Origin: Rikenellaceae bacterium
Lineage (GTDB): Bacteria; Bacteroidota; Bacteroidia; Bacteroidales; Rikenellaceae
Assembly: GCA_017379895.1 (NCBI GenBank)
Contig: JAFNVH010000078.1
Coordinates: 142-64,141, forward strand
DNA length: 64,000 nucleotides
Reading direction: 5' to 3'
Shown here: positions 1 to 64,000 of the stretch, in pieces
Layout of the letters: each line of letters begins with the position of its first letter
Numbering within the stretch: the stretch's first letter is position 1
Made by a program: the position numbers and the translations under genes
Notes under the pieces: generated by a model
Seen by the model: the letters and a program-made list of their open reading frames with translations, nothing else
Database searches by the model: none
What the model was told of the DNA's origin: nothing

Positions 1-565
1 TGCGATTGGTTAAGCTATCAACAAATTTCCGACTTTGCGATAGGAGTTCTTTATACTTATTATAAATATATATCTGCTCCTTGCCATATACAACATCCTT
101 GGTGAAGGTAATGCCTTTATGGTCATAATGTTCCCACTTAAATCGTCTGTAATTACTCACATTTTGGTTGAGTGAGTTTAGTACATCATCCGTTAGCCGC
201 AAATCGACATCTTTGGTAATATGTGCGTTGATTACCCATCCATTATTCAATACGCCATCAACATCAATAGTGCATACCCCAAGTCTATTAAGATTTTTGA
301 GGCACTGGCGTATGGTGTACTTACTAATAAGTTCTGGATATCGTTCCAGTAGTATTTTTGAAGAGAACTCAATTTCGAGAGTTTGATGTATATAGTTGGT
401 AGCAATATATACATTAAAAGGTATAGATGGGTTGTGTTTGGTGTTATACCATCTTCCAATTTCTATATTTTTAGTTGCACTGTTAGTTATATTAAAAGCA
501 ATTTTCTCTTCTAACAGATATTTATAATTGGTACGAATTTTAATAGTATCACATTGAATAAACAT
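1..565 (-). CDS. hypothetical protein, N-terminal 188 codons only (runs off the left edge); any replication-initiator-like role is a guess
   Basis: Absent from the supplied ORF track because it is edge-truncated. My own reverse-complement translation from the ATG at 565 stays open down to position 2: MFIQCDTIKIRTNYKYLLEEKIAFNITNSATKNIEIGRWYNTKHNPSIPFNVYIATNYIHQTLEIEFSSKILLERYPELISKYTIRQCLKNLNRLGVCTIDVDG... The listed ORFs 168..386 and 247..459 lie in other frames and are probably spurious. Confidence 0.5.
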   Translation of the reverse strand, partial: MFIQCDTIKIRTNYKYLLEEKIAFNITNSATKNIEIGRWYNTKHNPSIPFNVYIATNYIHQTLEIEFSSKILLERYPELISKYTIRQCLKNLNRLGVCTIDVDGVLNNGWVINAHITKDVDLRLTDDVLNSLNQNVSNYRRFKWEHYDHKGITFTKDVVYGKEQIYIYNKYKELLSQSRKFVDSLTNR

Positions 566-681
566 TTATTTAAGAATTAAACTTCATTATTTTTGAAAGG
601 ACAGAGGGGTTAATGCTACTACTTTCGTGTTCACTATCGTGAGCATTTCCCTACTTTGTTAATAGTGACGATGACGGGCTG

Positions 682-921
682 TTATCTGTTGTCGTCATTA
701 TTATTTGGATTAAGGTAGTCATCCATCGATAAGCTATCGGGTTTGTTTTGTACGGTTCGCCAGTAGCGTAACATTGATTGACTTAAATGTTGCTTATGAA
801 TTTCAGATTTCGGCTTATTTTTTACCGATTGGCTTATTTTGGCTTTGACTTCGTCACTCAGCTGGCGATACTGTCGTTTGTAATTTTTCATATCTATATG
901 TTTTTTTATAAAGTTATTCAC
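682..921 (-). CDS. small DNA-binding protein with NUMOD3-like repeats
   Basis: The 79-aa product contains SDEVKAKISQSVKNKPKSEIHKQHLSQSM, which resembles the tandem NUMOD3 motif (S-E-x-K-x-K-I-S ... K-S-E-x-H-K). It sits in the AT-rich element context. Confidence 0.4.
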   Translation of the reverse strand: MNNFIKKHIDMKNYKRQYRQLSDEVKAKISQSVKNKPKSEIHKQHLSQSMLRYWRTVQNKPDSLSMDDYLNPNNNDDNR

Positions 922-1248
922 ACATAAATATTACGACAGTAACAAAAGTAAGTAAAGTAAAAATAAAAAAAATGCGTGGTATACTGAAAATTCTCGTAAC
1001 AGACTGGTGTAAGGTTATCACGCCTACTACTTTGACCGTGTAAATAAGGCGGCTTACCGTTGCAAGCATAATGATTAGAGTGTGATAGGGATGGGGGATG
1101 TGGTCAAAATTCTTGAAGAAGGTGCTTTTCTAAGGTGTTAAAATTCGCAGTTAAAGTCATTTTTGGGAGCGATATAGTAGAAAATTTTAATAAAACTATT
1201 GACTTTTACTATGCGAAAGGGTAACTTTTAGTAAATGTTAAAACTACA

Positions 1249-1530
1249 ATGACAGAAAGTATTTATGAAAAAGTTTACAATGAAGCACTAACAACGGCAA
1301 TAGCAGATGCCGTATCAAAGGTCTTTGATAAGAAATTTGAAGAGTTGAAAGACAATATAGCAAGCCCGTATGTGAATGGTATTAAGGGACTGGCTGCGTA
1401 CTTGGGAATTGGGGAAACCTTAGCGAATAAACTTCACAAAGACAAAGAAATTAAGAGTTCCCGATTTGGAAGAGAGATTTGGTTTCGCAAGAGCGACATT
1501 GATAAGTTTATGGCTAAGCACCAAGAATAG
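1249..1530 (+). CDS. excisionase-family helix-turn-helix DNA-binding protein (HTH_17-like)
   Basis: The C-terminal GIKGLAAYLGIGETLANKLHKDKEIKSSRFGREIWFRKSDIDKFM matches the excisionase/MerR-like pattern. That pattern is an HTH followed by a 'kig-r-irf-k-sDid-w' segment, common at the ends of Bacteroidota mobile elements. Confidence 0.6.
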   Translation: MTESIYEKVYNEALTTAIADAVSKVFDKKFEELKDNIASPYVNGIKGLAAYLGIGETLANKLHKDKEIKSSRFGREIWFRKSDIDKFMAKHQE

Positions 1531-1624
1531 GATTGTATTATAGGCGAATTGTCCTTATCTTTGCTGACGATACGATTTTATTAACCTTAGGAGTATCAGG
1601 ACTTGTGATAATCAAGAGTGAAAG

Positions 1625-1648
1625 GGGCGTAAAAAAGGGCGTAAAAAA
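1625..1648. repeat. perfect 12-bp tandem duplication GGGCGTAAAAAA x2
   Basis: Read directly: GGGCGTAAAAAA at 1625-1636 and again at 1637-1648. It lies about 40 bp from the tRNA 3' end and just inside the element boundary. Confidence 0.9.
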
Positions 1649-1656
1649 CAAGAACC

Positions 1657-1686
1657 CCCTCTACAAGTGCTTGTAGAAGGGTTTTT
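1657..1686. terminator. hairpin plus T-run between the excisionase-like gene and tRNA-Cys (usable on both strands)
   Basis: CCCTCTACAA / TTGTAGA(A)GGG forms a stem with one bulge, followed by TTTTT on the + strand. On the - strand the same stem is followed by a T-rich run. Confidence 0.55.
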
Positions 1687-1688
1687 AG

Positions 1689-1759
1689 AGGTCTGAAGCG
1701 GATTCGAACCGCTGTAGCAGCTTTTGCAGAGCTGTGCCTAGCCACTCGGCCATCAGACC
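1689..1759 (-). tRNA. tRNA-Cys (anticodon GCA)
   Basis: Reverse complement: GGTCTGATGGCCGAGTGGCTAGGCACAGCTCTGCAAAAGCTGCTACAGCGGTTCGAATCCGCTTCAGACCT. The acceptor stem is GGTCTGA/TCAGACC. The anticodon stem-loop is CAGCT-CTGCAAA-AGCTG. The T-arm is GCGGTTCGAATCCGC. Total length is 71 nt. Confidence 0.9.
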
Positions 1760-1969
1760 ATTTGTTCGTTTTCGGAGTGCAAATATACAGCTATTTTTTC
1801 AATTTCCAAATAAAACGAGTAACTCTTTTGCATTTTTTCGAAATAATCGTGACAAACTGCCCGCACCACACCTATATTCAATATTTCGATATGTGTTTTT
1901 GATTCCAAAAATGTGTATTATCCCGTTTTTTTATTATTTTTGTAATGAAACTACATACATTGAATTATT

Positions 1970-3649
1970 ATGACACGACTCAAAACTTTACTCACAGCAG
2001 TCGCTTTGCTCGCCTCGGGCGTGGCTTTGGCCTGCACAAACCTTATCGTTACGCGCGGCGCATCGACCGACGGATCGATCATCGTCAGCTATGCTGCCGA
2101 TTCGCACCAACTCTATGGCGCACTATACAAGTACAACGCCCCCAAGAAGGGTTATCCCAAAGGCTCGTATATGCCTGTTTATGATTGGGATAGCGGCCGA
2201 TATATGGGTCAGATCAAGCAGGTCGAGCGCACCTATTCGACCGTTAGCAATATGAACGAGCACTCGCTCGTCATCACCGAAACCACATTTGGCGGTCGCC
2301 CCGAATTAGAGGATTCGACCGGCATTATGGATTACGGCTCGCTGATCTACATCACCTTGCAGCGTGCAAAGACCGCACGTGAGGCTATCGACGTAATCGT
2401 TTCGCTCACAGAGGAGTACGGCTACGCATCGAGTGGCGAATCGTTCACCATTGCCGACACCAACGAGGTATGGATTATGGAGTTGATCGGCAAGGGTTGC
2501 AAGCTCAACGAGCGTGGCGACAATATTCACAAAGGTATCGTTTACGTGGCTCGCCGCGTGCCCGATGGTTACGTCAGCGCACACGCAAACCACTCGCGTA
2601 TCTCGACCTTCCCAAAGAACGATCCAGAGAACTGCGTTTATGCTGACGACGTGATCTCGTTTGCTCGCGAGGCTGGTCTGTACGAGGGTTCGGACGAGGA
2701 TTTTAGCTTCTGCGACACCTACGCTCCCGCCGATTTTATGGCGTTGCGCGGTTGCGAGGCTCGCGTTTGGAGCTTCTTCCGTATGGTTGCAGACGATATG
2801 GATCAGTACCTCGACTACGCAATGGGCCACAACCCCAAAAACCGTATGCCTCTGTGGGTTAAGCCCCGCGCGAAGGTATCGGCAAAGATGGTTTTCGACG
2901 CTATGCGCGACCACTACGAGAGCACCCCGATGGATATGACCAAGGATGTTGGCGCAGGCGGCAACGGCCTGCCTTATCGCTGGCGTCCGATGAGTTGGGA
3001 GGTTGACGGCGTTGAATACACCAACGAGCGCGCAATCGCAACTCAGCAGACAGGTTTCTGGCTTGTGGCTCAGACGCGTAATTGGCTACCAAATCCGATT
3101 GGCGGTGTTCTGTGGTTTGGCGTAGACGATGCATCGACATCGGCTTTGACACCCATTTACTGCTCGACAACCGAGGCTCCCGAGTGCTTGGCTGAGGGCA
3201 ACGGCTCGATGATGGAATATTCGCCTACATCGGCATTCTGGCTGTTCAATCGCGTATCAAACTTCGCATACCTGCGCTACAATATGATTGGCGCGGAGAT
3301 TCGCGGCAAGGTTGACGCTTGGGAGAACGCTCGCCTGGTAGAGCTGGCCGAGATTGACGCTCAGGCCGTGGCATTGTACAAGAAGAGCCCCAAGAAGGCG
3401 CAGGAGTTCATAACTCGTTATTCGACCGAGAAGGCACAGAAATTGTTTGCTGAGTGGTCGGCACTGGATCAGTATCTGTTGGTGAAGTATATCGACGGTA
3501 ACGTGAAGCGCCAGAACGAGGGCGGCTCGTTCCAGGACAATGGCGAAGGTCGCTCGATTCCCGCAATGCCAATGTTCCCTGGTTATGACGAGAAGTGGAA
3601 GCGCGCAGTTGCCGAGGACGCTGGCGAGACACTTAAGGTAATCAAATAA
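1970..3649 (+). CDS. C69-family (cysteine) dipeptidase, secreted
   Basis: A signal peptide is followed by the N-terminal nucleophile motif ...LACTNLIVTRGAST... typical of peptidase C69. The product is 559 aa. Confidence 0.8.
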   Translation: MTRLKTLLTAVALLASGVALACTNLIVTRGASTDGSIIVSYAADSHQLYGALYKYNAPKKGYPKGSYMPVYDWDSGRYMGQIKQVERTYSTVSNMNEHSLVITETTFGGRPELEDSTGIMDYGSLIYITLQRAKTAREAIDVIVSLTEEYGYASSGESFTIADTNEVWIMELIGKGCKLNERGDNIHKGIVYVARRVPDGYVSAHANHSRISTFPKNDPENCVYADDVISFAREAGLYEGSDEDFSFCDTYAPADFMALRGCEARVWSFFRMVADDMDQYLDYAMGHNPKNRMPLWVKPRAKVSAKMVFDAMRDHYESTPMDMTKDVGAGGNGLPYRWRPMSWEVDGVEYTNERAIATQQTGFWLVAQTRNWLPNPIGGVLWFGVDDASTSALTPIYCSTTEAPECLAEGNGSMMEYSPTSAFWLFNRVSNFAYLRYNMIGAEIRGKVDAWENARLVELAEIDAQAVALYKKSPKKAQEFITRYSTEKAQKLFAEWSALDQYLLVKYIDGNVKRQNEGGSFQDNGEGRSIPAMPMFPGYDEKWKRAVAEDAGETLKVIK

Positions 3650-3665
3650 AACTCATAGATAGAGA

Positions 3666-5057
3666 ATGAAATACGACATTATAGTTATCGGTAGCGGCCC
3701 GGGTGGCTACGTGGCTGCCGTGCGTGCAGCTCAGGCTGGCAAGCGCACCGCAATCGTCGAGCGCGAAGCGCTGGGTGGAGTCTGCCTAAATTGGGGCTGT
3801 ATCCCCACGAAGGCTCTTTTGAAGAGCGCGTCGGTGTTCCATTACGTTAAGAATGCTGCTACTTACGGTATCGACATCGAGGGCGAGGCGAAGGCCGACA
3901 TCACAAAAATCGTGGCACGCAGTCGTGGCGTAGCCGAGACGATGAGCAAGGGTATCGACTTCCTGATGAAGAAGAACAAAATCGACGTTCTGCGCGGTCA
4001 CGGCTCGATCGAGAACAAGGGCGTCGTAGCGGTCGAGAATGAGGAAGGTCGCACGCTCTACGAGGCTGATCACATCATCTTGGCGACGGGCGCACGTCCG
4101 CGTCAAATGCCCTTTATTCCCGTCGATGGAGAGAAGATCATCACCTCGCGTGATGCTTTGGTTGTCAAGGAGTTGCCCGAGTCAATCGTAGTAATCGGAT
4201 CGGGTGCGATAGGTAGCGAGTTTGCATTCTTTTTCGCTCAGCTGGGCGTCAAGGTGACTATCGTCGAGTACCTGCCCAACCTTATGCCGCTCGAAGACGA
4301 GGAGGTGTCGAAGACAATGGAGCGTGCCTTCCGCAAGATGCGCGCAACGGTCTATACGGGCACAACCGTCAAGGCTGCACGTGTCAATGACGAGGGTCGT
4401 TGCGAGGTAGATATCGAGGGAAAGAAGGGCGCCGAGACTCTCGTTGCAGATATGGTTTTGGCGGCTGTCGGTATCAAAACCAACACCGAAAACATCGGTT
4501 TGGAGAAGGTTGGTATCGAGTTGGATCGCGACAAAATCAAGGTTGACGAGCACTACCAGACGGCTGTCGAGGGCATCTACGCCATTGGCGATTTGATCCC
4601 GACACCCGCGTTGGCACACGTCGCGTCAGCCGAGGCAATTCACTGTATTGATGCAATTTGCGGTCGCTCACCTCAACCCGTAGATTACTCAACTATTCCC
4701 TCGTGTGTTTACACCTCGCCCGAGGTTGCATCGGTCGGCCTTACCGAAAAGCAGGCGACCGATAAAGGTATCGAGTTGAAGGTTGGTCGATTCCAATTCA
4801 CCGCATCGGGCAAGGCGGCTGCGGCAGGCGAGCGAGACGGTTTCGTCAAGCTGCTCTTCGACGCCGCGACCGACAAATTGATTGGTGCGCATTTCGTCGG
4901 AATGAACGTAACCGAGATGATCGCCGAGCCGACCGTAGCGAAAGCTTTGGGTGCAACGGCAGAGGTGCTGGCTCATACAATCCATCCGCACCCGACTATG
5001 AACGAGGCTGTAATGGAGGCCGCCGAGGCTGCATTGGGTCACGCAATTCACGGATAA
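3666..5057 (+). CDS. lpdA: dihydrolipoyl dehydrogenase
   Basis: Contains the FAD-binding GSGPGGY motif, the redox-active disulfide GGVCLNWGCIPTK, and a C-terminal HPHPT(M)NE dimerisation motif. Confidence 0.9.
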   Translation: MKYDIIVIGSGPGGYVAAVRAAQAGKRTAIVEREALGGVCLNWGCIPTKALLKSASVFHYVKNAATYGIDIEGEAKADITKIVARSRGVAETMSKGIDFLMKKNKIDVLRGHGSIENKGVVAVENEEGRTLYEADHIILATGARPRQMPFIPVDGEKIITSRDALVVKELPESIVVIGSGAIGSEFAFFFAQLGVKVTIVEYLPNLMPLEDEEVSKTMERAFRKMRATVYTGTTVKAARVNDEGRCEVDIEGKKGAETLVADMVLAAVGIKTNTENIGLEKVGIELDRDKIKVDEHYQTAVEGIYAIGDLIPTPALAHVASAEAIHCIDAICGRSPQPVDYSTIPSCVYTSPEVASVGLTEKQATDKGIELKVGRFQFTASGKAAAAGERDGFVKLLFDAATDKLIGAHFVGMNVTEMIAEPTVAKALGATAEVLAHTIHPHPTMNEAVMEAAEAALGHAIHG

Positions 5058-5082
5058 GCGAGATCAAAAAATATTAGCAAAA

Positions 5083-5118
5083 ACGCTCGATTTCTTTGAA
5101 AATCGGGCGTTTTTATTT
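5083..5118 (+). terminator. rho-independent terminator after lpdA
   Basis: An 11-bp stem, ACGCTCGATTT / AAATCGGGCGT (one G-U pair), is followed by TTTTATTT. Confidence 0.7.
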
Positions 5119-5174
5119 GGTTTTCCAATAGTTTTTTTATCTTTGCAAAAATCAACCTTAATTACAAAAAAACT

Positions 5175-5645
5175 ATGAAAACGACAACCAAACTTTTACT
5201 CGCCATTTTGATTGCAACTATGGCGGTTGGACAAGCGACGGCTGCCGAGAAAAAGAGAGATTCACGCAAAAAAAAACGAGAGCAGGCATTTCTGCTCGAC
5301 ACCGTTGGCCGAGAAACAATGACATTAGATGACGGCACGGTGATTTACGCCGCTTATTTTAAGGACAAAACGAAACACTCGATGGTGGACTACCGCACGT
5401 GGGTACAACAGAGGGCGAAGTATCCGAAAGGCAGTGCAGCCAAAGGAAAAGTACGAATCGATTTTGTAGTCGAAAAGGATGGAAGTGTGACCGTCGCCGA
5501 TGTGCCATTCTCGGCTGATCCGGCACTAACTGAGGCTGTTATAGACGTATTGAATCGTTCACCCAAGTGGCACCCCGCAGTCAGCCTTGATGGCAAGGAG
5601 TTCTACAAAATAAGATACACTCTAAATCTGATGTTCCAATACTAA
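5175..5645 (+). CDS. TonB C-terminal-domain-like secreted protein
   Basis: A signal peptide is followed by ...YPKGSAAKGKVRIDFVVEKDGSVTVADV..., which resembles the TonB_C fold signature. The coding region contains an A9 run (5268-5276). Confidence 0.5.
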   Translation: MKTTTKLLLAILIATMAVGQATAAEKKRDSRKKKREQAFLLDTVGRETMTLDDGTVIYAAYFKDKTKHSMVDYRTWVQQRAKYPKGSAAKGKVRIDFVVEKDGSVTVADVPFSADPALTEAVIDVLNRSPKWHPAVSLDGKEFYKIRYTLNLMFQY

Positions 5646-5655
5646 CCGAAAAACA

Positions 5656-5687
5656 ATCCGCCCGACCTCGAAAGAAGTCGGGCGGAT
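5656..5687. terminator. bidirectional terminator between convergent genes
   Basis: A perfect 11-bp stem, ATCCGCCCGAC / GTCGGGCGGAT, with a 10-nt loop. On the - strand it is followed by a T-run. Confidence 0.7.
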
Positions 5688-5710
5688 TTACATTTAGACT
5701 GCCGAGCAGA

Positions 5711-5899
5711 TTACTTCTTAAACCACTGAGCAGCCTTATCCTTTGCGTAGAAATAGTAAAAAGCAGCACCAATCATATAGGGTACCAAGATTACGATCAA
5801 AGCCATAACCAGCTTACCTACCATATCAAGATCCTTACGCTGAAAGATCTGAACTGCGAGAATGATCTGGATCACCAGACACACCAAACCAATAATCAT
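5711..5899 (-). CDS. small two-TM membrane protein (PLDc_N-like)
   Basis: The 62-aa product has two hydrophobic helices and a pattern resembling the cardiolipin-synthase N-terminal domain family. Confidence 0.45.
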   Translation of the reverse strand: MIIGLVCLVIQIILAVQIFQRKDLDMVGKLVMALIVILVPYMIGAAFYYFYAKDKAAQWFKK

Positions 5900-5932
5900 T
5901 TCAATATAAATTTAGGGTTAAACAAATAGTTT

Positions 5933-6694
5933 CTATCTCGTTTTTCGTTCGAATACCTCGGGCGCATATTGCACATCGTTCAAAAACAGTCCCTGAGCAG
6001 GCGCCGAGCCTGACGAGCGCGACAAATCACGCGCAGCAACGATCTCGGCAAAGCCCTCGGGTGTAAGTTTTCCCGTACCGACATCGACCAGCGTTCCGAC
6101 AATCGCACGCACCATATTACGCAGGAAGCGATCGGCCGCAATCGTGAATTCGAGCGTGCCGTCTTCGCCACGTTGCCAGCGAGCTTCGTAAATGTGACAG
6201 ATATTGGTCGTATTGTTCGAATTGAGCTTTGCAAACGAGGTAAAATCCTCGAAATCAAACAATCGCGCTGCTGCCTCATTCATCGCCTCAACATTCAGCG
6301 CAGCGTAATATTGCCACGCATAGGCGCGAGTGAACGGGTTCTTGCGATTCTCAATTCGGTAACGATACTCACGACGCACCGCATCGAAACGGGCGTGCGC
6401 CTCGTCAGCCACCTGCGAAATGCTCATCACCGCAATATCGCGCGGCAAAATCGCATTCAGATGATATGCGAAACTCGACGTATCGGCAATCGGTTGCGCA
6501 GTGTCGAAATGAGCCACATAGTACGACGCGTGAACACCCGTATCGGTACGTCCCGCACCAACAATCTCGGTCGGGCAGCGCAAAAGGGTAGAGAGCCCCT
6601 GCTCAATGCTTTGCTGCACCGAGGGAGCTGTCTTCTGACGCTGCCAGCCGCAATAGGCCGTGCCGTCGTAACGCAACTCGATAAAGTATCGCAT
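5933..6694 (-). CDS. truA: tRNA pseudouridine(38-40) synthase
   Basis: N-terminal MRYFIELRYDGTAYCGWQRQ and the catalytic GAGRTDTGVHA motif. Confidence 0.9.
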   Translation of the reverse strand: MRYFIELRYDGTAYCGWQRQKTAPSVQQSIEQGLSTLLRCPTEIVGAGRTDTGVHASYYVAHFDTAQPIADTSSFAYHLNAILPRDIAVMSISQVADEAHARFDAVRREYRYRIENRKNPFTRAYAWQYYAALNVEAMNEAAARLFDFEDFTSFAKLNSNNTTNICHIYEARWQRGEDGTLEFTIAADRFLRNMVRAIVGTLVDVGTGKLTPEGFAEIVAARDLSRSSGSAPAQGLFLNDVQYAPEVFERKTR

Positions 6695-6881
6695 AAAATC
6701 GTTAAGCTTAACTTACAACATTAATAGCCAACAAATGTAATATAAAAATCTAAAACTATCAAAAAATATTTCATTTTCAGCGACGAAAATTGTATCTTTG
6801 TCGGTTGAGAGAGGCTTGAATCTAAATAGCTCAAACCACTCTGAAAACAAGCAATTTAACAGATAATTCGAAGTTTGAAAA

Positions 6882-8240
6882 ATGAATAAACTGAAACAGA
6901 TATTCGCCAACCGTTGGGTTAAATTCTCACTCGCCGTCATCATTTACACGCTTTGGTTCGTCGTTTGGACCGGAAATTTGTGGTGGCTGCTCGGCTTGAT
7001 CGTCATTTTTGACGTCTACGTAACCAAGTTCGTAACCGGCCGTTTGAGCAAAATTAACGAACAATTCAAAGCCAAGAGTAAGTTCTATCGCACAATCGAG
7101 GAGTGGGTGAGCGCTATCATCTTTGCGACGGTTGTGGCGTCGGTGATTCACATCTTCATCTTCCAGATGTACGTTATTCCCTCGTCGTCGATGGAGGGCA
7201 CACTGCTTGTTGGCGATTACCTCTACGTTAGCAAGGTTACCTACGGCCCGCAGATGCCCAACACGCCGATCTCGTTTCCGTTTGTTCACCACACTATGCC
7301 CTTCTCGGCAACGGGCGCAAAGTCATATTCAGAGGCCATCCAGCGACCCTATCACCGATTGAAGGGTCTGCGTTCGATCGAACGCGACGATGTGGTGGTA
7401 TTCAACTTCCCCGCAGGCGACACCGTACTTTTGGAGCGTCAGGATAAGACCTACTACGACGTACTGCGTTACTATCAGCAGCAGTATGGACACACCGAGG
7501 GTCGCCGTCGTTTGGAGCAGGATTTCACGATCATAACCCGTCCCGTCGATAAGCGCGAGAACTACATCAAGCGCTGCGTAGCGATTGCAGGCGATACTCT
7601 CTCGATTGTCAATGGCGAGGTGTTTATCAATGGCGAGAAACAGCGCGAGATCCCCGAGAAGCAGCACCTCAACTTCGTCACTACAAATGCTCCGATCAAC
7701 CTCTCGACATTCAAGAATATGGGCATTAGCGAGGTGTCGGGCGCAGGCCTCAACTACTCGATGCACCTGACCGAGGCCGAGGAGAAGGCTGTTGCCCAGA
7801 TGCGCAAGGTGGTTGCAACAGAGCGCTACTATGATGATTTGCAGAATCTCGATTACTTCCCCAACGACTCGTCGTACACGTGGAATATTGACAATATGGG
7901 TCCGCTGTGGATTCCCGCCAAAGGGGCGACTATTACCCTCAACGAGCAGACGTGGCCTTTGTATCGTCGCGCTATCGAGGTTTATGAAGGTAATACTGTC
8001 GAGGAGCGCGATGGCGAGTATGTGATCAATGGCGAGCCCGCGACGGAATATACATTCAAGATGAATTACTACTTTATGATGGGCGACAACCGACACAACT
8101 CGGCAGACTCGCGCTTCTGGGGTTTCGTTCCCGAGGACCACATCGTAGGTAAGGCATCGTTCGTATGGCTCTCGCTCGACGCCGAGAAGAGTTTCCCAGC
8201 GAATATCCGTTGGAGCCGTATGTTCCGCAGTATCAACTAA
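6882..8240 (+). CDS. lepB: signal peptidase I
   Basis: Contains the SSSMEGTL (catalytic Ser) and [17 protein letters not shown] boxes. This is the long Bacteroidota-type form (452 aa). Confidence 0.9.
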
Positions 8241-8255
8241 ACCTACGCACGAGCA

Positions 8256-8867
8256 ATGGAAAACGATGTATATCGCACAATCGAGGCCGACGCCGAAGCT
8301 CTCTTCAAAGAGAAAAGCAGTAAGTTCCTCTGCTTTGCTTATCACGTGACGACGGAGGAGCAAATACGCGAGCGACTCGAAGTGCTTTACAAAAAATATT
8401 ACGACGCCACGCACCATTGCTACGCCTGGCGACTCGGTCCGCGCGGCGAAACATTCCGCGCCAATGACGATGGCGAGCCCTCATCGACTGCCGGGAAACC
8501 GATTCTCGGACAGCTACTCTCGCACGAAATTACCGACTGTCTGATTGTCGTTGTGCGATATTTTGGCGGCACGAAATTGGGCGTTTCGGGACTGATCGAG
8601 GCCTACAAGACCTCAGCCGCCGAAGTGATTGCCGCGGCCGAAGTGGTCGAGCGCACGGTCGATGACCGCATCGAGGTGCGATTCTCATATATGGCGATGA
8701 ACGAGGTGATGCGCGTCATCAAAGATATGCAACCCAAGATCGTCGAGCAGTGTTTCGACAATCTATGTACGATGACGCTCTCCATACGTCAAAGTCAAAG
8801 TGAACAACTGCTCACGCGCCTGTCGAAGGTCGAGGGCGCACAAGCCGAAATTGTGACAAACAACTAA
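8256..8867 (+). CDS. YigZ / IMPACT-family protein
   Basis: Contains KSKFLCFAYHV...HHCYAWRLG...DDGEPSSTAG, typical of UPF0029/YigZ. Confidence 0.8.
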   Translation: MENDVYRTIEADAEALFKEKSSKFLCFAYHVTTEEQIRERLEVLYKKYYDATHHCYAWRLGPRGETFRANDDGEPSSTAGKPILGQLLSHEITDCLIVVVRYFGGTKLGVSGLIEAYKTSAAEVIAAAEVVERTVDDRIEVRFSYMAMNEVMRVIKDMQPKIVEQCFDNLCTMTLSIRQSQSEQLLTRLSKVEGAQAEIVTNN

Positions 8868-8883
8868 AAACCAAACATAAGCT

Positions 8884-9795
8884 ATGGCGAATAAGAGTCT
8901 TATTTCAATCACCGATCTCACCAAAGAAGAGATCATTCGCATTACCGAATTGGCTGCCTATTTCGAGGAGCACCCCTACGAGCCTCTGCTCAATGGTCGC
9001 GTGATCGCCTCGCTGTTTTTCGAACCTTCGACCCGCACACGACTCAGCTTTGAGAGTGCAATCAATCGCCTCGGTGCCCGCGTAATCGGTTTCTCCGATA
9101 CGGCCAACACCAGCGTTTCGAAGGGCGAAACCTTCCACGACACCATTCAGGTGATCAGCAACTACTGCGATATGATCGTGATGCGCCACTCGTTGGAGGG
9201 TGCACCGCGCTACGCAAGCGAGTTCTCGAAGGTACCTATCGTCAATGCGGGCGACGGCGCCAACCAGCACCCCTCGCAGACGCTGCTCGACCTCTATTCG
9301 ATCAAAAAGACGCAGGGTACGCTCGACGGCATCAACATTATGATGATCGGCGACTTGAAGTATGGTCGCACCGTACACTCGCTGTTGCAGGCTCTCTCGC
9401 ACTTCAACACTAAGTTTACTTTCGTAGCTCCTCCCGAGTTGCGTATGCCCGAGGAGTACAAGCAGTTCCTGCGCGACAAGGGTCTGGAATTCACCGAAAC
9501 AACCGAGATTGGCGACGCTATCAACGAAGCCGACATCGTCTATATGACCCGCGTGCAGCGCGAGCGTTTCACCGACCCGATGGAGTATGAGCGCGTGAAG
9601 AATGTCTACGTCTTGAAGAACTCGATGCTCGACAACACGAAGGATAATATGCGTATTCTGCATCCGCTGCCGCGTGTGGGCGAGATCGCTTACGATGTGG
9701 ATCAGAACCCCAAGGCATACTACTTCAACCAGACCGAAAACGGCGTGTATACCCGTATGGCAATTATCAGTTATTTGTTAGGCGTTAAAAAGTAA
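8884..9795 (+). CDS. pyrB: aspartate carbamoyltransferase catalytic subunit
   Basis: Contains the STRTR, HPSQ and HPLPR motifs. It is followed by pyrI. Confidence 0.95.
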
Positions 9796-9803
9796 AGAGA
9801 ACT

Positions 9804-10271
9804 ATGGTAAACGATAATAAGACACAAGAGGTTCGCGCCATTGAGAATGGCACGGTAATCGACCACATTCCGTCGGATCAGCTATTCAAGATTATCCACA
9901 TTATGCAGCTCGATCGTGCACCGCAGCGCATCACGTTCGGTCTGAATCTCGAAAGCAAGCGTATGGGTACCAAAGCGATTATCAAGATTGCAGATCGCTA
10001 CTGTCTGGATAAGGAGATCAACCGCATTGCGCTCTTTGCGCCGATGGCGATGGTCAACACTATCAAGGATTTCGAGGTTATCGAGAAGCGCAAGGTGACA
10101 GTTCCGGAGCGTATGGAGGGTTTTGTTCGTTGCGCTAATCCCAAGTGCATCACCAACAACGAGCCCGTGCGTACTGCCTTTGATGTACTGAACCACGACG
10201 GCAAGATTTCGTTACGTTGCCGCTACTGCGAGAAGGTAACCCCTCAGTCGCAGATGGAACTGATTAAATAA
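9804..10271 (+). CDS. pyrI: aspartate carbamoyltransferase regulatory subunit
   Basis: Contains [10 protein letters not shown] plus a C-terminal Zn-binding cluster CxxxxC...CxYC. It lies immediately downstream of pyrB. Confidence 0.9.
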
Positions 10272-10277
10272 AACCGA

Positions 10278-13073
10278 ATGACTGACGAAAAGCAACAGAT
10301 TACGATTCGTGGAGCGAGAGTGCATAACCTTAAAAACATCTCGCTCACGATTCCGCATAACAAGTTAGTGGTAGTTACCGGACTCTCGGGGTCGGGTAAG
10401 TCCACTTTGGCCTTCGACACAATTTTTGCCGAGGGTCAGCGTCGTTATGTCGAGAGTCTGTCGGCTTATGCTCGTCAGTTTTTGGGTCGTATTGAGAAGC
10501 CCGATGTCGATATGATCTCGGGTATCGCACCCGCTATCGCTATTGAGCAAAAGGTTTCGACCAAAAATCCGCGCTCGACGGTCGGCACAACAACCGAAAT
10601 TTACGACTACCTCAAACTACTGTTCGCTCGCATTGGACACACATTCTCGCCCATTTCGGGACGCGAAGTAGTTAGCTATCAGCCTGAACAAGTGGTCAAT
10701 GAGGCTATTGAGCGCTGGTCGGGCAGTCGAGTGATGGTGGCCGCGCCGTTGGTACTTACCGAGGGGCAAGGCGTCATCGAGCAGCTTACGGTGCTGTTCG
10801 GCGAGGGTATTTTGCGAATCTATCGCAATGGGCAAACCTCACTTATTGAGGACATTATAAAAGATATTTCAAGCGATGAAACGGCCGATGGCATTTCAAT
10901 AGTGGTGGATCGTGCCCGCCTGAGCGACGACGAGGAGCAGGGTAGTCGCCTGCGTGACGCCGTTGCGCGAGCCTACGAATTGGGTGGCGGCGTTTGTCGT
11001 ATCATTGTGCTTGGCGATGAGCAGAACGAGGTAGTCGAATACTCATCGCGCCTCGAATTGGACGGAATAACCTTCGAGGAGCCTACCGAGCATCTTTTCA
11101 GTTTCAACAATCCGATAGGTGCCTGCCCGCGTTGTGAGGGGTATGGCAAGGTAGTCGGTATTGACGAGGATCTGGTCGTGCCCGACAAGAGCCGCTCGAT
11201 TTTCGAGGATGCGATTGCGTGTTGGAAGGGACAGACGATGAAGTGGTGGAAGGAGCAGTTAGTCAATAACGCTTACAAATTCGACTTCCCGATTCATACA
11301 CCATATCACGACCTTACACGCGAGCAGAAACAACTACTGTGGCGCGGTAACGAATTCTTCCACGGCTTGGACGAATTCTTCCAATATATTGACGGCGAGC
11401 GGTATAAGATTCAATTCCGAGTGATGAAGGCTCGCTATACGGGTAAAACACTATGCTCGGAGTGTGGCGGTAGCCGCCTGCGCCAAGAGGCTCTCTATGT
11501 GCGCGTTGGAGGTCGAACAATTGCCGATTTGGTAACGATGACAGTCGACGAGTTGGTCTATTTCTTCGCAACGATAGAGCTCGACGATTATGACAAGGCA
11601 ACTTCGGAGCGCATTATGGTCGAGATTCGCAATCGCTTGCGCTATTTGACCGATGTTGGTTTGGGCTATTTGACACTCGACCGTCTATCGTCGACGCTGT
11701 CGGGTGGCGAGAGTCAGCGTATCAACCTCTCGACGTCGTTGGGCAGTTCGCTGGTCGGATCGCTCTATATTTTGGACGAGCCAAGCATCGGTCTGCACCC
11801 GCGCGATACGCACCGACTGATCGGTGTTTTGAAGCAGTTGCGCGATTTGGGCAACACGGTCATTGTGGTCGAGCACGAGGAGGAGGTTATTCGCGCGGCG
11901 GATTACATCGTCGATATCGGACCGCGAGCAGGTGAGTTAGGCGGTCGAGTGGTCTTCAACGGTCCTCTTGACAAATTGCTGAATGAGCCGAGCGAGAGCC
12001 TGACGGCGGATTACCTCACGGGACGTCGCTCGATAGCGGCACCGCAGTCGTTCCGCAGTGCGGGTGGTCACATCACGATTCGTGGCGCACGTGAGAACAA
12101 TCTAAAAGGCATCGACGTAAAGATTCCGCTCGGTGTAATGACTTGTATTACAGGCGTTAGCGGCAGCGGCAAGTCGTCGTTTGTCAAGGGTATCCTATAT
12201 CCCGCCCTGCGACGCCAGCTGACCGAAACAGGATTGAAACCCGGTGATTTCGAATCAATTGAAGGCGATTTGAGCCTGCTTTCGTCAGTCGAGCTGGTCG
12301 ATCAGAATCCGATCGGCAAATCGTCGCGCTCGAATCCCGTTACATATATCAAAGCATACGACGAAATTCGCCGTCTATATGCCGACCAAGCCTATGCCAA
12401 GCACAACGGAATGGGGCCATCGCACTTCTCGTTCAACATCGCGGGCGGGCGTTGCGAGGAGTGCCAGGGCGATGGCGTGATCAAGGTGTCGATGCAGTTT
12501 ATGGCCGACATCGAATTGAAGTGCGAGGCGTGTGGCGGACGACGTTTCAAAGATGACGTTTTGGAGGTACGCTGGCACGAGAAGTCTATCTACGATGTAT
12601 TGGAGATGACCATCGACGAGGCGATCGAGTTCTTCGGTGCAGGCACTGAAAGCATCTGCCGACGCATCGTTGAGCGACTGCAACCATTGCAGGACGTCGG
12701 TTTAGGATATATCAAGCTCGGACAATCGTCATCTACGCTATCGGGCGGTGAGAGTCAGCGCGTTAAGTTGGCTTCGTATATGTTGCGCGAGAATAGCGCA
12801 GGACGAGTGATGTTTATCTTCGACGAGCCTACGACAGGCCTGCACTTCCACGACATCAATAAGCTACTCGCGGCGTTCGATGCACTAATCGAGCGCGGCC
12901 ACTCGGTGGTAATCGTCGAGCATAATATGGACGTGATCAAGTGCGCCGATTGGGTGATTGATCTCGGACCAGAGGCAGGCGATCGTGGTGGCGAGATTGT
13001 ATTCGAGGGCACACCGCGCGACCTGCAACAATGCGAAAGGAGTTACACGGGTCAATTCCTCACCAAACATTAA
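10278..13073 (+). CDS. uvrA: excinuclease ABC subunit A
   Basis: Two ABC ATPase modules (GLSGSGKST and GVSGSGKSS), two LSGGE signatures and the zinc-finger cysteines. The product is 931 aa. Confidence 0.95.
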
Positions 13074-13078
13074 CATTG

Positions 13079-14296
13079 ATGGAGAAATTTTACACATATA
13101 CGCTACCCAACGGAATTCGCGGTATTCATCGTGCCGTGCGCTCCGACGTAGCCTACTGCGCACTGATTATCAATGCAGGTACGCGCGACGAGCTTGGCGA
13201 TGAGCACGGCTTGGCGCACTTCACCGAGCACGCGCTGTTCAAGGGCACAGAGCACCGTCGAGCATACCACATCAATTGCCGATTGGAGAATCTGGGTGGC
13301 GAATTGAACGCCTATACTACCAAGGAGGAGACAGCTATTCACGCCACCGTATTGCGTCGCGACATCGCAAAGGCGGCCGAATTGATTGCCGACATCGCGT
13401 TCCATTCGACCTTCCCTGAGAAAGAGTTGGTGCGCGAGCGCGAGGTAGTGGCCGACGAGATCAACTCGTACAAAGATTCGCCTGCCGATATGATCTACGA
13501 CACGTTCGAGGATATGATCTTCGAGGGTTCGCAGCTGGGGCACAACATTTTAGGTCGTAAGACGGCGCTCAAACACTACAACACGGAGCGAATCAAGCGT
13601 TTTGTCACTCGCACACATACCACCGACCAAATGGTCTTTGCGACGGTGGGCAACATCTCGGATCGCCGCATACGCGAAATTGCCGAGCGATATTTTGCTC
13701 ACGTACCTGCCTCGAATCGTTCGTTCGAGCGCATTGCTCCTGCTCCATTCGAGCCGTTCGAGAAGAGTGTCAGTAAACACTTACACCAAGCACATTGCAT
13801 TATCGGCAATCGCGCCTATTCGCTCAATGACAAGCGCCGACTGCCGTTAGCACTGCTGATTAATACGTTGGGCGGCCCGTGTGCAAATTCGTTACTAAAT
13901 ATAGCTGTGCGCGAGCGTAATGGATTGACTTACAACATTGAAGCAACTTACACTCCATATACCGACACAGGTGCAACGAGCATCTATTTCAGTTCGGATC
14001 GTGACAAGATTGAGCGTTGCCGCGAGTTGGTGGCCGAGCAGATTGACACGCTATGCCGTGAATCGCTCACCGCGCGTCAATTAGCTATCGCCAAAAAGCA
14101 ATATATGGGACAGATGGCCATAGCAATGGAGAGCCGCGAAGCATATATGCTCGGTAACGGCAAGAGTTTTTTGATTTACAACGAAATAGAGCCCGTCGAG
14201 AAGGTTTACGAGCGCATCAACGCCATCACGCGCGACCAGATCGCCGAGATCGCAAACGACATTTTCGGCAGGACCTCGACACTTATATATAAATAG
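13079..14296 (+). CDS. M16-family (insulinase-like) zinc peptidase
   Basis: Contains the inverted zincin motif HFTEH at the expected N-terminal position. I moved the start to the ATG at 13079 (MEKFYTYTLPNG), just after the uvrA stop at 13071-13073. The track's start at 13031 overlaps uvrA. Confidence 0.8.
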   Translation: MEKFYTYTLPNGIRGIHRAVRSDVAYCALIINAGTRDELGDEHGLAHFTEHALFKGTEHRRAYHINCRLENLGGELNAYTTKEETAIHATVLRRDIAKAAELIADIAFHSTFPEKELVREREVVADEINSYKDSPADMIYDTFEDMIFEGSQLGHNILGRKTALKHYNTERIKRFVTRTHTTDQMVFATVGNISDRRIREIAERYFAHVPASNRSFERIAPAPFEPFEKSVSKHLHQAHCIIGNRAYSLNDKRRLPLALLINTLGGPCANSLLNIAVRERNGLTYNIEATYTPYTDTGATSIYFSSDRDKIERCRELVAEQIDTLCRESLTARQLAIAKKQYMGQMAIAMESREAYMLGNGKSFLIYNEIEPVEKVYERINAITRDQIAEIANDIFGRTSTLIYK

Positions 14297-14298
14297 GA

Positions 14299-14946
14299 AT
14301 GGATCCATTAGAGAGATACATACACGAACTTTCGTCGCCCGAAGAGGCTCTGCTACACGAGCTCGATCGACAGACCAACCTGCGGATTATGCACCCGCGT
14401 ATGATTTCTGGGCATATTCAGGGACGTTTGTTGCGTATGATTGTGCAGATATTGCGCCCGAAGTCGGTGCTCGAGATCGGCACCTTCACAGGCTACTCGG
14501 CGCTCAGCATGGCTGCAGGATTGGAAGCTGACGCAACGATCGACACCGTAGAGGTCGATGACGAATTGGAGCCGATGGCTCAGGAGTTCTTCGATCGCTC
14601 GGAGCACGGATCGAAAATCAAACTGCATATCGGCTCGGCCCTCGAAATTGCGCCTACGCTCGGCAAGCAGTTCGATCTGGTCTTCATCGACGGTGACAAG
14701 CGCGAATATCCCGCTTATTATCGAATGTTGATGGGTGACAATGGGGGAGAGCAGCTTGTTCACAGCGGGTCGATACTCTTGGCAGACAATATCTTATGGT
14801 ATGGCAAAGTGGTCGAAAAGGTCGCTCACAACGACCATCAAACACAGGGCATATTGGAGTTCAACCGTATGGTGCGCGATGATGACCGCGTCGAAAGTTT
14901 TATCCTCCCGCTGCGCGATGGATTGAATATGATAAGAGTTAAATAA
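14299..14946 (+). CDS. class I SAM-dependent O-methyltransferase (Methyltransf_3 / caffeoyl-CoA OMT-like)
   Basis: Contains VLEIGTFTGYSAL and DLVFIDGDKREY. Confidence 0.8.
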   Translation: MDPLERYIHELSSPEEALLHELDRQTNLRIMHPRMISGHIQGRLLRMIVQILRPKSVLEIGTFTGYSALSMAAGLEADATIDTVEVDDELEPMAQEFFDRSEHGSKIKLHIGSALEIAPTLGKQFDLVFIDGDKREYPAYYRMLMGDNGGEQLVHSGSILLADNILWYGKVVEKVAHNDHQTQGILEFNRMVRDDDRVESFILPLRDGLNMIRVK

Positions 14947-14981
14947 AATTATATCACTAACCAATTAAAAAACAAACAACT

Positions 14982-16451
14982 ATGAAACTCAAATCGTTAA
15001 TTTTGGCAGTTGCGGCTTTGGCATTTGTTGCTCAGGCACAGGCACAGCAGCACCCCAAGCGTGAGTTCCGCGGTGCGTGGATTCACACCGTTCATCAGAA
15101 GCAGTATGCTGCGATGACCTCGGAGCAGACTCAGGCCTACCTGATCAACATCGTCGACTCGCTCCAACTGGCAGGTATCAACGCTATTCTGTGGCAGATC
15201 CGCCCCTCGGCTGACGCTCTCTATCCTTCGGAGTTGGAGCCTTGGAGCCGCTATTTGACCGGCACCGCAGGTAAAGCCCCCGATCCGATGTGGGACCCTC
15301 TGCAGTTTATGATCGACGAGTGTCACAAGCGCAATATCGAGCTCCACGCGTGGATCAACCCCTATCGCGTTACGACGGTTAAGACCGACGAACTGCCCGA
15401 AAACCATATCTATTACAAGCACCCCGAGTGGTTTGTTCGCTATGGCCAGCAGATTCTGTTCGATCCGGGTCTGCCCGAGTGCCGCGACTTCATCACCAAG
15501 GTTGTTCGCGACATCGTAACCCGCTACGACGTTGATGCAATCCATATGGATGACTATTTCTATCCCTATCCCGTTAAGGATGAGGAGTTCCCCGATGAGA
15601 AGAGCTACGCAAAGTATGGCAACGGCATGAAGTTGGACGACTGGCGTCGCCACAATGTAGACCTGCTGATCGAGCAGCTGCACTACGATATGCGCGCTAC
15701 GAAGCCTTGGGTACGCTTGGGTATCAGCCCCTTCTGCGTATGGCGTAACCAGAAGAACGATCCTCGCGGTAGCCGCACCAATGCTTTCGAGAATTACAGT
15801 GGTCTGTTCTCGGACGTAATCCTTTGGACCGAGAAAGGTTGGGTTGACTATATGCTGCCTCAGCTCTACCTGCGCCTCGACCACAAGACTGCAAGCTACG
15901 ACATACTGGCTCGTTGGTGGAACGAGAACACCTTCGGTCGCCATATGTACTATGGTCTGAGTGTTAACTCGGCTGTGAAGGCTCCCGACCTCTGCGAAGG
16001 CACCAACCAGTTCACCCGTATGATCGAAATGAGCCGCTATTTGGACAATGTTCACGGTACCTGTATGTGGCCCGCTTATCCCATCGTTAGCAACTACAAC
16101 GGTGCAGGCGACCAACTGATCAATGTTGAGCACTCGCGTCCCGCAGTGATTCCCGCATACGACTTTATCGACGCCGTAGCACCCGCTAAGGTTAAGAGCT
16201 TGAAGGCTAACGAGGGTAAGCTGACCTGGAAGCGCATTGCAACCAAAGACCCTATGCAGGAGCAGATCTACTTCGTTGTATATCACTTCGCTAAGGGCGA
16301 GAAGGTTGACGTAAATGCAGGTAACCACATCGTTACTACGACCCGTTCGACCGAGTTCACTCTGCCTGCTAAGGCTGAGGGTACTTACGTTGTAACAGCT
16401 ATGGACCGCTGCCACAACGAGAGCGAGGCTGTTGCTGTGACTATCAAGTAA
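14982..16451 (+). CDS. glycoside-hydrolase-like family 10 (GHL10 / DUF187) secreted protein
   Basis: A signal peptide is followed by the REFRGAWIHTV opening typical of GHL10/YngK-like proteins. Confidence 0.6.
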   Translation: MKLKSLILAVAALAFVAQAQAQQHPKREFRGAWIHTVHQKQYAAMTSEQTQAYLINIVDSLQLAGINAILWQIRPSADALYPSELEPWSRYLTGTAGKAPDPMWDPLQFMIDECHKRNIELHAWINPYRVTTVKTDELPENHIYYKHPEWFVRYGQQILFDPGLPECRDFITKVVRDIVTRYDVDAIHMDDYFYPYPVKDEEFPDEKSYAKYGNGMKLDDWRRHNVDLLIEQLHYDMRATKPWVRLGISPFCVWRNQKNDPRGSRTNAFENYSGLFSDVILWTEKGWVDYMLPQLYLRLDHKTASYDILARWWNENTFGRHMYYGLSVNSAVKAPDLCEGTNQFTRMIEMSRYLDNVHGTCMWPAYPIVSNYNGAGDQLINVEHSRPAVIPAYDFIDAVAPAKVKSLKANEGKLTWKRIATKDPMQEQIYFVVYHFAKGEKVDVNAGNHIVTTTRSTEFTLPAKAEGTYVVTAMDRCHNESEAVAVTIK

Positions 16452-16474
16452 GTAGTTCGTAACAACACACCAAT

Positions 16475-16509
16475 AAAAAACACCGAGGGACTATTCCTCG
16501 GTGTTTTTT
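16475..16509. terminator. bidirectional terminator between convergent genes
   Basis: AAAAAACACCGAGG / CCTCGGTGTTTTTT form perfect arms with A/T runs on both sides. Confidence 0.8.
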
Positions 16510-16525
16510 ATTACGGCTTTGGTAA

Positions 16526-18397
16526 TTAGTACTTCAAGCAGGTTACTCGGCCATCCATCGTCATCACAACCAATCGGCGATCCGGCAACGCATTGAACGA
16601 AGTCACGGCTGCATTCGACACCTTATACGACCAAGCAACGCCGCTACCGTCGATATGCACCGCGTGGACAACACCATACTCGGTCGGCACAAACAACAGC
16701 CCGTCAGCCTCGACCATACGCGTAGGAACAATACTGAACTCGTAAGGCATCTGCAACTCCCAGCGCTTCTCGTATTTCGCATTCTCGATGTTGAGTGCCG
16801 TGATCGTGGTTTTATCCATACCTTTGATATACAGCGTCTTCATATCCGCCGAATAGCCAACAGACTCACGACCTTTCGGCTCGTCTGACGCCCAAGCGAC
16901 CTCGCCCGTAGCGCGATCAAATGCACGAGTGAATTTGTCGGTTGCCTGCACAACCACGTGATCGCCAATCACCTCGGGCCAACAAGCCGCAGGCGAGAAA
17001 TAGCGCCCCAGACCCGTATCAAACTCCCAGACCTTAGCCCCTGTTGCGCGATCGAGTGCATAGAACTTAGCGCCCCACGTACCAACATAAACTCGTTTCG
17101 AATCAACCGCTGCTCGTGCCTCAATGTAGCCCTCCAAGCCATCGGCAACCCAAATCGGTTCACCGCGTTTCATTGTCAGTGCGTGAAAACGACCATTCGA
17201 ACCACCTATATATACTATATCATCGACAACATTGGGGCTCGCCACAATCGGATAACCCGTATCGAACTTCCAAATGCAACGACCATTTCGCAGATTGAGG
17301 CGATAGACGCAACCATCTGTCGATGCCACAACGACCGATCGACCCTCGACAAACGGTGTTCCAAAGATCTTGTTCCCCGTCTGGAAACTCCACTCGACGC
17401 CACTCGTCTTAGCATTGAGAGCATATACCACACCCTTAGTGTTGGCATAGATCACCAACTTATCGGTAGCCGCACCCTGAGCCGCTACATCCGCCACATC
17501 GAGATGCTGCCAGTGAACTGTAACGACGCTATTCTGCGCATTGACCGTATAGTCATTAGTCTTGGGATCAATATCCTTATCTGCCAACTTGACCGAAGTG
17601 TCGTATTTCTGATGTCGCATCTCGATCGTAGCCCACGCCGGTTTGGTTTCGGCCTTGATGATACGCTCGCTGACCACAAACTGATTATCCTTAATCTCGA
17701 CAATATTATAACCACCTATCGGATCGCTGCGGCGGAGTGTCGAACGCCCCATAACCGACGGAATACCAGCCGCATCATAGGCACGATTGACGTGAATATG
17801 GCCGCAGATGGTTGCCTGCACATTGCAGCGCTTGATAATGTCAATCACCTCGCCACTATTCGACAAGCCTTCGTCCAACGGGAAATGATTTACGAAAATC
17901 ACAGGCTGCATCGGTGGGGTGGCTCGCACCACCGAATCCAACCAAACGATCTCTTCGCGAGGCACATAGGGAGGTCCCATACGCAACATCGGTCCCGAAC
18001 TGATACCGATAAAGCGCACTCCCGCCACGTCGTATATGAAATGTTGGTCGCCACAAATCTCGCCGAAAAGCGTACAACCATTTTCGCTCCAATTGACATC
18101 GTGATTGCCGGGAACAAATAGGCAGGGACGCTCAAAAAGGTCGATCATCTTACGCAACAAATCGAATTCGCTTGCATCGCCAAACTCAGTCAAGTCACCC
18201 GTCAAAATCGAGAACTCGATCGTCGGATCAGCATTAATATCCTCGATTGCCTGACGGAAATCATCTTCGGCCGAGGCATATGCTCCCAAATGGATATCGG
18301 ATAACCACGCAAAACGAATTGGTCGATCGCCACCCTGAGCCAACGCAAAATAGGGCAAGAGCAGGGTAGCTGCTATTAAAAATAGGTTTCTTCGCAT
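16526..18397 (-). CDS. secreted metallophosphoesterase fused to a PQQ-like beta-propeller
   Basis: The N-terminal half has calcineurin-like phosphoesterase motifs (LSDIHLG, GDLTEFGD, GNHD, GHIH). The C-terminal ~330 aa consists of repeated 'W.f.tg..i.sspvv.dg.vy.g' blades. Confidence 0.7.
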   Translation of the reverse strand: MRRNLFLIAATLLLPYFALAQGGDRPIRFAWLSDIHLGAYASAEDDFRQAIEDINADPTIEFSILTGDLTEFGDASEFDLLRKMIDLFERPCLFVPGNHDVNWSENGCTLFGEICGDQHFIYDVAGVRFIGISSGPMLRMGPPYVPREEIVWLDSVVRATPPMQPVIFVNHFPLDEGLSNSGEVIDIIKRCNVQATICGHIHVNRAYDAAGIPSVMGRSTLRRSDPIGGYNIVEIKDNQFVVSERIIKAETKPAWATIEMRHQKYDTSVKLADKDIDPKTNDYTVNAQNSVVTVHWQHLDVADVAAQGAATDKLVIYANTKGVVYALNAKTSGVEWSFQTGNKIFGTPFVEGRSVVVASTDGCVYRLNLRNGRCIWKFDTGYPIVASPNVVDDIVYIGGSNGRFHALTMKRGEPIWVADGLEGYIEARAAVDSKRVYVGTWGAKFYALDRATGAKVWEFDTGLGRYFSPAACWPEVIGDHVVVQATDKFTRAFDRATGEVAWASDEPKGRESVGYSADMKTLYIKGMDKTTITALNIENAKYEKRWELQMPYEFSIVPTRMVEADGLLFVPTEYGVVHAVHIDGSGVAWSYKVSNAAVTSFNALPDRRLVVMTMDGRVTCLKY

Positions 18398-18450
18398 TTT
18401 AGTTATAGTATTTTAGTACGTTGTGTGGCTCAAAATTACACAAAATAACC

Positions 18451-18491
18451 AACAATAAAAATAGCGTCCGCCACTTTTATGGCGAACGCTA
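18451..18491 (-). terminator. rho-independent terminator after the phosphoglucomutase gene
   Basis: A 12-bp stem (one mismatch), TAGCGTCCGCCA / TGGCGAACGCTA, is followed on the - strand by TTTTTATT. Confidence 0.65.
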
Positions 18492-18518
18492 CTACAAAAT
18501 CTTATGCAAGAATCGCTC

Positions 18519-20258
18519 TTAGATCAGATTCAGTTCCTTCTTGATTGCCTCGATCTTAGCGTCAAGCTCAGCCTGTACCTCGTCGAAACGTGCGGTGCAG
18601 CACAACGGAGCGCAAACACCAAAGTAGAACTTGATCTTAGGCTCGGTACCCGACGGACGAACCGATACCTTCGAGCCGTCCTCGGTGAAGAACTGCAATA
18701 CGTTGCTCTTATCCTGCTCGATAGGAGTCTTGGTACCCGTTACAACGTCGGTCTCCTCCAACGACAAGAAATCGTTGATCTTCACTACGGGAGAACCCAA
18801 AATGGTCTTGGGAGGATTGGTGCGCATATCGATCATCATCTTCTGGATCTCCTCAGCGCCTTCCTTACCCTTGCGAACAACCGACACCAGACCCTCGCGG
18901 TAGAAACCATACTTCACGTAGAGTTCCTTCAACCACTCATGCAGCGTCAGACCCTTCTCCTTAGCCCAAGCCATAGCCTCAGCAGCCAATGCGCAAGCGC
19001 TCACTGCATCCTTATCGCGAACGAAGTCACCAGCCAAGAAGCCGAAGCTCTCCTCGCCACCACCGATATAGGTAGTCTTACCCTCATTCTCGCGGATAAT
19101 CTTTGCGATATACTTGAAACCGGTCAAACAGTCGTAGCACTTAACACCATAAGCATCAGCAACTGCCTTAACCATCTCCGAAGTTACGATAGTCTTAATG
19201 ACGAACTGCTTACCGTCGAGCTTACCAAGCTCACCCCAACGAGTCAGCATATAGCTGAGCAGGAGCACCATAGTCTGGTTACCGTTGAGCAGTACATACT
19301 CGCCCTTGTCGTCCAGAACTGCAATAGCGATACGATCAGCATCGGGGTCGGTTGCGATAACCAACTCTGCACCCTCCTTGCGAGCCAGCTCGATAGCCAT
19401 ACTCATCGTAGCGCGCTCCTCGGGATTGGGCGATGCAACAGTGGGGAAGTTTCCGTCAACAACGCTCTGCTCCTCGACCATAATAATATTGGTAAAGCCA
19501 AAGTTGCGCAACGACGCGGGAACCAACTTCACACCTGCGCCGTGCATAGGCGAGTAAACGATCTTCATATCGTGATTCTTGGCAACAGCCTCGGGTGCCA
19601 TCGACAGACCCTTGATGCGAGCCAGATAGATATCGTCAAACTCCTTACCCAAAATAGTGATGTTCTCGGGGTTCTTGCCCAGCTCGATCTGATCGATCGA
19701 AGTGATCTTCTCAACCTCGGCAATAATATTCTTATCGTGCGGGGGAGTTACCTGTGCGCCATCAGCCCAATAAGCCTTGTAACCGTTGTATTCTTTGGGA
19801 TTGTGCGATGCCGTTACAACAACACCACTCTGGCAGCCCAATTCGCGAATTGCGAAGCTCAATTCGGGGGTCGGACGGAGCTCATCAAACAGGTAAACTT
19901 TGAAGCCATTCGAGGCGAAAATATCAGCTACGCGCTCAGCAAAAAAGCGCGAATTGTTACGCGAGTCGTGAGCCACCGCAACCTTAACTTCCTGACCTGC
20001 AAAACACTCTTTCAGGTAGTTCGACAGACCCTGAGTTGCCATACCTACGGTGTACTCGTTCATACGGTTCGAACCCACGCCCATAATGCCACGCAGACCA
20101 CCCGTACCGAACTCCAAATCCTTATAGAAGCACTCGGTCAGCTCCTTTTTATCATTGTTAATCAGATAGTTAACCTGCGCTTTGGTAGCCTCATCATAGT
20201 TACCTTCGAGCCACTTCTGCGCTTTACTCATAACGAGTTGTTCGAGATTGTTGTCCAT
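18519..20258 (-). CDS. phosphoglucomutase / phospho-sugar mutase
   Basis: Contains the active-site TASHNPKEYNGYK and the Mg-binding ATDPDADR. The product is 579 aa. Confidence 0.85.
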   Translation of the reverse strand: MDNNLEQLVMSKAQKWLEGNYDEATKAQVNYLINNDKKELTECFYKDLEFGTGGLRGIMGVGSNRMNEYTVGMATQGLSNYLKECFAGQEVKVAVAHDSRNNSRFFAERVADIFASNGFKVYLFDELRPTPELSFAIRELGCQSGVVVTASHNPKEYNGYKAYWADGAQVTPPHDKNIIAEVEKITSIDQIELGKNPENITILGKEFDDIYLARIKGLSMAPEAVAKNHDMKIVYSPMHGAGVKLVPASLRNFGFTNIIMVEEQSVVDGNFPTVASPNPEERATMSMAIELARKEGAELVIATDPDADRIAIAVLDDKGEYVLLNGNQTMVLLLSYMLTRWGELGKLDGKQFVIKTIVTSEMVKAVADAYGVKCYDCLTGFKYIAKIIRENEGKTTYIGGGEESFGFLAGDFVRDKDAVSACALAAEAMAWAKEKGLTLHEWLKELYVKYGFYREGLVSVVRKGKEGAEEIQKMMIDMRTNPPKTILGSPVVKINDFLSLEETDVVTGTKTPIEQDKSNVLQFFTEDGSKVSVRPSGTEPKIKFYFGVCAPLCCTARFDEVQAELDAKIEAIKKELNLI

Positions 20259-20500
20259 AGTGTGATTAGTTTTATTTATAATTTACGATTTCACCAAGTA
20301 AAAATATTATATAGACAAAGGTAAGAAAAATTATCCAATATTCATAATCAGACGATTAAATATCTTCGCTTTTTTCTGCGTTTTTTAGCCATAAGATAAA
20401 AAAGTTAAAAAGCAACTATTGGCGCATTTTTTTTTACACAATTTTATCACAACCTTTGTAGTGTCAAAATAGGAAACGAAACAACCCTTAAATCACAAAA

Positions 20501-21910
20501 ATGCTCACAAACACACAGGCATATAGCGATATATGGCAGAACTGCCTTTCGCAAATCCGAAAGCAGACCTCCGAGGAGGAGTTTGCGCGCTGGTTTGAGC
20601 CCATCGCGCTGCTCAACTTCGACGGTCAGACTCTCAGCCTGCGTGTCCCGAACGAAAGCTACGTCAAGCAGATCGAGCATAACTATATTCCTTTTATTAA
20701 GCCGATCATTGCTTCATTGTTCGGGCAACAAACCCGCGTGAGGTACGCGATACCCAAATCGGATCAGAGCATACCACTGTCAAAAAACAGTGATACGACC
20801 GCTATTTCGCAGTTCAAAACTCAAACCGACACTGCAAATATAAAGAATCCGTTTGTAATTCCGGGCCTCAAAAAGATTATTATTGATCCGCAGCTCAGTC
20901 CAAACTACACTTTTGACTCGTTTATCGAGGGCGAGTGTAACCGTTTGGCACGCTCAGCCGGTATGGCTGTGGCTGTCGATCCGGGCAACACACCGTTCAA
21001 TCCATTATATATATATGGTGACTCGGGACTCGGCAAGACCCACATCGTGCAGGCTATCGGACACGAAATACGTCAGCGACACCCGCAAATGCAGGTATTG
21101 TACGTATCGATGAATAAATTTATGGCACAGTATCAGACCGCTGTTCGCAACGGCGAGGTGCCCGATTTCATTCATTTCTACCAAATGGTGGATACGTTGA
21201 TCATTGACGACATTCAGGAGTTGGCAGGCAAGGCGGGAACGCAGACTGTATTTTTCAACATCTTCAACCACCTGCACCTCTCGGGTAAGCAGCTGATTTT
21301 CACATCAGATAAACCGCCCGTAGAGTTGAAGGATATCGAGGCTCGACTGCTCACTCGTTTCAAGTGGGGTCTGTCGGCGCAGCTCAATACGCCCGATCAT
21401 CTGACCAAGTTGAAGATCATTCGCAGCAAAGCAGCCAAGATGAACGCACAGCTCTCGGAGGAGGTTGTGGCATACTTAGCTGACAACATCAGCGCAAACG
21501 TACGCGAGATCGAGGGCGCACTGTCGTCACTCGTGGCTCACTCGTCGTACCTCGGCAAGAAGATCACCATTACGCTGACCAAAGAGGTTTTGAAGGCATA
21601 TATCAAACTATATCAGAAGGAGATTACGATCGACCATATTCAGCAGGTCGTTTGCCAATACCTCGATTTGGACGTCGAGCGCTTCAATTCGACCGAGCGC
21701 ACACGCGAGATCGCTCAGGCTCGCCAGATCGCAATGTATCTGAGCAAGCAGCACACCAAAGCACCTCTGACTCAGATCGGTGCAGCTATCGGCGGTCGCA
21801 ACCACGCAACTGTACTTCACTCGTGCAAGGCTGTTGCAAACCTGATGGAGACCGACAAGGCATTCCGTCATCAGGTCGAGGAGATCGAAAAGTTGGTTTT
21901 GGCAAAGTAG
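20501..21910 (+). CDS. dnaA: chromosomal replication initiator DnaA
   Basis: Contains the Walker A motif GDSGLGKTH, IDDIQ, the AAA+ sensor motifs, and the C-terminal DNA-binding domain (...IAMYLSKQHT...IGAAIGGRNHATVLH). Confidence 0.95.
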   Translation: MLTNTQAYSDIWQNCLSQIRKQTSEEEFARWFEPIALLNFDGQTLSLRVPNESYVKQIEHNYIPFIKPIIASLFGQQTRVRYAIPKSDQSIPLSKNSDTTAISQFKTQTDTANIKNPFVIPGLKKIIIDPQLSPNYTFDSFIEGECNRLARSAGMAVAVDPGNTPFNPLYIYGDSGLGKTHIVQAIGHEIRQRHPQMQVLYVSMNKFMAQYQTAVRNGEVPDFIHFYQMVDTLIIDDIQELAGKAGTQTVFFNIFNHLHLSGKQLIFTSDKPPVELKDIEARLLTRFKWGLSAQLNTPDHLTKLKIIRSKAAKMNAQLSEEVVAYLADNISANVREIEGALSSLVAHSSYLGKKITITLTKEVLKAYIKLYQKEITIDHIQQVVCQYLDLDVERFNSTERTREIAQARQIAMYLSKQHTKAPLTQIGAAIGGRNHATVLHSCKAVANLMETDKAFRHQVEEIEKLVLAK

Positions 21911-21936
21911 CCACCAACATACACTGCAAAAATTCA

Positions 21937-21972
21937 TAACCGCTACCTTTCTCGGGTGGCGGTTATTTTTTT
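21937..21972 (+). terminator. rho-independent terminator after dnaA
   Basis: An 11-bp stem, TAACCGCTACC / GGTGGCGGTTA (one G-U pair), is followed by TTTTTTT. Confidence 0.75.
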
Positions 21973-22087
21973 GCGATGAGAGGGGAGTGAGGTTCGTTTT
22001 TTGAAAAAAATCGGTGGCCGAATATTTGTTTTCACGATAAATTTTATTACTTTTACTTGTTAAAATTTCGTTAGAAACAAAATAACT

Positions 22088-22555
22088 ATGAGAAAGCTCA
22101 ATATTGGCGATAAAGCTCCTGCATTCGAGGTATTTACACAGAATGGCGACATCGTTACGCTCGACTCTTTGAAGAGCCGACGTGCAATTCTCTATTTCTA
22201 CCCGAAGGACAATACCTCGGGTTGCACTCTCGAAGCAAAAAGTATGCGTGACGGTAAGGCCGCGCTCGCCGAGGCCGGCTACGAGATTTATGGTATCAGC
22301 CCCGACAGCCAGAAGTCGCACCAGAATTTCTGCGCAAAGCACGAACTGAATTTCACGCTGTTGAGCGACACCGAAAAGACAATGGCCGAGGCGTTCGGCG
22401 TTTGGGTCGAGAAGAAGATGTACGGCCGCACCTATATGGGCATTCAGCGTACGACATTCATCATCGATGAAGAGGGCACGATCGAGCATATTTTCGAGAA
22501 GGTGGACACCAAGAACCACTACCAGCAGATTCTCGATTGGCACAACACGAAATAA
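22088..22555 (+). CDS. bcp: thioredoxin-dependent thiol peroxidase (Bcp-type peroxiredoxin)
   Basis: Contains the peroxidatic Cys in FYPKDNTSGCT. The product is 155 aa. Confidence 0.85.
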   Translation: MRKLNIGDKAPAFEVFTQNGDIVTLDSLKSRRAILYFYPKDNTSGCTLEAKSMRDGKAALAEAGYEIYGISPDSQKSHQNFCAKHELNFTLLSDTEKTMAEAFGVWVEKKMYGRTYMGIQRTTFIIDEEGTIEHIFEKVDTKNHYQQILDWHNTK

Positions 22556-22579
22556 ATAATTAAAAAAATATACAGAACT

Positions 22580-23620
22580 ATGGCAGAAAAGACTCAGCCC
22601 GAGGTTCAGACTAAACCTCAGGTAAACCCCGAAAAATTGAAGGTGCTCAGCGCCGTAATGGATAAAATCGAAAAGGATTTCGGCAAAGGCTCGATCATGA
22701 AGATGAGCAGCCAGGCGGTTGGCGATATCGCAGTCATTCCATCGGGCTCGGTAACCCTCGACGCTGCTTTGGGCGTAGGCGGTTATCCCAAAGGCCGCGT
22801 GATCGAAATCTATGGCCCCGAGTCGTCAGGTAAGACTACTTTGGCTATTCACGCTATTGCCGAGGCACAGAAGGCTGGCGGCATTGCCGCTTTCATCGAT
22901 GCAGAGCACGCATTCGACAGCTACTATGCTCAGAAATTGGGCGTAGATGTTGACAATCTGCTCATTTCGCAGCCCGACAACGGCGAGCAGGCTCTCGAAA
23001 TTGCCGACTCATTGATTCGTTCGAGCGCGATCGACATCATCGTAATCGACTCTGTGGCAGCACTTACGCCCAAAGCCGAGATCGAAGGCGAGATGGGCGA
23101 CTCGAAGATGGGCTTGCAGGCTCGACTGATGTCGCAGGCACTGCGCAAACTCACCGCAAGCATCGCTAAAACCAAGACCGTTTGTATCTTCATCAACCAG
23201 CTGCGCGATAAGATCGGCGTGATCTACGGCAATCCCGAGACTACTACGGGTGGTAACGCACTGAAATTCTACGCCAGCGTGCGTATCGATATCCGCAAGG
23301 CGAGCGTCATCAAGGACGGCGACGAGCAGTTGGGTACCCGCGTGCGCGTGAAGGTGGTTAAGAACAAGGTGGCTCCTCCGTTCCGCAAGGCAGAGTTCGA
23401 CATTATGTTCGGCGAGGGCATCTCGAAGATTGGCGAGGTTCTCGACCTGGGTGTTGATCTGGGCGTGATCAAGAAGTCAGGCTCGTGGTTCTCGTATGGC
23501 GATCGCAAGCTCGGCCAGGGCCGCGACGCCGTTAAAGATCTGCTGATCAACGACCTTGAGCTGCAAGCCGAGATCGAGGCTAAGGTGCGCGAGGCTATGA
23601 AAGCTGCTAAGGATAACTAA
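22580..23620 (+). CDS. recA: recombinase RecA
   Basis: Contains the Walker A motif GPESSGKTT, the L1/L2 regions, and [11 protein letters not shown]. Confidence 0.97.
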
Positions 23621-23648
23621 TACAACAAATTAACAACCACGTCGTCCT

Positions 23649-25886
23649 ATGAATTACACTCCGGAAGACGAAATTCTCATTCAAGAGAAGTATGAAGATT
23701 TGATGGCCTCGTGCGAAAAAATCTATCGCAAAGAGGCTGATCGCGGGTTTATCAAAAAGGCTTTCTTCCTGGCGAAGGAGGCCCATAAAGGTGTGCGCCG
23801 TCGCTCGGGTGAGCCATACCTATTGCACCCGATTGCCGTTGCCAAAATCGCAGTTGACGAGATTGGCCTAGGCGTAAAATCGGTCGTAGCGGCACTGCTG
23901 CACGACGTGGTTGAAGATACCGAATACACGGTCGAGGATATCACCAATATGTTTGGTCAGAAGATCGCTACGATGGTGGACGGTCTGACCAAAATGTCGG
24001 GTGTATTCAACACCGAAACCTCAGAGCAGGCGGAAAATTTCCGCAAAGTTTTGCTCACACTATCGGACGATGTGCGCGTGATTTTGATCAAAATCGCTGA
24101 CCGTCTTCACAATATGCGTACTTTGGGAGCAATGCCAATCAACAAGCAGATTAAGATCACGAGCGAAACGATCTATCTGTTTGCACCATTGGCTCATCGA
24201 CTCGGACTCTACTCGATCAAGACCGAGTTGGAGGATTTGTGTATGATGTATCGCTTCCCCGATCAGTACCGCGAAATATCTGAAAAACTGAACAAAACAA
24301 AGGTTCAGCTAAATGAATATATCACTCGCTTCAATGCTCCGATTATCGAAACTTTGAAGCGAAATGGCATCGATTTCGAAATCTCGGGCCGCATCAAGAG
24401 CATCTATTCGATATGGTCAAAGATGCAGCGCAAGCAGATCCCGTTCGAGGAGGTGTACGATCTGTTCGCCATTCGAGTGGTGTTCAAGCCGTTGCCATTC
24501 CCCTCGGAGAAGACTCAATGCTGGCAGATATATTCTTCGATTACAGACATCTACACCCCCAAACCCGAGCGTCTGCGCGATTGGATAAGTATGCCCAAAG
24601 CCAATGGCTACGAGGCATTGCATTCGACCGTAATGGGTCCTGCGGGAGAGTGGGTAGAGGTCCAGATTCGCACCCAACGAATGGAGGACATCGCCGAGCG
24701 CGGTTTTGCGGCCCATTGGAAGTACAAGCACGCTACAATTTCACAGAACGAGGACGAGTTCGATAAGTGGTTAAAGAAGATTCGCGAGGCATTAAACTCT
24801 CCAACCGAGAGCGCGGTGGACTTCTTGGACAACTTCAAGTTATCACTGTATACATCTGAGATTGTTACATTTACACCCAAAGGCGAGGCGCGAACAATGC
24901 CCGTTGGAGCTACCGCTCTTGACTTCGCTTACGATATTCACTCGAAGATCGGACACAAAGCGATTGGTGCCAAAATCAACCACGTAATCAAGCCCATCTT
25001 CACCGAAATCAACAGTGGCGACCAGATCGAAATCATCACTTCGGACAGCATTCACCCGAAGCCCGAATGGCTCGATCACGTAACAACCACCAAGGCTAAA
25101 CAATCAATCAAGAACTACCTTAAAAAGGATCGCCAAAACAACATAACACGCGGTATGCAGGCCTTCGAGGATCGCTTGAAGGAGATGGGTATCACCCCAA
25201 GCCGACGCGTTTTCGTCAAGGTATTGCCTGCCTACGACTGCACGAATAAGGACGAATTTTACAGCAAATTGGGCGCTGGCATTCTCAACCTCGACAATCT
25301 CGAGAAGATCCTGCGCCAGAACTCAGCACGTAAAATACTGAAATTCTGGTCATTATTCCTCGACGAAGAGGGAGAAGTTGACGACGAAAACACCGAGAAC
25401 AGCGACGCACAGAATAATGGTGGCAAGAAATTGGTCGTTGGCGCCGAGACCGACATTGAACCCCAATTCGTGATTGCCGAATGTTGCAAACCAATTCCTG
25501 GCGATCAGGTTGTGGGTTACCGCGATCCCGAAACAGGTCGCATCTTCGTTCACAAGAGCACCTGCGACGAATTAACTCGCTTAGGTGCTCAATACGGCAA
25601 AAACATTGTAAAAGAGGAGATTAAATGGTCACAACACAAGGCCGTTTCGTACCTCTCGTCAATCGAATTGCGCGGAATCGACCGTATTGGCATTATTTTG
25701 GACCTTGCACAGCTCATTAAGGATGAGTTTAATATCAACATTCGCGAGATCCATATTCAGAGCCACGACGGCATCTTCGAAGGTACCATTAGTCTATACG
25801 TAAGACACATACAGGACCTCAATAACCTGATGGACAAAATACGTATGATCAAAGGCATAGAGGTCGTAAAACGCAACTTAAACTAA
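23649..25886 (+). CDS. bifunctional (p)ppGpp synthetase/hydrolase, RelA/SpoT family
   Basis: Has an HD hydrolase domain (HPIAV...HDVVEDT), a synthetase domain (RIKSIYSIWSKM..., ALHSTV) and C-terminal TGS and ACT regions. The product is 745 aa. Confidence 0.9.
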   Translation: MNYTPEDEILIQEKYEDLMASCEKIYRKEADRGFIKKAFFLAKEAHKGVRRRSGEPYLLHPIAVAKIAVDEIGLGVKSVVAALLHDVVEDTEYTVEDITNMFGQKIATMVDGLTKMSGVFNTETSEQAENFRKVLLTLSDDVRVILIKIADRLHNMRTLGAMPINKQIKITSETIYLFAPLAHRLGLYSIKTELEDLCMMYRFPDQYREISEKLNKTKVQLNEYITRFNAPIIETLKRNGIDFEISGRIKSIYSIWSKMQRKQIPFEEVYDLFAIRVVFKPLPFPSEKTQCWQIYSSITDIYTPKPERLRDWISMPKANGYEALHSTVMGPAGEWVEVQIRTQRMEDIAERGFAAHWKYKHATISQNEDEFDKWLKKIREALNSPTESAVDFLDNFKLSLYTSEIVTFTPKGEARTMPVGATALDFAYDIHSKIGHKAIGAKINHVIKPIFTEINSGDQIEIITSDSIHPKPEWLDHVTTTKAKQSIKNYLKKDRQNNITRGMQAFEDRLKEMGITPSRRVFVKVLPAYDCTNKDEFYSKLGAGILNLDNLEKILRQNSARKILKFWSLFLDEEGEVDDENTENSDAQNNGGKKLVVGAETDIEPQFVIAECCKPIPGDQVVGYRDPETGRIFVHKSTCDELTRLGAQYGKNIVKEEIKWSQHKAVSYLSSIELRGIDRIGIILDLAQLIKDEFNINIREIHIQSHDGIFEGTISLYVRHIQDLNNLMDKIRMIKGIEVVKRNLN

Positions 25887-25893
25887 CAACGCT

Positions 25894-26376
25894 ATGGAGC
25901 CCTCTACTATATTCGCCATTGCAGCAGGTGCGATAATCATATTCGGGCGCATCATCAATCGCATTGTCGAACGAAGCAATATCAGCACCGACAACACTGC
26001 ACAAGACCTCGAGTTGCAAGATGAGCTCGATGACGAAAGAGCGCTCCCTACGCACCAAAACAGAAGCGAGGAAGACTCTCTCACAGGCTCGATATTGGCT
26101 CAATTCTTAGCCGGAAAGCACTACAACGAGATGAACAGCGAAAGCACACAAACAGTATTTACGCAACGCATAAGCTCCCAGAAATTCGCTTCAAGTTCAA
26201 ACGCTACGCCAAAGCAAAAGATCAATAAAACGCAAACAAAAGCCCAGACTCAGGAGCAGATTACAGAGTGCAGCGTTGCCGACGATGAAACGCTAACGTC
26301 TGAGATCCTAGAAGATTTTGACCTGAAAAAGGCCGTGATATTATCGGAAATACTCAAACCAAAATTCGACGAATAG
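25894..26376 (+). CDS. hypothetical membrane-anchored low-complexity protein
   Basis: Has an N-terminal hydrophobic helix followed by an acidic, Q/T/S-rich stretch. It lies 8 nt downstream of the relA/spoT stop. I recognise no family. Confidence 0.4.
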   Translation: MEPSTIFAIAAGAIIIFGRIINRIVERSNISTDNTAQDLELQDELDDERALPTHQNRSEEDSLTGSILAQFLAGKHYNEMNSESTQTVFTQRISSQKFASSSNATPKQKINKTQTKAQTQEQITECSVADDETLTSEILEDFDLKKAVILSEILKPKFDE

Positions 26377-26396
26377 AACAATAAAATTAAAGATAT

Positions 26397-26783
26397 ATGG
26401 CAACAATTTTTACTCGCATAATTAACGGCGAGATCCCCAGCTACAAGGTAGCCGAGGACGAAAACTTTTACGCGTTCCTTGACATCAATCCGCTAATGAA
26501 AGGCCACACTTTGGTCGTTCCTAAGCAGGAGGTTGACTACCTGTTTGACCTTGATGACAACATCTTACAGAAGATGACCATATTCGCAAAGAGGGTAGCA
26601 GCACAAATTAAATGTAAAATAGAGTGTAAAAAGGTAGCAATGATTGTTCTTGGCCTCGAAGTTCCCCACGCACACATCCATTTAATCCCCATGAACACCG
26701 AATCTGACGTTGATTTCCGCAAGGAAAAGCTCAATTTGACTCCAGAAGAGTTTGCTCAAATCGCAAAGGAGCTCAGCGAATAG
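26397..26783 (+). CDS. HIT-family (histidine triad) protein
   Basis: Contains the histidine triad HAHIHLIP. The product is 128 aa. Confidence 0.85.
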   Translation: MATIFTRIINGEIPSYKVAEDENFYAFLDINPLMKGHTLVVPKQEVDYLFDLDDNILQKMTIFAKRVAAQIKCKIECKKVAMIVLGLEVPHAHIHLIPMNTESDVDFRKEKLNLTPEEFAQIAKELSE

Positions 26784-26817
26784 AGCAGAGTAGAGTCAGC
26801 ATAAAGTACACAAAATC

Positions 26818-26850
26818 AAACGAGTAGCAATGTTTATTGCTACTCGTTTT
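26818..26850 (+). terminator. rho-independent terminator after the HIT gene
   Basis: A 13-bp perfect stem, AAACGAGTAGCAA / TTGCTACTCGTTT, merges into a T-run. The islet's left direct repeat begins 3 nt later. Confidence 0.8.
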
Positions 26851-26852
26851 AC

Positions 26853-26872
26853 TTTATTTAACATAATATAGT
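26853..26872. repeat. left direct repeat TTTATTTAACATAATATAGT (bottom strand carries TTATGTTAAAT)
   Basis: Read directly. ATTTAACATAA at 26856-26866 is the reverse complement of TTATGTTAAAT, the XerD arm of E. coli dif (GGTGCGCATAA-TGTATA-TTATGTTAAAT). Confidence 0.85.
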
Positions 26873-27373
26873 TTTCAACAAAAATACACACAATCACAAG
26901 TCTAATAACAATAAAATTTAAGGCGAAAAAGAAGTAGAGTGGGGTATAATTACAAATGTAACCATACTAAATAAGTGTATTGATTACTTTTGTAAACCCA
27001 AATCATTGTTAATTATTTACTTTTGTGATGATGCGGGTATTTCGCAACAGGTCCCGCCAAAACCATCATTAAGCACCCAGACACAAAGTTAAACGCTTGA
27101 AATATCACAATACATCATCGCTAATAATCAATGATTTACGAAATTTATATAAATTAAAAGATGGCTAATATGCAAGTTCTGCAACATAACGAAAAGTTTT
27201 ACATACATTGGGAGAAGATCATACACAAAAGTTGAGAATAATCAGTTATTTAGGCATTATTACATAAAGTAATGAATAATGCGCATAAAAACTAACGATG
27301 CCGTGCGGTATATTATATTTACACCTGTAAACACTTTGTTAACAATTAACATATTTACAAATTTAACATTTGG

Positions 27374-27405
27374 TTTGTTTCACAAATAAAAAATGTTTAT
27401 ATTTG
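27374..27405 (+). promoter_or_regulatory. Bacteroidota-type promoter of the HTH gene with an overlapping inverted repeat
   Basis: TTTG at 27374-27377 is separated by a 20-nt spacer from TATATTTG at 27398-27405, matching the TAnnTTTG -7 consensus. The inverted repeat CACAAAT (27381-27387) / ATTTGTG (27401-27407) overlaps the -7 box. The ATG is at 27421. Confidence 0.6.
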
Positions 27406-27420
27406 TGAAAAATTGTGTTT

Positions 27421-27882
27421 ATGCGAGAAAAACTACTAAAATTGATGAAGAGCGAAAAACTCTCATCAAGCCGTTTGGCAGAAATGCTCGAAATTCAGCC
27501 ATCGAGTATCTCTCATATTCTCTCAGGAAGAAATAAACCCAGCTTCGATTTTCTGGTTAAGATTCTGCGTCGTTTCCCGACACTGAATCCTGATTGGCTA
27601 TTGCTCGATGCTGAGCAGATGTATCGTTCGAGCGACAACCTGGAACAGCGACTTGGCAACACCAACCACAAAGAGTCGCAGTCACAACACAACGCGACTC
27701 CAAGTGCGGATCAGCTGTCGAGCAGCCGTGAACAGTCGACCGAACAGCCAAAAGAAAATTCGACGAATCGACCAATGCAAAACATTGGGAATTTGCCCGT
27801 GCAGTCAAAACCCAATGCAGACATTGAACGTGTAATTGTTCTTTACTCCGACAAATCATTCGAGGCATTTTATCTCAAATAA
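27421..27882 (+). CDS. XRE-type helix-turn-helix transcriptional regulator
   Basis: MREKLLKLMKSEKLSSSRLAEMLEIQPSSISHILSGRNKPSFDFLVKILRRFPTLNPDWLL is the common Bacteroidota HTH_XRE pattern. It is followed by a Q/S-rich linker and a short C-terminal segment. The track's start at 27415 is a GTG; I prefer the ATG at 27421, given the promoter position. Confidence 0.7.
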   Translation: MREKLLKLMKSEKLSSSRLAEMLEIQPSSISHILSGRNKPSFDFLVKILRRFPTLNPDWLLLDAEQMYRSSDNLEQRLGNTNHKESQSQHNATPSADQLSSSREQSTEQPKENSTNRPMQNIGNLPVQSKPNADIERVIVLYSDKSFEAFYLK

Positions 27883-28077
27883 TGCCCAAACACATTACGC
27901 GGAATAATATATATATACAAATAAATAGGTGTATTTTTTGTAGATATAGGCGAATTTTTTTTGCGACAGAGGAGAGGACGGGTCGACAAATGTAAACGGA
28001 AAGCGACACCTAATTACAACAATTAACACGTATTTCACAAGTGAAAACACTCCAAGGACGGTTAAATATTTGAATTA

Positions 28078-28486
28078 AGGCGGCGCAGACCTCAACGGTA
28101 CGGGGTTTGCGCTGTTCAATTATTGGACCTACCAAACGGCAAAAATAGGTAGACGCGGGTGCGAGGGCGTTTACGCCCGAGCGCGTGGGCGGCGAGAGCC
28201 GCCGTCGGCAAGGAGGCGGGCACAACCCGCCGACGCGCAGCGCGAGGGACGGAGCAAGCAGGGCGCAGCGCGCGCAGCGACGCCGCGGAGCGATAGCGAC
28301 GCCCCGAGCGCGGAGCGTATGCCGACACACGGCGGGCGGCGGGGGCGAGCGCGGAGCGCGGCGCAACGCCGCAGAAAAAAACCCCGCGCCCGCCCCGAGA
28401 AACGAGGCGCAGCGAGGGGCTGCATATACTCGACCGATGCGCTGCCCGCGCTTTGAAATCCTGCGCGGGCGAGCGACGGGCGCAAA
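28078..28486. other. non-coding GC-rich hairpin cluster (function unknown: structured RNA, ssDNA origin or packaging signal, or a REP/BIME-like array)
   Basis: My hand count over 28151-28420 gives 208/270 G+C (~77%), with A=53, T=9, G=117 and C=91 on the + strand. The hairpins I read are:
- GGGCG-TTTA-CGCCC (28165-28178)
- GGCGGC-GAGA-GCCGCC (28188-28203)
- GGCGGG-CACAA-CCCGCC (28215-28231)
- GCCG-ACACA-CGGC (28321-28333)
- GCGGCG-CAA-CGCCGC (28358-28372)
- a long imperfect hairpin at 28382-28419
- GCCCGCGC-11nt-GCGCGGGC (28444-28470)
- GCGCAGACC / GGTTTGCGC (28083-28112)
The 12-mer GAGCGCGGAGCG occurs twice (28306-28317 and 28347-28358), and AGCGACGCC also occurs twice. Confidence 0.6.
28375..28419 (-). 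terminator. possible rho-independent terminator of the 274-aa/74-aa operon
   Basis: On the - strand an imperfect GC hairpin (28419 to 28382) is followed by T7 (28381 to 28375). It lies about 70 nt downstream of the 74-aa stop. Confidence 0.45.
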
Positions 28487-28711
28487 CTATTTGACGGGGA
28501 CGCAATAGGTCACACGCTGTTCGAGCGGGGTCAATTCATCGAATTCGATTGGGTCGATAGTCGAGAGGTCTATTACGGTTGAGGTCGAGCGTCCGAGGCA
28601 TTTCATTTCGGGGAAATATGAAACCGCCATACCGTCGCAAATACGTATAGGCGCATTTTGCAGACCGTTAGCGACGGCATAATTATACAACATTTTGGGA
28701 GTTATTAACAT
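28487..28711 (-). CDS. hypothetical protein (74 aa), translationally coupled to the upstream ORF
   Basis: The ATG at 28711 lies 2 nt after the TAA (28716-28714) of the 274-aa ORF. I recognise no family. Sequence: MLITPKMLYNYAVANGLQNAPIRICDGMAVSYFPEMKCLGRSTSTVIDLSTIDPIEFDELTPLEQRVTYCVPVK. Confidence 0.45.
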   Translation of the reverse strand: MLITPKMLYNYAVANGLQNAPIRICDGMAVSYFPEMKCLGRSTSTVIDLSTIDPIEFDELTPLEQRVTYCVPVK

Positions 28712-28713
28712 AG

Positions 28714-29538
28714 TTATAAAATATTTGGGTTATTATATGCCGAGCCAAACGCTTGGAAATGTTTATATCTCAACGGCGAAAAATACGCATCTTCAAAACT
28801 TAACTCATATTCTTCGTTTTCGAAATCCTTATCCCTATAAATATGCAGGTACGATGAACCGAGAAATGAAATTTGTTCGATATCGTCCCGCAAATCTTCA
28901 ATCGCAATGCGCAGCGGCGCAATAATCTTTGTAGTAGTGGAGCCGACCGCTGCGACCTCTATAATATTATCGTCGAGCGTGCGAATATATGGAGTTTCAA
29001 ACGGGAAACAATTTTTATAAACCACACGCAAACGAGCCTCAACGCTGCGGGTATATTTGTAGCGGTCGCGGGAGTTGTTACCGTGTTTTTGTATATAGAT
29101 ATGAAATTTGTTCCAACGATTAGAAAAATATTTATCAGTAGAGGCGAGGCGATGAGCAAAAAGGGCAGTAGTATAAGCGTCCGAAAAAACAATATCGGAA
29201 ATGTAATGCCAACAGCCATTTTTGCGGCGGGCGAGGTTGCACATTCTTACGCCGCTAAATCGTTGGGCGCGTAAATGACGATTTTTGTTACATTGTTTCA
29301 TAAGCGACGGGAACACCTGCACCGCATCGAGAGCGTCTTGACCCGTAGCCTTGAAAGTAATACGCCAACTTGACGGGTAATAATCGAGGGCACGTTCAAG
29401 GCACGAACGATGATACTCAAAACCTTTATACTGATTTAGATTATTAAACACTGCAAACGCACGTTTTTTGCCCGTGCGACGCAGTAACTCGGGGCGAGGC
29501 TTAGGCAATTCGCTAACCTCTCTAAGTCGTTTAGTCAT
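28714..29538 (-). CDS. hypothetical protein (274 aa); a weak, eyeballed resemblance to rolling-circle replication initiators is not established
   Basis: This is a long ORF in an AT-rich context. The track's start at 29574 is a TTG lying upstream of a -7-like box (TACCTTTG on the - strand, 29579 to 29572), so I use the ATG at 29538 (MTKRLREV...). Candidate motifs are WRITFKAT, CWHYISDIVF, KFHIYIQKH and GNNSRDRYKYTRSVE. None is a clean HUH or Rep_trans signature. Confidence 0.55.
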   Translation of the reverse strand: MTKRLREVSELPKPRPELLRRTGKKRAFAVFNNLNQYKGFEYHRSCLERALDYYPSSWRITFKATGQDALDAVQVFPSLMKQCNKNRHLRAQRFSGVRMCNLARRKNGCWHYISDIVFSDAYTTALFAHRLASTDKYFSNRWNKFHIYIQKHGNNSRDRYKYTRSVEARLRVVYKNCFPFETPYIRTLDDNIIEVAAVGSTTTKIIAPLRIAIEDLRDDIEQISFLGSSYLHIYRDKDFENEEYELSFEDAYFSPLRYKHFQAFGSAYNNPNIL

Positions 29539-29579
29539 AACGTGTTTGCTAATTAGATTATTTAGGTACTGCAAAGGTA

Positions 29580-29607
29580 ATGAAATAATATATATATTAT
29601 GTTAAAT
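29580..29607 (+). repeat. internal dif/cer-like site, inverted relative to the flanking repeats
   Basis: Reads ATGAAATAATA-TATATA-TTATGTTAAAT. The XerD-arm 11-mer at 29597-29607 is perfect. The 6-nt centre TATATA matches the E. coli dif centre TGTATA at 5 of 6 positions. The left arm is poor. Confidence 0.7.
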
Positions 29608-29734
29608 TAGCGTATTCATATATAAAATATAGGGGAGCGCTTGTGCAGGTGATTTGAGTGCACCTCTTCGGCGGATTTGCTGCGATGATGAGCAGATACT
29701 CTTCTGGTAAATTTGAAAGTTGAATAGCACCTCT

Positions 29735-29754
29735 TTTATTTAACATAATTTAGT
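29735..29754. repeat. right direct repeat TTTATTTAACATAATTTAGT
   Basis: It is 19/20 identical to 26853-26872. ATTTAACATAA lies at 29738-29748. Confidence 0.85.
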
Positions 29755-29789
29755 GATTTTAGCGAGCGTACATAAATATACACAAAGAG

Positions 29790-29820
29790 TTTGTCGCGCA
29801 GAGAAAAATTCCTATTTTTG
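29790..29820 (+). promoter_or_regulatory. Bacteroidota-type promoter of the immunity-like gene
   Basis: TTTG at 29790-29793 is separated by a 19-nt spacer from TATTTTTG at 29813-29820. The ATG is at 29844. Confidence 0.6.
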
Positions 29821-29843
29821 TATGGACGCAATGATCGATAGAT

Positions 29844-30389
29844 ATGAGAACACCACAAACACGTATCGGAGATATTTTTGAGATTCCCATTACCCCACTG
29901 ACAAAACGATATATGCAATTTATACTCGTTGACTCTTCTTGTCTGGGTGGATGGTGTATTCGAGTTTTCAAAAAGGAGTATCACGCAGATGATAAACCAA
30001 CTATGGACGAGATCGTATTTGGTGAGGTCGATTTTTATTGTCTGACATATGCCATAGGACAAGGCGTCGTTAAGGAATTATGGACCAAGGCGGGAAAATC
30101 CAAAGAGCTTGGTAGTTTCGATAATATAATCTTCAAGCAGAAAGACTATGTACACCGAGGCTGGCGAATATGGAGAGCAAATCAAGAAGTCAAGCTATAC
30201 CGAACGCTCTCCAAGAAATTCGCAAAGGCAAGTATGGGTGCTCTGTTAGCTCCTTCAAGTGTGGTCAAAAGAATACAGACCGGCAGATGGCGAGATATAC
30301 CCAATGTATATGATGACTATAAGGGAGCATCATTATTTGAACGATTGATCGGTGCCGAATTTATACCGAAGGAATTAAAAGTTATATAA
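29844..30389 (+). CDS. immunity-protein-like protein (polymorphic-toxin immunity family such as Imm26-like); orphan
   Basis: The N-terminal ...RIGDIFEIPITPLTKRYMQFILVD... resembles the 'GDIF.IPL..g.y..g.vl' opening of several Bacteroidota immunity families. No toxin gene lies next to it. Confidence 0.4.
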   Translation: MRTPQTRIGDIFEIPITPLTKRYMQFILVDSSCLGGWCIRVFKKEYHADDKPTMDEIVFGEVDFYCLTYAIGQGVVKELWTKAGKSKELGSFDNIIFKQKDYVHRGWRIWRANQEVKLYRTLSKKFAKASMGALLAPSSVVKRIQTGRWRDIPNVYDDYKGASLFERLIGAEFIPKELKVI

Positions 30390-30393
30390 ATCA

Positions 30394-30427
30394 AAGCCCT
30401 CCTGAGCCGAAAGGTTCAGGAGGGCTT
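30394..30427. terminator. bidirectional terminator between the immunity-like gene and rubrerythrin
   Basis: A 15-bp stem, AAGCCCTCCTGAGCC / GGTTCAGGAGGGCTT (one G-U pair), closed by a GAAA tetraloop. Confidence 0.75.
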
Positions 30428-30450
30428 CATTTTGTGAGGGAGCTACCCTA

Positions 30451-30999
30451 CTACTTGAAGTAACGCTTGTACAGACCCTCGAAGCCCTTGCCGTGACGAG
30501 CCTCGTCCTTACACATCTCGTGAACGGTGTCGTGGATTGCGTCCAGGTTTAGCTTCTTTGCAAGAGTTGCAATGCGCTTCTTATCCTCGCAAGCACCCTG
30601 CTCAGCCATCATACGCTTGTAAACGTTGGTCTTGGTATCCCAAACAACCTCGCCCAGCAACTCGGCAAACTTAGCTGCGTGCTCTGCCTCCTCCCAAGCG
30701 TAGCGCTTGAAAGCCTCAGCGATCTCGGGATAACCCTCGCGGTCAGCCTGGCGACTCATTGCCAGATACATACCCACCTCGGTGCACTCGCCCATAAAGT
30801 GATCCTTCAAGCCCTGAAGCACCTCTTCGTCAACACCCTTAGCAACGCCAATCACGTGCTCGTCAACAAACTGCAGATCACCTTCCTGCTCTACTACCTC
30901 AACAAACTTGTCAGCGCCAACCTTGCACAGAGGGCACTGATCGGGAGCTGCATCACCCTCGTGAATATAACCACATACGGTACATTTCCATTTCTTCAT
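30451..30999 (-). CDS. rubrerythrin-family protein with reversed domain order (N-terminal rubredoxin-like, C-terminal ferritin-like)
   Basis: The N-terminus has CTVCGY...CPLC. The di-iron four-helix-bundle E..H motifs (EEAEHA, EARHG) follow. Confidence 0.85.
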
Positions 31000-31201
31000 A
31001 GCTGTAATATTTTAGATTGTTATTAATTGTTTGCATTTTCTTAGTACAAAAATAAACTTTTTCTGCGATTTTACAATGCCGCCTAGCCACAAATATCAAT
31101 CATATTATTTTATAATAGCATAAGCGTTACTTATATCGCCATACGGTATTTGATTTTACGTGCGAAAGTAGTACATTTGCGCTATAATATATAATAGGTA
31201 T

Positions 31202-32155
31202 ATGAACATCAGATTTACCATACTCGTTATCGTCGCGCTTGCGTTGGTTGCTTGCGGACAAAAGAGAGCGAAAGACGGCGACGAACAGATATTATCAAAC
31301 GGTGCCACGACCGAGCTTTCGTTTCCGAGCATCGTGATTCCCGAGATGGTTCCGATCGAGGAGCGTGTGAAGTTTCTGGCAGAGCACTATTGGGATAGAT
31401 TCGACTTCAGCGATACGACCTTCTGCAACAAGCCCGACATTACCGAGCAGGCCTATGCCAACTATCTCGACATTCTGCGTTATGTCGATCCGGCAGTTGC
31501 ACAACAATCAGCGGCACAGCTAATCAAGCGTGCCGAGGTCGACTCGACAATGTTCGACTATTTCGTTATGCTCAGCGACAAGTATCTATATGATCCCAAT
31601 TCGCCGTTCCGTAATGACGAGTTGCTGATTCCGACATTAGAGTGTATCATCGCATCACCACTGCTCGACGAAGACGAGAAGATTCGCCCCCAATCGCAAC
31701 TCAATATGGCACAGAAAAATCGCATTGGACAGAAAGCCAACGATTTCCGCTACACGTTGCACGATGGACGCACGGGACATATGTACTCGATCGAGGCCGA
31801 CTATTTGCTGGTTTTCATCAACAATCCCGACTGTCCTGCCTGCAAGGAGATTCGCGAGCAGATAGGAGCATCGCCAATGTTGAGTGAGATGATCGAGCGC
31901 GGTGTGATGAAGGTGCTCGCGATCTATCCCGACGAGGATATCACCGCTTGGCTCAACTATCGCCATAATATTCCCGCATCGTGGATCAACGGCTACGACA
32001 AGCAACTGCGTATGCGCGACGAAGAGCTCTACGACTTGAAGGCTATTCCGTCGCTCTATCTGCTCGATGCCGAAAAGCGCGTGATGTTGAAGGATTGCAA
32101 CCTCGTACCCCAAATCGAGGAGGCGATTTTCTATGCCGAACAAAGTAAACAATAA
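31202..32155 (+). CDS. thioredoxin-fold lipoprotein (DUF5106 plus TlpA-like)
   Basis: Has a lipobox LVAC and the thioredoxin-like motif NNPDCPACK. Confidence 0.6.
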   Translation: MNIRFTILVIVALALVACGQKRAKDGDEQILSNGATTELSFPSIVIPEMVPIEERVKFLAEHYWDRFDFSDTTFCNKPDITEQAYANYLDILRYVDPAVAQQSAAQLIKRAEVDSTMFDYFVMLSDKYLYDPNSPFRNDELLIPTLECIIASPLLDEDEKIRPQSQLNMAQKNRIGQKANDFRYTLHDGRTGHMYSIEADYLLVFINNPDCPACKEIREQIGASPMLSEMIERGVMKVLAIYPDEDITAWLNYRHNIPASWINGYDKQLRMRDEELYDLKAIPSLYLLDAEKRVMLKDCNLVPQIEEAIFYAEQSKQ

Positions 32156-32177
32156 ACTCTAAAACTTAAATAAGATT

Positions 32178-33053
32178 ATGACTATTATCGATGGTAAAGA
32201 GGTTGCTGCGGCAATGCGCCGTGAGATTGCAGCCGAAGTAGAGGCTATGGTAGCCGAGGGCAAGCCCGCACCTCACCTTGTTGCGATTCTGGTTGGCAAC
32301 GACGGTGCAAGCCAGACCTACGTTGCTCACAAAGAGAAGTGCTGCCACGAGTGTGGTTTCACCTCAACCGTAGTGCGTATGCCCGAGGAGACAACCGAAG
32401 AGGAGTTGCTCGCACGCATCAGCGAGTTGAACAATGATCCTAAGGTTGACGGTTTTATCGTGCAGCTGCCCCTGCCCCGCCACATTTCGGAGCAGAAGGT
32501 GATCGAGGCTATCGACCCTCGCAAGGACGTTGATGGCTTCCACCCCGTGAACACCGGCCGTATGATTTCGGGACTCCCTTCGTATCTGCCCGCAACACCT
32601 GACGGCATTCTGTCGTTGCTCAAATATTACAACGTACCCACAGCAGGTCGTAGCTGCGCTGTGATCGGTCGTAGCAATATCGTTGGCCGCCCCATCGCAA
32701 ACCTGCTCTCGCAGAAGGGTTGGGACTGCACCGTAACCATCTGCCACAGCCGCACCCCGAATTTGAAGGAGGTTGTTGCCGAAGCCGATATCGTGATTGC
32801 AGCTCTGGGTAAGGCTGAGTTCGTTACCGCCGATATGGTTAAGGAGGGTGCGACAGTTATCGACGTGGGTATCACTCGTGTTCCGAGCGATAAGACCAAG
32901 AGTGGTTGGAAGTTGCTAGGCGACGTGAAGTATGACGAGGTTGCTCCCAAGTGCGACTTTATCACTCCCGTACCGGGTGGCGTTGGCCCGATGACCATCA
33001 TCTCGTTGATGCGCAACACATTGAAGGCTGCAAAGAAGGAGATCTACGGTTAA
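32178..33053 (+). CDS. folD: bifunctional methylenetetrahydrofolate dehydrogenase/cyclohydrolase
   Basis: Contains [30 protein letters not shown] and [10 protein letters not shown]. Confidence 0.95.
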
Positions 33054-33079
33054 TCTCAGCTTTGCACAAACCAAATAAA

Positions 33080-33117
33080 AAGGCGCAACTCTGGTGGGGA
33101 GTTGCGCCTTAATTTTT
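33080..33117. terminator. bidirectional terminator between folD and the methyltransferase gene
   Basis: A perfect 12-bp stem, AAGGCGCAACTC / GAGTTGCGCCTT, is followed by AATTTTT. Confidence 0.75.
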
Positions 33118-33131
33118 ACACTTTAGTAGCA

Positions 33132-33911
33132 CTACTCTACTCCCTTGCGGGCGATGTAGTAGAGATCGAAACAACCATCGGCAACGGGTGCGATGCGATA
33201 GTCGTCCATTGTGATATCTGTGGTCAACTTACGGTTACGCAAGAGCAGCAATCTACGATTCATACGATTCAAAATATCATACGGAATCTTTAACATCCAG
33301 CGCGGCAGACGATGTTGCAGATCGAGAAAGTCGAATTTAGTAATGCGACGCACGCTGGCGCGATTCTTCTCGTAATACTTCATAACCTTCTCATTGCCGA
33401 ATACTCCGCAACGCTCAATCTCTGCAAAATAGTTACCCATCAAACGATCGAACTCATCAATCTGGTATTCGCGCACGTGCCACGGATTGCGCGTCAGTGA
33501 CATCGCGGCATTGGGGGTCGAAACGATAAACAAGCCATTAGGTTTCAACACACGATATACCTCCGATACGAAGTCGACATCACGTTCGATATGCTCGATT
33601 ACCTGAAACGAGATCACACAGTCGAAACTATTATCCGGAAAATTGATCGGTGGTACGGTCATCTGCTGGAACTCTACATTCTCGATCTCCGAGATATCAA
33701 TATTGGTTTCGAACTTGTCGATGGTCATAAATCGCTTTGCCGACGGCGCGATTACATCAATGCCGTAGCCACTACCCGTACCGATTTCGAGCACCGAACC
33801 ACGGACTAATTCCGCCGCACGATGATAGGCCAACAACGATCGCTGAAATACGTAGTTATCCGACTTGTCAGCGTGTGACACACGCTCGGCTGTTTGCAAC
33901 TTCGAAGCCAT
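33132..33911 (-). CDS. class I SAM-dependent methyltransferase
   Basis: Contains VLEIGTGSGYG (motif I) and FDCVISFQVIEH. Confidence 0.75.
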   Translation of the reverse strand: MASKLQTAERVSHADKSDNYVFQRSLLAYHRAAELVRGSVLEIGTGSGYGIDVIAPSAKRFMTIDKFETNIDISEIENVEFQQMTVPPINFPDNSFDCVISFQVIEHIERDVDFVSEVYRVLKPNGLFIVSTPNAAMSLTRNPWHVREYQIDEFDRLMGNYFAEIERCGVFGNEKVMKYYEKNRASVRRITKFDFLDLQHRLPRWMLKIPYDILNRMNRRLLLLRNRKLTTDITMDDYRIAPVADGCFDLYYIARKGVE

Positions 33912-33915
33912 ATAT

Positions 33916-34794
33916 CTATTTGAGTTTTATACCGTTATCCGTTATCTCCACACGGCCGCTTTTGAGCAACATACCGAGCGAACGCTTGAACATCTTTTTG
34001 CTCATACCCGTCACTTCGTGTACGCGCTCGGGTGCAGTATTGTCGTTCACGGGCAACTCACCGTCGTTATTCTTCAACAAAGCGTAGAGCTCGTCAGCCG
34101 AGTCGCGCACCTGCTCCAAACCCTGCTGTTGCAGACTCAAGTCGATACGTGCATCGGGAGTAATGCGGCTAACATAGGCCTCTGTGCGCTCACCAATACG
34201 CACGGGACGGAAGAGCTGATTCTTGTAGATCATACCCCAATGGCGATCGTTGACAATCACACGATAGCCGATCGGCGACTCCGAGCAGATCAGGATCTCA
34301 ACCTTCTGACGCGGCGTAACCGTAATCGTATCGTTGTTGATGTAGGTCTTGGTACGCATCGTCGCCACCGAGCGCGAAGTGATGTTATCCTCATAAACAT
34401 AGACGATATATTTATGACCAACCATCACGCCACCCTGCTGGTTGCGATTGGGCAGAAAGAGGTCCTTACCCTGCAAACCCCAATCGAGGAATGCACCGTG
34501 CAGCGTCTTATCAACTACCTGTAAACAAGCTGCTTGACCCACTGTTGCGAGCGGTGTTTCGGTCGTAGCTACCAAACGGTCTTCCGAATCGTGATAGACA
34601 AAGACGTACTTCTCGTCGCCCACTTTATCGGTAAGCGACACATAGCGATTGGGGAGCAAAACTTCGTTCTCTTCGCCATCGGTGAGATAGAGTCCATAAT
34701 CGGAAATTCGACCGACAGTCAGGGTTTGATAGCGACCAGCTTTTATCATATCTAAAAAATTAATTTGCCCTCGAAGGGCGTTTTCATCGTACAA
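33916..34794 (-). CDS. S1-domain RNA-binding protein, CvfB/YitL family
   Basis: Has repeated S1-like segments (...GAFLDWGLQGKDLFLP...) and a C-terminal winged-helix-like tail. Confidence 0.65.
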   Translation of the reverse strand: MYDENALRGQINFLDMIKAGRYQTLTVGRISDYGLYLTDGEENEVLLPNRYVSLTDKVGDEKYVFVYHDSEDRLVATTETPLATVGQAACLQVVDKTLHGAFLDWGLQGKDLFLPNRNQQGGVMVGHKYIVYVYEDNITSRSVATMRTKTYINNDTITVTPRQKVEILICSESPIGYRVIVNDRHWGMIYKNQLFRPVRIGERTEAYVSRITPDARIDLSLQQQGLEQVRDSADELYALLKNNDGELPVNDNTAPERVHEVTGMSKKMFKRSLGMLLKSGRVEITDNGIKLK

Positions 34795-34856
34795 AGATAG
34801 TTTTTTTAAAGGATTTTTTATATATTTGTTGTGAAGAAGTTTTATTTTAACAATTT

Positions 34857-35636
34857 ATGCACGCCAAAGTAGCGTTAATACAGTCGGATATACGATGGGG
34901 TTCGGTCGATTACAACCTTCAAACGATCGAACAGATGGTTGCCACAGCACCAGCGCAAGATCTCTACGTATTACCCGAAACTTTTGCTACGGGATTCGGC
35001 ATAGAGCCCACCGAGGCCGCACAAGCCGAGCAGAAAATTGTTAAGATGATGAGCAACATAGCTCGAAGAGCGAACTGCGCTATTTGCGGCTCACTCATCG
35101 TCGAACGCGACGACCGCTATCGAAACCGACTGCTGTTCGTGACGCCCGAAGACGTTGTGCATTACGACAAGCGCCACCTGTTTTCGATCGGTGGAGAGGG
35201 CGCGCAATATGAGGCCGGAGAGGAGCGATGCGTTGTCGAGTGGCGTGACGTAAGGTGGTTGTTGTCAACGTGTTATGATCTGCGTTTTCCTGTATGGCTG
35301 CGCAATCGTGGTGACTACGATGCGATGATTTGCGTGGCGTCGTGGCCCGCAGCACGAGCCGAAGTGTGGACTACCCTGCTACGTGCTCGCGCAATCGAAA
35401 ATGTGGCCTATGTCGTTGGCGTCAATCGTATTGGCGATGATCCTACGACGCACTATGCGGGCGGATCGGTTGCGTTCAGCTATCGCGGCGAGGTGCTGAC
35501 ACAAACCTCCGATAAGGCGTGTATCCTCAGTACCGAGATCGATACCGAGGCTCTGCAGGCATTCCGTCTCAAATTCCCGGTCGAGCGCGATGCTGACGAC
35601 TTCGAGCTACTAATTGAGAAAGGAGCAGACAGATGA
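34857..35636 (+). CDS. carbon-nitrogen hydrolase (omega-amidase/YafV-like)
   Basis: The candidate Glu-Lys-Cys triad is LPETF, YDKRHLF and STCYDLRFP. Confidence 0.8.
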   Translation: MHAKVALIQSDIRWGSVDYNLQTIEQMVATAPAQDLYVLPETFATGFGIEPTEAAQAEQKIVKMMSNIARRANCAICGSLIVERDDRYRNRLLFVTPEDVVHYDKRHLFSIGGEGAQYEAGEERCVVEWRDVRWLLSTCYDLRFPVWLRNRGDYDAMICVASWPAARAEVWTTLLRARAIENVAYVVGVNRIGDDPTTHYAGGSVAFSYRGEVLTQTSDKACILSTEIDTEALQAFRLKFPVERDADDFELLIEKGADR

Positions 35637-36406
35637 CACTACAAATGCTGATATTGCTGATTGTTTCAGGCATTGTCGTTGGCTTTATCAATACTCTGGC
35701 TGGCGGTGGAGCCATTATGTCTATGACCGTATTTATGGCACTTGGTCTGCCTATCGGCGTGGCGAATGGAACAAACCGCATTGCCGTCGTATTGCAAAAC
35801 CTGACCTCATCGGCTGTATTTATCCGCAAACGCTTACTCGATATTCGTAGCGGCTTGAAACTCTCAATCCCCGCAATCATAGGTAACATCGCTGGCTCGC
35901 TGGTGGCAACACAGATCAACGAAACGGTATTCAAAATATGTATGGGCGTGGTGCTATTCGCCATTCTCGCCTATATGCTGTTCGCAAAAGTGCACATTCA
36001 CGGCGGTCACGGATTGGTGATCAAATGGTGGCACTATCTATGGTTCCTGGTGATTGGTTTCTATGGCGGTTATGTTTATATCGGCTTGGGTTATCTGATT
36101 CTAGCTATCACACTAACCACGATGCACTTAGACATCATCACGGCAAATGTAATCAAGGGCTTTGTGATCTTCGTCGCTACCCCATTCTCGTTGATTATTT
36201 TTATGTTGCACGGGCAGGTTGACTACGCTGTCGGACTGCTCCACGCACTTGGTAACATCATCGGCACATATATCGCTTCGCACTACGGCATCAATTGGGG
36301 AACGAAATTCCTGCAATACTTTATGATTGCCGTTGTATTGGTGAGCATTGCCGATCTATTCGGATTGATATCGCTCCACGATATTTGCCTCAGTCTAATC
36401 CACTAA
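35633..36406 (+). CDS. TauE/SafE-family anion exporter
   Basis: A polytopic membrane protein with the typical G-rich helices. Its start overlaps the upstream stop (ATGA). Confidence 0.7.
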   Translation: MTLQMLILLIVSGIVVGFINTLAGGGAIMSMTVFMALGLPIGVANGTNRIAVVLQNLTSSAVFIRKRLLDIRSGLKLSIPAIIGNIAGSLVATQINETVFKICMGVVLFAILAYMLFAKVHIHGGHGLVIKWWHYLWFLVIGFYGGYVYIGLGYLILAITLTTMHLDIITANVIKGFVIFVATPFSLIIFMLHGQVDYAVGLLHALGNIIGTYIASHYGINWGTKFLQYFMIAVVLVSIADLFGLISLHDICLSLIH

Positions 36407-36419
36407 ATTACTGATCGCT

Positions 36420-37202
36420 ATGCGCTTGACATTTCTCGGAACCGGAACTTCGCAAGGCGTACCCACGATCGGTTGCCGCTGCGAGGTGTGTCGCTCGACC
36501 GACCCGCGCGATAATCGTCTGCGCACCTCGGCAATGGTCGAGATTGGTGATAAACGCATTGTGATCGACGCAGGACCTGACTTCCGCTATCAGATGTTGC
36601 GCACGGGAGCACGACACCTTGACGCCATCCTGCTTACCCACGAGCATAAAGATCACACTGGCGGCATTGACGATGTGCGCGCTTTTAATTTTGTCGATTT
36701 CCCTATAATTCATCAGATTGACATCTATGCAACGGAGCGAACTGCCGCTTGCGTACGCAAAGATTTCGACTACGCTTTTGCCGAGAATAAGTATCGAGGT
36801 GTGCCCGAAATAGAACTCCACACATTCGATCCAAGCACGTCGTTTGAGGTGATGGGCATTGATATTGTACCTATCAAAGGTCAGCACTCGGACCGTTTCG
36901 AAGTGACGGGTTATCGCATTGGAAAGCTGGCCTACCTGACCGATTTCAAGCAAATTAGCGAGCAAGAAATTGCAAAGTTAGAAGGCGTCGACACGCTGGT
37001 TGTCAATGCATTGCGTTGGCGCGAGCACATTTCGCACTTCACCGTCGAGGAGGCATTGGAGTTAATCGATCGCGTCAAGCCGCGTCGTGCTTTTCTGACA
37101 CATATGTCGCACGACATCGGTCTGCACGCACTTGCAACCGAGCGACTGCCACAAGGTGTGCAGTTGGCATACGACACCTTCTCGATCGAGATAGACGACT
37201 AA
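36420..37202 (+). CDS. MBL-fold metallo-hydrolase
   Basis: Contains THEHKDHTGG (HxHxDH). Confidence 0.8.
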   Translation: MRLTFLGTGTSQGVPTIGCRCEVCRSTDPRDNRLRTSAMVEIGDKRIVIDAGPDFRYQMLRTGARHLDAILLTHEHKDHTGGIDDVRAFNFVDFPIIHQIDIYATERTAACVRKDFDYAFAENKYRGVPEIELHTFDPSTSFEVMGIDIVPIKGQHSDRFEVTGYRIGKLAYLTDFKQISEQEIAKLEGVDTLVVNALRWREHISHFTVEEALELIDRVKPRRAFLTHMSHDIGLHALATERLPQGVQLAYDTFSIEIDD

Positions 37203-37215
37203 AAAGGGCAACAAT

Positions 37216-38028
37216 ATGTATTTCAAAGCAAAAACCGTCATCGTAACCGGCGCCTCATCGGGTATCGGACTGGCACTCGCACGCGAATTCGCTACTGCGG
37301 GAGCCAACGTCGTGATTGGAGCTCGTAGCGGCGATAAACTTGCCGCAATTGCTGCCGAGATGCGAGCGGCAGGTGGTTCAGTTGCCTACGCAACCACAGA
37401 CGTAACCAAAGAGGAGGAGTGCAAACAGTTGATTGACTGCGCGGTAAAGACTTTCGGCGGTATCGACATCCTGATCTGCAATGCAGGCCTTTCGATGCGT
37501 GCGCTGTTCGATGATTGCGACCTTAGCGTGCTACACCGATTGATGGATGTAAATTTTTGGGGTACAGTTAATTGCTGCAAATATGCGTTGCCTTATCTAC
37601 AACAATCGCGCGGCTCGATCGTCGGCATTTCGTCGGTGGCAGGTCTGCACGGTCTGCCCGCTCGCACGGGCTACTCGGCGTCAAAATATGCGATGACAGG
37701 CTTCCTCGAAACGCTCCGCATCGAGAATCTCAAAAAGGGACTGCACGTGATGGTTGCCTGCCCAGGTTTCACTGCATCGAATGTGCGTTTTGCGGCGCTG
37801 ACTGCTGACGGAACTTCGCAGGGCGAAACGCCCCGTAACGAGAATAAAATGATGACTGCCGAGCAGGTGGCGCGTATCGTGATGCGCGGTATCAAACGTC
37901 GTAAGCGTCTGTGCCTTATGGAGTACGAGGGTCGATTAACGCACTTTATCAAGAAATTCTCGCCCGCACTTTTGGATCGACTTTTCTATATGGTGATGGC
38001 GCGCGAGCCCAACTCGCCACTAAAATAA
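37216..38028 (+). CDS. SDR-family oxidoreductase
   Basis: Contains TGASSGIG and the catalytic YSASK. Confidence 0.85.
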   Translation: MYFKAKTVIVTGASSGIGLALAREFATAGANVVIGARSGDKLAAIAAEMRAAGGSVAYATTDVTKEEECKQLIDCAVKTFGGIDILICNAGLSMRALFDDCDLSVLHRLMDVNFWGTVNCCKYALPYLQQSRGSIVGISSVAGLHGLPARTGYSASKYAMTGFLETLRIENLKKGLHVMVACPGFTASNVRFAALTADGTSQGETPRNENKMMTAEQVARIVMRGIKRRKRLCLMEYEGRLTHFIKKFSPALLDRLFYMVMAREPNSPLK

Positions 38029-38034
38029 TCGCAC

Positions 38035-38076
38035 AAAAAAATGCCGAGCTCAGCAAAAGAGTTCGGCATTTTTTTA
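38035..38076. terminator. bidirectional terminator between the SDR and M19 dipeptidase genes
   Basis: The stem ATGCCGAGCTC / GAGTTCGGCAT (one G-U pair) is flanked by A- and T-runs. Confidence 0.65.
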
Positions 38077-38096
38077 TTTCGAGTTAAACTACCCTA

Positions 38097-39170
38097 CTAA
38101 CGCTGTGCTGCGGCATAAGCCTCGACAGCCTTGAACACGCGCATCGTGTTGCCACCCCACATCTTGGCGATATCCTCGTCCGAGTAACCAGCCTCCATCA
38201 GTGCACGCGTTACGTTCTTCATCTGCGACATATTGCGGCAACCATTCATACCGCCACCGCCATCGAAGTCCGAGCCAAAGCCCACGTGATCGACACCAAC
38301 GAGTTTAACGATATGGTTGACGTGAGCGATCAGATCGGCCAAGCTCTCCTCACCTTTGGGTTTGTTCGAGATGAACGAGCGCACGATCGAAACCTGCACC
38401 ACTCCACCCTTCGCCGCAATAGCCTGAATCTCCTTATCCGAAAGGTTACGACGAATAGCCTTAACCGCATAAACACCTGAGTGCGAAGCGATAATCGGCG
38501 TTGCACTCAACTCTGCAGCCTGCAATGTTGCCAGACGCGATGCGTGCGAAACATCGATCACCATACCCACACGATTCATCTCTGCGATCACCTTGCGACC
38601 AAACTCGGTAATGCCGCCCTTCTTACCCTGATCGACGCAAGTATCGGCCACTTCGTTCGCGCCATTATGAGTAAGTGTTGCCATTCGCACACCCAGATTA
38701 TAGAAATGTTCAACTGCAGTCGTATCGGTGCCAAAGCAGTAACAATTCTCGATAGAGATCATCAACGCGCGCTTGCCGCTCTGCTTCACTCGCTCGATAT
38801 CGGCCGACGAATAGACAACCTCAGCTTTATCAACGTGCTTAGCAGCGTAACCCTTCAACCCAGCAACCATCGTCTCGGCACGATTGCGAGCCCACGCGTG
38901 ACCTGCCTCATCGCACGTACCCTGATCAATGTAGGCCGCAAATACGGCACAATCCAAACGACCCTCGATCATCTTGTCGAACGACACCTGGCCTTTGGTT
39001 GTAGTGTATTTTCCATCGGGAAAGCAATATGCCAAAGAAAAGTCATTGTGGGTATCAATCGAAATAATACGATCGTGCAGTGCATCTACCTCAGCATCGG
39101 TCACTTGACGCTGAGCCACTGTGATTATAGGTATTACGGTCATAATCAATAAAATAATTCGTTTCATCAC
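38097..39170 (-). CDS. membrane (renal-type) dipeptidase, peptidase M19
   Basis: A signal peptide is followed by the DTHNDF opening and HxD/E metal ligands. Confidence 0.8.
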   Translation of the reverse strand: MMKRIILLIMTVIPIITVAQRQVTDAEVDALHDRIISIDTHNDFSLAYCFPDGKYTTTKGQVSFDKMIEGRLDCAVFAAYIDQGTCDEAGHAWARNRAETMVAGLKGYAAKHVDKAEVVYSSADIERVKQSGKRALMISIENCYCFGTDTTAVEHFYNLGVRMATLTHNGANEVADTCVDQGKKGGITEFGRKVIAEMNRVGMVIDVSHASRLATLQAAELSATPIIASHSGVYAVKAIRRNLSDKEIQAIAAKGGVVQVSIVRSFISNKPKGEESLADLIAHVNHIVKLVGVDHVGFGSDFDGGGGMNGCRNMSQMKNVTRALMEAGYSDEDIAKMWGGNTMRVFKAVEAYAAAQR

Positions 39171-39321
39171 TCTATTTTCACTTTATTTTAGCAGGCTCAA
39201 AGATAAGGCTTTTAGTAAGATTCTACAAATCTATTTCTGAAATTAATTTAATAATTATAGTGTGTCGCGTTTGAAAATTGGGCAAAAAAGAGTATCTTTG
39301 TCATCGAAATTCCGTGACCAG

Positions 39322-39939
39322 ATGATTATTAGCAAAGCCCAATTTAAGTGCAGCAGCCAAAAGTTGCAACAGATTCCCGATGACAAGCTCCACGAGTTTG
39401 CATTCATCGGCCGAAGTAACGTGGGCAAATCGTCGCTGATCAATATGCTTACCCAACGTCAGTTGGCCAAGGTTTCGGGTACACCGGGCAAGACTCGCCT
39501 GATCAACCACTTCATCATCAACGATCAATGGTATCTGGTCGATCTGCCGGGTTATGGTTATGCACGTGTGTCGAAAGATGTGCGCGGAGGATTCTCGAAA
39601 CTCATCACCGATTACGTAACCAAGTGTCGCAAGTTGCACTTCCTGTTTGTGCTGGTAGATTCGCGCCTCGAACCGCAGCGCATTGATATGGAGTTCATTA
39701 CGATGCTTGGTCAGCAGGGAATTCCATTCGGATTGGTATTCACCAAAGCCGATAAATTGTCAGCCGCACAGCTCAAACGCAGCGTCGAGCGCTACCAGCG
39801 TACATTGGCCGAGCAGTGGGAGGAGATGCCCGCAATGTTCGTCAGCTCGTCGGAGAAGGGACGCGGACGCGATGAGATTCTAGACTTTATCGATAAATGT
39901 TTGAATGATGTTGAAAAAATCGACATCGAACAGGAATAA
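39322..39939 (+). CDS. engB: ribosome biogenesis GTP-binding protein YihA/EngB
   Basis: Contains G1 GRSNVGKSS, G3 DLPGYG and G4 TKADK. The track's start at 39262 is a GTG extension; I use the ATG at 39322. Confidence 0.85.
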   Translation: MIISKAQFKCSSQKLQQIPDDKLHEFAFIGRSNVGKSSLINMLTQRQLAKVSGTPGKTRLINHFIINDQWYLVDLPGYGYARVSKDVRGGFSKLITDYVTKCRKLHFLFVLVDSRLEPQRIDMEFITMLGQQGIPFGLVFTKADKLSAAQLKRSVERYQRTLAEQWEEMPAMFVSSSEKGRGRDEILDFIDKCLNDVEKIDIEQE

Positions 39940-39994
39940 CGATAGAAATAAAATTGTAATTTTGTAAAACTAACGATCATACCAAACTGTTCTT

Positions 39995-40936
39995 ATGGCT
40001 ATCCACAAAATCAAATTCTTCGCTTGCCGCGGTTCGCGACCTCTGGCAGAGAAGATCGCACGCAGTTACGGCAGCGAACTCGGCGACTCGCAAGTTCTCG
40101 AATTCAGCGATGGTGAATTCCAGCCCGCTTACAACGAGAGTATTCGTGGCTGCACGGTATTCATCATTCAATCGACTTTCCCGCCCGCAGAAAACCTGAT
40201 GGAGCTTCTGCTGATGATCGACGCCGCTCACCGCGCATCGGCTCACCGCGTAATCGCCGTGATGCCCTACTTCGGCTGGGCTCGCCAGGATCGCAAGGAT
40301 CGTCCGCGCGTTTCGATCGGTGCAAAGTTGGTTGCTAATCTGTTGCGTGCCGCAGGCGTTGATCGTATTATGACAATGGACCTGCACGCTGATCAGATTC
40401 AGGGCTTCTTCGATATTCCCGTTGATCACCTCTACGCAAGTGGCATCTTCGTTCCCTATATCAACTCGCTGGGCATTGAGGATTTGTCGGTAGCTTCGCC
40501 CGATATGGGTGGTGCAAAGCGTGCAAGTGCATACGCTAAGTATCTCGGCGCTCCGATGATCATTAGTCACAAGCAGCGCGAGAAGGCTAACGTTGTCGGC
40601 AAGATGACCGCTATCGGTGATGTTGAGGGCCGCAACGTGATCATTCTCGACGATATGATCGACACCGCTGGTACAATCACTATGGCAGCCGATATGCTGA
40701 TGGAGAAGGGTGCAAAGAGTGTTCGCGCCGTTGCATCGCACGCCATTCTGTCGGGTCCCGCTTATGAGCGTATCAACAACAGCTCGTTGAAGGAGGTTAT
40801 CATCACCGATACCATTCCTCTGGATCAGACAAAGGATCTATCGAAGTTCACCGTGCTGAGCGTTGCCGACATCTTTGCTGACGTTATTGACCGAGTTTAC
40901 AACTACAAGGAGATCAGCTCGCGCTTCATCTTCTAA
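39995..40936 (+). CDS. prs: ribose-phosphate pyrophosphokinase
   Basis: Contains the PRPP-binding loop ILDDMIDTAGT and MPYFGWARQDRK. Confidence 0.95.
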   Translation: MAIHKIKFFACRGSRPLAEKIARSYGSELGDSQVLEFSDGEFQPAYNESIRGCTVFIIQSTFPPAENLMELLLMIDAAHRASAHRVIAVMPYFGWARQDRKDRPRVSIGAKLVANLLRAAGVDRIMTMDLHADQIQGFFDIPVDHLYASGIFVPYINSLGIEDLSVASPDMGGAKRASAYAKYLGAPMIISHKQREKANVVGKMTAIGDVEGRNVIILDDMIDTAGTITMAADMLMEKGAKSVRAVASHAILSGPAYERINNSSLKEVIITDTIPLDQTKDLSKFTVLSVADIFADVIDRVYNYKEISSRFIF

Positions 40937-40965
40937 GAGTTGCGAGAAGCGATATTCACAATCGA

Positions 40966-41003
40966 AACAGCCGTTCCTCAATGCGAGGAGCGGCTGTTTT
41001 TTT
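40966..41003 (+). terminator. rho-independent terminator after prs
   Basis: The stem ACAGCCGTTCCTC / GAGGAGCGGCTGT (one G-U pair) is followed by TTTTTTT. Confidence 0.8.
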
Positions 41004-41042
41004 GTTAAAATAACCTTCAAAGTGCATTTTTTGATCTAAAAA

Positions 41043-41073
41043 TTTGGAAAATTCGTGGGGGGGGGTAAATTTG
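41043..41073 (+). promoter_or_regulatory. Bacteroidota-type promoter with a G9 tract in its spacer
   Basis: TTTG at 41043-41046 is separated by a 19-nt spacer, whose last 9 nt are GGGGGGGGG (41057-41065), from TAAATTTG at 41066-41073. The ATG is at 41104. Confidence 0.6.
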
Positions 41074-41103
41074 CGCTATATAAACTACTAAAACCGAGCG
41101 ACT

Positions 41104-41472
41104 ATGAAACGATTATTTGCACTGCTGCTATTGTTATCGACGACCACTCTCACGGGTTGCGATATTCCCGAAGTCGGCTTCTATGAGCGTAGCTATGAGG
41201 TTTCGGCTGCGGGCGGCGAGATGATTATCCCCGTACATACGACGGGTATCGACAATGTTAGAATGAGCTACTTGGGTAATAACAATAAAGATTGGTGCCA
41301 GATCGTCGAGGTGATCGACTACTACGAAATGACACGCGCGTTGGCGACGTGGGATTCGGGCATCAAGATCAGTTTCACGCCCAACAACTCAGACAAAAAA
41401 CGCACCGTGCGAATTATTGTCAGCAGCTTTGGCGCCGAGAGTCGAGTTATTATCCGACAGCCTGCATTGTAA
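41104..41472 (+). CDS. small surface lipoprotein, BACON-like domain
   Basis: Has a lipobox LTGC and a single ~100-aa Ig-like module ending ...KKRTVRIIVSSFGAESRVIIRQ, which is the BACON pattern. Confidence 0.5.
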   Translation: MKRLFALLLLLSTTTLTGCDIPEVGFYERSYEVSAAGGEMIIPVHTTGIDNVRMSYLGNNNKDWCQIVEVIDYYEMTRALATWDSGIKISFTPNNSDKKRTVRIIVSSFGAESRVIIRQPAL

Positions 41473-41559
41473 CTTCACACCAAACTAAAATAAGATGCCG
41501 CCCCACGCAATGTGGAGCGGCATCTTATTTTGCAATCGAACAAATCGATTTCTGATGTT

Positions 41560-42822
41560 TTATCGAACGATTGTTGCCTCACGGTCGGGACCTACCGACA
41601 CGATCTTCACGGGCACGCCCGTCTGCTGCTCGATGAACTCAACATACGCCTTCAACTCTGCAGGGAAATCCTCGTAGCGACGAATGTCGTTGATGTTGCA
41701 TTTCCAACCCTTCATCTCAGCATAGATCGGCTTGATCTCGCAATCAACCGAATAGGGGAAGTGATCAACACGCTCGCCATCGATTTCATAACCAACAGCA
41801 ACCTTGATCGTATCGAAGTCGTTCATCACATCAGCCTTCATCATAATCAGAGCCGTCGCACCGTTGATCATAATCGAATATTTCAGCGCAACCAGGTCCA
41901 ACCAACCGCAACGACGCTCACGACCCGTCACAGCACCATACTCGTGACCGATATCGCGCAACTGCTTGCCCGTCTCGTCGAACAACTCGGTGGGGAACGG
42001 ACCGCTACCTACACGAGTGCAATATGCCTTGAAGATACCATACACGTCACCAATACGGTTGGGAGCAACGCCCAGACCCGTACAAGCACCTGCGCAAACG
42101 GTATTTGACGATGTAACAAAGGGATACGAGCCGAAATCGACATCAAGCAGAGTACCTTGCGCGCCCTCAGCCAGAACGCTCTTGTCGTTCATCAGCAGGT
42201 CGTTAACAGTCTGCTCGCTATCGATGATATTGAACTGCTTGAGGTACTCGATACCATCGAACCACTGCTTCTCCAACTCTGTCACGTCGTACTCATAGTT
42301 GAGCGAACGCAACGTAGCATCGTGGCGAGCCTTAGCCGCAGCATAGATCGACTCGAAATCGCGAAAGATATCACCTACACGGATACCGTTACGGCTAATC
42401 TTATCAGTATAGGTAGGACCGATACCCTTACCCGTCGTACCGATCTTGGCACTACCCTTTGCTGCCTCGTAAGCAGCGTCGAGCATACGATGAGTAGGCA
42501 TAATCAGGTGAGCCTTCTTCGAAATATACAGGCGCTTGGTCAGATCGTGACCGCTGGCAGCCAATGCAGTAGCCTCCTCCTTGAACAGAATCGGATCGAG
42601 TACAACGCCGTTACCGATAATATTGACCTTGCCGCCCTGGAAAATACCCGAAGGGATCGAGCGCAGGACATACTTCTGTCCCTCGAATTCGAGCGTATGA
42701 CCCGCATTGGGACCGCCCTGGAAACGTGCCACCACCTCGTAATTAGGCGTCAAAACGTCTATCATTTTACCTTTGCCCTCATCGCCCCATTGCAGGCCGA
42801 GTACAACATCTACTTTTTTCAT
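41560..42822 (-). CDS. purA: adenylosuccinate synthase
   Basis: Contains the N-terminal GLQWGDEGKGK P-loop, GTTGKGIGP and TGRERRCGW. Confidence 0.95.
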   Translation of the reverse strand: MKKVDVVLGLQWGDEGKGKMIDVLTPNYEVVARFQGGPNAGHTLEFEGQKYVLRSIPSGIFQGGKVNIIGNGVVLDPILFKEEATALAASGHDLTKRLYISKKAHLIMPTHRMLDAAYEAAKGSAKIGTTGKGIGPTYTDKISRNGIRVGDIFRDFESIYAAAKARHDATLRSLNYEYDVTELEKQWFDGIEYLKQFNIIDSEQTVNDLLMNDKSVLAEGAQGTLLDVDFGSYPFVTSSNTVCAGACTGLGVAPNRIGDVYGIFKAYCTRVGSGPFPTELFDETGKQLRDIGHEYGAVTGRERRCGWLDLVALKYSIMINGATALIMMKADVMNDFDTIKVAVGYEIDGERVDHFPYSVDCEIKPIYAEMKGWKCNINDIRRYEDFPAELKAYVEFIEQQTGVPVKIVSVGPDREATIVR

Positions 42823-43020
42823 TTGTTCGGTTTTAATTTTTACATTCAGTGCAAAAATAAATTGCTGTCAAAGTTAATGCTTTTTCGCTAAACCCCCAAA
42901 TAAATTTTCGGCTTTTTCTTTCCGATTGGACTCTTCGGCTACATTTCGGCTATTTATATACACTATATTACGTTAATAGATATTATATCATTTTTTTTTA
43001 GTACCTTTGGCCCTTAAAAA

Positions 43021-45030
43021 ATGATACTGTATATGCGAAAATATATCATCGGTTTGCTCATTACGCTATCGCTCTTTGTTGCGAAATCGGCTTCGGCTCA
43101 GTACAACAAGGAGTATTTCTTTTGGGTTGGCCGTCACTTTCTGATCGAGAACAACTACTCGGAGGCTATCAAGACGCTCAATATCTTGCTGCGCGTCGAT
43201 GAGGAGGCCTATGAGGCATACTTCCTGCGCGGCATTGCAAAATACAATCTCGACGACCTGCTGGGTGCCGAGGTCGATTTCACGAGCGCCATCGAAAAGA
43301 ATCCTGTATTCACCAACGCCTATACCTATCGCGCTATTACTCGCTCGCGATTAGGTAATTACGACGATGCACTGAAAGATTTTCAGGAGGCAATCGACCT
43401 GCGTCCCGACCTCCCGAATCCCTATTACAGCCGAGGCGTTACGCGTCTGCTGAACCAGCAGTTCAAGGAGGCGATCGAGGATTTCGATATGTTCATTCGC
43501 CACGACGCGAAGGTCATTGATGCTTACATCAATCGCGGTACAAGCTACCTTTATTTGAAGGATACGGTTGCTGCTTACCACAACTACAATCTGGCAATTC
43601 GCACCAATCGCGAGAACCCCGATGGCTACAATCGTCGCGGTGCGCTGTTGATGGCACAGCAGAAGTACGAAGATGCATTGGTCGATTTCAATAAGGCAGT
43701 CGAGTGCGATTCGAGTTATCTTGTTTCGTTCTTCAATCGTGCAATTGTTCATTCGCACTTGAATCGTCCCGTCGAGTCGCTGGCAGATTTCGACCGCACC
43801 ATTGAGCTCGACTCGGCAAACTCGCTCGCCTACTTCAACCGCGCTATCGTGCGTTCGCAGATTGGCGACTACAACCGTGCGTTGGAAGACTACAACCAAG
43901 TGGCTTACTACACGCCCGAGAACGTTCTGGTTTACTACAATCGCGCGTTGTTGCACACCCAGTTGGGTGATCTGAGAGCAGCTCTGCACGATTACGACAA
44001 GGCGATCGAGCTCTATCCCGACTTTGCAAATGCCTATATCAATCGCGGTAATATTCGATATATGTTGCGCGATACGAAGGGTGCTCGTCAGGATCGCCAG
44101 ACAGCCGATCGTAAGATTGCTGAGTATCGTTCGAAGTTGAAGGACAGTGTTTCGTATTCGATCTACTCGGACACCACGCACCGTTTCGATCAGTTGCTCT
44201 CGTTCGATACTAAGATGGCTGGTAGCAACTTCGAGCGCATTACAACACACACATCGGGCGAGAATCTGGCTCTTATGCCACTGTTCCGCTTCACGATTAC
44301 ACGCGCTGATAGCGTAACGACAATCGACCCGAAACGCTACCACCTACAACGTGTCGAGGATTTTGTGGCACAACTCGCACAGCCCGACTTGAAGCTCTCG
44401 CGTCGTGAGTGCGACATTCCGATCGACTCACTTGTCGATCTCGATGCTCGTCTGGCAGAGCGCATTATAGAGCACGTTGATGATTGGCAGCCGCTGTTCT
44501 TACGCGGTATCACTCAGTCACTTATCAAGCAGTATACCAATGCCGTTGCAACATACGCCGCCGCCATCGAGCGCGCACCGAGCAACCCGTTCCTGTACTT
44601 GAATCGCTCGACGACGCAGGCTGAGATGATCGACTTTATCTCGTCGATCGACAACTCATATCAGCGCATTACGATCGACGCCGATCCGGTCAATCGTCTA
44701 CAAAATGCATCGGCCCGTTCGTACAACTACGATGAGGCGATTGCCGACTTGAACAAGGCGATCAAACTCTATCCGCAGTTCGCATACGCCTACTACAACC
44801 GCGCCAACTTGCAGGCTCTGTCGGGCAAGCTACCTGAGGCATTCGACGACTACTCGAAGGCTATCGAGCTGTGGCCGAACTTCGCCGAGGCGTACTACAA
44901 TCGCGGCTTGGTGCAGATCTATATGAAGGATACGCGCAAGGGTTGCCTCGACCTGAGCAAGGCGGGTGAGCTGGGCATTGCAAATGCTTATCAGTTGCTG
45001 CAACGCTACGCAACGGCTAAACACGATTAA
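43021..45030 (+). CDS. tetratricopeptide-repeat protein (secreted)
   Basis: Has many 34-aa repeats of the form A..Y.NRG..... A..D...AI.L.P. and an N-terminal signal. The start could instead be the ATG at 43033. Confidence 0.8.
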   Translation: MILYMRKYIIGLLITLSLFVAKSASAQYNKEYFFWVGRHFLIENNYSEAIKTLNILLRVDEEAYEAYFLRGIAKYNLDDLLGAEVDFTSAIEKNPVFTNAYTYRAITRSRLGNYDDALKDFQEAIDLRPDLPNPYYSRGVTRLLNQQFKEAIEDFDMFIRHDAKVIDAYINRGTSYLYLKDTVAAYHNYNLAIRTNRENPDGYNRRGALLMAQQKYEDALVDFNKAVECDSSYLVSFFNRAIVHSHLNRPVESLADFDRTIELDSANSLAYFNRAIVRSQIGDYNRALEDYNQVAYYTPENVLVYYNRALLHTQLGDLRAALHDYDKAIELYPDFANAYINRGNIRYMLRDTKGARQDRQTADRKIAEYRSKLKDSVSYSIYSDTTHRFDQLLSFDTKMAGSNFERITTHTSGENLALMPLFRFTITRADSVTTIDPKRYHLQRVEDFVAQLAQPDLKLSRRECDIPIDSLVDLDARLAERIIEHVDDWQPLFLRGITQSLIKQYTNAVATYAAAIERAPSNPFLYLNRSTTQAEMIDFISSIDNSYQRITIDADPVNRLQNASARSYNYDEAIADLNKAIKLYPQFAYAYYNRANLQALSGKLPEAFDDYSKAIELWPNFAEAYYNRGLVQIYMKDTRKGCLDLSKAGELGIANAYQLLQRYATAKHD

Positions 45031-45064
45031 AAACAATTAAAACAAACTAATAATTCAAACAACA

Positions 45065-46465
45065 ATGGTAAAAGCAATTCAAAAAAAGTTGAGCGAATCG
45101 AAGACCGCGCGTTGGAGCGTCCTCGCGCTTGTTTCGTTCACGATGATGTGCGCCTACTTCATCTCGGACATTATGTCGCCGCTCAAGACTCTCCTCGAGA
45201 AGGAGATCGCTGACGGTGGTCTGGGTTGGACCTCGATGGACTTCGGCGTATTCAATTTCTCGTACGGTTGGTTCACCGTATTCCTGTTTATGCTCATTAT
45301 CGGTGGTATTATCCTCGATAAGTGGGGCACCAAGTTCACCGGTGTGCTAGCTACCGGCCTGATGCTGGGCGGTGTGGCTATCAAGTACTTCGTTATCGAG
45401 TACACCGTGCAGAATCCCGATTTCGCAGCTCAGACACTGCCTTGGTTGGGTAATATCCACTCGTCGTTGCTCTACATCTCGTTGGGTTATGCAACCTTCT
45501 GCCTCGGTTCGGAGATCGCAGGTATCACCGTAACCCGTATCATCGCTCGTTGGTTCGCAGGTCGTGAGCTGGCGCTGGCGCTCGGTTTGCAGGTGGCTAC
45601 TGCTCGTTTGGGTACGGCTGCTGCATTCGTGCTCTGCCCGATGTTGCCCGAGTGGTTCAACTTCCAGATCTCGGCTCCCGTGATGGTCGGTTTGGCGATT
45701 ATGTGCATCGGTTTGATCACCTACCTGGTATTCTGCGTGATGGACGCTCGTCTGGATAAGGAGGAGAGCGAGTCGAACGTTGAGCAGGAGGAGCCCTTCC
45801 GCGTGCGCGACATCATCGACATCATCAAAGTGCCTGCATTCTGGTATATCGCAATTCTCTGCTTGGTGTTCTACTCGGCTGTGTTCCCCTTCTTGAAGAA
45901 CGCTACCGACTTTATGTTCAACAAGTACCCTATCGATTTCGCATACGCTTCGTGGATCCCCGCAATGTTGCCCTTCGGCACCATTCTGCTGACCCCGATC
46001 TTCGGCCGTATCTACGATAAGGTGGGTCGCGGTGCTTCGCTAATGTTGATTGGCTCGGTGCTGTTGGCATTCGTTCACGTGGTATTCGCAATGCCGCAGA
46101 TCACCAGCGTGGCTGTCGCTATCGCAATGATGATCGTACTGGGTATCGCTTTTTCGTTGGTTCCGTCGGCTATGTGGCCCGCAGTGACCAAGATCGTTGA
46201 GCCCAAGAAGCTCGGCTCGGCTTATGCGCTGATCTTCTGGTTGCAGAACGTAGGTCTGATGGGTGTGCCCCTGCTGATCAACTGGGTATTGAACGAGTAT
46301 TGCATCATCGGCACTCAGACGCTCGACGGCGCTATCATCAACAAGTACGACTATACCACTCCGATGGTTATCTTCGCGGCTCTGTCGTTCACTGCAATCA
46401 TCTTCGCTATCCTGCTCAAGCGCGAGGATAAGCGTAAGGGTTACGGTATCGAGGAGAAGAAATAA
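45065..46465 (+). CDS. MFS transporter
   Basis: About 12 hydrophobic helices and an MFS-like loop motif (ARWFAGRE). Confidence 0.7.
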   Translation: MVKAIQKKLSESKTARWSVLALVSFTMMCAYFISDIMSPLKTLLEKEIADGGLGWTSMDFGVFNFSYGWFTVFLFMLIIGGIILDKWGTKFTGVLATGLMLGGVAIKYFVIEYTVQNPDFAAQTLPWLGNIHSSLLYISLGYATFCLGSEIAGITVTRIIARWFAGRELALALGLQVATARLGTAAAFVLCPMLPEWFNFQISAPVMVGLAIMCIGLITYLVFCVMDARLDKEESESNVEQEEPFRVRDIIDIIKVPAFWYIAILCLVFYSAVFPFLKNATDFMFNKYPIDFAYASWIPAMLPFGTILLTPIFGRIYDKVGRGASLMLIGSVLLAFVHVVFAMPQITSVAVAIAMMIVLGIAFSLVPSAMWPAVTKIVEPKKLGSAYALIFWLQNVGLMGVPLLINWVLNEYCIIGTQTLDGAIINKYDYTTPMVIFAALSFTAIIFAILLKREDKRKGYGIEEKK

Positions 46466-46490
46466 CGAACCTAAGCTGTTCTAAAACTCT

Positions 46491-46529
46491 GCGGGTGCGA
46501 TCTTACAAATGGATCGCACTCGCTTTTTA
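46491..46529 (+). terminator. rho-independent terminator after the MFS gene
   Basis: A 12-bp stem, GCGGGTGCGATC / GATCGCACTCGC (one G-U pair), is followed by TTTTTA. Confidence 0.7.
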
Positions 46530-46585
46530 TTGCTATTCGCACTTTTTTCGCTACATTTGCGGTCTAATCCCCTAAACTCCCAAAT

Positions 46586-47308
46586 ATGGCAGCAAAGACA
46601 ACTTATAACTTTATAGCCGATCCTCAGGACGTTGATTTCTCGTTGCGAATGTCGATCTCGAAACTGATCGCGAAGACTCTGCACGTCGCAGGCTTCGACG
46701 CTGACAGCAAAGGATTCGGCATCCGCGCACTGAAACCCGAAAATCGTTCGTGGGTGCTCTCGCGTATGGCAGTCGAAATAGATCGCCGCCCGATGGAGTA
46801 CACTCCTTATAATATTACTACGTGGGTGAGCGACTATGGTCGCGCAATGAGTACCCGTAACTTTGTACTCGACTGCGAGGGCGAGGTCTTCGGTCGCGCT
46901 ACGACACAATGGTCGATGATCGACTTCAACACGCGTCGCGCGGTTGATTTGCGCTATCTGGCCGATCACAACGATGCTGTTTGGGACGAAGTGCCGCCCA
47001 TCGAGCGTGCAGGTAAATTGGCTGCCGTTGAACCCGAGAATACCTTGGTGCACCGGGTGGCATATAGCGACATCGACTTCAATCGTCATATGAATTCGCT
47101 GCGTTATTTCGATCTGATGCTCGACTGCCTACCGATTGAGTTGCACGAAACAAATCGTCCAGTACGTATCGAAATTAACTTCCTGAATGAAACCCGCTAT
47201 GGTCAAACCCTGACAATCGGCTATCGTCACGAGGGTGATCGTTGGGAGTTCGAAGTCGCAACCGACGAAGGCGTTGTAGCTTGCCGAACCACATTCGAGT
47301 GGCGCTAA
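46586..47308 (+). CDS. acyl-ACP thioesterase
   Basis: A double hot-dog architecture of ~240 aa, with a pattern like the FatA/B-type bacterial thioesterases (PF01643-like). Confidence 0.7.
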   Translation: MAAKTTYNFIADPQDVDFSLRMSISKLIAKTLHVAGFDADSKGFGIRALKPENRSWVLSRMAVEIDRRPMEYTPYNITTWVSDYGRAMSTRNFVLDCEGEVFGRATTQWSMIDFNTRRAVDLRYLADHNDAVWDEVPPIERAGKLAAVEPENTLVHRVAYSDIDFNRHMNSLRYFDLMLDCLPIELHETNRPVRIEINFLNETRYGQTLTIGYRHEGDRWEFEVATDEGVVACRTTFEWR

Positions 47309-47315
47309 ATCAATA

Positions 47316-47355
47316 GAAAAATAGCCGTCAGGAATCACCCCGACGGCTATTAAAA
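47316..47355. terminator. hairpin serving the thioesterase gene (+) and the SRP RNA (-)
   Basis: A perfect 9-bp stem, ATAGCCGTC / GACGGCTAT. On the - strand it is followed by TTTTTCT. Confidence 0.55.
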
Positions 47356-47362
47356 CAAAAAA

Positions 47363-47458
47363 GGGTAAGCTACTTATATCGCACCGCTACAACCACCTAC
47401 CCTTGCTTGCTTCCGCACCTGGGGGATTCAGTAGGAGCTGGTCGTATAAGACTTACCC
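47363..47458 (-). ncRNA. ffs: signal recognition particle RNA (4.5S type)
   Basis: Reverse complement: GGGTAAGTCTTATACGACCAGCTCCTACTGAATCCCCCAGGTGCGGAAGCAAGCAAGGGTAGGTGGTTGTAGCGGTGCGATATAAGTAGCTTACCC. It forms one long hairpin with complementary ends. The domain IV apex CAGGUGCGGAAGCAAGCAAGG parallels E. coli CAGGUCCGGAAGGAAGCAGCCAAGG, including the GGAA tetraloop. A canonical promoter lies just upstream on the - strand. Confidence 0.8.
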
Positions 47459-47463
47459 GAGTG

Positions 47464-47494
47464 CAAATGTACGGATTTTTCTTATATTTGCAAA
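47464..47494 (-). promoter_or_regulatory. promoter of the SRP RNA
   Basis: On the - strand, TTTG (47494 to 47491) is separated by a 19-nt spacer from TACATTTG (47471 to 47464). The RNA 5' end lies 6 nt downstream. A + strand TATATTTG (47484-47491) for mltG overlaps it. Confidence 0.65.
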
Positions 47495-47509
47495 AAAATT
47501 ACAACCGAA

Positions 47510-48523
47510 ATGAAAAAAACACTTATTTGGATATTCGCCGCAGCAGTCGTTTTGGGTGCTGCCGCAGCCGCTTGGGGCATCATCTCGTTCAAGGGTAACG
47601 CAGTGAAACAGAGCGCAGAAATCTATCTCTCGAAGCGCTCGGACTACACCACTCTGATCGATTCGCTCAAACCAAAAATCGGACACCATCTGGCATTCGA
47701 CATTTATGCCAAACGCCTCAATTTGGAGCAAACTTTCAAGCCTGGACACTATATTCTCAATGAAGGAATGGACGTGATTGAGATCGTTCGAATGATTAAA
47801 CTCGGTATGCAAACACCCATAAACGTCACCTTCAACAACGCCAAAACACCCGCCTATTTGGCCGGAAAACTCGCACGACAGATCGACGCCGACTCAGCAG
47901 AAATTGCGGCTGTACTGACCGACCAAGCGATAGCAGAAAAGTATGGTTTCAAGAATCCGCTGACAATGTTCTCGATATTTGTACCCAACACATACGAACT
48001 CTATTGGACCGTATCACCCGAGCAGATCGTTGAGCGTATGAACAAGGAGTACGAGGCTTTTTGGGCTGATCGTGACGCAAAGCGCAAACGCAGCGGATTG
48101 TCGCGTTTGGAGGTAATGACCTTGGCTTCAATCGTTTATGAGGAGACGCGCGCAACCGACGAAATGGCAACCGTAGCGGGCGTCTATATCAATCGTTTGA
48201 AGAAAGGTATGCCGTTGCAGGCCGACCCGACGGTGAAATATGCCGTTGGTGATTTCACCTTGCGCCGAATCCTGCACAAGCATCTGCGCGTCGATTCGCC
48301 CTACAATACCTATAAAAACAGAGGACTACCCCCCTCACCTATTTGTATGCCCTCGATCGCGGCTATTGACGGCGTGCTGAATTTCGAGAAACACAACTAT
48401 ATCTATTTCTGCGCACGCCCCACATTCGACGGTCATCACAACTTTGCGGCGACATACATCGAACACCTGCGTAACGCCCGCGCTTACACCAAAGAGTTGA
48501 ACAAACGAAAGATTTATAAGTAA
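47510..48523 (+). CDS. mltG: endolytic murein transglycosylase MltG (YceG-like)
   Basis: Has an N-terminal TM anchor and the YceG signature ...ASIVYEETR...YNTYKNRGLPPSPICMPS... Confidence 0.85.
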   Translation: MKKTLIWIFAAAVVLGAAAAAWGIISFKGNAVKQSAEIYLSKRSDYTTLIDSLKPKIGHHLAFDIYAKRLNLEQTFKPGHYILNEGMDVIEIVRMIKLGMQTPINVTFNNAKTPAYLAGKLARQIDADSAEIAAVLTDQAIAEKYGFKNPLTMFSIFVPNTYELYWTVSPEQIVERMNKEYEAFWADRDAKRKRSGLSRLEVMTLASIVYEETRATDEMATVAGVYINRLKKGMPLQADPTVKYAVGDFTLRRILHKHLRVDSPYNTYKNRGLPPSPICMPSIAAIDGVLNFEKHNYIYFCARPTFDGHHNFAATYIEHLRNARAYTKELNKRKIYK

Positions 48524-48526
48524 ACG

Positions 48527-48556
48527 AAAAAGCCGCCCTCGCAAGGCGGCTTTTTT
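48527..48556. terminator. bidirectional terminator between mltG and the GNAT gene
   Basis: AAAAAGCCGCC / GGCGGCTTTTTT. Confidence 0.8.
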
Positions 48557-48558
48557 AT

Positions 48559-49077
48559 TTAGAACAGGCGTTGCATCATCACCACATCGCGCCAACCGTC
48601 CGCGGCTAAGCGCCAGCGACGACGCACACCGCACTCTTCGAATTGACAGCCCGAAAACAGAGCTCGACAAACCACGTTATCGGTATCGATATCACAATAC
48701 AACTGATTGAGCATCAGGACATCACGAGCATACTCAACAAGCAGAGCCAATGCCTCCGAAGCATAACCTCGGCAGCGCTCACCATCAGCCACCAACACCC
48801 CCACGCCTGCACGTCGATTCAGCGGATCGAAATCGAACAAATCGACCGCACCGACCGCCGTTGCATCATCGTTGCGAGCAATGACCAGACGCAACTGATG
48901 AGTGCGCCAAATGTCGTACTGCTGCTGCTCGATAAACGCCCTCAAAATCTCACGCGAGAAGGGCGCAACTGTACCGCTCACACCCCATACCGCAGGGTCA
49001 TTCTCCCAGCGATACATCGGCTCGACATCGTTCGGCTCGAGCGCACGAAGGTGAATATTTTGACCTCGAAGAAGCAT
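48559..49077 (-). CDS. GNAT-family N-acetyltransferase (RimJ/RimL-like)
   Basis: LRALEPNDVEPMYRWENDP... is typical of the Acetyltransf_3 family. It also has the acetyl-CoA motif RGYASEA. Confidence 0.8.
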   Translation of the reverse strand: MLLRGQNIHLRALEPNDVEPMYRWENDPAVWGVSGTVAPFSREILRAFIEQQQYDIWRTHQLRLVIARNDDATAVGAVDLFDFDPLNRRAGVGVLVADGERCRGYASEALALLVEYARDVLMLNQLYCDIDTDNVVCRALFSGCQFEECGVRRRWRLAADGWRDVVMMQRLF

Positions 49078-49080
49078 AAT

Positions 49081-50307
49081 TTACAAACCAATAATCTTAT
49101 TGCGAATCAACATCGCAACACCCCAAGCACCCGCACTATCGTCAAGCTGCGACACTCGGAATTTGGTATCTTTATAGACGAGATTGAGCGAATATTTATT
49201 GGTTGCCGACTTCAAAGGCAACATCAGATAGTCACCCGCTGCCGCCAGATTACCACCAATAACGACCGTTTCGGGGTTGAAAATATTGATCAAAAATGCA
49301 ACACTCTTACCGATTTTTTCGCCCGCTTCCTCGATCAATTCGATCGAAAGATTATCGTCCTTGCGAGCCGCATCGATAATATCGTCAATATGCACAACGC
49401 CCTCAGTATCAACCTTATCACGTAGAATTGAATTGACACCCGAGCGAATCATTCCGACCATCTTCTGCTCGATAGCAACACCCGAAACTTCGGTTTCGAG
49501 GCAACCCTTCTTGCCGCACGGACAGATGATCTCGTTATCGAAGAACGGCGTGTGACCAAACTCGCCCGCAAAGCCGCTCTTGCCATAATATAGTTCGCCC
49601 TTCATCACAATACCAATCGCTACACCACGACCCAAGTAGAGATAGACCATATTGTTCTTAGGCGTGTCGGTCAAAGCACACTCGGCAAAGCAACGCGCAC
49701 GGGTATCATTTTCGAGCAGTACACGCACTCCAACACGCGATTCAAGAATCTCGCGCAAAGAGAGATCGCTCGAAGTGAAATACTTATAACTGCAACCCGT
49801 ATCGGGATTAACTCGGCCAGCGATGCAAACACCGACACCCAAAATCTTGCTACGATCAACACCCGAATGGTCGATAAATTCGGTAATAAGTGTACATATC
49901 TTTTCGAGGCACTGGGGACGATCCTCCAACTCGAAATTCTCCTCACGATGGTGACGTATCACATTGTTTTGCAGGTCAGTAAGCACGAACATCATATAGT
50001 CGCGTGCAATCTCGACTCCCACAAAATAGATCGCCGAATTGGCCAGTCCAAAGATGTTCGGACGACGACCGCCAGGGGTCTCGACCTTACCATTATCGGT
50101 CACAATATCCTCCTGAACCAGCTCCTGCACCAACTTGGTTATGGTCGGCACGCTGATGTGCAATTCCTTGGTCAATTCGGCCAGCGTACACTGACCGTGC
50201 AAAGCCATATATGCAATAATATTTCGTTTGATGAGGCTATTTTTATGAGTAACGCCCTTCATCATATCGTCTTCGTGCTGATTGAAAAATTCTTTTAATG
50301 ATGTCAT
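49081..50307 (-). CDS. ROK-family transcriptional regulator / sugar kinase
   Basis: Has an N-terminal winged HTH, a ROK core with a GxGxG-type ATP motif, and the Zn motif CPCGKKGCLE. Confidence 0.85.
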   Translation of the reverse strand: MTSLKEFFNQHEDDMMKGVTHKNSLIKRNIIAYMALHGQCTLAELTKELHISVPTITKLVQELVQEDIVTDNGKVETPGGRRPNIFGLANSAIYFVGVEIARDYMMFVLTDLQNNVIRHHREENFELEDRPQCLEKICTLITEFIDHSGVDRSKILGVGVCIAGRVNPDTGCSYKYFTSSDLSLREILESRVGVRVLLENDTRARCFAECALTDTPKNNMVYLYLGRGVAIGIVMKGELYYGKSGFAGEFGHTPFFDNEIICPCGKKGCLETEVSGVAIEQKMVGMIRSGVNSILRDKVDTEGVVHIDDIIDAARKDDNLSIELIEEAGEKIGKSVAFLINIFNPETVVIGGNLAAAGDYLMLPLKSATNKYSLNLVYKDTKFRVSQLDDSAGAWGVAMLIRNKIIGL

Positions 50308-50415
50308 AGAATTTTACTATTTACAAACGCAATTATTTAACAAAATTAATAAAGATTTTCAATAATGCAAGACCTATTTGCGAGTTTTTTCAATTTATCA
50401 ACCCTCACAAACACG

Positions 50416-50463
50416 AAAAATGGGCACAAAGGTGGCTTCTACGCACCTCTGCGCCCATTTTTA
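50416..50463 (-). terminator. rho-independent terminator after fabD
   Basis: The imperfect ~15-bp stem ATGGGCACAAAGGTG / CACCTCTGCGCCCAT is followed on the - strand by TTTTTCG. Confidence 0.55.
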
Positions 50464-50484
50464 TTTGGTGAAAAAATTTCTCTT

Positions 50485-51369
50485 CTACAACGTTGCTTTT
50501 GACACCGCATCAGCCTCGCGGCTGACTTTCTTGATCAAACCTTGAAGCACCGCACCAGGGCCTAGCTCAACAAACGAATCAGCTCCATCAGCCAACATAT
50601 TCTGCACAATATAGGTCCAACGCACGGGAGCCGTAAGCTGCGCAATCAGGTTAGCCTTGATCTGCTCGGGATCGGTATAAGGTTTAGCATCAACATTCTG
50701 ATATACAGGGCAGATAGGCGTCTTAAACGGAGCAGCCTCGATCGCGGCCTGCAACTCAACCTTAGCAGGCTCCATCAGCGGCGAGTGGAAAGCACCACCT
50801 ACGGGCAGACGCAATGCGCGACGAGCACCCGCAGCCTTCAAACGCTCGCAAGCGGCATCGACAGCCTCGATCGAACCCGAGATAACCAACTGACCCGGAC
50901 AGTTATAGTTTGCAGCCACAACTACCCCATCGACCTCGGCGCAGATATTCTCAACGACCTTATCTTCAAGTCCCAAAACAGCCGCCATTGTCGAAGGCTG
51001 AGCATCGCACGCCTGCTGCATTGCAGCCGCACGCTTAGCCACCAAACGCAGACCATCCTCGAAATCCAAGGCACCAGCAGCAACCAATGCACTGAACTCG
51101 CCAAGCGAATGGCCAGCAACCATATCGGGTTTGAACTCTTCACCGAGTGCCTTTGCCATAATTACCGAATGAAGGAATACCGCAGGCTGAGTTACGAAGG
51201 TCTGTTTCAGATCCTCGTCCGTACCCTCGAACATAATGTCGGTGATGCGGAAGCCGAGTATTTCGTTAGCCTTCTCGAAAAGTTCCTTGGCAGCAGGAAC
51301 GTTCGTGTAGAGATCCTTACCCATACCAGAGAATTGTGATCCCTGGCCGGGGAATACAAATGCTTTCAT
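50485..51369 (-). CDS. fabD: ACP S-malonyltransferase
   Basis: Contains FPGQGSQ, the active-site GHSLGE and AFHS. Confidence 0.95.
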   Translation of the reverse strand: MKAFVFPGQGSQFSGMGKDLYTNVPAAKELFEKANEILGFRITDIMFEGTDEDLKQTFVTQPAVFLHSVIMAKALGEEFKPDMVAGHSLGEFSALVAAGALDFEDGLRLVAKRAAAMQQACDAQPSTMAAVLGLEDKVVENICAEVDGVVVAANYNCPGQLVISGSIEAVDAACERLKAAGARRALRLPVGGAFHSPLMEPAKVELQAAIEAAPFKTPICPVYQNVDAKPYTDPEQIKANLIAQLTAPVRWTYIVQNMLADGADSFVELGPGAVLQGLIKKVSREADAVSKATL

Positions 51370-51617
51370 AACTTTACCAAGTTAAAGTTTAATATTATTA
51401 CTCTGCCACAAGACTCTTTGTACTCACTTCTCCCTACCTTGCGACAGCACAAAGGTAACTATTTCGCTAAGAAAATCTACACATTTTGATTAAATGTTGA
51501 TAACTTACCTTATATAAATAGCGGAAATATGCCAAAATTTTGCTAAAATTGCAAGATTAAATACGGTGCGTAGTGCGCTCTAACCCCATTTCGCACCATA
51601 AACACATTAGAAAGACT

Positions 51618-52343
51618 ATGTTAGCAATAATTTATTACTTCATTTTGGCCATCGCTTGTTTTGCGGTATTGATTCTTTCGGCAATTATGGTAGTAGTATT
51701 GCGTCCGTTCGATCCTGCACGTCGTTGCATTCACGAGCTGTCGCGCCTGCTGACCCGAATCTTCTTCTGCTGGCCCAAGTGGCGCAAAATCGTGCGTGGC
51801 GTGGAGAAGATCGACCGCAAGCAGCCTTACGTAATCACAATCAACCACACAAGTATGGTCGATATCCCGATGCTCTATCATATTCCGCTGAACTTCCGCT
51901 GGGTATCGAAGCGCGAGGTGTTTCGTATCCCGTTCTTCGGACAAATGCTGACACTGCACGGCGATATCTGCATCGACCGTTCGTCATCAAGTGCTATGGC
52001 TAAGGTGATAACAATGGGCAAGAAATGGATTGGTCGCGGTGCGTCGATCGCAATCTTCCCCGAGGGTACTCGTTCGAAAGATGGCGAGATTCATCGTTTC
52101 AAGTCGGGTGCATTCTCGCTGGCTAAGGATGCAGGCGTACCCATTCTGCCCGTAGTGCTGCACGGCTCGGATACGCTTTTCGCGAACGGCTGGCGACTGC
52201 CGTGGCGACACACCTTCCGCGTCGAGGTGCTCGATCCCATTCCTGCCGAGGTGGTTGCTTCGATGGAACTGAAAGAGCTGAGCGAGATGGTGCGCGAGAA
52301 GATGGTTGCAGCAAAAGAGATGCTCAAAAATATGAACGATTAA
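51618..52343 (+). CDS. plsC: 1-acyl-sn-glycerol-3-phosphate acyltransferase
   Basis: Contains the HX4D motif NHTSMVD and FPEGTRS. I prefer the ATG at 51618 (MLAIIYYF...) over the track's non-ATG start at 51573. Confidence 0.8.
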   Translation: MLAIIYYFILAIACFAVLILSAIMVVVLRPFDPARRCIHELSRLLTRIFFCWPKWRKIVRGVEKIDRKQPYVITINHTSMVDIPMLYHIPLNFRWVSKREVFRIPFFGQMLTLHGDICIDRSSSSAMAKVITMGKKWIGRGASIAIFPEGTRSKDGEIHRFKSGAFSLAKDAGVPILPVVLHGSDTLFANGWRLPWRHTFRVEVLDPIPAEVVASMELKELSEMVREKMVAAKEMLKNMND

Positions 52344-52364
52344 ACGAACAGGAGAAACAATATA

Positions 52365-54254
52365 ATGGCTGAAACAACAGTACAATACAGCGATTCCGAC
52401 ATTAAAACCCTCAGCACACGCGATCAGATGCGTCTGCGTCCGGGTATGTGGATCGGCAACTTGGGTGACGGCTCGCAACCCGACGACGGTATCTACACCC
52501 TGCTCAAAGAGGTGGTAGATAACTCGATCGACGAGTTCATTATGGGTGCGGGTAAGGTTATCGAAATTACTATCGACGAGAACAAGCGCGTGACCGTACG
52601 CGACTATGGTCGAGGTATTCCTCTCGATAGTTTGGCTAATGCTGTATCGAAAATCAATACGAGTGGTAAGTATGGCTCGGGCGCGTTTAAGAAGACCGTA
52701 GGTCTGAATGGTGTCGGTGTCAAGGCAGTTAACATGATGTCGAGCGAGTTCACGGCTCGAAGTGTCCGCGACGGCGAAGCTCGCACGGTGAGCTACCAGA
52801 CAGGTCTGGAACTGAGCGACCGACGCGAAAGCGGTGTGCAGGAAAAGAACGGCACAATGATCAGCTACGTGGTTGACGAGGATGTATTCGGCGTGTACGA
52901 GTACAATATGGAGTACATCGAGCAGCGTCTGCGCAACTACACCTACCTAAATCAGGGACTGACGATTAAGTTCAACGGCACGTCGTATCACTCGAAGAAT
53001 GGTCTGCTGGACCTGCTGACCGAGAATATGTCGGGCGAGGAGCCTCTCTATCCCATTATCCACCTCAAAGGTAAGGATATCGAGGTGGCAATTACGCACG
53101 GCACAAGCTACGGCGAAACATATTACTCGTTTGTGAATAGCCAAAACACCTTCCGTGGCGGTACACATCAGGCGGCGCTGCGCGAGGCTGTTGCCAAGGT
53201 GGTTAAGGAGTTCTATAAGAAAGATTACGATCCGTCGGACGTACGTACCTCGATCGTTGCGGCGATCAGCGTCAATGTCGAAGAACCCGGATTCGACTCG
53301 CAGACCAAGACCCGATTGGTGTCGAAGGATATGGAGCCCGAGGGACCGACCGTGCGTCAGTATGTGATCGACTTCCTCAAACAGGAGCTGGATAACTATC
53401 TGCATAAACACCCCGACACCGCAGGCGTGCTCAACAAGAAGATTCTCGAAAACGAAAAGGAGCGCAAAGCGATTTCGGGCGTACAGAAGAAGGCGCGCGA
53501 GATTGCTAAGAAGGTGTCACTCAACAACAAGAAGTTGCGCGACTGCAAAATTCACCTCACCGACAAGAACGATCGTGCCGAAGAGTCGATGATCTTCATC
53601 ACGGAGGGTAACTCGGCGTCGGGTTCGATCACCAAGAGCCGCGACGCTCAGACACAGGCTGTATTCTCGCTGCGTGGTAAGCCGCTGAACTGTTTTGGTT
53701 TGACCAAGAAGGTGGTTTACGACTTCGAGGAGTTCAATCTGTTGCAGGCTGCACTGAATATTGAGGAGGATATGGATAACCTGCGCTACAACAAGGTGAT
53801 CATCGCAACCGATGCCGATGTCGACGGTATGCACATCCGACTGCTGTTGATGACCTTCTTCCTGCAATTCTTCCCCGATGTGATTCGTCAGGGTCACCTC
53901 TATGTGTTGCAGACACCGCTGTTCCGCGTGCGCAACAAGAAGGAAACACACTACTGTTATAACGAGGAGGAGAAGCAGCGCGCAATTATCAAGTGCGGTG
54001 CTACGGCCGAGATCACTCGATTCAAAGGTCTTGGTGAGATTTCGCCCGAGGAGTTCGGCGAGTTCATTGGTGAGAAGATGCGTCTGGACAAGGTGCGTCT
54101 GACCAAAGACGATCCTATTCACGATATGTTGGAGTTCTATATGGGTAAGAACACTTACGACCGCCAGAACTTTATCATCAACAACCTGCGCATCGAGGAG
54201 GATCTGATCGAGAATATGGACAAATACAACTCGACCGAGGCCGAAGCGGTTTAA
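52365..54254 (+). CDS. parE: type IIA topoisomerase subunit B, topoisomerase IV type (ParE)
   Basis: Has GHKL ATPase motifs ([15 protein letters not shown]), Toprim (EGNSA, DADVDG) and a short C-terminus (629 aa). It is paired with the A subunit downstream. Confidence 0.8.
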
Positions 54255-54294
54255 GCATTTTTTGATTTTGGAATAAGAGAAAACAACACGATAA

Positions 54295-56982
54295 ATGGAC
54301 GAAAATAATATTATAACCGAAGAGTTAAACGTGGCCGAGGAGCAGATCTCGCAGCGCCCGAGCGGTAAGTTCGGCAAGCTGATGGAGGATGCGAGCGGCA
54401 CGCGTAAGCTCACGGGGATGTATAAGAATTGGTTTCTGGATTACGCTTCGTATGTAATCTTGGAGCGTGCTGTGCCCCACGTCGAAGATGGTCTGAAACC
54501 TGTACAACGACGTATCCTGCACTCGATGAAGCGTATGGACGACGGCCGCTACAACAAGGTGGCGAACATCGTCGGTCATACTATGCAGTTCCACCCGCAC
54601 GGCGACGCCTCGATTGGTGATGCGCTGGTGCAGCTCGGACAGAAGGATCTGTTGATCGACTGCCAGGGAAACTGGGGTAACATCCTGACGGGTGACGCGG
54701 CAGCAGCTTCGCGTTATATCGAGGCTCGATTGTCGAAATTCGCGCTCGAGGTAGTTTTCAACCCAAAAACAACCGAGTGGATGGCGTCATATGATGGTCG
54801 TAATCAGGAACCTGTGACGCTGCCCGTTAAGTTCCCGCTGCTGCTGGCGCAAGGCGTGGAGGGTATCGCTGTAGGTTTGGCATCGAAGATCCTGCCCCAC
54901 AACTTCAATGAGTTGATTGACGCCTGCGTGGCACACTTGCAGGGCGAGGAATTTACCCTGATGCCCGACTTCCCGACGGGTGGTTTGGTTGATTGCTCGC
55001 GCTATAATGACGGTCTGCGCGGTGGTGCGGTGAAGATTCGCGCGCGCATTTCGAAGATTGACAAGCGCACGCTGGCTATCACCGAGATTCCGTTTACGAC
55101 TACAACCGAGAGTATCAAGGAGTCAATCGTCAAGGCTAACGACAAGGGCAAGATCAAGATCCGCAAGGTGGAGGACAACACCGCGCAGAAGGTCGAGATC
55201 ATCGTTCACGTTGCACCCGACGAGTCGACCGACAAGACGATCGACGCACTCTACGCATTTACCGATTGCGAGGTGTCGATTTCGCCCAACTCGTGCGTGA
55301 TTTATGAAGATAAACCTCATTTCTTGGGAGTGAGCGAGATCCTGCGCCGCTCAGCCGAGCATACTAAGGCTCTATTGAAGCAGGAGTTGGAGATTAAGCT
55401 CGACGAGTTGAACGGTCAGTGGCATTCGACCTCGCTCGAAAAGATCTTCATCGAGAACAAACTTTATCAGCTGATTGAGGGTTGCCGCTCGCGCGAGGAG
55501 GCTTACGAGGCTGTCGACAAGGGTTTGGAGCCATTCAAGAAGTTGTTGCAGCGTGAGGTTACGCGCGACGACGTGATTAAGCTGACTCAGTTGCAGTTCA
55601 TTCGCATTTCGAAATACGATTCGGCGAAGGCCGATGAGTTGATTCGCGGTATCGAGGAGGATATTCGCAAGGTTAATCACGACCTGAAACATCTGACTGA
55701 GTATGCCGTTGCCTACTACAACCGCATTAAGGAGAAGTATGGTAAGGGCCGCGAGCGCCGCAGTGAGTTGCGCGAGTTCGATTCGATCGAGGCAGCTAAG
55801 GTAGTTGTGGCAAATGCCAAGCTCTATGTCAATCGTGCCGAGGGATTCTTCGGTATCGGTGCCTCGATGCGCAAAGATGAGTTCGTATGCGACTGCTCGG
55901 ATCTGGACGAGGTACTGGTGATGACTAAGGATGGTCGCTATGAGGTTACGAAGGTGCAGGACAAGGCATTCTTCGATAAGAACATATATTATATAGGTAT
56001 ATTCAAGCGCAACGACGAGCGCACGATTTACAATATTCTCTATCGTGACGGCAAGGCGGGCGCAATTATGATGAAGCGCTGCGCTATCAAAGGCGTTACG
56101 CGCGATAAGGTTTACGACATCACGAAGGGTACACCCAAGAGCGAGGTGATCTATATGACTGTCAATCCCAATGGCGAGGCTGAGGTATTGAAGGTATACT
56201 TCAAGCCGCGTCCGCGATTGAAGCGCGCGATTGTCGATCTCGATTTCTCGACGCTCGCAATCAAGGGTCGCCAGAGTCAGGGTAATCTGTTCTCGCGCTA
56301 TGGCATCCACAAGATCGTGATGAAGGAGCGTGGCACATCGACCCTCGGCGGACAGGACATCTATTTCGACGAGGATATTATGCGCCTTAACTCGGACGGT
56401 CGCGGTCGTCTGCTCGGCGAGTTCAGCGGCGACGATCGCATTATTGTGATGACTGCCAAGAACTTATATTACACGACGGGGTACGACCTGGGTCATCACT
56501 TCCCCGAGGATCTGATCAGCGTCGAGAAGTTTGACTCGGCACGTGTCTACTCGGTGGTTTACTTCGACAAGGTAGCGGGTTACTTCTACCTCAAACGCTT
56601 CAATGCTGAGTCGGGCGACAAGATGCAATATTTCCTCGACGAAGACGGCTCGATGCAGTTGATTGCAATTTCGACTGACGATCGTCCCCGCTTGGAGATC
56701 ACATACAAGGGTGCTCAGGCGTCGCGCCCGGCAGATACGGTAACCGTTGCTGACTTTATCGGCATCAAGAGCCACCGCGCAAAGGGCAAGCGATTGTCAA
56801 CTTACGACATTGACACGCTGACGTTTATCGAGCCTGAGGAGGTTCCCGAAGAGGAGCAGCTGACGCAACCCGTAGTGGCCGAGCCAATCGTTACTGAGGC
56901 AAACGAGGATGTCGATTTTGAGATCATTCGCAATGCGCCCGACGAGGAGATGGATAGTGGCGAGCAATTGAATTTGTTCTAA
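54295..56982 (+). CDS. parC: type IIA topoisomerase subunit A, topoisomerase IV type (ParC)
   Basis: Contains RAVPHVEDGLKPVQRRIL and the catalytic Tyr region AASRYIEARL. The product is 895 aa. Confidence 0.8.
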   Translation: MDENNIITEELNVAEEQISQRPSGKFGKLMEDASGTRKLTGMYKNWFLDYASYVILERAVPHVEDGLKPVQRRILHSMKRMDDGRYNKVANIVGHTMQFHPHGDASIGDALVQLGQKDLLIDCQGNWGNILTGDAAAASRYIEARLSKFALEVVFNPKTTEWMASYDGRNQEPVTLPVKFPLLLAQGVEGIAVGLASKILPHNFNELIDACVAHLQGEEFTLMPDFPTGGLVDCSRYNDGLRGGAVKIRARISKIDKRTLAITEIPFTTTTESIKESIVKANDKGKIKIRKVEDNTAQKVEIIVHVAPDESTDKTIDALYAFTDCEVSISPNSCVIYEDKPHFLGVSEILRRSAEHTKALLKQELEIKLDELNGQWHSTSLEKIFIENKLYQLIEGCRSREEAYEAVDKGLEPFKKLLQREVTRDDVIKLTQLQFIRISKYDSAKADELIRGIEEDIRKVNHDLKHLTEYAVAYYNRIKEKYGKGRERRSELREFDSIEAAKVVVANAKLYVNRAEGFFGIGASMRKDEFVCDCSDLDEVLVMTKDGRYEVTKVQDKAFFDKNIYYIGIFKRNDERTIYNILYRDGKAGAIMMKRCAIKGVTRDKVYDITKGTPKSEVIYMTVNPNGEAEVLKVYFKPRPRLKRAIVDLDFSTLAIKGRQSQGNLFSRYGIHKIVMKERGTSTLGGQDIYFDEDIMRLNSDGRGRLLGEFSGDDRIIVMTAKNLYYTTGYDLGHHFPEDLISVEKFDSARVYSVVYFDKVAGYFYLKRFNAESGDKMQYFLDEDGSMQLIAISTDDRPRLEITYKGAQASRPADTVTVADFIGIKSHRAKGKRLSTYDIDTLTFIEPEEVPEEEQLTQPVVAEPIVTEANEDVDFEIIRNAPDEEMDSGEQLNLF

Positions 56983-56996
56983 AAAAACGAGTTGCG

Positions 56997-57518
56997 ATGA
57001 AGTTGTTTCTGATCGGATATATGGGTTGTGGCAAGAGCTCACTCGGGCGTCGTTTGGCGCACCGATTTGCGATCGATTTTGTCGATATGGACAAGGCGAT
57101 TGAGGCTGAGGCCGCGATGACCATTCCCCAGATATTCGCAACAGAGGGAGAGGAGGCATTCCGCAAACGCGAGCGCGAGATGATCTCGAAGCTCGGTGCT
57201 GCCGAAGGTGATCAGATCATCGCCACAGGTGGTGGAGCGCCCTGCCGTGAGGGTAATTTGGAGTTGCTAAATTCGTTTGGCACGACGATTTACCTCAAAC
57301 TACCGCCCGATATTCTCGTTTCGCGCCTATGTCGCAACAAGGCCAAACGCCCTTTGATTGCAGGCAAGACCGACGAAGAGGTGGCCGAATTTGTCAGCCG
57401 TTCGCTCGGTGAGCGCGAGGTGTACTACCAGCGTGCCTCGATCGTGATCGACTGTGCGGGCAGAAGCGACGACTACATCGTTGAGCATTTGTATAACTTT
57501 ATGAGATATAACAAGTAA
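56997..57518 (+). CDS. aroK: shikimate kinase
   Basis: Contains the P-loop GYMGCGKSS and the GGGAP lid. Confidence 0.9.
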   Translation: MKLFLIGYMGCGKSSLGRRLAHRFAIDFVDMDKAIEAEAAMTIPQIFATEGEEAFRKREREMISKLGAAEGDQIIATGGGAPCREGNLELLNSFGTTIYLKLPPDILVSRLCRNKAKRPLIAGKTDEEVAEFVSRSLGEREVYYQRASIVIDCAGRSDDYIVEHLYNFMRYNK

Positions 57519-57539
57519 AACAAAATAAATTAAAAGGTT

Positions 57540-60500
57540 ATGGTTCTATTTTTTGCACAAGAAGACAAGATCTACGCAGTGGATAGTTGCGTAGAATTTG
57601 ATCAGTCGGCAATCGAAAAACTGGAGTGGCTTTTCTCGGGCGCGAAGCTCGTTGAAAGCGATCGTATCGAGGGTAAATTCGTCGGCCCCCGTCGCGAAAT
57701 GATCACCCCGTGGAGCACCAACGCTGTGGAAATCACTCAGAATATGGGTTTGGAGGGTATTCGCCGTATCGAGGAGTTTTTCGTAGACAGCGACTCGACT
57801 CCGTTCGACCCTATGCTGAATCGTCGCTATGATGCACTGGATCAGTCGATCTACATTATCAACAAAGAGCCCGAGAAGATCGTATATATCGACGACATCG
57901 AGAGCTACAACCGCGCTGAGGGTCTGGCACTGAGCGAGGAGGAGATCGCATACCTCAGAGAGGTGAGCGAGAAGATGGGTCGCCCGCTGACCGATAGCGA
58001 GGTATTCGGTTTCTCGCAGGTAAACTCGGAGCACTGCCGTCATAAGATTTTCGGCGGTACGTTCGTGATCGATGGCGAAGAGAAGCCCTCGTCGCTGTTC
58101 AACCTGATCAAGCATACGACCAAAACCAACCCCAATCGCGTAACCTCGGCATACAAGGATAACTGCGCATTTTTGCAGGGTCCCGTTGTTGAGCAGTTTG
58201 CTCCCGAGCGCCACGATGTACCTGATTACTTTACGGTTAAGGATTTCGAGAGCGTAATCTCGATCAAGGCCGAGACCCATAACTTCCCCACTACCGTTGA
58301 GCCCTTCAATGGTGCTGCAACCGGTACGGGTGGTGAGATCCGCGACCGTATCGCAGGTGGTAAGGGTGCGTTCCCCGTTGCAGGTACTGCGGTGTATATG
58401 ACCGCTTATCCTCGTCTGGACGACTCGCACTCGTGGGAGGCGCAGATGCCCCCGCGCAAGTGGCTCTATCAGACTCCAGCCGACATTCTGATCAAGGCAT
58501 CGAATGGCGCAAGCGACTTCGGTAATAAGTTCGGTCAGCCGCTGATCTGCGGTTCGTTGCTCACCTTCGAGCACGGTGAGCAAGGCAAGGAGTTCGGTTA
58601 CGACAAGGTGATTATGCAGGCTGGTGGTATCGGCTACGGTCGCAAGGTTGACAGCCTGAAAGATGAGCCTACGACGGGCAATAAGGTTGTGTTGCTCGGT
58701 GGCGACAACTACCGCATCGGTATGGGTGGTGGCGCAGTATCAAGCGTGGCAACGGGTGAGTATCAGAGCGATATCGAGCTGAACGCTATCCAGCGCTCGA
58801 ATCCCGAGATGCAGAAGCGTGCCTACAACGCTATCCGCGCCGTGAGCGAGGAGGACAACAACCCCATCATCTCGATTCACGACCACGGTGCAGGCGGTCA
58901 CTTGAACTGTCTGAGTGAGCTGGTCGAAGCTACGGGAGGTCGCATCGACATCGACCAGCTTCCTATTGGCGATCCTACCCTCTCGCACCGCGAAATCATC
59001 GGTAACGAGTCGCAGGAGCGTATGGGTCTGGTGATCGACGCTAAGTATATCGAACACTTGAAGCGTATTGCTGATCGTGAGCGCGCTCCGATGTACACCA
59101 TTGGTGAGACCACGGGCGATATGCAGTTCACCTTCGTGGATAACCGCACAGGCGAGAAACCTATCGACTGGCAGTTGGAGTATATGTTCGGTAAGGCACC
59201 CCGCACGATTATGCGCGACTCGAAGAAGGCAAGCAATTTCGACGAGGTGAAGTACTCGACTACTAATATTATTAAGTACGTCGAGCAGGTGCTCCAAATC
59301 GAGGGTGTTGCTTGTAAGGATTGGCTCACCAACAAGGTTGACCGTTCGGTAACGGGTAAGATCGCCGTACAGCAAACCGCAGGTGAGGTGCAGATTCCGT
59401 TGAACGACTACGCTGCTGTTGCTATTGATTATCAGGGCAAAGCAGGTATCGCTACGGCTCTCGGTCACGCTCCCGTGGCTGCAATGATCGACTCGAAGGC
59501 AGGTTCGCGTCTGGCTATCGGCGAGGCACTGACCAACATCGCATTGGCTCCGCTGAGCTACGGTTTGAAGGGCGTTTCGCTCAGTGCAAACTGGATGTGG
59601 CCCTGCCGCAACGAGGGCGAGGACGCACGTCTGTATGACGCTGTGGAGGCTGCAAGCAATATGGCAGTTGAGTTGGGTATCAACATCCCGACCGGTAAGG
59701 ACTCGCTGTCGATGACTCAGAAATATAAGGACGGTAAGGCTGTGATCGCGCCGGGTACGGTGATCATCACTTCGGCTGCCGAGGTTAGCGACGTGAAGCA
59801 GTGTGTTCGTGCTGCGTTGAAGCACGCGCCGAGCAACTTGGTTTATGTTGATATGAGCCGCTCGGAGTTTGAGCTCGGTGGTAGCGCATTCGCACAGACC
59901 GTTGGTAAGGTGGGCGATAAGGCTCCCGACATCGCATCGGCAAGCTATTTTGCTGCCGCTTTCGAGGGCGTACAGAAATTGGTGCGCGATGGTAAGGTAA
60001 TGGCTGGTCACGACGTTTCGGGTGGTGGTTTGATCACTGCTCTGCTCGAAATGACCTTTGCCGACAACTCGACAGGTGCTGAGGTTAACCTCGACGTTCT
60101 GGGTGAGAGCGACCTGATCCGCGTATTGTTCAGCGAGAAACCTGCTATGGTACTGCAGGTTGCAGATGCTAAGGCTGTCATTGACGAGTTGAGCGCAATG
60201 GGCGTAGACGCATACGATCTGGGTATAGTGAACACCAATCGTCAGTTTGTGGTTAAGGCTTGTGGCGTTGAGTTCGAGCTGTTGCAGAACCACCTGCGCG
60301 ATCTGTGGTACAAGACTTCGTACCTGCTCGATTGCCGCCAGAGTGGCGAGAAGAAGGCAGCAGAGCGCTACGCAAACTATGCTCAGCAGCCCCTGCAATT
60401 CCTCTTCCCCGAGGGCTTCGAGGGCACTTACAAGTCGATCGGTATCGATCCGAAGCGTCGCGAACGCACTGGCGTGAAAGCTGCGATTATTCGTGAAAAA

Positions 60501-61223
60501 GGTACCAATGGTGAGCGCGAGATGGCTTACTCGCTGTTCCTGGCTGGTTTCGACGTTAAGGACGTGACTATGACCGACTTGGTAAGCGGCCGTGAGACTT
60601 TGGAGGACGTGAATATGATCGTCTTCTGCGGTGGTTTCTCGAACTCGGACGTACTCGGCTCGGCTAAGGGTTGGGCTGGTGCATTCCTCTACAACGAGGC
60701 AGCTAAGCGCGCATTGGACAACTTCTACGCTCGCGAGGATACTCTCTCGCTCGGTGTCTGCAACGGTTGCCAGCTGATGATCGAGTTGGGTCTGATTACC
60801 CCCGAGGACGCTGTTAAGCCGCGTATGTTGCACAACGACAGCCACAAGTTCGAGTCATCGTTCGTAGGCCTGGACGTTGAGCAGAGCAACGCAGTGATGT
60901 TCAGCTCATTGGTTGGCTCGAAGCTGGGTATCTGGGTAGCTCACGGCGAGGGTAAGTTCTCGTTGCCTATGGAGGAGAAGCACTACAACATCGCACTGAA
61001 ATATAGCTATGCAGACTACCCCGCTAACCCCAATGGTAGCGACTACGCCGTAGCAGGTGTTGCATCGGCTGACGGTCGTCACGTAGCGATGATGCCCCAC
61101 TTGGAGCGCGCTATCAAGCCGTGGAATTGGGCATACTATCCCGAGCAGCGCGAGGACGAAGTTACTCCTTGGATCGAGGCATTCGTCAACGCTCGCAAGT
61201 GGATTGAAGAGAGATTGAAGTAA
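57540..61223 (+). CDS. purL: phosphoribosylformylglycinamidine synthase (single-chain large form)
   Basis: The 1227-aa product contains ETHNFPT and a C-terminal glutaminase with GVCNGCQ and the HGEG motif. Confidence 0.95.
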   Translation: MVLFFAQEDKIYAVDSCVEFDQSAIEKLEWLFSGAKLVESDRIEGKFVGPRREMITPWSTNAVEITQNMGLEGIRRIEEFFVDSDSTPFDPMLNRRYDALDQSIYIINKEPEKIVYIDDIESYNRAEGLALSEEEIAYLREVSEKMGRPLTDSEVFGFSQVNSEHCRHKIFGGTFVIDGEEKPSSLFNLIKHTTKTNPNRVTSAYKDNCAFLQGPVVEQFAPERHDVPDYFTVKDFESVISIKAETHNFPTTVEPFNGAATGTGGEIRDRIAGGKGAFPVAGTAVYMTAYPRLDDSHSWEAQMPPRKWLYQTPADILIKASNGASDFGNKFGQPLICGSLLTFEHGEQGKEFGYDKVIMQAGGIGYGRKVDSLKDEPTTGNKVVLLGGDNYRIGMGGGAVSSVATGEYQSDIELNAIQRSNPEMQKRAYNAIRAVSEEDNNPIISIHDHGAGGHLNCLSELVEATGGRIDIDQLPIGDPTLSHREIIGNESQERMGLVIDAKYIEHLKRIADRERAPMYTIGETTGDMQFTFVDNRTGEKPIDWQLEYMFGKAPRTIMRDSKKASNFDEVKYSTTNIIKYVEQVLQIEGVACKDWLTNKVDRSVTGKIAVQQTAGEVQIPLNDYAAVAIDYQGKAGIATALGHAPVAAMIDSKAGSRLAIGEALTNIALAPLSYGLKGVSLSANWMWPCRNEGEDARLYDAVEAASNMAVELGINIPTGKDSLSMTQKYKDGKAVIAPGTVIITSAAEVSDVKQCVRAALKHAPSNLVYVDMSRSEFELGGSAFAQTVGKVGDKAPDIASASYFAAAFEGVQKLVRDGKVMAGHDVSGGGLITALLEMTFADNSTGAEVNLDVLGESDLIRVLFSEKPAMVLQVADAKAVIDELSAMGVDAYDLGIVNTNRQFVVKACGVEFELLQNHLRDLWYKTSYLLDCRQSGEKKAAERYANYAQQPLQFLFPEGFEGTYKSIGIDPKRRERTGVKAAIIREKGTNGEREMAYSLFLAGFDVKDVTMTDLVSGRETLEDVNMIVFCGGFSNSDVLGSAKGWAGAFLYNEAAKRALDNFYAREDTLSLGVCNGCQLMIELGLITPEDAVKPRMLHNDSHKFESSFVGLDVEQSNAVMFSSLVGSKLGIWVAHGEGKFSLPMEEKHYNIALKYSYADYPANPNGSDYAVAGVASADGRHVAMMPHLERAIKPWNWAYYPEQREDEVTPWIEAFVNARKWIEERLK

Positions 61224-61236
61224 ACTGCGTAATAAA

Positions 61237-62028
61237 TTGAATATCAAAAGCGATAATCGCCCCATTGGGGTCTATGATTCAGGATTGGGAGGTTTGAGCG
61301 TGTGGCGCGAGCTACACGCCAAGCTGCCCAACGAATCGCTCACGTACCTTGCCGATGGTGCAAACTGCCCATACGGAGGTCGCCCAAAAGAGGAGATTCG
61401 TCGTTTTGCCGATGAAGCTGTCGGCAAATTGATAGCCGATGGAGCAAAGATGGTTGTCGTAGCGTGCAATACCGCTACGGCTGCCGCCATCGACTTCTTG
61501 CGCGAGAAATATTCGGACACACCGATTGTCGGAATGGAGCCGGCTGTGAAGCCCGCTGCAATGGCAACACGTTCGGGAGTGGTCGGAGTACTGGCTACGG
61601 CAGGATCACTCGGCGGCGATCTATTTCTCAAAACATCAGCTCGTTATGCCGATCGTACACGATTCATTGCAGCTGTTGGCGAGGGCTTTGTCGAGATCGT
61701 CGAGCAGAGTCAGGAGAACACGTCCGAGGCCGAAATTGTGGTGCGACGTGTGGTTGAGCCGCTTATTGAAGAGGGTGCTGATCAGATCGTTCTTGGTTGC
61801 ACTCACTACCCTTTCCTGCGCAAAGTAATTGAGCGTGTGATAGGCGATCGCGAGGTTGCGATTATTGATCCCGCACCCGCTGTTGCACGACGTGTTGAGC
61901 AGCTGCTCGATCAGTTTGAGTTGCGTGCCGACACTAACAACAAGGCGCAATATGCGTTTCAAACCTTTGCGTCAGATGATTACCTCAAACGTCTTCAAGA
62001 TAAGGCATTAGAAATCATATCGAGATAA
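61237..62028 (+). CDS. murI: glutamate racemase
   Basis: Contains VYDSGLGGLSV, ACNTA(T)AA and GCTHYP. The only in-frame start near the N-terminus is a TTG at 61237. Confidence 0.88.
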   Translation: MNIKSDNRPIGVYDSGLGGLSVWRELHAKLPNESLTYLADGANCPYGGRPKEEIRRFADEAVGKLIADGAKMVVVACNTATAAAIDFLREKYSDTPIVGMEPAVKPAAMATRSGVVGVLATAGSLGGDLFLKTSARYADRTRFIAAVGEGFVEIVEQSQENTSEAEIVVRRVVEPLIEEGADQIVLGCTHYPFLRKVIERVIGDREVAIIDPAPAVARRVEQLLDQFELRADTNNKAQYAFQTFASDDYLKRLQDKALEIISR

Positions 62029-62092
62029 TTTGGAGGGGATACTTCGCAGATACATTTTTTTTTCGTATCTTCGTGGAGTAAATTGAATTATT

Positions 62093-64000
62093 ATGCCCTC
62101 AAATAAAAATACCAATCCAAAAACAGGTTCCGCCTCGACTAAAAAAGGGGGACAAACAATGCGTTGGACCGTCGGTCTGATAATGCTCTTTGCGGGCATC
62201 TATCTGCTGTTGGCCATTCTATTCTATCTGCTCGATTGGAAGGTCGATTGCAGTGCACTGGCCGACTACGCACGATTCAAAGGCAATGACGACCGTTTGG
62301 CTATGATTACGTTCGAGAATCTTTGCGGACGTAACGGCGCTATGTTTGCCAACCTACTGATTGGTAAGTCGTTCGGCTTGTTTGGCGTGGTAATTCCATT
62401 CCTTTTGATGATCCTAGCGCTGCGTATCACGCGTCTGCACACACTCCATCTCAATCGAATGATGAGCATCGGCGTGCTGATTATGTTGCTCGGAACGCTT
62501 ACCCTCGGTTTCATTTTCAAGGACGATTGGGGTATTTTTGGCAGCGGTTTGGGCGGTCGCTGGGGCATTGAGGCCGCCACGATCATCACTAAATCGATCG
62601 GTCCAATCGGTACAATTTTGGTTATTCTCGTCGGTTGGATTCTGACGGGCGTATATATCAATCGCAGTTTTATAAATAAGGTAAACAAGGCAGGCGAAAC
62701 GATTGCCGGCGGTAGTTTGAAGGTCGGCAAAGCCGCTATCGGATTGGTAACCAAAGGCGTAGAGAAGGTGCACAAACCCACCGCAACTCCCGAAGTTACT
62801 GAGGAGCCTGCGGTCAACAAATCACTCGTTATCGCTGAGCCAGAGATTGCACCCGCGGTCGATCCCATTCGCACCGAAATTACCCCCAAGCCCATTGTCG
62901 AGGAGAAGAACGAAGCTGATGATTTTGAAATGGTTACAGTAACGCCCGAGGAGGAAGTTGACGACACTCCGACACCCATCGCTCCCGTCGAAGACGCAGA
63001 GGATGACGGTTTGTCGATAACGATCGTTGGCGACGACGAGCCGAGCGATGAGCCTGAGGCTGCGCCCGAGGAGATCGTACCCGCGACCGAAGAGCCAGCT
63101 ATCAAAAACGGCGACGATGACGGTTTGAAGATTGTCGTTGTCGAACACCAGGATAAGGAGATGAGCGAGAGCGAAATCGACCTCAAAGAGTACGATCCCG
63201 CGAAGGATCTACCTAAGTATCAGCGCCCTCCGATCAACTTGCTCGAAGACCATTCGATGGATGTGGAGGTTTCGGATGAGGAGATCTTCGAGAACAAAGA
63301 GCAGATCAAGACCACATTGCAAAACTTCGGTATCGCAATCGAGAAGATCAAAGCGACCGTCGGTCCGACTGTGACGCTCTATGAGATCATTCCCGCTCCG
63401 GGTATCAAAATCGCTCGAATCAAAAGCCTCGAAGAGGATATTGCCATGAGCCTCAAAGCGTTACGAATTCGCATCATCGCACCTATTCCTGGTAAGGGAA
63501 CGGTCGGCATTGAGGTTCCGAACAAGGATCGCGATGTGGTTTCGATGCTCTCGGCGATCAAGTCGGCTCGATTCCAGCAGAGCAAATTCGAGTTGCCCAT
63601 TGTGCTCGGACGTACGATCCAAAACGAAAACTTTGTGATCGACTTGGCGAAAATGCCTCACCTGCTTGTTGCGGGTGCCACAGGTCAAGGTAAGTCGGTG
63701 GGACTCAACGCAATAATCACGTCACTGCTGTACAAAAAGCACCCGTCGGAGTTGAAGTTCGTGATGATCGACCCGAAGCGCGTCGAGTTGTCGCTCTATG
63801 CGCCACTCGAGAAGCACTTCCTAGCAAAAATGGAGAGCGAAGACGAAGCAATTCTCACTGAGCCACAGAAGGTTATCTATACGCTCAACTCGCTTGTTGT
63901 CGAGATGGAGCAGCGTTACGAATTGCTGCGCCAGGCGTCGTGCAAGAAGATTACCGAGTATAACGAGAAGTTCCGCAACCGCCGCCTGAACCCGCAAAAG
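62093..64000 (+). CDS. ftsK: DNA translocase FtsK/SpoIIIE, N-terminal 636 codons (runs off the right edge)
   Basis: Absent from the ORF track because it is edge-truncated. My translation from the ATG at 62093 gives N-terminal TM helices, an acidic/Pro-rich linker, then ...IEKIKATVGPTVTLYEIIPAPGIKI... and the Walker A motif LLVAGATGQGKSVGLN. Confidence 0.9.
   Translation, partial: MPSNKNTNPKTGSASTKKGGQTMRWTVGLIMLFAGIYLLLAILFYLLDWKVDCSALADYARFKGNDDRLAMITFENLCGRNGAMFANLLIGKSFGLFGVVIPFLLMILALRITRLHTLHLNRMMSIGVLIMLLGTLTLGFIFKDDWGIFGSGLGGRWGIEAATIITKSIGPIGTILVILVGWILTGVYINRSFINKVNKAGETIAGGSLKVGKAAIGLVTKGVEKVHKPTATPEVTEEPAVNKSLVIAEPEIAPAVDPIRTEITPKPIVEEKNEADDFEMVTVTPEEEVDDTPTPIAPVEDAEDDGLSITIVGDDEPSDEPEAAPEEIVPATEEPAIKNGDDDGLKIVVVEHQDKEMSESEIDLKEYDPAKDLPKYQRPPINLLEDHSMDVEVSDEEIFENKEQIKTTLQNFGIAIEKIKATVGPTVTLYEIIPAPGIKIARIKSLEEDIAMSLKALRIRIIAPIPGKGTVGIEVPNKDRDVVSMLSAIKSARFQQSKFELPIVLGRTIQNENFVIDLAKMPHLLVAGATGQGKSVGLNAIITSLLYKKHPSELKFVMIDPKRVELSLYAPLEKHFLAKMESEDEAILTEPQKVIYTLNSLVVEMEQRYELLRQASCKKITEYNEKFRNRRLNPQK

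Follow-up and report, generated by a model that had tools for sequence, protein, structure and literature searches.

A putative IMEX-like integrative element within a dif-like site of a Rikenellaceae chromosome

Positions 27917-29597 of the window (the whole 64-kb stretch of DNA that was analysed) are best explained, with moderate confidence, as an IMEX-like 1.68-kb integrative and excisable Rikenellaceae element that also exists as a circle of 1.7-2.2 kb and for which we infer the use of host Xer-type recombinases. The element and its junctions are composed of the following features:

27917-29597, minus strand: mobile element, 1,681 bp including one 14-bp core, missing from empty-site genomes
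27903-27916, no strand: left copy of the 14-bp direct repeat AATAATATATATAT, the core common to attL, attR and attB
29584-29597, no strand: right copy of the 14-bp direct repeat AATAATATATATAT
27899-27926, plus strand: attL, GCGGAATAATA-TATATA-TACAAATAAAT, from the junction alignment with empty sites and an attL table of eight loci
29580-29607, plus strand: site B, which is attR, ATGAAATAATA-TATATA-TTATGTTAAAT

Evidence for a discrete insertion comes from five independent empty-site contigs (L008, L010, L014, L015 and L016) that are about 97% identical to the window and lack 27917-29597 only, with window positions 26301-27916 joined directly to 29584-30500. The 14-bp repeat was found as the overlap of the window's BLAST segments on these contigs. 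The presence/absence polymorphism has exact junctions, with five empty-site contigs versus at least seven occupied ones from different samples. The empty contigs form a separate lineage, diverged by about 3%, and all relatives with 78-88% flank identity are occupied at the same site; a single precise loss after vertical descent explains this as parsimoniously as repeated integration does. Among these relatives, the element is more diverged than its flanks (68-81% versus 78-88% identity). Two distant loci extend the comparison: L030, in which the element adjoins ZnuA in a different chromosomal neighbourhood, and L031, both encoding proteins that match the 274-aa protein of the window by profile only (22-26% pairwise identity). 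Related elements were also recovered as two independent circular metagenome assemblies, L021 (1,893 bp, from MEGAHIT k141, its ends overlapping by 141 bp and its junction internal) and L033 (2,210 bp, from Logan k31, its ends overlapping by 30 bp). In both, the ORF end of the element is connected to the opposite end, and neither contains an HTH gene or an integrase. Such circular assemblies may instead derive from tandem copies. A recombinase of known family was recognisable neither in the element nor in either circle, and no terminal inverted repeats were found in the element. Searches of PLSDB plasmids, INPHARED phages and IMG/VR gave no match, and those of PHROGs and BFVD no significant one.

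The two junctions are hybrids. In attL, the left arm is chromosomal and the right arm is the degenerate arm of the element; in site B, the left arm is that of the element and the XerD-type arm that of the chromosome, while attB in empty genomes reads GCGGAATAATA-TATATA-TTATGTTAAAT. When given an 8-bp centre, site B reads TGAAATAA-TATATATA-TTATGTTAAAT. The arms TGAAATAA (element) and TTATGTTAAAT (chromosome) are invariant in 10 of 10 occupied loci, including L030 and L031, around a variable centre (TAT-N4-A), and this combination of invariant arms and variable central region characterises the core sites of tyrosine recombinases. Differences between the attL and attR centres are confined to positions 4-8, with positions 1-3 (TAT) and the left arm always in common, locating the crossover to the left edge. 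The XerC-arm consensus is not matched by the left arm, GnAATAATA, whose ATAA is shifted by 2 bp in the standard 6-bp reading. As for the right arm, TTATGTTAAAT is the XerD arm in the dif sites predicted for Flavobacteria and Sphingobacteria (PMC3025954 supplement). Based on this anatomy, the element would have inserted within a chromosomal dif-like attB by site-specific recombination with its own putative attP, TGAAATAA-TATnnnnA-T[AT]C[AC]AAATAA, which would agree with attB in the left arm and the initial central bases and be degenerate on the XerD side. Strand exchange where the left arm meets the central region would leave the 14-bp direct repeat. The catalysts would most likely be host Xer-type tyrosine recombinases recruited via the exact XerD arm, and such a recruitment would make the element IMEX-like.

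The locus contains two further dif-like sites and is flanked by chromosomal genes:

26856-26883, minus strand: site A, 28-bp dif-like, TTTTGTTGAAA-ACTATA-TTATGTTAAAT, the site of the left 20-mer (26853-26872)
29738-29765, minus strand: site C, the site of the right 20-mer (29735-29754), with an exact XerD-type arm
27421-27882, plus strand: Xre-family HTH regulator; 153 aa as called, or 155 aa with the GTG at 27415 as start
29790-29820, plus strand: promoter consensus of the 181-aa gene, TTTG-N19-TATTTTTG, in the chromosomal flank
29844-30389: 181-aa flanking gene, chromosomal

An earlier note had bounded a 2.9-kb islet (26853-29754) by the 20-mers TTTATTTAACATAATATAGT and TTTATTTAACATAATTTAGT, and its description of these repeats was confirmed. 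They are in direct orientation with 19/20 identity, and both hold on their bottom strand TTATGTTAAAT, which forms the XerD arm in E. coli dif. The left one begins 3 nt past the HIT terminator hairpin (26818-26849), and the right one ends 35 nt before the Bacteroidetes-type promoter consensus starting at 29790. With up to three mismatches allowed, no other copy occurs in the 64 kb, and matches occurred in 0 of 100 shuffles. A third exact TTATGTTAAAT, absent from the earlier note, lies at 29597-29607 on the plus strand, inverted relative to the other two; the three are the only exact copies in the window, all inside the 2.9 kb, and arm order on the plus strand is D/C at site A, C/D at site B and D/C at site C. 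The islet itself fared differently. The earlier note had proposed a search for a relative without the whole of 26853-29754, taking its absence as a refutation; no such relative was found, which speaks against the 2.9-kb islet as a mobile unit. Both 20-mer sites persist in genomes that lack the real insertion, the att sites being attL and attR rather than the 20-mers. The empty-site contigs retain HIT, both 20-mer sites, the 560-bp AT-rich spacer and the HTH gene. The latter had been listed as cargo and likened to the "regulator plus replication" content of RS1, a likeness that is lost since the gene lies outside the mobile unit and is missing from L021 and L033. What stands of the proposal is a small, putatively Xer-dependent integrative element without a recognisable recombinase at dif-like sites, and the XerD-arm motif proved meaningful; the boundaries and gene content of the element had to be redrawn.

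The 20-mers are thus two further dif-like sites (A and C) of the locus, not bounds of the element. Within the locus, site A is the strongest candidate for an Xer-type site with both arms complete. Its arms are conserved as [AT][AT]TTGTTGAnn and TTATGTTAAnT in 11 related contigs, with a variable 6-bp spacer that in L019 is TGTATA, as in E. coli dif, and it is found in occupied and empty genomes alike. In the empty-site contigs the 11-mer of site A is the one-base variant TTATGTTAAGT and the right-hand 20-mer site is unchanged; several relatives carry TTATGTTAAGT or TTATGTTATGT at site A, and the motif is exact at sites B and C wherever these occur. At site C of the relatives, CTAAA-TTATGTTAAAT alone is conserved and the other arm is not; sites B and C are 69-354 bp apart. 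The dnaA gene is only 6 kb from the dif-like sites, and no DnaA-box cluster was found in the 64-kb window. The HTH regulator (Pfam HTH_3 match at 7e-9) belongs to the chromosome next to the insertion site, outside the mobile element, and a homologue with 41% identity occupies the same relative position in L031. The 181-aa ORF had no family match, and some relatives carry another gene in its place.

Within the element, two ORFs are accompanied by an extensive non-coding portion:

28714-29538, minus strand: 274-aa ORF, main protein of the element, from an uncharacterised family
28487-28711, minus strand: 74-aa ORF (68 aa per gene callers), conserved partner of the 274-aa gene
29572-29579, minus strand: candidate -7 box of the 274/74-aa operon, Bacteroidetes-type TACCTTTG, from a motif scan, just inside attR
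28374-28425, minus strand: terminator-like hairpin followed by 7xT, downstream of the 74-aa ORF
28130-28370, minus strand: core of a GC-rich block (whole GC-rich stretch about 28125-28480), adenine-poor on the gene-sense strand
27927-28125, minus strand: AT-rich non-coding segment with conserved islands, such as GTAGGTCnAAnnATTGAAC, CGTTGAGG and CCGTTTACAyTTGTCG

The 274-aa protein had no match in Pfam, PHROGs, NCBIfam, PADLOC or PDB sequences, and its family counts 25 representatives among 1.84 billion proteins. Its AF2 model corresponds to a confident predicted fold (pLDDT 86.6, pTM 0.85), for which Foldseek found no match in PDB or BFVD at E<=1e-3. Residues N84, R87, R90, G96, R98, D115, Y244 and G265 are invariant. 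In every locus, the large ORF is followed by a 70-77-aa homologue of the 74-aa protein, which gave no informative family match; its homologues fall into at least 160 clusters from Rikenellaceae/Alistipes MAGs, all annotated as hypothetical protein. The circular junction brings TTTG 19-20 nt upstream of TACCTTTG; the resulting TTTG-N19-TACCTTTG is predicted for the window and was observed in L021, not in L033. Judging from this arrangement, TACCTTTG may be the -7 box of an operon promoter that is completed at the circular junction. The GC-rich block (78% GC and an AT skew of 0.82 at 28200-28399; A 12, C 104, G 77 and T 48 in the 241-nt core) occurs in all relatives, including those with profile-level protein matches, as 0.35-0.85 kb of adenine-poor DNA with 75-82% GC. 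Its nucleotide sequence is better conserved than the ORFs, its hairpins show compensatory changes (covariation support), and folding z-scores are -3.6 and -4.2 for the two strands. The terminator-like hairpin, CCCCTCGCTGCGCC...GGGGCGGGCGCGGGGTTTTTTT, is conserved in L017, L018, L019 and L025, and part of it is registered by the consensus scan; motifs of the AT-rich segment are common to the window and the distant L031. The two proteins and the hairpin array probably serve replication or maintenance of the circle, or the control of recombination.

The involvement of host Xer has to be weighed against a possible, if rather unlikely, alternative in which the 274-aa protein would be a new site-specific recombinase or transposase targeting dif-like sites, leaving host Xer unneeded. 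With an invariant tyrosine (Y244) and three invariant arginines (R87, R90 and R98), besides D115, this protein could itself be a recombinase; its family is strictly linked to att sites at every locus, the confidently predicted fold seems of a type unlike known ones, and insertion sequences of the IS1202 family that target dif and pdif are documented (PMC10132070). In contrast, the protein has no sequence or fold similarity to tyrosine, serine, DDE or HUH enzymes, lacks the invariant His/Lys of the tyrosine-recombinase catalytic set and has no invariant Ser, and the element has no terminal inverted repeats. Furthermore, the junction falls within the dif-like core, not beside it, and the invariant chromosomal arm is the exact XerD arm, as expected with a XerD partner. 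It is improbable that the locus has no active mobility, the segment being ancestral, lost from a sub-lineage by slippage or recombination between the 14-bp repeats and circularised only through the assembly of tandem duplications. The uniform occupancy of relatives at 78-88% flank identity and the separate lineage of the empty contigs are compatible with this scenario, and the (TA)n-rich repeat could support RecA-independent deletion. Yet the same arms and spacing recur in the L030 context and at profile-only protein similarity, which chance microhomology does not explain; circular or tandem junctions were assembled twice, from different lineages and by different assemblers, and the element has diverged beyond its flanks.

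Two other readings concern the dif-like motifs themselves. We give little credence to the motif ATTATGTTAAAT being an operator of the neighbouring Xre-family regulator, its three copies serving transcriptional control of the locus. These copies do lie on both sides of the HTH gene, site C immediately precedes the promoter of the next gene, TTAACAT-like repeats precede the HTH promoter, and the HTH gene and the element co-occur in L031. However, the motif is not palindromic, its 2-mismatch matches occur at chance frequency across the window, the element junction keeps a constant distance from it, the spacer being variable and another arm invariant, and the XerD arm predicted for the phylum is this same 11-mer. 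The roles of operator and recombination arm are not mutually exclusive. That the whole of 26853-29754 is one Xer-dependent islet carrying the HTH, 274-aa and 74-aa genes and the GC block is very unlikely. Sites A and C are in direct orientation, each with an exact XerD arm in the window, and site A has two conserved arms; the chromosomal left arm of site B resembles the element arm in several lineages, as expected of tandem IMEX arrays, and the L031 element is likewise flanked by an HTH homologue. Nevertheless, HIT, site A, the HTH gene and site B are retained in 11 of 11 related loci, the 20-mer sites and the HTH gene are kept in empty-site genomes, this gene is missing from the circles, and conservation at site C does not extend to the non-XerD arm. 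With no relative lacking the whole segment, the islet fails as a present-day mobile unit, and it could be an old composite array.

Compared with known systems, the IMEX-like element of 27917-29597 shares features with several Xer-associated elements. RS1 and CTXphi are likewise small and dif-associated, with an Xre-type HTH gene nearby, but RstA/RstB relatives are absent here, the HTH regulator matches the NCBIfam RstR model at 28 bits against a cutoff of 80, and the element has no inverted dif-like pair to make the folded single-stranded attP of CTXphi. The Alpavirinae microvirus prophages of Bacteroidales also lack an integrase and are flanked by dif-like direct repeats (13-bp att), and the use of host XerC/D has been proposed for them as here (Krupovic & Forterre 2011, PMC3091885); they differ by their size of 6.3 kb and by capsid and rolling-circle Rep genes, neither of which the element has. 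Acinetobacter pdif (dif) modules resemble the locus in their clustered Xer-type sites of alternating orientation, separated by short modules, and in an XerD arm better conserved than the XerC arm. These modules are plasmid-borne, whereas the element is chromosomal, is inserted within one site, is flanked by direct rather than inverted half-sites, and has been seen as a free circular form. IS1202-family members are about 1.5 kb long and also specific to Xer sites, but carry terminal inverted repeats of 24-26 bp and insert 5 bp beyond the XerC arm (PMC10132070), in contrast to the element, with no inverted repeats, no recognisable transposase and a junction inside the core. The 8-bp centre resembles that of ColE1 cer, in which 11-bp arms flank an 8-bp centre and exchange is by XerC only (PMC5357621), an architecture that would fit the TGAAATAA-TATnnnnA-TTATGTTAAAT reading and a left-edge crossover; cer, however, serves to resolve plasmid multimers rather than to integrate an element, and it comes with about 180 bp of accessory sequence. 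The putative attP is by its anatomy closest to those of VGJphi and TLCphi, IMEXs of V. cholerae. The element differs from these in phylum (Bacteroidota, Rikenellaceae), in size (1.7-2.2 kb versus 4.7-7.5 kb), in a central region that reads as 8 bp, in a Xer dependence that is only putative, and in its cargo of two orphan proteins and a GC-rich hairpin array, among which phage genes, an HUH Rep or a XafT homologue were not detected. Like the element, VGJphi and TLCphi have no integrase of their own, and their double-stranded attP corresponds to the target in the arm on the XerC side and the adjoining part of the centre, with an XerD side that is divergent or degenerate (on the XerD side of the centre in VGJphi, in the XerD arm in TLCphi); their integration likewise yields two direct sites, one of which keeps the chromosomal XerD arm, and they too can excise to a circle (PMC5357621).

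Exact look-up of the HIT protein and of the 274-aa protein in public assemblies revealed two kinds of contigs, occupied and empty, within one species-level population. The occupied contigs (L001/L007, L002, L003/L011, L004, L005, L006 and L009; L numbers designate public contigs and loci related to the window) are 99.9-100% identical to the window, and the five empty ones (L008, L010, L014, L015 and L016), derived from other samples, have flanks 96-98.6% identical to it. In the empty contigs, the HIT gene is followed by a 36-aa ORF, the HTH gene and then directly by the 181-aa gene; window positions 26301-27916 abut 29584-30500 with a 14-bp overlap, and the site reads GCGCGGAATAATATATATAT joined to TATGTTAAATTAG. 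The real indel is therefore 27917-29597, a segment of 1,681 bp that includes one copy of the 14-bp repeat AATAATATATATAT (27903-27916 and 29584-29597) and contains the 274-aa ORF, the 74-aa ORF and the GC-rich block. An earlier note had drawn the mobile unit as a 2.9-kb islet, 26853-29754, bounded by two 20-mers. As a unit, this islet fails its own empty-site test: the empty genomes retain the HTH gene, the 560-bp AT-rich spacer and both 20-mer sites, the right-hand one unchanged and the left-hand one as a one-base variant, TTATGTTAAGT. The HTH-bearing segment between sites A and B may itself be an integrated module of older date; among related loci, no relative devoid of it was found, and no shuffling of this module was seen. 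The features referred to in the text are the following.

Features of the locus and RNA genes of the window
1689-1759: tRNA (Rfam)
26856-26883, minus strand: site A, TTTTGTTGAAA-ACTATA-TTATGTTAAAT, which holds the left repeat of the earlier note
27374: HTH promoter, TTTG-N20-TATATTTG
27421-27882: HTH gene (Xre-family regulator), chromosomal neighbour of the element
27899-27926: attL
27917-29597: mobile element
about 28125-28480: GC-rich block
28487-28711, minus strand: 74-aa ORF
28714-29538, minus strand: 274-aa ORF
29580-29607: attR (site B), ATGAAATAATA-TATATA-TTATGTTAAAT in the standard 11-6-11 layout
29738-29765: site C, the right repeat of the earlier note, in which only CTAAA-TTATGTTAAAT is conserved
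47359-47465: small SRP RNA (Rfam)

The repeats themselves were found as the earlier note had described them. The 20-mers at 26853-26872 and 29735-29754 are in direct orientation and 19/20 identical, they are the only two matches in the 64-kb window at up to three mismatches (shuffles gave none), and each contains TTATGTTAAAT on the bottom strand. Their surroundings also agree with that description, the hairpin of the HIT terminator ending at 26849 and a Bacteroidetes promoter consensus, TTTG-N19-TATTTTTG, starting from 29790. A third exact copy of TTATGTTAAAT, absent from the earlier list, occupies 29597-29607 of the top strand. The 64 kb has no further exact copy, all three falling inside 2.9 kb, and the next-best match in the window has one mismatch. 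This 11-mer is the XerD arm of E. coli dif, GGTGCGCATAA-TGTATA-TTATGTTAAAT. It is also the XerD arm of the dif sites predicted for Flavobacteria and Sphingobacteria, the predictions for Bacteroidia being weak (PMC3025954 supplement).

On the + strand, the orientation of sites A, B and C alternates (D/C, C/D, D/C), and the locus therefore resembles a recombination hot spot built around Xer-type sites. The non-XerD arms differ among the three sites. Site A keeps both arms in 11/11 related contigs around a variable 6-bp spacer (TGTATA in L019), and is the best candidate of the locus for a complete Xer site. Sites B and C are inverted relative to each other and separated by 69 to 354 bp among relatives (window spacer 29608-29737 and its equivalents in L017-L026); inversion of this spacer was looked for, and every contig displayed the same orientation. 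The non-XerD arm of site A, TTTTGTTGAAA, agrees with the right arm of difSL from streptococci, TTTTCTTGAAA (PMC5357621), in 10/11 positions, and the element arm (A)TGAAATAA has TGAAA in common with Helicobacter difH, AGTTATGAAAA; these likenesses may be a lead towards a single-recombinase Xer system, or a coincidence.

The empty site, attB, is a single dif-like site, GCGGAATAATA-TATATA-TTATGTTAAAT, and the integrated copy lies between two dif-like sites in direct orientation, with attL retaining the left arm, attR the exact XerD arm, and a 14-bp core in common. The search for relatives of the 274-aa protein led to ten further occupied loci, comprising close relatives (L017, L018, L019/L020, L023, L024, L025 and L026/L027) and relatives detected by profile only (L029, L030 and L031), which share 22-26% pairwise identity with the protein of the window; L030 adjoins a ZnuA/ABC transporter operon, a chromosomal context unlike that of the window. 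In all loci with the junction on the contig, the sequence upstream of the large ORF reads [A/G]TGAAATAA - TAT-N4-A - TTATGTTAAAT, with the variant TGAATGAA - TATATACA - TTATGATAAAT in L029. A tyrosine-recombinase core site would be expected to look like this, with a variable centre between two invariant arms. At attL, an arm supplied by the element (TACAAATAAAT, TTCAAATAAAT or TTCCAAATAAT) comes after the left arm and the centre, and it agrees with the XerD arm in only 5-6 of 11 positions. The centre differs between attL and attR in L017, L018, L023, L026 and L031, at positions 4-8 of the 8-bp reading, where attL has the base expected from attP and attR the base expected from attB; we therefore infer a crossover at the left edge of the centre. 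A fixed ancestral locus that underwent a single microhomology deletion accounts neither for the recurrence of the junction in a different genomic context nor for the circle junctions described below, and a role of the motif as an operator leaves the junction geometry unexplained.

Two contigs document junctions between the element ends. L021 (ERZ27298556, MEGAHIT k141, 2,034 bp) starts and ends with the same 141 bp and has an internal junction in which the far end of the element, ...CTGCAAAGCTAATGAAATAATATATAG, is joined to its ORF end, ATTCCAAATAATAGGTGTATTTTTT..., and represents either a 1,893-bp circle or a tandem junction. L033, a Logan contig (k=31, 2,240 bp) from the distant P0030 lineage, likewise starts and ends with the same 30 bp (k-1), giving a 2,210-bp circle; this repeat covers the far arm, centre and element arm, plus 10 nt of the element interior, and the attP, ATGAACGAA-TATATACA-TTACAAAAAAA, agrees with the L029 attR. 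Apart from both ORFs (large and small), the GC block and an AT-rich tail, the circles contain nothing else; no HTH gene and no recombinase domain was found in either. Over the left arm and the first part of the centre, the circle attP agrees with attB, and its XerD-side arm is degenerate (5-6/11). As tandem copies would yield the same assemblies, the evidence for a free circular form is strong but not final. In the lineages of the window and of L021, joining the ends into a circle brings a TTTG to 19-20 nt before the -7 box of the operon, TACCTTTG, which could raise operon expression from the free form; this promoter reading is given little weight because the arrangement is absent from L033.

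Among relatives, the left HIT-HTH flank is constant and the gene to the right of site C varies, being a 181-aa ORF, an Acyl_transf_3 gene, a Rce1-like gene or a 57-aa ORF. A 41% identical HTH homologue of the same architecture flanks the distant element of L031, which ties the regulator either to the landing site or, in function, to the element. Two direct repeats containing TTAACAT, AATTAACATAT and ATTTAACATTT, lie at 27344-27371, immediately before the HTH promoter, and may represent an operator with some relation to the XerD-arm motif; two-mismatch matches occur at chance frequency across the window. The label "immunity-like" previously given to the 181-aa ORF (29844-30389) is unsupported, because this ORF has no match in Pfam, PHROGs, NCBIfam or PADLOC. 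L024 carries about 415 extra bp (2920-3333, called as a 49-aa ORF) between attL and the HTH gene, found in no other relative. On the ERZ28018794 contig, recA (L007/L001 4184-5224) is called as two ORFs of 139 and 202 aa; the window (22580-23620) and L008 have it as a single intact ORF of 346 aa.

The GC-rich block lies downstream of a terminator-like hairpin, has a GC content of 75-82% and is nearly A-free on the gene-sense strand. Its 241-nt core comprises 12 A, 104 C, 77 G and 48 T, and adenine occurs 0-5 times per 100 nt in the regions compared (window 28130-28370; L026 2150-2450; L024 2350-2600; L033 1150-2000), a near-absence that leaves all six frames free of stop codons. Spurious ORFs of 145-237 aa are occasionally predicted in the block by gene callers, and a coding role was rejected on the basis of 1- and 2-nt indels between close relatives, the lack of agreement among gene callers and the lack of family matches. 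The block was found in every lineage, with a length ranging from 0.35 to 0.85 kb because it is modular and partly made of repeats of about 92 nt; these include a 90% identical, 92-nt tandem duplication in L031 (1344-1527) and repeats 91-93 nt apart in two distant lineages (L031 1726/1819; L033 1633/1724). It is more conserved at the nucleotide level than the ORFs, some motifs persisting despite protein identities of only 22-26%. Both strands fold better than shuffled sequences (z-scores -3.6 and -4.2), and RNAalifold revealed hairpins with compensatory changes, such as GGGCG/CGCCC to GCCCG/CGGGC in L024, as well as paired insertions; the covariation score, obtained with eight sequences of which several are closely related, exceeded all 500 shuffles and all slid controls. 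The block may act as a structured RNA or as single-stranded DNA, from either strand. Rfam gave no match to the block or the element at the gathering threshold, and only chance-level ones at E<=10; at the gathering threshold, the window contains only the Bacteroidales small SRP RNA (111.7 bits) and the tRNA. L025 (1370-1800) is a decayed copy, with intact large and small ORFs and a lost attL, in which the GC block ends after about 200 nt and joins the HTH flank directly.

The 274-aa protein had no match in Pfam, PHROGs, NCBIfam, PADLOC or a PDB sequence-profile search. A profile search of 1.84 billion representatives identified 25 proteins, nearly all of 265-291 aa. The AlphaFold model (26 sequences; pLDDT 86.6, pTM 0.85) displays an alpha+beta architecture, in which a beta-alpha-beta-beta-alpha-beta unit precedes an alpha-beta-beta-alpha-beta-beta unit. 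Two AF2 models, compared with PDB and BFVD by Foldseek, had no match at E<=1e-3, and only weak ferredoxin-like, KH, LAGLIDADG-like and Rep-like ones with TM<0.3. The invariant residues of the family (N84, R87, R90, G96, R98, D115, Y244 and G265) would suit nucleic-acid binding or catalysis, and match no known catalytic signature. Assignments as an HUH Rep, an AEP primase, a Cas6-like RAMP or a LAGLIDADG protein were dropped because the catalytic motifs are not conserved in alignment A4. At each locus the gene of the 74-aa protein comes after the large ORF (alignment A8), and this protein belongs to a much larger family of at least 160 clusters, all annotated as hypothetical proteins from Rikenellaceae/Alistipes MAGs, many of them from contigs of 1.85-2.25 kb; the copy of the window is MBQ5609841.1 (Rikenellaceae MAG). 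No family was found in Pfam, PHROGs, NCBIfam or PADLOC for the 74-aa, 181-aa and GC-block ORFs, the HTH_3 domain of the regulator being the sole match among the ORFs of the locus.

The element combines a precise, site-specific presence/absence polymorphism, a conserved bipartite att site and circular or tandem junctions with no recognisable recombinase. Based on this att anatomy, it would work like an IMEX (integrative mobile element exploiting Xer), with a probable dependence on XerC/XerD. Host Xer-type recombinases would bind the left arm and the XerD arm and exchange strands at the left edge of the centre, allowing the element to integrate and to excise again; most simply, the 274-aa and 74-aa proteins and the hairpin array would serve circle replication or maintenance, or the activation of recombination. 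The main alternative, in which the 274-aa protein would be the recombinase or transposase itself, of a new kind directed at dif-like sites, is considered unlikely. IS1202-family elements are a precedent for such targeting and have terminal inverted repeats of 24-26 bp, a transposase and an insertion 5 bp from the XerC arm (PMC10132070); the element, however, has no transposase domain and no terminal inverted repeats (end-to-end alignment score 6 vs a shuffle mean of 7.3), and its junction lies inside the core. As for a tyrosine recombinase (R-K-H-R-H/W-Y on an integrase fold), Y244 and three Arg are invariant and no Lys or His is, and the protein has no match to Phage_integrase or any other recombinase and no structural match. 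Pfam, PHROGs, NCBIfam, PADLOC and structural searches yielded no recombinase domain in the element or in either circle, nor was a tyrosine recombinase found among nine further ORFs of the window; an unrecognised recombinase in the element is a possible caveat to the integrase-less reading. The target may be the dimer-resolution site of the chromosome, near the replication terminus. The dnaA gene (20259-21910) lies 6 kb upstream of the locus, with no DnaA-box cluster adjoining it or elsewhere in the window; TTATCCACA had 17 matches with up to one mismatch in the window vs 11.9 expected. GC skew over the 64 kb gave no interpretable switch, and the oriC/terminus signal was uninformative.

Tentatively, and with slightly less than even confidence, we regard these elements as an undescribed family of minimal episomes, 1.7-2.2 kb in size and specific to Rikenellaceae/Alistipes, that alternate between a circle and integration at Xer-type sites and whose parts have no known relatives: a protein of about 270 aa with a new fold, a partner of about 74 aa, and a modular, GC-rich and nearly adenine-free hairpin array more conserved than the proteins. 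The larger protein is possibly a new replication initiator, recombinase or Xer activator, and there is a sizeable chance that the protein and RNA/DNA parts represent new biology. A life cycle of circular and integrated forms apparently needs no more than two small genes plus a structured block, and neither the 274-aa family nor the adenine-poor block has a described counterpart. Database searches with the element DNA and protein gave no match in PLSDB plasmids or INPHARED phages, and IMG/VR scans with protein alignments, the GC-block motif and the att pattern gave nothing. A close relative occurs in only one of 185,579 GTDB species representatives (L023), a JGI metagenome scan gave one short contig (L032), and no published description of such an element was found in the literature. 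As suggested by the at least 160 clusters of the 74-aa family and their many contigs of about 2 kb, this type of element is probably common in a prevalent gut family and goes unrecognised by current catalogues (IMG/VR, INPHARED, PLSDB). If the elements are Xer-dependent, their att sites would reveal the uncharacterised Xer/dif recognition sequence of Bacteroidales, the junction-defined conserved arms and crossover point offering a direct handle on this system, as the integration of mobile elements reportedly did in Legionellales.

Among known systems, the RS1-like regulator cargo proposed earlier does not apply, the HTH gene being part of neither the mobile unit nor the circles; a CTXphi/RS1-type satellite, with its RstR/RstA/RstB gene set, was rejected on this ground, the RstR match of the HTH gene being far below cutoff, and no second dif-like site was found inside the element, although the folded single-stranded attP of CTX takes two of them, inverted. 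Integrase-less microvirus prophages of Bacteroidales do sit between dif-like repeats (PMC3091885), but a Microviridae prophage with VP1 and a rolling-circle Rep had no significant match in PHROGs, BFVD, INPHARED or IMG/VR, and also fails because the element, at 1.7-2.2 kb, is too small. Acinetobacter dif modules are carried by Rep_3 plasmids and bounded by inverted Xer sites. The locus may be a comparable array, with A, B and C alternating in orientation; it is, however, chromosomal, its non-XerD arms differ between sites, and its A-B module showed no shuffling. An 8-bp centre and XerC-only exchange are known from cer, the attP of VGJphi departs from dif on the XerD side of the centre, and the XerD arm of the TLCphi attP is divergent (PMC5357621). 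With its degenerate XerD arm, the attP of the element is not a full dif but is acceptable for a TLCphi-type IMEX, and such elements, if Xer-dependent, would be the smallest IMEXs known.

What the first reader, a model, noticed from the sequence alone, without database searches (positions are those of the whole stretch)
28078..28486. An extreme GC-rich, T-depleted hairpin cluster with no credible coding potential inside an AT-rich islet
**Seen in the sequence**
- By my hand count, 28151-28420 is ~77% G+C, set in a neighbourhood that is visibly AT-rich.
- The + strand has only 9 T against 53 A, and 117 G against 91 C.
- At least eight GC stems are present.
- Their loops and linkers are A-rich on the + strand: GAGA, CACAA, CAA, ACACA, GAGAAACGA and an A7 linker.
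- Short direct repeats occur: GAGCGCGGAGCG twice, 41 nt apart, and AGCGACGCC twice.
- Four of the six reading frames are open simultaneously. That is what stop-codon depletion at high GC produces, not evidence of a gene.

**Inference**
- G-C stems with unpaired adenines on one strand are characteristic of functional single-stranded nucleic-acid structure.
- The candidate roles are:
  - a structured ncRNA transcribed on the + strand
  - the strand-specific single-strand origin or packaging signal of an ssDNA replicon. Rolling-circle plasmids and filamentous phages have such hairpin-rich non-coding regions.
  - on the - strand, a 3' UTR and terminator module of the 274/74-aa operon, since a hairpin plus T7 lies at 28419-28375
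  - a cluster of REP/BIME-like palindromes, which typically sit between convergent genes
- I cannot match it to RNase P, tmRNA, SRP, 6S, group II intron domain V or any other RNA class I know.
Basis: partly seen in the sequence, partly recalled or inferred. Interest (0 to 1): 0.8.

Follow-up and report, generated by a model that had tools for sequence, protein, structure and literature searches.

The report
New large GC-rich structured RNA element
The GC-rich block is a real, conserved, non-coding hairpin-forming element (most likely a large structured RNA of a family not yet described) that always travels with two unknown protein genes in a small optional gene cassette of gut Rikenellaceae bacteria. 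The copy in this window has lost its most conserved 198 bases.

Summary

**What it is**
- It is non-coding. Indels are 1-2 nt and substitutions show no 3-periodicity.
- It is single-copy and present in more than 12 independent assemblies.
- It is as conserved as a housekeeping gene (79-91% nt), while the adjacent genes drift to 61-77%.
- Base pairing is maintained by compensatory changes: 14 pairs, against 4 or fewer in slid controls and 0/500 shuffles.
- Intact relatives are about 600 nt. The window copy lacks 198 nt, the family's best-conserved core.
- No Rfam family matches.

**Context**
- The element belongs to a 1.7-1.9 kb cassette: AT-rich leader, element, a 74-aa gene and a 274-aa gene.
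- The cassette is flanked by imperfect direct repeats and is present or absent among close strains at a hotspot after an XRE-HTH gene.
- A very distant homologue of the 274-aa protein (L114) carries a recognisably homologous, purine-rich element.
- A GCGGAG motif recurs 5-9 times per intact copy.

**Reading**
- Best: a new large structured ncRNA partnered with the two cassette proteins.
- The + strand is favoured but unproven, and the function is unknown.
- REP/BIME, coding sequence and assembly chimera are refuted.
- A 3'UTR or ssDNA role is not excluded.

The parts
27903..27953 (.). Left imperfect direct repeat (DR-L) at the cassette boundary. The identical 14-nt core AATAATATATATAT lies at 27903-27916.
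   Evidence: - The empty-site locus L107 matches the window up to 27936 and again from 29581. About 37 nt of L107 match both ends.
- A local alignment of the two window ends gives about 70% identity over about 52 nt.
27954..28073 (+). AT-rich leader inside the cassette, with blocks conserved across lineages: GACAAATGTAAAC, AATTACAACAAT, AAACACT and TAAATATTTGAA. It is a possible promoter or regulatory region for the element, but no perfect Bacteroidetes -7 box is present on the + strand.
   Evidence: - Alignment A1.
- The -7 box scan finds only aAnnTTTG at 28065-28072 on the + strand. Perfect TAnnTTTG boxes here are on the - strand.
28074..28368 (+). 5' domain of the structured GC-rich element. 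It holds the hairpins GGGCG-UUUA-CGCCC, GGCGGC-GAGA-GCCGCC and GGCGGG-CACAA-CCCGCC, the long-range helix GUCGGCA/UGCCGAC, and three GCGGAGCG motifs.
   Evidence: - 98% identical to L001 positions 1-324.
- Helices 4, 5, 6 and 7 are 100% paired across 10 sequences, with compensatory changes in helices 4 and 6.
28369..28371 (+). Deletion junction. 198 nt net (L001 element positions 325-525) are missing here. The missing stretch is the part best conserved across the family, including in the distant L114 copy.
   Evidence: - Alignments A1 and A2, gap at columns 334-550.
- blastn coordinates.
- L114 aligns best to exactly this core.
- No long repeat is seen at the junction, judged by eye.
28372..28486 (+). 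3' domain of the element. It holds the A7 run (28375-28381), CCCCGCGCCCGCCCC, the hairpin GCAGC-GAGGG-GCUGC (28406-28420), and the terminal hairpin GCCCGCGC...GCGCGGGC (28445-28471). It abuts the stop codon of the 74-aa gene. On the - strand it could double as the operon's 3'UTR/terminator.
   Evidence: - 93% identical to L001 positions 526-640.
- Helices 23-25 carry compensatory changes and two independent C-to-U changes that keep a pair as G-U only on the + strand.
- A terminator-like hit lies at 28424-28408 on the - strand.
- This part is retained even in the deletion allele L082.
28487..28711 (-). 74-aa cassette protein of unknown function. IRICDGMAVSYFP is invariant.
   Evidence: - 11 homologue clusters only, with no family hit.
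- The AF2 model has low confidence, pLDDT 51.
28714..29538 (-). 274-aa cassette protein of unknown function. Its core is a predicted tandem ferredoxin-like beta-alpha-beta-beta-alpha-beta fold, and its N-terminus is basic and disordered.
   Evidence: - 8 close clusters, and 25 representatives in 1.84 billion proteins, all about 270 aa.
- No Pfam, PHROG, PADLOC, NCBIfam or PDB hit.
- AF2 pLDDT 74.
29572..29579 (-). Bacteroidetes-type -7 promoter box TACCTTTG for the 274/74-aa operon.
   Evidence: A perfect TAnnTTTG at the same place in 7 homologous cassettes (window, L001, L002, L003, L007, L078, L079) and in L114. The L100 locus is cut off before this position.
29584..29636 (.). Right imperfect direct repeat (DR-R). 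The core lies at 29584-29597. The sequence to its right is the flank that directly follows the HTH gene in empty sites.

Best explanation
**What it is**
- The block is a truncated copy of a previously undescribed, large, GC-rich structured non-coding element. Intact copies are about 560-600 nt.
- It is most likely an RNA read from the window's + strand.
- It is one of three fixed components of a small accessory cassette. The others are a 74-94-aa protein and a ~270-aa protein predicted to have a tandem ferredoxin-like fold.

**Shown**
- It is non-coding.
- It is under purifying selection as strong as that on a housekeeping gene.
- Its helices are kept by compensatory changes.
- It co-occurs strictly with the two genes.
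- The cassette is gained or lost as a unit at a direct-repeat-flanked hotspot downstream of an XRE-HTH gene.
- The same trio recurs in a very divergent species.

**Inferred**
- The transcript folds into a multi-helix body of almost pure G-C stems with purine-rich (A/G) loops.
- It displays 5-9 GCGGAG(C)G motifs that serve as binding sites for the cassette protein(s), so that RNA and proteins act as one ribonucleoprotein.
- The strain-variable presence, the fast-evolving protein and the hotspot location make an accessory role the most likely output. Candidates are defence, competition, or mobility of the cassette.
- The window copy lacks the conserved core and is probably functionally impaired.
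For: **Reality**
- The element is present in Logan, ENA and GTDB assemblies from different samples.

**Constraint**
- Element identity between lineages is 79-91% nt. The HIT gene is 81-89%, HTH 70-77%, the 74-aa gene 74-86% and the 274-aa gene 61-72%.

**Non-coding**
- At least 13 indels of 1-2 nt.
- Variable sites by codon phase are 54/62/47.
- The longest open frame shifts between homologues.

**Structure**
- 143 consensus pairs are 97.5% paired.
- 14 pairs carry double changes, against 1-4 in six slid controls. 0 of 500 shuffles reach any of the five measures.
- Adding L114 gives 22 such pairs.
- Hairpin stems are swapped outright:
  - GGGCG/CGCCC becomes CCCG/CGGG in L078;
  - GUCGGCA/UGCCGAC becomes GCCGGCA/UGCCGGC in L078;
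  - one hairpin is lengthened by paired 2-nt insertions.

**Strand (+)**
- In the same helices the + strand has 27 G-U cells and 34 mismatches. The - strand has 11 and 50.
- One G-U in the GGCGC-AAN-GUGCC hairpin is kept even in L114.
- Tetraloops read GAGA, GAAA, GACA, GGCA and GGAA on +.
- Unpaired positions are 73-76% purine and only 5-9% U.

**Cassette**
- Wherever sequence exists downstream of a 274-family gene, the element is there. The 14 copies are the window, L001-5, L007, L019, L078-80, L100 and L114-115. L082 keeps a remnant.
- Six empty sites (L104, 105, 107, 109, 111, 112) lack the element and both genes.
- Direct repeats mark the boundary.

**Motif and databases**
- GCGGAGCG recurs 3-5 times per intact element, z = 4-7.
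- GCGGAG occurs 5-9 times per intact copy on + and 0 times on -. In L114, five of them sit 34-40 nt apart.
- No Rfam family matches at E<=1 in L001, L003, L007 or L114, nor above noise at E<=10 in the window.
Against: **Transcription and strand**
- No transcription data exist.
- No perfect Bacteroidetes -7 promoter lies upstream on the + strand. No + strand intrinsic terminator was found.
- The conserved operon promoter does point into the block on the - strand.
- Thermodynamic and SCI comparisons do not separate the strands: SCI is 0.72-0.76 on both.

**Limits of the covariation**
- It comes from only about 5 independent lineages.
- It cannot distinguish RNA from ssDNA.

**Dispensability**
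- Two alleles carry large internal deletions while both protein genes stay intact: the window (-198 nt) and L082 (-~430 nt).
- The element is therefore dispensable for viability and perhaps often lost.

**Protein link**
- Protein binding to GCGGAG motifs is pure inference.
- The 274-aa protein has no significant structural match.
- The 74-aa model is unreliable.

**Distribution**
- It is very narrow: one species among 185,579 GTDB representatives carries the tested 20-mer.
- There were no hits in JGI metagenomes or IMG/VR for two conserved words.
Confidence: 0.55

Rival explanations
1. The functional molecule is the - strand. The block would be a long, structured 3'UTR or 3'-derived RNA of the 274/74-aa operon. 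It would be transcribed from the conserved TACCTTTG promoter and would act as a terminator, a stabiliser or a processed RNA partner, in the way omega-RNAs lie downstream of tnpB.
For: - A perfect -7 promoter, conserved wherever the sequence reaches it, drives the operon toward the block.
- A strong hairpin immediately follows the stop codon of the small gene in every lineage, including L114.
- A hairpin plus U-rich tail, and a U7 run, lie on the - strand at 28424-28375.
- The 3' (operon-proximal) ~110-170 nt is the part retained in both deletion alleles.
- SCI is equal on both strands.
Against: - G-U against A-C counts favour + by 27 to 11.
- A conserved G-U would be a conserved A-C mismatch on -.
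- Loops would be UNNC and pyrimidine-rich, with only 5-9% A among unpaired bases. That is atypical for folded RNAs, which use unpaired A (the A-richness point is from general knowledge).
- The U7 run is absent in L078 and L114.
- A terminator does not need 600 nt conserved at 80-90%.
Confidence: 0.22
2. The structure acts at the DNA level. Hairpins would extrude from single-stranded or supercoiled DNA and serve as a recombination, replication or packaging signal for the cassette. Under this reading the cassette would be a tiny integrative or rolling-circle element and the 274-aa protein its Rep or recombinase.
For: - The cassette is only 1.7-1.9 kb, is flanked by direct repeats, and is precisely present or absent at a hotspot that holds another island in other strains.
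- Covariation and G-T wobble are equally compatible with ssDNA hairpins.
- The weak best viral Foldseek hits of the 274-aa model include replication-initiator proteins: E = 2e-3 to 0.1, TM about 0.2.
Against: - No HUH, Rep, integrase or transposase family hit in Pfam, PHROGs, NCBIfam or PADLOC.
- No HUH and Y motif pair is conserved in the alignment.
- There is no match in 50,697 phage or 72,556 plasmid records, nor in IMG/VR.
- There is one copy per genome, in the same chromosomal context in almost all assemblies. That does not fit an active mobile element.
- No circular contig was seen.
Confidence: 0.1
3. The block is non-functional: a GC-rich remnant of foreign DNA, a decayed minisatellite built by duplications of a GCGCGGAGCG unit, or an assembly artefact.
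For: - Short direct repeats are present, and L114 has a weak 34-nt period (2.2 copies, 79% matches).
- Large deletions occur in two alleles.
- Contigs often break at this block.
Against: - Independent assemblies agree on the sequence.
- Conservation equals that of a housekeeping gene across lineages in which neighbouring genes have diverged to 61-77%.
- Compensatory changes are far above the controls.
- Homology is retained next to a protein homologue so distant that it was found only with a profile, E = 3e-23.
- TRF finds no array in L001.
Confidence: 0.03
4. The block is a REP/BIME-type dispersed palindrome cluster, or it encodes an Arg/Ala/Gly-rich protein.
For: - It sits between convergent genes.
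- Four frames are open.
Against: - It is single-copy in the window.
- The conserved 20-mer gives one true locus among 185,579 species genomes. The other 69 hits are chance matches in high-GC genomes or coding sequence.
- Frames are broken by 1-2-nt indels, substitutions show no periodicity, and the ORFs have no family hit.
Confidence: 0.01

Closest known systems
OLE RNA with its partner proteins OapA/B/C (Firmicutes; PMC3413148, PMC12286853)
   Same: - About 600 nt and highly structured.
- Lineage-restricted.
- Genetically linked to dedicated small proteins of otherwise unknown family, with which it forms an RNP.
- Discovered as a conserved, unusually structured intergenic block.
   Different: - No sequence or structure match: Rfam finds no hit.
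- OLE is core in its hosts and co-oriented with oap genes. This element is strain-variable, sits convergent to its genes if it is on the + strand, is far more GC-rich and U-poor, and has repeated GCGGAG motifs.
ROOL and GOLLD large ornate RNAs (PMC5737381, PMC12286853)
   Same: - Large size (about 580-800 nt).
- Found in gut and rumen bacteria.
- Often located in accessory or prophage DNA.
- Function unknown.
   Different: - No Rfam match to RF03087 or RF01998 at E<=1.
- ROOL and GOLLD are not tied to a fixed protein pair and are typically near tRNAs in prophages.
- No phage genes are present here.
HEARO/omega-RNA with IscB, and other mobile-element RNAs (IS605 omega-RNA, IS110 bridge RNA)
   Same: A structured non-coding RNA at one end of a small, repeat-bounded cassette, next to the cassette's own protein gene.
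   Different: - The 274-aa protein has no RuvC, HNH, TnpB or DEDD domain.
- The cassette is single-copy in a fixed chromosomal site, not multi-copy.
- No Rfam HEARO or IS605-orfB hit.
Type III toxin-antitoxin RNAs (ToxI/ToxN, CptIN, TenpIN)
   Same: - An RNA with a recurring short unit. In L114, five GCGGAG motifs sit 34-40 nt apart.
- Linked to a protein gene in a strain-variable locus.
   Different: - The repeats are degenerate. TRF finds 2.2 copies at 79% in L114 and none in L001.
- The RNA is not upstream of the protein gene on the same strand.
- There is no PADLOC hit.
- Alleles that lose most of the RNA keep intact protein genes. That argues against an essential antitoxin.
Hairpin-rich intergenic region of filamentous phages and ssoA/ssoU of rolling-circle plasmids
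   Same: A strand-asymmetric, hairpin-dense, non-coding block of a few hundred nucleotides.
   Different: - No Rep or phage genes.
- Chromosomal and syntenic.
- No phage or plasmid similarity.

Membership tests
Any curated RNA family (Rfam 15: RNase P, tmRNA, 6S, SRP, group I/II introns, ROOL, GOLLD, OLE, HEARO, raiA, riboswitches, and others) | Covariance-model match at or near the family's gathering score. | tested here: not met
   - Window at gathering thresholds: only the SRP and a tRNA, both elsewhere.
- 27850-28750 at E<=10: only noise, the best being BcKCsr2 at 15.7 bits against a threshold of 40.
- Intact copies L001, L003, L007 and L114 at E<=1: no hit.
Structured non-coding RNA (generic) | Sequence conserved beyond the neutral expectation, with base pairs maintained by compensatory substitutions. 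| tested here: met
   - Element identity is 79-91% nt against 61-77% for adjacent genes.
- 14 doubly changed pairs against 4 or fewer in slid controls, and 0 of 500 shuffles.
- 22 such pairs once L114 is added.
Structured non-coding RNA (generic) | Transcribed as a discrete RNA from a defined strand. | not testable with these tools
   - No expression data are available.
- Indirect strand indicators favour +.
- Promoter evidence is missing on + and present on -.
Protein-coding sequence | A conserved reading frame, indels in multiples of 3, and third-position periodicity. | tested here: not met
   - At least 13 indels of 1-2 nt.
- Variable sites by phase are 54/62/47.
- The longest frame differs between homologues.
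- The ORFs have no Pfam hit.
REP/BIME dispersed palindromes | Many near-identical short copies per genome at gene ends. | tested here: not met
   - One copy in 64 kb.
- One true locus for the conserved 20-mer in 185,579 species genomes.
- Whole-genome copy number in the source genome itself could not be counted.
Intrinsic terminator of the 274/74 operon (- strand) | A GC hairpin immediately followed by a U tract, conserved among orthologous operons. | tested here: inconclusive
   - A hairpin with a weak U tail lies at 28424-28408.
- U7 lies at 28381-28375 and can be preceded by the CCCCUCGC/GCGCGGGG pairing, judged by eye.
- The U7 run is absent in L078 and L114.
Type III toxin-antitoxin | Near-identical tandem RNA repeats upstream of, and co-oriented with, an endoribonuclease toxin gene. 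| tested here: not met
   - TRF finds none in L001, and 2.2 copies at 79% in L114.
- The position and orientation differ.
- PADLOC finds none.
Rolling-circle or ssDNA replicon origin | An adjacent HUH Rep gene, and an extrachromosomal or phage context. | tested here: not met
   - No Rep family hit.
- No conserved HUH and Y motifs.
- No phage or plasmid match.
- ssDNA intermediates themselves are not testable here.
Site-specifically inserted or excised cassette | Filled and empty alleles with the same junction, and direct repeats at the ends. | tested here: met
   - Empty sites: L104, 105, 107, 109, 111 and 112.
- The repeats at 27903-27953 and 29584-29636 share a 14-nt core.
- Whether the cause is insertion, excision or repeat-mediated deletion is not resolved.

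The most novel reading that the evidence does not exclude
The cassette is a new kind of RNA-protein system. In it, a ~600-nt almost pure G-C/purine RNA carrying 5-9 GCGGAG sites scaffolds or programmes the tandem-ferredoxin-fold 274-aa protein and its small partner. The system would act in phage defence, inter-strain competition or cassette mobility, with no homology to retrons, CRISPR, TA or OMEGA systems.
Probability: 0.3. Interest if true: 0.85.

Novelty: new variant of a known kind. Interest (0 to 1): 0.7.

Why it matters
**Why the class is rare**
- Bacterial structured RNAs longer than about 500 nt are very few: rRNAs, OLE, GOLLD, ROOL and a handful more.
- Each has opened new biology. 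Recent examples are RNA-only nanocages (PMC12286853) and RNA-guided nucleases.

**What this candidate offers**
- It comes from abundant but poorly studied gut Rikenellaceae.
- It has an extreme composition: about 80% GC and 3-9% U.
- It has a recurring motif and two dedicated orphan proteins.
- Natural presence/absence and deletion alleles exist, so its function is directly testable by comparing strains.

**Practical point**
- Extreme-GC blocks break short-read assemblies. Elements like this are therefore systematically under-sampled.

Tried and rejected
**Searches that found nothing**
- Rfam, at gathering thresholds and at permissive E-values, on the window and on four intact homologues.
- Pfam, PHROGs, PADLOC and NCBIfam on the 74-, 274- and 181-aa proteins and on the four spurious ORFs. 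Only the HTH gene was recognised.
- PDB by sequence profile, and Foldseek against PDB and BFVD with the 274-aa model. No hit at E<1e-3. The weak ferredoxin-like, Cmr1 and Rep-like hits are not interpretable.
- The AF2 model of the 74-aa protein was too poor to search.
- Exact-word scans:
  - Genome contigs gave 1 true hit and 69 chance hits;
  - Metagenome contigs, two words, gave 0 true hits;
  - Viral contigs, two words, gave none.
- blastn against the phage and plasmid collections gave none.

**Tests that did not discriminate**
- Strand by thermodynamics and SCI showed no discrimination.
- GGA (CsrA-type) enrichment was absent, z about 0. Only GGAG and GCGGAGCG are enriched.
- TRF gave a weak tandem-repeat signal in L114 only.
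- The σ70-type promoter scan is uninformative for Bacteroidetes.

**Ideas dropped or left open**
- My early idea that the 274-aa protein carries HUH/Y Rep motifs was dropped, because those residues are not conserved.
- The last context look-up, for a very distant 265-aa homologue, returned contigs that end 12 nt after the gene. The presence of an element there is unknown.
- The literature search found the GC-rich-IGR rationale but no description of this element.
Full report
**1. The observation**

- 28151-28420 holds A53 C91 G117 T9, which is 77.0% GC. The 200 nt before it are 33.5% GC and the window average is 49.7%.
- No other 150-nt window in the 64 kb exceeds 68% GC. T falls to 2% per 150 nt, against a 1st percentile of 14%.
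- Both short direct repeats are present.
- Four ORFs of more than 100 aa overlap the block. None has a family hit.
- The 409-nt stretch folds better than dinucleotide shuffles on both strands: z = -3.95 on + and -2.97 on -.
- The hairpin count in 28151-28420 is ordinary for this composition: 6, against 5.6 in shuffles.
- The host is a Bacteroidales bacterium (Bacteroidales small SRP RNA). An identical 74-aa protein is annotated in a Rikenellaceae MAG.

**2. Homologues and the deletion**

The neighbouring 274-aa protein has only 8 close clusters. Their contigs, plus one GTDB genome found with a conserved 20-mer, give syntenic loci. That genome is an uncultured Alistipes sp., L019. The gene order is relA - HIT - HTH - [block] - 74 aa - 274 aa.
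- In these loci the block is about 600 nt long.
- The window copy lacks 198 nt net. L001 element positions 325-525 are replaced by 28369-28371.
- The junction has no long repeat, so I read it as a real deletion and not an assembler collapse. This is an inference.
- Another allele, L082, has lost the 5' ~430 nt.
- The block exists in many independent assemblies, so it is not a chimera.

**3. Non-coding, constrained and structured**

- Between lineages the element is 79-91% identical. That matches the HIT gene (81-89% nt) and is far above HTH (70-77%), the 74-aa gene (74-86%) and the 274-aa gene (61-72%).
- It carries at least 13 indels of 1-2 nt. Its 163 variable sites fall 54/62/47 by phase. 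It is not coding.
- RNAalifold gives 143 pairs.
  - On these, 97.5% of cells pair.
  - 14 pairs show double changes, against 1-4 in six slid controls.
  - None of 500 shuffles reaches any measure.
- Concrete cases:
  - GGGCG/CGCCC is replaced by CCCG/CGGG in L078.
  - GUCGGCA/UGCCGAC becomes GCCGGCA/UGCCGGC in L078.
  - One hairpin is lengthened by matched 2-nt insertions.

**4. Strand**

The evidence favours + moderately.
- For +:
  - In the same helices the + strand has 27 G-U cells and 34 mismatches. The - strand has 11 and 50.
  - Two independent C-to-U changes in the GCAGC/GCUGC hairpin keep pairing only on +.
  - One G-U is conserved even in the distant L114 copy.
  - The variable tetraloop reads GAGA, GAAA, GACA or GGCA.
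  - Unpaired bases are 73-76% purine with 5-9% U. This is the usual pattern for folded RNAs (general knowledge).
- Against +:
  - SCI is equal on both strands.
  - There is no perfect TAnnTTTG box on +.
  - A perfect, conserved box drives the 274/74 operon toward the block on -.

**5. The block is one part of an optional cassette**

Homologues of the HTH protein are numerous, and their contigs are revealing.
- Six loci have HTH followed directly by the downstream gene. They have neither the block nor the two genes.
- Three loci carry a different island at the same junction.
- Several contigs simply end at the junction.
- Comparison of empty and filled sites shows imperfect direct repeats at 27903-27953 and 29584-29636, with the core AATAATATATATAT.
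- The cassette therefore spans about 27.92-29.60 kb.
- The element accompanies the 274-family gene in all 14 loci where the sequence extends far enough. It is absent from all 9 loci without the gene.

**6. A distant relative**

A profile search of 1.84 billion proteins finds only 25 representatives of the 274-aa family.
- One of them (E = 3e-23) lies in a 40%-GC genome, locus L114, in the same HIT-HTH context.
- It is followed by a 94-aa homologue of the small protein, then by a 570-nt block with G41 A26 C25 T9.
- That block aligns to the central core and the 3' end of our element, at 72% over about 290 nt.
- The trio is thus conserved over a large distance. The region missing from the window is the family's core.
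- GCGGAG occurs 5-9 times per intact copy, on the + strand only. GCGGAGCG is enriched with z = 4-7.
- In L114, five motifs are spaced 34-40 nt apart.

**7. The proteins**

- The 274-aa model (pLDDT 74) is a basic disordered tail followed by a tandem beta-alpha-beta-beta-alpha-beta fold.
- No significant PDB or BFVD match exists.
- The 74-aa model is unreliable.

**8. Interpretation**

- The best reading is a new large structured ncRNA that works with the two cassette proteins. The repeated motif is the likely protein-binding site. This is an inference.
- Both deletion alleles keep intact protein genes. The RNA is therefore not an essential antitoxin.
- The patchy distribution, the fast-evolving protein and the hotspot location point to an accessory role such as defence, competition or mobility.
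- Rivals that remain are a - strand 3'UTR-derived RNA and a DNA-level signal.
- REP/BIME, coding sequence, chimera and all Rfam families are excluded by test.

**9. Comparison and novelty**

- It resembles OLE with its Oap proteins, or HEARO with IscB, in logic: a large RNA plus dedicated proteins. It resembles ROOL and GOLLD in size and habitat (PMC3413148, PMC5737381, PMC12286853).
- It is a member of none of them.
- It was found by the same cue that the GC-rich-IGR pipeline exploits (PMC6429828, PMC11109978).
- I found no description of it in the literature.

Noticed in passing
L106 4463-5377; L108 and L110 equivalent positions: In other strains the same hotspot, right after the HTH gene (junction after GAAATAATATA), holds a different island of many small ORFs, including an RHH-like 61-aa protein. 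L106 ~4950-5300 holds another GC-rich, hairpin-looking non-coding stretch with no Rfam match.
   Followed up: partly
L101, L102, L103, L113 (ends ~10-80 nt after HTH); L118, L119 (ends 12 nt after the 265-aa gene): Independent assemblies break exactly where the GC-rich element would begin. Extreme-GC blocks like this one are probably under-represented in short-read assemblies.
   Followed up: no
window 28714-29538 against L002, L007, L079: Divergence across the locus is mosaic. For the window against L002: HIT 92% nt, element 93%, but the 274-aa gene only 72%. For L007 against L079: HIT 87%, HTH 73%, but element 97% and the 274-aa gene 91%. The cassette or its parts recombine between strains, and the 274-aa gene evolves unusually fast.
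   Followed up: partly
window 27987-27994 and 28140-28147 (- strand): Perfect Bacteroidetes -7 boxes (TACATTTG and TATTTTTG) lie on the - strand inside the cassette leader and the element's 5' end. They point out of the cassette toward the 3' end of the HTH gene. They are conserved in some lineages. They could be outward or antisense promoters, or chance matches in AT-rich DNA.
   Followed up: no
L114 2590-2615 and 4690-4712: In the distant L114 cassette the two ends carry AATTTAACATAA(G/T)(A/T)TATAT in inverted orientation. In the window's lineage the ends read as direct repeats around a near-palindromic core.
   Followed up: no
L118 4-1464: The most distant 274-family homologue examined (265 aa) sits in a different context, next to znuA and an ABC ATPase. 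A 486-aa Cas12f1-like_TNB (TnpB-like) gene lies ~2.5 kb away.
   Followed up: no
window 47359-47465 (-) and 1689-1759 (-): Bacteroidales small SRP RNA (111.7 bits) and a tRNA. They are the only Rfam matches at gathering thresholds in the window.
   Followed up: no
window 28209-28215 (AAGGAGG); L001 element positions ~459-464: Two copies of GGCAAGGAG, a perfect Shine-Dalgarno-like AAGGAG(G), are invariant in all intact copies. GGAG overall is enriched (z = 2-3.3). This is curious in a phylum that largely does not use SD pairing.
   Followed up: partly
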